Shown here piece by piece: positions 1 through 12,588 of a stretch of DNA of 12,588 bases. Position 1 is the first letter of the stretch; the number at the start of each line of letters is the position of its first letter. The DNA comes from Promethearchaeota archaeon (GTDB lineage: Archaea > Asgardarchaeota > Lokiarchaeia > Sigyniarchaeales > SOKP01). The notes below the pieces were generated by a model, which was not told the origin of the DNA, made no database searches, and saw only the letters and a list, made by a program, of their open reading frames with translations. The DNA is taken from NCBI GenBank assembly GCA_048938855.1, contig JBHLLT010000046.1:2684-15271 (forward strand), in the 5' to 3' direction. The position numbers were made by a program, and so were the translations under genes.

Positions 1-2
1 TT

Positions 3-815
3 CCCAAAACTCATACATATACATATTCCTTTTTAGGAAATCTTGAAGATCTTACAACTATGGGTTTTGAAATTGCAGTAAAAAGTATTAATTCTTTAGA
101 GAGGTATTTTAATAGTAAGAAAAAGGAATTACAGAAATTAATTGAAAATTCTCAAAAAGGAGCCGAGCACTTATTTAGAAGAATTGATGAATTACTTATG
201 GCCTTTGAAATATATAAAGTAGTGTTACCCATAATAACCGAAGATTCCAAAGAGCAAATTGAAAAAGAAGTAGATTTAGAAGATTATAAATTTAGAAAAA
301 GCGAAAAATCAGAATTAAAACAAATTCAATTTGATCCTGAGGTATATTCCGTTGAGGATGATATTTTAAATCAACTTGCGGCTTCAACTATGTTTACAAG
401 TCGAGACCCAATGTTTATTAGGATTTTAGGCTATTTTATAACAAGAAAATATCTTACTCAGAGTAGATTGAAAAAGATCACAGGTTTATCTGTTGGTAAA
501 ATTTCTGAAGAAGTAAATTCACTATTAGAAAATGGATTAATTGAAAAAGCAAGCATTTCAGAAAAAGGTAAAATTACATATAAAGCTGAATCTGCAGGGA
601 TAATGCTTCTAAAGTTTTCAAGATCTGTTATCAATAGAATGGCAAAATGGGAAGATGATTTAAATAATATGAAGAGAGAACTAGAAGATAATAAAAATAC
701 ACTGGAAAGTCTTTATGGGTATATACGGATATATAGATTAAATAATTCTTTATTAGATTCAATTCTAAATTATAAGCGAGTCGTTGAAATGTTAGATAAA
801 ATTCTTGAAGCTTAG
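3..815 (+). CDS. Tandem winged-HTH transcriptional regulator, GbsR/MarR-like (5'-partial)
   Basis: The frame is open from the window edge (PKTHTYTYSFLGNLEDLTT-MGFE...), so ATG 60 is probably internal. It contains a wHTH signature, ILGYFITRKYLTQSRLKKITGLSVGKISEEVNSLLENGLIEK, followed by a helical/coiled-coil tail. The N-terminal part resembles the wing and tail of a second repeat. Confidence 0.75.
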   Translation, partial: PKTHTYTYSFLGNLEDLTTMGFEIAVKSINSLERYFNSKKKELQKLIENSQKGAEHLFRRIDELLMAFEIYKVVLPIITEDSKEQIEKEVDLEDYKFRKSEKSELKQIQFDPEVYSVEDDILNQLAASTMFTSRDPMFIRILGYFITRKYLTQSRLKKITGLSVGKISEEVNSLLENGLIEKASISEKGKITYKAESAGIMLLKFSRSVINRMAKWEDDLNNMKRELEDNKNTLESLYGYIRIYRLNNSLLDSILNYKRVVEMLDKILEA

Positions 816-1052
816 ATTTAACAGAAAAATGCTATTTAAGAAAATTTCCATTCTAGTAAAGTTTTTTCGTGGCAAATTTTGGATTTTTGGGTTTTAAACT
901 GGTATAAATGCCTCAAATGTGGTAGACTCATGAAAAGATAATATATCCTTGTATTAGTTTCAATATCAATACGTTTCTAATAGGTCAAAACATTTCCACA
1001 CTAAGAAATTTGAAAAGACAAATATAAATTATTGAATTTTTATTGATACCTC

Positions 1053-1283
1053 ATGACAAAGAATAAAAGAGAGAAGCTGAAGGAACCTAATTTTTTAAAT
1101 TTTTTAGCGGTATATTTAAGACCGGAGAGTTGGAAAAGAACGGCTCTTGTAATAATTATTGTAGTGTGTGTTTTATTAGTGGTTTTTGCGTTAGAGCCCC
1201 TATTATGGAATCTCCTTTTCGGTGTAGAGGTAAGAATACCCCCTAGCAAACCATTACCATCGCTGTTCCTTACTATGATCTAA
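1053..1283 (+). CDS. Small hypothetical membrane protein (76 aa, one transmembrane helix)
   Basis: Basic N-terminus followed by the hydrophobic segment ALVIIIVVCVLLVVFALEPLLW. It fills the gap between two genes and is followed by T-rich tracts. Confidence 0.6.
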   Translation: MTKNKREKLKEPNFLNFLAVYLRPESWKRTALVIIIVVCVLLVVFALEPLLWNLLFGVEVRIPPSKPLPSLFLTMI

Positions 1284-1370
1284 GTACAAATATTTTATAT
1301 TTTTAATTGTAAATTCTGAAAAAATTAAAAAAAAGGGATTTAATCTGTAAATTTTTTATACATTCCTTAT

Positions 1371-3131
1371 TTATTCGCGATACGTTGGATATAAGTACCA
1401 ATTTCTCATACTATTATATGGGAATTCTTTTAAAGTAGCAGCGTGCACAAAATAAAGTTTATCATATTGTAAAGGCATATGATAAGATTGTACGTCGATA
1501 ATGTATCCCTGAAGTTTTTCATATAGAATATATCTAGCTGCAGTATTAGTTTCAGAAGCGGTCTGCTCTAAGAGATCTTGTAAATGAGGATCATTGATTC
1601 TAGCAAAGTTGGAAGCAGAAGCATTATTGACCAATGGATCAATCATATTGAAGGTTTCAAAATAATCAGGACCCCATCCAGCATAGTAGATGTGAAGTCT
1701 TTCAGGATGAAGTTGGCCCATCCTAATAAATTGATCCCAAGTCAATATTTGTGGGTGAATATCGACTCCAATTAGATCCATATCCTCCGTGAACCGTTGG
1801 ATAAGAAGCTCCATAAAGTGACTAGCTACATTATGTCGGAAATTCCATTGATTATTTGAGAAGTTTCCTGCACCAGCAGTTGGCACAAATTGCGCTGATG
1901 TCCACTGAGCCTCATCACCACCTGGAGTGAATATATCTCCTACTTGAGAGCCAACCTGCCAACCAACTCCAAAACCCATAGATTGCATGATCGTTCTGGC
2001 TTTTGGGACATCATAATTAGCACCTGTGGTTGAAAAGTTATGCGCTGGAAAACCAGGAGGAACTATTGAATTAGCTCTCACAGTCCTACCTTGATCAATA
2101 TCTCGATTGAGGTATGTATAATTAAACGCGTGTGAAATTGCCTTTCTCCATGTCCGGTTTATAATTTCAGAGTTAAAAGCAATGTACCAATAGATGGAGC
2201 CATTAATATAATCATGAACTCCATCTCCAGTTACTGTAATATCTGGATCATCAATGAAATCTTGCTTAAGGGAAGCAATACCTTGACCTAAATAATCAAT
2301 ATCACCAGCCAACATTGCATTATTGGCAGTGACAGCATCTCTATAAAATACATAGACAATCTGGTCCCAATAAGCACCAGTTCTCCAGTATCGCTCCCAT
2401 CGGGCAAATCTAATCTCTGAATTAGGGATATATCTCAATAATTTGAAAGGTCCAGTTCCAATAACGAGATCTGTCCCAAGATTTAGCATTCTATACTTTG
2501 GAGTAGATTCATGACCGACAATTGAACTTGCTGTATAGGCTAATAAACCCTCGCAAGGGGCAAATGCTCCGTTCAAATAGAGTCTAACTGTTAATGGATC
2601 AGATGCTTTATTTGCATTCCACCAGACTCTGCTGGTTAAAGTATCAAAGATTGTTGTTCCATTACTGAATTTGTAAAGTGAGTGTGGAAAAGCCTGAGTT
2701 GAGTTATTGGGTAATGTTCCTGTCGAATTGCCAAAATAATTAATTCTCTCAAAAGTCCAAATAACATCTTCTCCTGTAAATTTTTGACCATCATGGAAAT
2801 ACACATCGTCCCTAAGAGTAAACTCAACACATTTCTCATTAAGCCAAACCCATGATTCAGCAAGTCTAGGAATAATTGGGAAACTTGGGTCTGTTAAATC
2901 AGTAGCAATTAGAGGTTCAACAACCTGATCAATCATATTATTTGACACGCTATCCCAAGTATCCAAAGGATCCATGGTTACAGGATTAGATGTTGTAGCA
3001 ATTTTAAGGACTTCTCCTTGTACCGGAGGTACAACAACGGTCATCATAGCCAAGATAACGTTTCCAACACCAGAAGCAGCTAAAACTACTGCTAGGATGA
3101 TTATCGCTAAATTTTTTTTCTCCATTTCCAA
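1371..3131 (-). CDS. ABC transporter substrate-binding protein, family 5 (DppA/OppA-like), N-terminally membrane-anchored
   Basis: Family-5 motifs: NPVTMDP, PRLAESW, FTLRDDVYFHDGQKFTGEDVIWTFER, IGTGPFKL, WRKAISHAFNY, GWGPDY. Hydrophobic N-terminal anchor. GGTG SD upstream of the TTG start. Confidence 0.93.
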   Translation of the reverse strand: MEMEKKNLAIIILAVVLAASGVGNVILAMMTVVVPPVQGEVLKIATTSNPVTMDPLDTWDSVSNNMIDQVVEPLIATDLTDPSFPIIPRLAESWVWLNEKCVEFTLRDDVYFHDGQKFTGEDVIWTFERINYFGNSTGTLPNNSTQAFPHSLYKFSNGTTIFDTLTSRVWWNANKASDPLTVRLYLNGAFAPCEGLLAYTASSIVGHESTPKYRMLNLGTDLVIGTGPFKLLRYIPNSEIRFARWERYWRTGAYWDQIVYVFYRDAVTANNAMLAGDIDYLGQGIASLKQDFIDDPDITVTGDGVHDYINGSIYWYIAFNSEIINRTWRKAISHAFNYTYLNRDIDQGRTVRANSIVPPGFPAHNFSTTGANYDVPKARTIMQSMGFGVGWQVGSQVGDIFTPGGDEAQWTSAQFVPTAGAGNFSNNQWNFRHNVASHFMELLIQRFTEDMDLIGVDIHPQILTWDQFIRMGQLHPERLHIYYAGWGPDYFETFNMIDPLVNNASASNFARINDPHLQDLLEQTASETNTAARYILYEKLQGYIIDVQSYHMPLQYDKLYFVHAATLKEFPYNSMRNWYLYPTYRE

Positions 3132-3256
3132 AATAATTACACCATTTTTTTGTTATCTTTTGTTATTTTTTTGAATTTTCTTCATGTAAACCTTTTCAGT
3201 TTTTACTATTTTTTTTTTTGTAAATTATAGATAAATTAAAACACGAAAATCTCCTA

Positions 3257-3272
3257 TATATAAATTCGTTCT
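3257..3272 (-). promoter_or_regulatory. Putative archaeal TATA box (TTTATATA) with purine-rich BRE for the binding-protein gene
   Basis: The minus strand reads AGAACGAA-TTTATATA about 125 bp upstream of the start codon. Confidence 0.45.
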
Positions 3273-3570
3273 ATTCTTTTTGGAATCAGAAGTTTCCTTA
3301 CATATCTTAAAATTCTGAAAGAATTGATTTTTCCGAATTTTCAAGATATTACTAAAAGATTATGGTTTTAAGACTCATTCCCATATTCCAAAACATATTG
3401 ATTTTAAATTAGAATCCACAATTTTCTTAAAATAACAAGAGAATCTTGACACAACGCAATATTAAGAATAAGAGAATTATCCTTTGAAATCTTTTTAATT
3501 ACTAATGATTTAATCTTCCACTATTAGAGTAATATAATAATCATAAGCATAATTTTAGTGAAAAACTTAC

Positions 3571-4509
3571 TTGATTGATATGGAATTCCATGGTATAAAT
3601 TTAGTTTTTAAGTATAGATATAAAACTGTCTCAATAGATCATCTAGATGAACTGCAGGAAGATATAGATAAATTACGCCGCGCTGGAAAACTTAGTGACA
3701 ATAAGACCTATAGGAGCTACATCGACAGCAAAAAGTTTGAAATTCCCGAGACGCTTCCTAATGCTAAGTCAATAATAATAATTGCGATCTCTGCTAAACC
3801 CGCGTTAGTAGATTTTCATCTGAATGGAAAAAAGTATGAAGTAATTATACCTCCAAATTATTATGATGATGGAACAACGTTCAAAGATTTTGAGAAGTTA
3901 ATACAGGGGGATATAATAAAGGAACCCGGTTACAAAATTGAATATACAAATAAACTCCATCTTAAATTATTAGCAGTGAGAAGTGGACTTGGTAAGTATG
4001 GTAGAAATAATATATGTTATGTTGATGATTGGGGTAGTATGCTATATTTATATGCGTATTTCACAGATTTCCAATTTGAAGAAGATAATTGGACAGAGAT
4101 GAAAATGATGGATAAATGCGAAAACTGTTCTGCTTGTATTACAAATTGTCCTACTCACGCAATACCAACAATTTCTAACGAGAATTTTGTAATTAATGCA
4201 AACAAATGCATACCAGTCTATAATGAAATTAAAGGTATAATTCCTGATTGGGTTCCTCCAGATGCTCATAATGCATTAATAGGATGTATGAGGTGTCAAA
4301 ATATATGTCCAGCTAACCGAGAAATTATTAAGTTGACTGAAAGATTCGAAGATATAACAGAAGATGAAACTAAAATGTTATTAAATGGTAAGTATGAAGA
4401 AAAATTGGGAAAATCTCTGTCTAAAAAGCTAAAAATGTTTACTCTTCCTGATGCAGAAAGAGTACTTCCTGTAATTAAGAGAAATTTCTCATATTTACTA
4501 CGATCTTAA
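3571..4509 (+). CDS. QueG / reductive-dehalogenase-like 2x[4Fe-4S] protein, probably cobalamin-binding
   Basis: LAVRSGLGKYGRNNICY...GS motif, CENCSACITNCPTHAI, ANKC and GCMRCQNICP match the epoxyqueuosine reductase/RdhA cluster-binding architecture. Alternative ATG start at 3580. Confidence 0.8.
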   Translation: MIDMEFHGINLVFKYRYKTVSIDHLDELQEDIDKLRRAGKLSDNKTYRSYIDSKKFEIPETLPNAKSIIIIAISAKPALVDFHLNGKKYEVIIPPNYYDDGTTFKDFEKLIQGDIIKEPGYKIEYTNKLHLKLLAVRSGLGKYGRNNICYVDDWGSMLYLYAYFTDFQFEEDNWTEMKMMDKCENCSACITNCPTHAIPTISNENFVINANKCIPVYNEIKGIIPDWVPPDAHNALIGCMRCQNICPANREIIKLTERFEDITEDETKMLLNGKYEEKLGKSLSKKLKMFTLPDAERVLPVIKRNFSYLLRS

Positions 4510-4535
4510 TTAAATTTTAATTTTTAATTTTTTTG
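4510..4535 (+). terminator. Oligo-T archaeal terminator
   Basis: Three T-runs (T4, T5, T7) immediately after the stop codon. Confidence 0.4.
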
Positions 4536-4623
4536 GGCATTTAAAGATCCAGAGTATTTTCATGTTTTGAATAATATTCAATTCTTATACAATTAAGTAA
4601 ACAATAAATTTTATACTACCATT

Positions 4624-4638
4624 CAAAAACTTTATATA
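4624..4638 (+). promoter_or_regulatory. Putative BRE-TATA promoter for the small ORF-tauE operon
   Basis: CAAAAAC-TTTATATA about 100 bp upstream of ATG 4737. Confidence 0.55.
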
Positions 4639-4646
4639 CAACCTTT

Positions 4647-4721
4647 TAATTACATTTAACTATATCTAATCAATATTAATTAAATATAATTAAAACTAAC
4701 TAAACATAATTAAAGTAACTT
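4647..4721. repeat. Degenerate 10-bp-period array of TAAYTA hexamers
   Basis: TAATTA, TAACTA, TAATCA, TAATTA, TAATTA, TAACTA and TAATTA start at 4647, 4657, 4667, 4677, 4687, 4697 and 4707; TAACTT follows at 4716. Confidence 0.7.
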
Positions 4722-4736
4722 AGAAGGTTAAAAAGT

Positions 4737-4892
4737 ATGTCAATTAGTTGGGAAGTTGGAAAAGAAGCTCGGGAATTAGATACAAAGCCTGTAAAAGAGA
4801 GATTAAGAATTGAACGACGCTCTATCAAGAGAATTGGCTATGCAATAATATTTTATTCCATAACCATGTTTATATTTTACTTACTTTTATAA
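4737..4892 (+). CDS. Unannotated 51-aa protein with a C-terminal transmembrane helix
   Basis: MSISWEVGKEARELDTKPVKERLRIERRSIKRIGYAIIFYSITMFIFYLLL*. GAAGGT SD-like site upstream, richer in GC than its flanks, and it ends 12 nt before the tauE ATG. Confidence 0.72.
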   Translation: MSISWEVGKEARELDTKPVKERLRIERRSIKRIGYAIIFYSITMFIFYLLL

Positions 4893-4904
4893 GGTCTTTG
4901 AATA

Positions 4905-5696
4905 ATGGAATTGATTCTAATAATTATTATTTTCGCTTTTATTTTTGAATCAATGGATTCCATGGCTGGGATGGGTTTCGGAACGGCATTATCACCTCTT
5001 TTATTATTATTAGGGTATACTCCACTTCAAGTTGTTCCAGCTATCCTTATTTCGGAAACGATCACTGGTATTGTAGATACTTTTTTTGATCATGAGTTTA
5101 AAAATGTTCGTTATTCATTTCATCCATTAAATGATGCTACTAAAATTGGATTAATAATAGCTTTATTTGGATGTTTAGCTATTTTTGTATCAATTCTTCT
5201 TGGCTATTTTGCAATTATTTTTCCTGGTGCTGTAATAAAAACATATGTCGCAATATTAGTAATTTTTATGGGATTCTCAGGGCTTATCAGAGTTAAATTA
5301 AGAAACATAGAATTTTCTTCTGCACATCGAAAACTATTAATTGGATTTTCGGCATTAGCAGGTTTTAATAAAGGAATTGGTGGAGGAGGATACGGTCCTG
5401 TTATTACAATGGGACAAATTTTTTCAGGTGTATATGAAAAAAGTGCCACTGCTATTGTGTCTTTTTCAGAATCAATCGTCTCATTTGTGGGAATTTTGAC
5501 ATTTTTTTTAATTAGTTTTGCTGGAGTAAACGTTGATTTGGTTCTTCTCCCTTCTTTATTTTCGGGAGGTTTTTTAGCAGCCCTTTCTGCCCCCTATTTA
5601 GTAAGAGTAATCCCTAATAAATTCTGGAAATATTTAATTCCAATTTATTCAATTGGGATTGGAATTTATTTAATTTTACAGATTTTTGTCTTTTAG
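4905..5696 (+). CDS. TauE/SafE (TSUP) family sulfite/anion exporter
   Basis: About 8 transmembrane helices. Two repeated Gly motifs: DSMAGMGFGTALSPLL and GFNKGIGGGGYGPV. Confidence 0.88.
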   Translation: MELILIIIIFAFIFESMDSMAGMGFGTALSPLLLLLGYTPLQVVPAILISETITGIVDTFFDHEFKNVRYSFHPLNDATKIGLIIALFGCLAIFVSILLGYFAIIFPGAVIKTYVAILVIFMGFSGLIRVKLRNIEFSSAHRKLLIGFSALAGFNKGIGGGGYGPVITMGQIFSGVYEKSATAIVSFSESIVSFVGILTFFLISFAGVNVDLVLLPSLFSGGFLAALSAPYLVRVIPNKFWKYLIPIYSIGIGIYLILQIFVF

Positions 5697-5770
5697 CTTC
5701 TTTCGAAAGTTTTTATATTATCTTTTAGTTTTAAGAATTTTTACAAAATATTATAAAAGAATTAAAAAAA

Positions 5771-7456
5771 TTACAAAGAAATTTTTATTTCTTTGCCAAA
5801 TAGAATTTTATTTGCCTCTTCAAACGCGTAATTATAATCAAAAATGGTTTTTCCTTTAATAGTCGATGCTTTTTTAAGAATATTTGTTTCAATATTGGAC
5901 TTTAAACGCCCTAAAGCTAGTGCTCCAATTCCGAATATGGTAGGATATATTTCTTTATTATTATCTTTTGGCTTTAAGCCTTCAATACCATATGGAGGAA
6001 CTAAATTTATATCTATCACTATTTTATCTTTTAATTGAGCCATTAGATCTTTTGATAAAATTTGTATCCCGGCAGCAGCTAAACTCCATATTACATCTGC
6101 ATCTTTAATTATTTCTAATTTCTTTTTATCATTTGGAGCAAAAACGCCATGAATTTGTGTTGCATTTTCTCCTGCTTCTTTCATTAATTCTTTTGACAGA
6201 TTTTTTATAAAATCTTCACTCGATCCTTCCCATGTTTCCACAAAATAGGTATTACAATTTAATTTCGCTGCTAATATCGCTGCTATCCTCCCAACTGGAC
6301 CTGCTCCTAAAAGAACTACTTTTTTCCCTTTTAATTCAGATAAACCATGTTCTCTGCCAATTTCAATAGTCTTAGCAACTACTGAAGAAGCTGTAGTGTG
6401 TGAACCACGAGGATCTATTATCACAGGGCATTCAAAAGGAGGTACTAATGACTTTATGACATTTTTAGCTATTTTTTCTCCTTCTTTGACAATAGAACCC
6501 CCTATAAAGAATGTAGTAGGAGCATTTGGTTTCCGGGAAAAAATGGCATCCTGTACTAATTTGGGTACTTGTTCAGCAGTCATCTTACTAATAGGTATAA
6601 CGACATCAAAACCTGCGTCGTAAGCCATGTTAATATCGAATGGAGAAGCGTTATCATCAGTATCAAAAAAATAGCATATCTTTTCTAATGATTCTTTCTT
6701 TTTTACTTTTATCGGAGATAATTCGAGTATACTTTTTCCAATTACATTTTTAATTGAATTAGAACCTGGGTTATTTATTATTGTTGCAGATCTTTTAATT
6801 TTAATTTCTTCAGTTCCAATACCTAATTCTTCAGCTAATTTGCTTATTCCCTCAAAGTGTCTTGAATCACAGATAAAAAATGCAATCAATTTTTTTCCTA
6901 TCATCTGTCGTGCAAATTTTAGAATTCCCATCATCATCCAAGCTTCTCGAACATTATATCTTATCTCATTTTCTTGAGAAGAATATTCTTGCTGTAAATA
7001 TTCCTTCCATAAAGCCATCCGTTGAAATTCTAAATCATCTTTTAAAATTTCATACTTTTTTTCCTTTTTAATACTTTCAATTGATTTTGTTAATTGTTTT
7101 ATAAGTACTCTTTGTTCTTCTAAATTGGAGGAAAGATAACTTTCAGCGTTTTCTGAGATATCTACCATTTTATAATGGATATTATTCTCTCTAAATAGAG
7201 TTTGTAATAGATCTTCAGTTGTAATTGTATCTTCCCACCGACTTCCTTTCTCTTCGACAGCAAAATCAGGATTATATTTAGCTATAAGATTCTCAATTAA
7301 ATTTAGATATTCCCTTGAAATTAGATGTAAATTCCATACTAAATCATGTTTTTTCTGAGCTGAGGCTTCAAACCACCAATCTATAGGAAACTCACTTTCT
7401 ATTAATACCATTTTTAGATTTTTATTTTTTAAAGGTTTTAATTCTAAAACTTCCAT
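5771..7456 (-). CDS. mtdB: NAD(P)-dependent methylene-tetrahydromethanopterin dehydrogenase (MtdB/MtdA family) fused to a ~220-aa N-terminal domain of unknown function
   Basis: aa ~258-561 carry FFDTDDNASPFDINMAYDAGFD, VQDAIFSR, FIGGS, VPPFE..IIDPRGSHTTAS, the Rossmann motif VVLLGAGPVG, AAAGIQIL, IDINLVPPYGIEG and GIGALALGRLK. These are diagnostic of Mtd and closer to MtdB. GAGGGG SD upstream. Confidence 0.85.
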   Translation of the reverse strand: MEVLELKPLKNKNLKMVLIESEFPIDWWFEASAQKKHDLVWNLHLISREYLNLIENLIAKYNPDFAVEEKGSRWEDTITTEDLLQTLFRENNIHYKMVDISENAESYLSSNLEEQRVLIKQLTKSIESIKKEKKYEILKDDLEFQRMALWKEYLQQEYSSQENEIRYNVREAWMMMGILKFARQMIGKKLIAFFICDSRHFEGISKLAEELGIGTEEIKIKRSATIINNPGSNSIKNVIGKSILELSPIKVKKKESLEKICYFFDTDDNASPFDINMAYDAGFDVVIPISKMTAEQVPKLVQDAIFSRKPNAPTTFFIGGSIVKEGEKIAKNVIKSLVPPFECPVIIDPRGSHTTASSVVAKTIEIGREHGLSELKGKKVVLLGAGPVGRIAAILAAKLNCNTYFVETWEGSSEDFIKNLSKELMKEAGENATQIHGVFAPNDKKKLEIIKDADVIWSLAAAGIQILSKDLMAQLKDKIVIDINLVPPYGIEGLKPKDNNKEIYPTIFGIGALALGRLKSNIETNILKKASTIKGKTIFDYNYAFEEANKILFGKEIKISL

Positions 7457-8085
7457 TAATTATTCCCCTCTTGTTTTATAATTAAATATTGAATATTATG
7501 AACATTAATCATTTCATATATTATTACTTCTATATGAAGTTCTTTTAATTGCTCAGTTATTTCTGAAAGAGACTTTTCATGGAAAAAATAAATAAGAGTT
7601 AATTCTTCATTTTCATTCGATCTTATTATATCTAATATTTTTTTAACAATCCACTGGGGTCTAATTTTTCTCTCTAAAATATCATTATCCTGATTAGCTT
7701 CCTTTTTCAAAACATCAATCCAAGATTTTAAATTCAGGCCTTTTAAAGAATTTTTATCATTCATATTTCTATATTCCATTAATAACTCGCTAATTTGCTC
7801 CTCTTTCTTAAGTATTTCTTCATAAAGATAACCATAAGCATACTCTGGCATATCTAATAGATAATAATCTAAGCCTAAAGCATTTAAAACAGAAAAAAGA
7901 TTAGAATTTTTAAATGTTTTAAAGTTTTCATTATTCATTTCAACTGTAATATAAGAAATGTTATTATCACTTACTAATTCTTTTAATGTATCAATGTCAT
8001 TAAGTTCAAAACTGATTCTATTTTTATCTATTAGATATACAGTAACTTTCTTTTTTTTTATTGGCTTTAATTCCAATACTTCCAT
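7456..8085 (-). CDS. Hypothetical protein (209 aa), stand-alone paralog of the N-terminal domain of the Mtd fusion
   Basis: The SD GAGGT (8093-8097) is 7 nt from ATG 8085 but only 1 nt from ATG 8091, which favours a start at MEVLELKP. The stop overlaps the mtd start (TAATG). It aligns colinearly by eye with aa 1-220 of the downstream protein. Confidence 0.8.
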   Translation of the reverse strand: MEVLELKPIKKKKVTVYLIDKNRISFELNDIDTLKELVSDNNISYITVEMNNENFKTFKNSNLFSVLNALGLDYYLLDMPEYAYGYLYEEILKKEEQISELLMEYRNMNDKNSLKGLNLKSWIDVLKKEANQDNDILERKIRPQWIVKKILDIIRSNENEELTLIYFFHEKSLSEITEQLKELHIEVIIYEMINVHNIQYLIIKQEGNN

Positions 8086-8129
8086 TTTCATTACCTCTAT
8101 TTTATTAATATATCTTAATATATCTATAA

Positions 8130-8176
8130 TAACCTCATAAGGTAAACCCTTTCCACCTTTCTGAGTAATGAGGTTA
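8130..8176 (-). promoter_or_regulatory. Bulged stem-loop in the putative 5' leader of the mtd operon
   Basis: UAACCUCAU[UACUCAGA]AAGGUGGA(AAGGG)UUUACCUU-AUGAGGUUA: a perfect 9-bp stem, an 8-nt bulge and an 8-bp stem with two G-U pairs that form only on the minus-strand RNA. Confidence 0.5.
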
Positions 8177-8230
8177 ACTCCAATTAATTAATAGTCTAAT
8201 TAGAATTTAAAGAGTTTGATAAGAATAATT

Positions 8231-8247
8231 TTTGTCATTTTGACAAA
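8231..8247. promoter_or_regulatory. Inverted repeat TTTGTCA-N3-TGACAAA, candidate operator
   Basis: Perfect 7-bp arms; the same arms recur at 8358-8378. Confidence 0.55.
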
Positions 8248-8307
8248 TAAATTTTTCAAAAAATTTTTTTAATGATTTTTGTTTTCATAACAAATAAGGC
8301 TGTTTCG

Positions 8308-8319
8308 TATATATATAAG
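8308..8319 (-). promoter_or_regulatory. Possible TATA box for the mtd operon
   Basis: The minus strand reads CTTATATATATA, between the two TTTGTCA/TGACAAA inverted repeats. Confidence 0.3.
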
Positions 8320-8357
8320 AATTACTTGATTTTAAAAATTTAAATTTAAAAAAAATA

Positions 8358-8378
8358 TTTGTCAAATTCTCTGACAAA
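8358..8378. promoter_or_regulatory. Inverted repeat TTTGTCA-N7-TGACAAA, candidate operator
   Basis: Same 7-bp arms as 8231-8247, with a 7-nt spacer. Confidence 0.55.
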
Positions 8379-8514
8379 AAAATAAAATTAATTTATCTAC
8401 TATTTTTTAGTTTCAAATAATAAGAATAGACAGCTTAATTTAATTATAAATTACATTTTTTTTTGCAAAAATATGAATTTTTGTGGTATAAAAATAATTT
8501 TTAATTTGCAGAAA

Positions 8515-8530
8515 TAGACATATATGTCTA
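8515..8530. promoter_or_regulatory. Perfect 16-bp palindrome TAGACATATATGTCTA
   Basis: Self-complementary, in the middle of the divergent intergenic region. Confidence 0.4.
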
Positions 8531-8875
8531 ATAAAATATGACAATCCTGTAATTTTTTTTAAAATTTTTATAAGTTTCCTTAATTATGTTAATTTATATT
8601 TATGAATCAAAATTATATTTACATAATTCTGCATTTATTTTTTCTATAATTGAATATTTTCTTACAAATAAAGTCAAAATATTTGGATTTAGAAGACCCT
8701 AATGCTATTTCTGATCAATAATATGCAAGAAAAATATAATTTGAAGCAAGGATTTTTAAATATGAATTACCTTTTACATCTTAGAGATCGATCTTTTTAA
8801 AAATTTTTATTTAGTAAATTTGGATGATATTTTTAAAATGTATTTAATGTTGTTTAGAAGTGTTGGTGATGAAAT

Positions 8876-9028
8876 ATTTTAGTAGAACAAAATAAACATA
8901 AAGAAATTTGTAGTAGATGCAGAATGGTTCTAGAAAATAAAGATTATATATACAGACTTAGAGATCCCAATGTTGTAACTTATGTATGTTCTAAATGCGG
9001 GTATTTTGAGATATATATCAAGGAGTAA
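8876..9028 (+). CDS. Unannotated ~50-aa zinc-ribbon microprotein (C-x2-C-x22-C-x2-C); start uncertain
   Basis: ILVEQNKHKEICSRCRMVLENKDYIYRLRDPNVVTYVCSKCGYFEIYIKE*. The C-terminal CxxCGYxExY is typical of small Zn ribbons. GGTGAT SD-like site at 8865-8870. It ends 6 nt before the HdrD-like ATG. Confidence 0.65.
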   Translation: MLVEQNKHKEICSRCRMVLENKDYIYRLRDPNVVTYVCSKCGYFEIYIKE

Positions 9029-9034
9029 TCCTCA

Positions 9035-10285
9035 ATGTCTTCTTTTACAAATAACAAACTGAGAACTGATATTTCAAGTTTACAAATTTTAGATCAGGAT
9101 ATTAAAAATATAATTTCAACATTAAATTATTGTTATGCATGTAATCGATGTGTAAATGTGTGCCCACTCGCACATTTAAATCTATTTTTTCCACGAAAGT
9201 TGGTTGGTGATATAGTATTTTCTTCAGTAAAGGAAGCGTTAAATAATAATAATATATGGAATTGCCTTACTTGCGGCCAATGTATGATTTATTGTCCGAT
9301 GAGTCAAAAAAATGAAGGGATAGATTTACCTAATTTAATGTTAGAATTGAGAAAAAGTTCAAGAGAAGAAAAAATTCAAGTCAATAGAATTACACAATGT
9401 GGAACTCATAATGAAATTTTTCCATTAATCTCAAAAATGATGAGAAACAATTCGATAAATCCAAATAAGTTAGAATTTTTGGAGAAAAATAATTTAAAAA
9501 CAAAGAGTTCCGGTGAGATTGCATATTTTATTGGTTGCTTACCATTAATGGAAGAAATATTCTATAATTTAGATTTGAAATATACCTCTATACCCATCTC
9601 CGTTATAAGTCTACTTAATGAGGTTGACATTGTACCAGTTGTTTTAAATGAAAAATGTTGTGGTCATGATATCTTATGGGGTAAGGGAGATTTTAATACT
9701 TTTAAAAAATTTGCGGAATACAATACGCAACTTTATAGAAATGCAGGAGTAAAAACTATTATTGTTGGATGTGCTGAAGGATATAGAACTTGGAAGTTTG
9801 ATTATCCAAAAATAATAGAAAATTTTGATTTTAGAGTTTTACATTTTTCTGAATTTTTTCTTGAAAAAAAGATTCTTGAAAATGTCAGATTTCCGTCTTA
9901 TTCTGAAATTAAAGTTACTTATCATGATTCTTGTCGAATGGGGCGAATAGGTGATAAGTTATATAATGCACCAAGAGAATTGATTAAACAAATTCCAGGA
10001 GTAAGACTTATTGAAATGGAAAACATAAAAGATGATGCTAACTGTTGTGGAGTTTCAGCATTTTCAAATTGTAATGATTTTACACGAATATTAAGAGAAA
10101 ATCGTATTAATGAAGCAATTAATACTAAGGCGGATTATTTACTTGTTCCTTGTCCTAAATGTCTAACACATTTTAATTGTTATATAAATGAACTTTCTAT
10201 AGATAAGGAAGAGAATGAATTAAAGAATAAAATAAAAGTAATAGATTTAGCGTCTTTTATAGGGGGTTTGTTAAAACTATTTTAA
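9035..10285 (+). CDS. hdrD: HdrD/GlpC-like Fe-S oxidoreductase (HdrC-like 2x[4Fe-4S] domain plus two CCG domains)
   Basis: CYACNRCVNVCP and IWNCLTCGQCMIYCP; YFIGC...EKCCG...GCAEGY; TYHDSC...NCCG...PCPKC. AGGAG SD at 9021-9025. Confidence 0.87.
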   Translation: MSSFTNNKLRTDISSLQILDQDIKNIISTLNYCYACNRCVNVCPLAHLNLFFPRKLVGDIVFSSVKEALNNNNIWNCLTCGQCMIYCPMSQKNEGIDLPNLMLELRKSSREEKIQVNRITQCGTHNEIFPLISKMMRNNSINPNKLEFLEKNNLKTKSSGEIAYFIGCLPLMEEIFYNLDLKYTSIPISVISLLNEVDIVPVVLNEKCCGHDILWGKGDFNTFKKFAEYNTQLYRNAGVKTIIVGCAEGYRTWKFDYPKIIENFDFRVLHFSEFFLEKKILENVRFPSYSEIKVTYHDSCRMGRIGDKLYNAPRELIKQIPGVRLIEMENIKDDANCCGVSAFSNCNDFTRILRENRINEAINTKADYLLVPCPKCLTHFNCYINELSIDKEENELKNKIKVIDLASFIGGLLKLF

Positions 10286-10301
10286 ATTAATTTAGGAGTT
10301 A

Positions 10302-12588
10302 ATGTGTTTGTTAAATTTGAAGAGTAGTGTTTTAGTCATTGGAGGAGGAATCTCCGGGATACAAGCATCCTTAGATCTAACTAAATTGGGTTTTAAAGTA
10401 TATTTAGTTGAAATTAAACCAACAATAGGTGGAACAATGGCTCAATTAGATAAAATATACCCTACTCTTGATTGTAGTCTATGTATTTTGGCACCTAAAA
10501 TGGTTGATGTATATCGAAATCCAAATATCGAATTATTTTCTTATTCATATGTTAAAAGTATACAAGGAACTGCTGGTGATTACGCAATAACAGTTATTAA
10601 AAAGCCAAGATATATCATTGAAGACCTTTGTAAAGGATGTGGTGATTGTAGCGAAATTTGTCCCGTAAGGGGAATTCCCAATGAATTTGACACTAACCTA
10701 AAAAACAGAGGGGCTATTTATATTCCTTTTCCATCTTCAGTACCACCTATATATCTCATAGATGAATCAAATTGTTTATATTTAAATTTTAAGATATGTG
10801 GACTTTGTGCTAAAGCTTGTAATGCAAAAGCAATAGATTTTTCACAAAAAACCGAAGAAATAAGATTAAAAGTAGGGGCTATTATTATTGCCACAGGATA
10901 TAACCAAGAAATGCCAGAGGTATATGATACTTTTGCTGGTTCTTCCCCTAATGTTTTATCCAATATGCAATTTGAACGTCTTTTATCTGCAAATGGACCA
11001 ACTGGGGGGAAAATAATAAGATTAGATGATAAAAAACATCCTCATTCAATTGCTTTTATTCAGTGTGTAGGCTCCCGAGATTTTCATCATCCTGAATGTA
11101 AAAAATATTGCTCTGCCATATGTTGTATGAATTCGGCTAAAGAGGCAATTGTTGTAAAAGAACATAACCCTAATATTGATTGTTATGTTTTTAATACAGA
11201 AATTAGAGCAAAAGGTAAGAATTTCTATGAATTTATTGAAAAAAGTAAAATCGATTATAATGTAAATTACATAAATGGTCGCGTTTCATATATTAAAGAA
11301 AATTTAGATAATGGGAAATTAAAATTATATTACGAAGATATTGACAAAGAGAAAATTGGAACTTTTGAAGTGGATATGGCTGTATTAGCTAGCGCATTAT
11401 CTCCGCCTCAATCTTATTATGATCTTTTAAAAAAACTTAATTTAGAGTGGAACAATTTAGGTTATCTTCCTGAGACAGATATTATTTCACTTGAAAAAAG
11501 GAATATATTCTTAACTGGTTATTCTAAGAAACCCAATGATATTCAAATGGCAGTTGCTGAAGGTTCTGCATGTGCTGCAAAAATTAGCGAAAAATTAAAT
11601 ATTGTAAGATTTCAAAACATTAAAAAAATGAAATATCCACCAGAGATACCAGTAAATCAAGAGGATGATCCTCGTGTAGGAATTTTAGTCTGTAAGTGTG
11701 GTATTAATATTGGTGGTATTGTTAATGTTTCCGAAGTAGTTAATTATGTCTCCAAATTGCCTTATGTTGTCCACGTTGAAGAAAATATGTATTCGTGTAG
11801 TTCTGATTCACAAGAGCGGATTAAAGAACTAATTAGAAAATACAATCTCAATAGATTCATAGTTGCCTCTTGTACTCCTCGAACTCATGAACAACTTTTT
11901 AAAAACACTTTAAGAGAAGCAGGGTTGAATCCATTTTTGTTTGAGCTGATAAATATTAGAAACCAAGATTCTTGGGTTCATCAAAACGAACCAAACAAGG
12001 CTACTCAAAAAGCTTGTGATTTAATAAGAATGTATTTGGCAAAGGTCATTAATTTAAGGCCATTAGAGACTATCAAAGTTAATGTTGAACAATCAACATT
12101 AATAATAGGGGGAGGAATAGCGGGAATAACTGCTGCTCATAATTTAGCAAACCAAGGATTTGAAGTTTACCTTTTAGATAAAAAATCTTTTCTTGGTGGT
12201 ATTGCCCTTGAATTTATTGATTTATATTATATTCCTATTACAAAAGATGAAATTTTCCAGGAAATTAATGATTTAAAAAACAAATCTAATGTACATATTT
12301 TATTGAATTCAAAGGTAATTGATGTTCAAGGTTATGTTGGAAATTATAAGGTTACTATTAAAAGGATTCAAGAAAATTTGGAAGAACAAACTTTCAATGT
12401 AGGTACAATAATAGTAGCTACGGGAACTAAACAAATAAAGACAACTAGATGGAGAGATTTATCAGAGAAACATCCAAAACATATCCTCATTCAAACAGAA
12501 TTAACTGAGATGAAAGATGAAGATGTTCCGAAATTTAATGATGCTACAATAATACTATGTGTTGATCAAAGAAAAAACGAATTTAATA
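10302..12588 (+). CDS. hdrA: Large heterodisulfide reductase subunit A-like flavoprotein with two FAD modules (3'-partial, at least 762 codons; absent from the ORF track)
   Basis: Manual translation is open to the window end: SVLVIGGGISGIQASLDL, GGTMAQLDKIYPTLDCSLCILAPKM, CKGCGDCSEICP, CGLCAKACNAKAI, FIQCVGSRD...YCSAICCM, then RVGILVCKCGINIGG...VASCTPRTHE...NIRNQDSWVH and a second LIIGGGIAG. AGGAG SD at 10294-10298; the start is ATG 10302 or TTG 10308. Confidence 0.93.
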   Translation, partial: MCLLNLKSSVLVIGGGISGIQASLDLTKLGFKVYLVEIKPTIGGTMAQLDKIYPTLDCSLCILAPKMVDVYRNPNIELFSYSYVKSIQGTAGDYAITVIKKPRYIIEDLCKGCGDCSEICPVRGIPNEFDTNLKNRGAIYIPFPSSVPPIYLIDESNCLYLNFKICGLCAKACNAKAIDFSQKTEEIRLKVGAIIIATGYNQEMPEVYDTFAGSSPNVLSNMQFERLLSANGPTGGKIIRLDDKKHPHSIAFIQCVGSRDFHHPECKKYCSAICCMNSAKEAIVVKEHNPNIDCYVFNTEIRAKGKNFYEFIEKSKIDYNVNYINGRVSYIKENLDNGKLKLYYEDIDKEKIGTFEVDMAVLASALSPPQSYYDLLKKLNLEWNNLGYLPETDIISLEKRNIFLTGYSKKPNDIQMAVAEGSACAAKISEKLNIVRFQNIKKMKYPPEIPVNQEDDPRVGILVCKCGINIGGIVNVSEVVNYVSKLPYVVHVEENMYSCSSDSQERIKELIRKYNLNRFIVASCTPRTHEQLFKNTLREAGLNPFLFELINIRNQDSWVHQNEPNKATQKACDLIRMYLAKVINLRPLETIKVNVEQSTLIIGGGIAGITAAHNLANQGFEVYLLDKKSFLGGIALEFIDLYYIPITKDEIFQEINDLKNKSNVHILLNSKVIDVQGYVGNYKVTIKRIQENLEEQTFNVGTIIVATGTKQIKTTRWRDLSEKHPKHILIQTELTEMKDEDVPKFNDATIILCVDQRKNEFN

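Follow-up and report, generated by a model that had tools for sequence, protein, structure and literature searches.

A short leader peptide of the form xLELxP-hydrophobic-K, followed by lysines, precedes all three modules of a C1-metabolism operon of an Asgard archaeon: a free alpha/beta protein (A1), a homologue of A1 (the A2 domain) at the N terminus of the product of the adjoining gene, and the MtdA/MtdB-type dehydrogenase domain (Mtd) that is fused behind A2. The explanation that we favour, with about even confidence, is that this peptide is a structural arm or strand holding the modules of one enzyme system together, with a binding partner that we infer, and not a general targeting tag. 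Full-text searches of the literature returned no description of the fusion or of the peptide. All positions below are those of the window, meaning the whole stretch of 12,588 nucleotides of DNA that was analysed, and all features listed are on its minus strand.

The upstream gene, A1 (7456..8085), is an ORF of 209 amino acids plus stop, encoding an unnamed domain of alpha/beta type into which a long helical hairpin is inserted (AlphaFold2 model, mean pLDDT 87). From a direct reading of the minus strand, its start is the second ATG, at 8085, with GAGGT (8097-8093) 7 nt upstream; the alternative ATG at 8091 has that GAGGT just 1 nt away. The fusion ORF (5771..7456; 561 amino acids plus stop) starts at 7456, where it overlaps the A1 stop as TAATG, and is translationally coupled to A1 through this overlap. 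Leader copy 1, MEVLELKPIKKKK (aa 1-13 of A1; 8047..8085), and copy 2, MEVLELKPLKNKN (aa 1-13 of the fusion; 7418..7456), each stand directly before a beta1 at aa 13-20. The first-pass annotation had noticed that the two proteins share their N termini while their domains are otherwise highly diverged, and both parts of that observation hold: each protein opens with MEVLELKP (8 of the first 8 residues identical), and A1 and A2 are 20-22% identical. The codons (ATG GAA GTA TTG GAA TTA AAG CCA ATA AAA AAA AAG AAA in A1; ATG GAA GTT TTA GAA TTA AAA CCT TTA AAA AAT AAA AAT in the fusion) differ synonymously at 4 of those 8 residues, namely GTA/GTT, TTG/TTA, AAG/AAA and CCA/CCT. The A2 core (aa 14-225; 6782..7417), assigned by its hhalign homology to A1 and by AlphaFold2 secondary structure, ends in a long strand (aa 214-225) and is followed by a variable linker (aa 226-240; 6737..6781; pLDDT 58-66) that carries indels in orthologs and includes a short helix, aa 235-241. 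Next comes the third, internal leader copy, KSILELSPIKVKKK (aa 241-254; 6695..6736), found just where it had been reported, before the Mtd domain (aa 257-554; 5795..6688), and the protein closes with the tail GKEIKISL (aa 554-561; 5774..5794, coordinates that cover aa 555-561). The other genes of the window are of SBP_bac_5, Fer4, TauE, HdrD-like, HdrA-like and MarR-like types.

By sequence and model, the last 300 residues of the fusion clearly belong to the MtdA/MtdB family, for which NAD(P)-dependent methylene-H4MPT dehydrogenase activity is predicted. Mpt_N (PF09176) matches aa 272-349 at 86.3 bits (cut-off 27), and a profile search of the PDB returns MtdA at E 1e-40. Superposing the model on 6tlk_A gives Z 38.0 and an rmsd of 1.8 A over 285 aligned residues (257-554); with 1lu9_A, Z is 37.1. 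A GAGPVG nucleotide loop is present in the Rossmann domain, with G384, G386, P387 and V388 invariant in 70 orthologs. In sequence and fold, the domain matches MtdA/MtdB of methylotrophic bacteria (PF09176; PDB 1lu9, 6tlk, 6tge), but the solved structures start at beta1 and have no leader strand, N-terminal partner domain or C-terminal strand-like tail, whereas the Asgard enzyme has a 16-residue leader, a 240-residue A2 domain and a free paralog of A2. AlphaFold2 predicts that the internal copy forms a beta-strand (aa 243-251), with 9 residues between it and beta1 of Mtd (aa 260-265). MtdA aligns only from residue 257, which leaves this copy beyond the limits of the MtdA fold and, for it, speaks against the concern that the peptide might simply be a buried first strand of its domain. 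The Mtd tail is likewise a strand-like extension beyond the MtdA fold, with a hydrophobic-F-G-x-E-I-K-I-S form that is common in fused orthologs and lost in a clade with split genes (see below) and its sister group; in the model it has pLDDT 52-72 and no strand assigned.

The A domain is a harder case. A1 and A2 are homologous by hhalign (probability 99.5%, E 7.7e-23), and conserved core residues are common to the two (D99/D78, Y107/Y86, R170/R142, W173/W145 and H200/H166). No decisive family came from Pfam, PDB sequence search, Foldseek, VIA-align or the ESM Atlas. A1 is assigned no Pfam family; PF01963 is absent among the 25 listed of 65 families matched by 55 A-domain members at E <=1, and the window proteins have no Pfam match to it or to a related family. 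The Foldseek matches to EreC (E 0.05) and ChaN (E 0.11) are weak, with TM of ~0.3-0.36, and both lie outside the top VIA-align rows; TraB/GumN is the nearest named cluster in the ESM Atlas (0.83). Tetrapyrrole methylase N-domains (Z 8.8) and HARP RNase P (E 3e-3) match no less weakly. The TraB/PrgY/GumN-Tiki-ChaN-EreA fold is like the A domain in being an alpha/beta sandwich with a helical insert, but in place of the GxxH expected after beta1, A2 has ESEFPIDWW and A1 has DKNR. When 5.8 billion proteins were searched with a profile, the same Asgard family alone came back, and within the genome no family members beyond A1 and A2 were found. The notion that the A domain is a replacement cyclohydrolase was rejected, given a canonical Mch gene in the genome (C34:482334-483302).

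Conservation of the peptide was followed in 120 listed fusion orthologs (51-98% identity, nearly all 553-569 aa) and in 98 A1 orthologs (mostly 203-216 aa), of which 97 were scored for leader residues and 55 placed in one alignment. The leader is the best-conserved stretch in both paralog families. Among the listed fusions, L4 is present in 120/120, E5 in 119/120, P8 in 117/120 and L9 in 113/120; for A1 the counts are 96/97 (V3), 97/97 (L4), 96/97 (K7) and 93/97 (P8), with M1, E2, V3, L4 and K7 invariant across the 55 aligned sequences. Mean column identity is 0.87 for the A1 leader vs 0.59 for the rest of the protein, and 0.86 for the fusion leader vs 0.61 for the A2 core; the A1 leader is still present at 37-47% overall identity. 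The internal copy, with a column identity of 0.72, is preceded by the variable linker at 0.34 and, in the form hydrophobic-x-hydrophobic-x-P-hydrophobic-hydrophobic-K, is kept even by relatives of 30% identity, and in Asgard families at 30-37% identity an N-terminal leader and a strand-Pro-Lys internal segment both survive. Conservation of the leader in orthologs and of the internal copy in relatives, on which the motif had been made to turn, is borne out on both counts.

In 18 distinct orthologous copies, Pro is encoded by all four of its codons, Val by GTT/GTA, Leu by TTA/TTG and Lys by AAA/AAG, while the amino acids stay constant. Since the residues are nearly invariant in the 120 listed fusion and 97 A1 orthologs and third codon positions vary, selection on the leader is shown to act at the protein level, as the first-pass annotation had argued. 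The same synonymous variation refutes the reading of the peptide as the incidental product of an element that acts in the nucleotides, for example at translation start or through mRNA structure. Two copies do lie at start codons in an A/T-rich region, but the third is internal, and half of the eight codons differ even between the two N-terminal copies; we regard this reading as negligible. The further step from shared N termini to a reusable tag is not supported: the A1 and A2 leaders are simply homologous, inherited through gene duplication, and residue 9 is fixed for each paralog, as Leu in the fusion and Ile/Val in A1.

The history of the internal copy can be read from genomes in which the fusion has come apart. 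In the 10 split operons examined (A1 / A2 / Mtd), the cut falls in the A2-Mtd linker: the split A2 ends right after its last strand (e.g., ...EVEIEISK), and the split Mtd begins M..VESILGKKSIIELTPIKIKKKD.., retaining both helix and leader. Comparison of the split loci shows, therefore, that the internal copy goes with Mtd on gene fission, a retention that fits a contact arm. It had been suggested that the internal copy is the relic N terminus of a once separate, tagged Mtd. That idea is unsupported, since the split Mtds form one clade nested inside the fused forms in the tree and, in the outgroup, stand-alone Mtds lack a leader, with beta1 at their very start. Among the matches listed, there is no triple fusion A1-A2-Mtd, for which ~770 aa would be expected.

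The split forms also bear on whether the peptide could be a processing, internal-initiation or degradation signal, marking a cleavage near aa 240, a second start or an N-degron. They show that a separate leader-bearing Mtd is viable, and Met-Glu N termini are typical substrates of N-terminal acetylation. However, split Mtds start ~20 residues upstream of the motif, not at it; an ordered strand is predicted for the motif itself; and no protease gene was found in the window. Internal initiation near aa 240, as had been proposed, is unlikely here for the further reason that the stretch from aa 226 to 254 offers no ATG, GTG or TTG in frame. We consider a signal of any of these kinds very improbable.

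How far the peptide extends beyond the operon was addressed with a strict pattern, [VILM][LIVM]E[LIVM]xP[LIVM]K, run over all ORFs of at least 80 aa in the genome (1.405 million residues), and with a 12-column scoring matrix made from the N-terminal copies of orthologs. The pattern has 5 matches, 3 of them within the Mtd operon, which makes coincidence improbable, and the remaining 2 are internal to proteins and have no Lys run. By the matrix, the internal copy scores 9.8 bits and ranks 9 of 1,341,652 genome positions, and the chance of such a score anywhere in the two proteins is ~0.005; its likeness to the N-terminal copies is therefore real but modest. The best matches outside the operon lie inside a phosphoglucomutase-like protein and an OYE/FAD oxidoreductase, each before a beta1, and some unrelated Rossmann-type domains of the genome, that of the same oxidoreductase among them, likewise have a P-x-K-x-KKK-like stretch ahead of their first strand. 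Neither pattern nor matrix found further N-terminal or linker copies in the 3.95-Mb genome. The search of N termini and linkers that had been recommended for this proteome thus recovers the operon copies alone, and a proteome-wide tag is rejected: the peptide is confined to the Mtd operon, and its domain family has only two members in the genome.

A narrower version of the tag idea is that all three copies are bound by one external partner (a hydrogenase, an Hdr-type redox complex or a compartment shell) that would co-locate the modules. The same peptide does stand on three modules, the operon is divergent from hdrD/hdrA-like genes in the window, and in deep lineages the fusion gene lies downstream of genes for the small and large subunits of a [NiFe]-hydrogenase. 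Moreover, the leader is kept at stand-alone Mtd N termini in genomes where no A-family domain is detectable: among three such genomes (G159, G117 and G019), two of the three tandem Mtds of G159 and both recovered Mtd copies of G117 begin MELLEIKP.. or ME[IL]LKLKS... Against this, the peptide is found on no further protein of the genome, a distance of only 4-5 residues between arm and beta1 gives a peptide scant space to bind independently, and the stand-alone N termini resemble a leftover A2 leader plus beta1 (MELLEIKPDKRLIKVIEKE cf. MEVLELKPLKNKNLKMVLIESE). Among the tandem Mtds, one copy has already lost its Pro and a third has no leader. The leader on Mtds of genomes with no detectable A domain, which also counts against a structural arm joining the modules, is either a decaying relic or a sign that the arm has a role independent of A domains. 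As for a shell, encapsulin and microcompartment cargo peptides are similar in being short conserved terminal peptides common to functionally linked proteins, but they mark several unrelated cargo proteins and are accompanied by shell genes. Here no unrelated protein in the genome has the peptide and no shell or encapsulin-type gene was found in the window, so the suggestion of a compartment cargo signal finds no footing. We rate docking to a single external partner as improbable.

The structural arm that we favour would work as follows. The leader would be an extended segment (hydrophobic-L-E-hydrophobic-x-P-hydrophobic-K and a basic spacer) set immediately ahead of the strand that opens each alpha/beta module. 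A1 and A2 have one homologous leader, nearly unchanged since the duplication while the cores drifted to ~20% identity; the Mtd leader, missing from bacterial MtdA and MtdB, is an add-on. At the A2-Mtd junction, this add-on is predicted to form a beta-strand, for which the extended strand that closes A2 is the likeliest partner, and in split operons the same pairing would keep A2 and Mtd together as separate chains. The arms would thereby bring A1, A2 and Mtd together in a defined complex, and no general cellular machinery would read them. The models bear on this at several points. In both A1 and the fusion, whose models each have a mean pLDDT of 87, residues 1-12 are an ordered coil (block pLDDT 79-80) leading into beta1, and the leader lies outside the core fold that it precedes, before beta1 in the A domains and before residue 257 in Mtd. 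The fusion strands are at 214-225 and 243-251, and the last strand of A2 is longer than its A1 equivalent of 5 residues (186-190), extra length that needs a partner. In exchanged N-terminal arms and donated beta-strands of known systems, a short, highly conserved, Pro-containing extended segment likewise lies outside the core next to beta1, and the likeness extends to a strand predicted where two domains meet, which the downstream module retains once the gene is split; in the present case, the partner strand is deduced from secondary structure and the arm is known from monomer models.

The confident N-terminal arms of these monomer models fit packing onto the arm's own domain as well as contact between subunits. 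Accordingly, the N-terminal peptide might instead be part of the A domain itself, as a cap or as part of a ligand or active site, with the internal copy an unrelated, generic strand-Pro-Lys connector of no shared function. This is possible, though on balance we doubt it. Every A-family protein seen starts with the peptide, 0-5 residues from its start, and no other domain ever precedes an A domain; E5 is (nearly) invariant alongside the conserved core residues common to A1 and A2. The arm's order in monomers, the paralog-specific residue 9, the decay of the internal similarity in deep lineages and the look-alike pre-beta1 linkers in unrelated proteins all fit as well. What such a cap does not readily accommodate is the internal copy, which ranks where it does among 1.34 million positions in an equivalent place before a beta1, forms an island of conservation behind a variable linker, and in all Lokiarchaeial orthologs shares with the N-terminal copies L-E-L-x-P-I-K and Lys at +2 and +4. 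Moreover, at 20% core identity, an arm that packs only on itself would normally drift too.

In deep lineages, all that is left of the internal copy is an alternating strand plus a Pro and a Lys; like its modest score and the look-alike stretches in unrelated proteins, this counts against the structural arm. No covariation was found between the N-terminal and internal copies, and loss of Pro in one is unmatched in the other; of the deep-lineage proteins considered for joint Pro loss or Glu-to-Lys change, P0231 and P0238 fit, and P0233, P0236 and the P0073-P0087 group do not.

The structural arm also admits a more ambitious form, in which leaders and strand-like tails would make up a small peptide code by which A1, A2 and Mtd are zipped together, perhaps with a hydrogenase or Hdr-type partner, as an ordered C1 complex of several enzymes. 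The tails in question are the last A2 strand, the disordered A1 tail ..YLIIKQE.., and the Mtd tail ..EIKIS; the C-terminal tail of A1 has pLDDT <50 in the model. Such a code would resemble the way in which modular synthases use docking peptides, here in Asgard core carbon metabolism, but we think it unlikely.

In Asgard archaea, the methylene-H4MPT step of the archaeal Wood-Ljungdahl pathway falls to an MtdA/B-type dehydrogenase. Models of a hydrogen-dependent or syntrophic lifestyle for these archaea give that pathway a central place, and the Asgard Mtd is almost always tied to the unnamed A-domain family, as a fusion plus a free paralog. If the leader is only a self-packing cap, it is an ordinary family signature. 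If it is an assembly element, then residues 2-12, E5, P8 and 241-254 would offer a precise handle on the Mtd complex and on the roles of the A domains within it.

Two genes on the minus strand make up this operon, the A1 gene (7456-8085, an ORF of 209 aa) encoding the free paralog and the fusion gene (5771-7456, an ORF of 561 aa) encoding A2 followed by the Mtd domain, with the fusion start and the A1 stop overlapping as TAATG in the window. Position 8085 was taken as the A1 start because a GAGGT box lies at 7-nt spacing and most A1 orthologs (203-216 aa) are called from the equivalent start. In loci L013 (G138:C151) and L048 (G147:C8) of relatives, the fusion gene shares one reading frame with the A-type gene upstream, which is A1 in G138 and a stand-alone A2-like copy in G147; in place of the TAATG overlap, just one stop codon and a handful of further codons stand between the two genes. 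A divergent, very AT-rich intergenic region (8092-9034, ~20% G+C) separates the mtd operon from the plus-strand hdrD/hdrA-like genes (9035-12587).

As the first-pass annotation reported, both proteins start MEVLELKP with 4 codons differing synonymously, and a third copy, KSILELSPIKVKKK, is read at aa 241-254 of the fusion (nt 6695-6736, minus strand). Across the 1.4 million residues encoded by the ORFs of this genome, the strict pattern [VILM][LIVM]E[LIVM]xP[LIVM]K is matched 5 times, 3 of them in this operon. The internal copy resembles the N-terminal leaders more closely than chance would allow (about 0.005 over the operon as a whole), since a scoring matrix derived from the N-termini of orthologs places it at rank 9 of 1.34 million positions in the genome, with 9.8 bits; it is far less like the N-terminal copies than those two are like each other. 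Pro-x-Lys-x-Lys-rich stretches before a first strand also occur outside the mtd operon, as in an OYE-type/FAD oxidoreductase of the same genome (G000:C34:521442-523463) carrying ..ELKPIKVKKKVMVIGAGPGG.. ahead of its Rossmann beta1.

Conservation was assessed in 120 fusion orthologs among the matches listed (51-98% identity; length 553-569 aa in nearly every case) and in 97 free-paralog orthologs (identity down to 37%). L4 is present in 120/120 and 97/97, respectively, E5 in 119/120 and 95/97, and P8 in 117/120 and 93/97; the A1 family has 15 invariant columns, 5 of them within residues 1-7. Mean column identity is 0.86-0.87 for the leaders of both families, 0.59-0.61 for the domain cores, 0.34 for the linker before the internal copy and 0.72 for the internal copy itself. 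Residue 9 separates the paralogs: A2 has Leu (113/120), whereas A1 has Ile or Val (95/97). Each leader is thus tuned to its own setting. Selection at the protein level, proposed earlier from the synonymous differences, is borne out by near-invariant residues alongside free synonymous sites: leader third codon positions vary freely among orthologs, and each of the four Pro codons is used. A nucleotide-level element is thereby ruled out. For this reason, and because the fusion has no in-frame start codon between aa 226 and 254, RNA-level and processing explanations of the leader are given little weight; the start-codon result also makes internal initiation near aa 240 unlikely.

A1 and A2 are homologous (hhalign probability 99.5%, E 7.7e-23, 20% identity). 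A2, the N-terminal 225-240 residues of the fusion, matched no Pfam family, and A-domain sequence profiles recovered only the Asgard family itself. The A domain is predicted to fold as an alpha/beta sandwich into which a long helical hairpin is set, and its fold matches are weak and scattered: CbiL and SUMT N-domains (Z 8.7-8.8), HARP RNase P (E 3e-3), EreC and ChaN (E 0.05-0.11) and, in the ESM Atlas, TraB/GumN (0.83). By sequence and model, the C-terminal part of the fusion is an NAD(P)-dependent methylene-H4MPT dehydrogenase of the MtdA/MtdB type (Pfam Mpt_N, 86.3 bits; PDB MtdA, E 1e-40, MtdA residue 2 falling on profile position 255; AF2 model residues 257-554 against 6tlk_A, Z 38, rmsd 1.8 A). 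A canonical Mch gene is present elsewhere in the genome.

In the AF2 models of A1 and the fusion (mean pLDDT 87 each), residues 1-12 are non-regular yet ordered (block pLDDT 79-80) and lead straight into beta1 (13-20). In the fusion, the final strand of A2 (214-225) is long compared with its A1 counterpart (186-190). Beyond it come a linker of low confidence, then a short helix (235-241), a predicted strand formed by the internal motif (243-251) and Mtd beta1 (260-265). From the strand lengths, 243-251 may pair with 214-225. As a less likely alternative to a role in assembling the modules, the leader may be a cap that packs onto its own A domain, or part of a site there, the internal look-alike being coincidental or convergent. 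The C-terminal tails of A1 (195-209, ..YLIIKQE.., pLDDT < 50) and Mtd (..EIKISL, low confidence) are both strand-like and conserved within subgroups. The Mtd tail, ..ILFGxEIKIS. (window 5774-5794, aa 555-561), extends past the MtdA fold and has been lost from the clade of split Mtds and its sister group, which has also lost the internal-leader Pro and gained a long linker insertion.

One group of relatives has three genes, A1, A2 and Mtd; here A2 starts MPEVLELKPLK and ends just past its last strand, and Mtd starts M..VESILGKKSIIELTPIKIKKKD.., ~20 residues ahead of the motif. A FastTree of the Mtd domain (64 rows, midpoint root, SH-like support) gathers the six split Mtds in a single clade (support 97) nested in a Lokiarchaeial set that is otherwise fused (support 99). 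The fused group excludes most stand-alone Mtds, and those outside it begin directly at beta1, without a leader. Fission is therefore derived and, most simply, the internal leader arose with the fusion junction, which argues against the earlier suggestion that it is the relic N-terminus of a once separate Mtd. The tandem stand-alone Mtds of genomes G159 and G117 likewise branch within the fused clade. In either genome, two copies start with MELLEIKPDKRLIKVIEKE.. or ME[IL]LKLKS.., and a third, seen in G159, has no leader. These starts look like an A2 leader plus beta1 remaining after loss of the A2 core, and the family profile found no A-family domain in either genome (completeness 99% and 89%). 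The G159 locus, L046 (G159:C4:47500-55500), has three tandem genes (307-320 aa) adjoining a 648-aa ORF, presumably a 2-oxoacid:ferredoxin oxidoreductase from the look of its N-terminal sequence; L047 (G117) yielded two copies from a short contig.

Matches occur in 61 of 201 genomes of the phylum. Full-text literature searches turned up no description of the fusion or the peptide. Fused proteins from several distant families (30-37% identity) still start x-L-E-L-x-P-L-K-G-K-K and have an internal segment of the form hydrophobic-x-hydrophobic-x-P-V-hydrophobic-K-basic. Two or three paralogous operons adjoin in L050 (G171:C72), L048 (G147:C8) and L049 (G040:C52), some of them fused and others split, together with additional A2-like genes that stand alone (233-238 aa), all with nearly identical leaders. 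Genes for [NiFe]-hydrogenase subunits (small subunit PF01058, E 4e-16; large subunit PF00374, E 5e-20) immediately precede the fusion gene on its own strand in two deep Asgard families, with no free A1 paralog beside the fusion gene (L038:4117-6191 in G096; likewise L035, L036 and L039-L044). This placement is a hint that, in those families, a soluble hydrogenase is a working partner of the fusion. That the leader itself is a tag for an external partner we consider improbable.

The observations agree with a structural arm that belongs to this enzyme system in particular, in which A1 and A2 would share one homologous N-terminal arm and a similar strand would join A2 to Mtd. Since the A2-Mtd junction survives gene fission, it could work in trans, and we put at about even the chance that the role of the leader is to assemble the modules.
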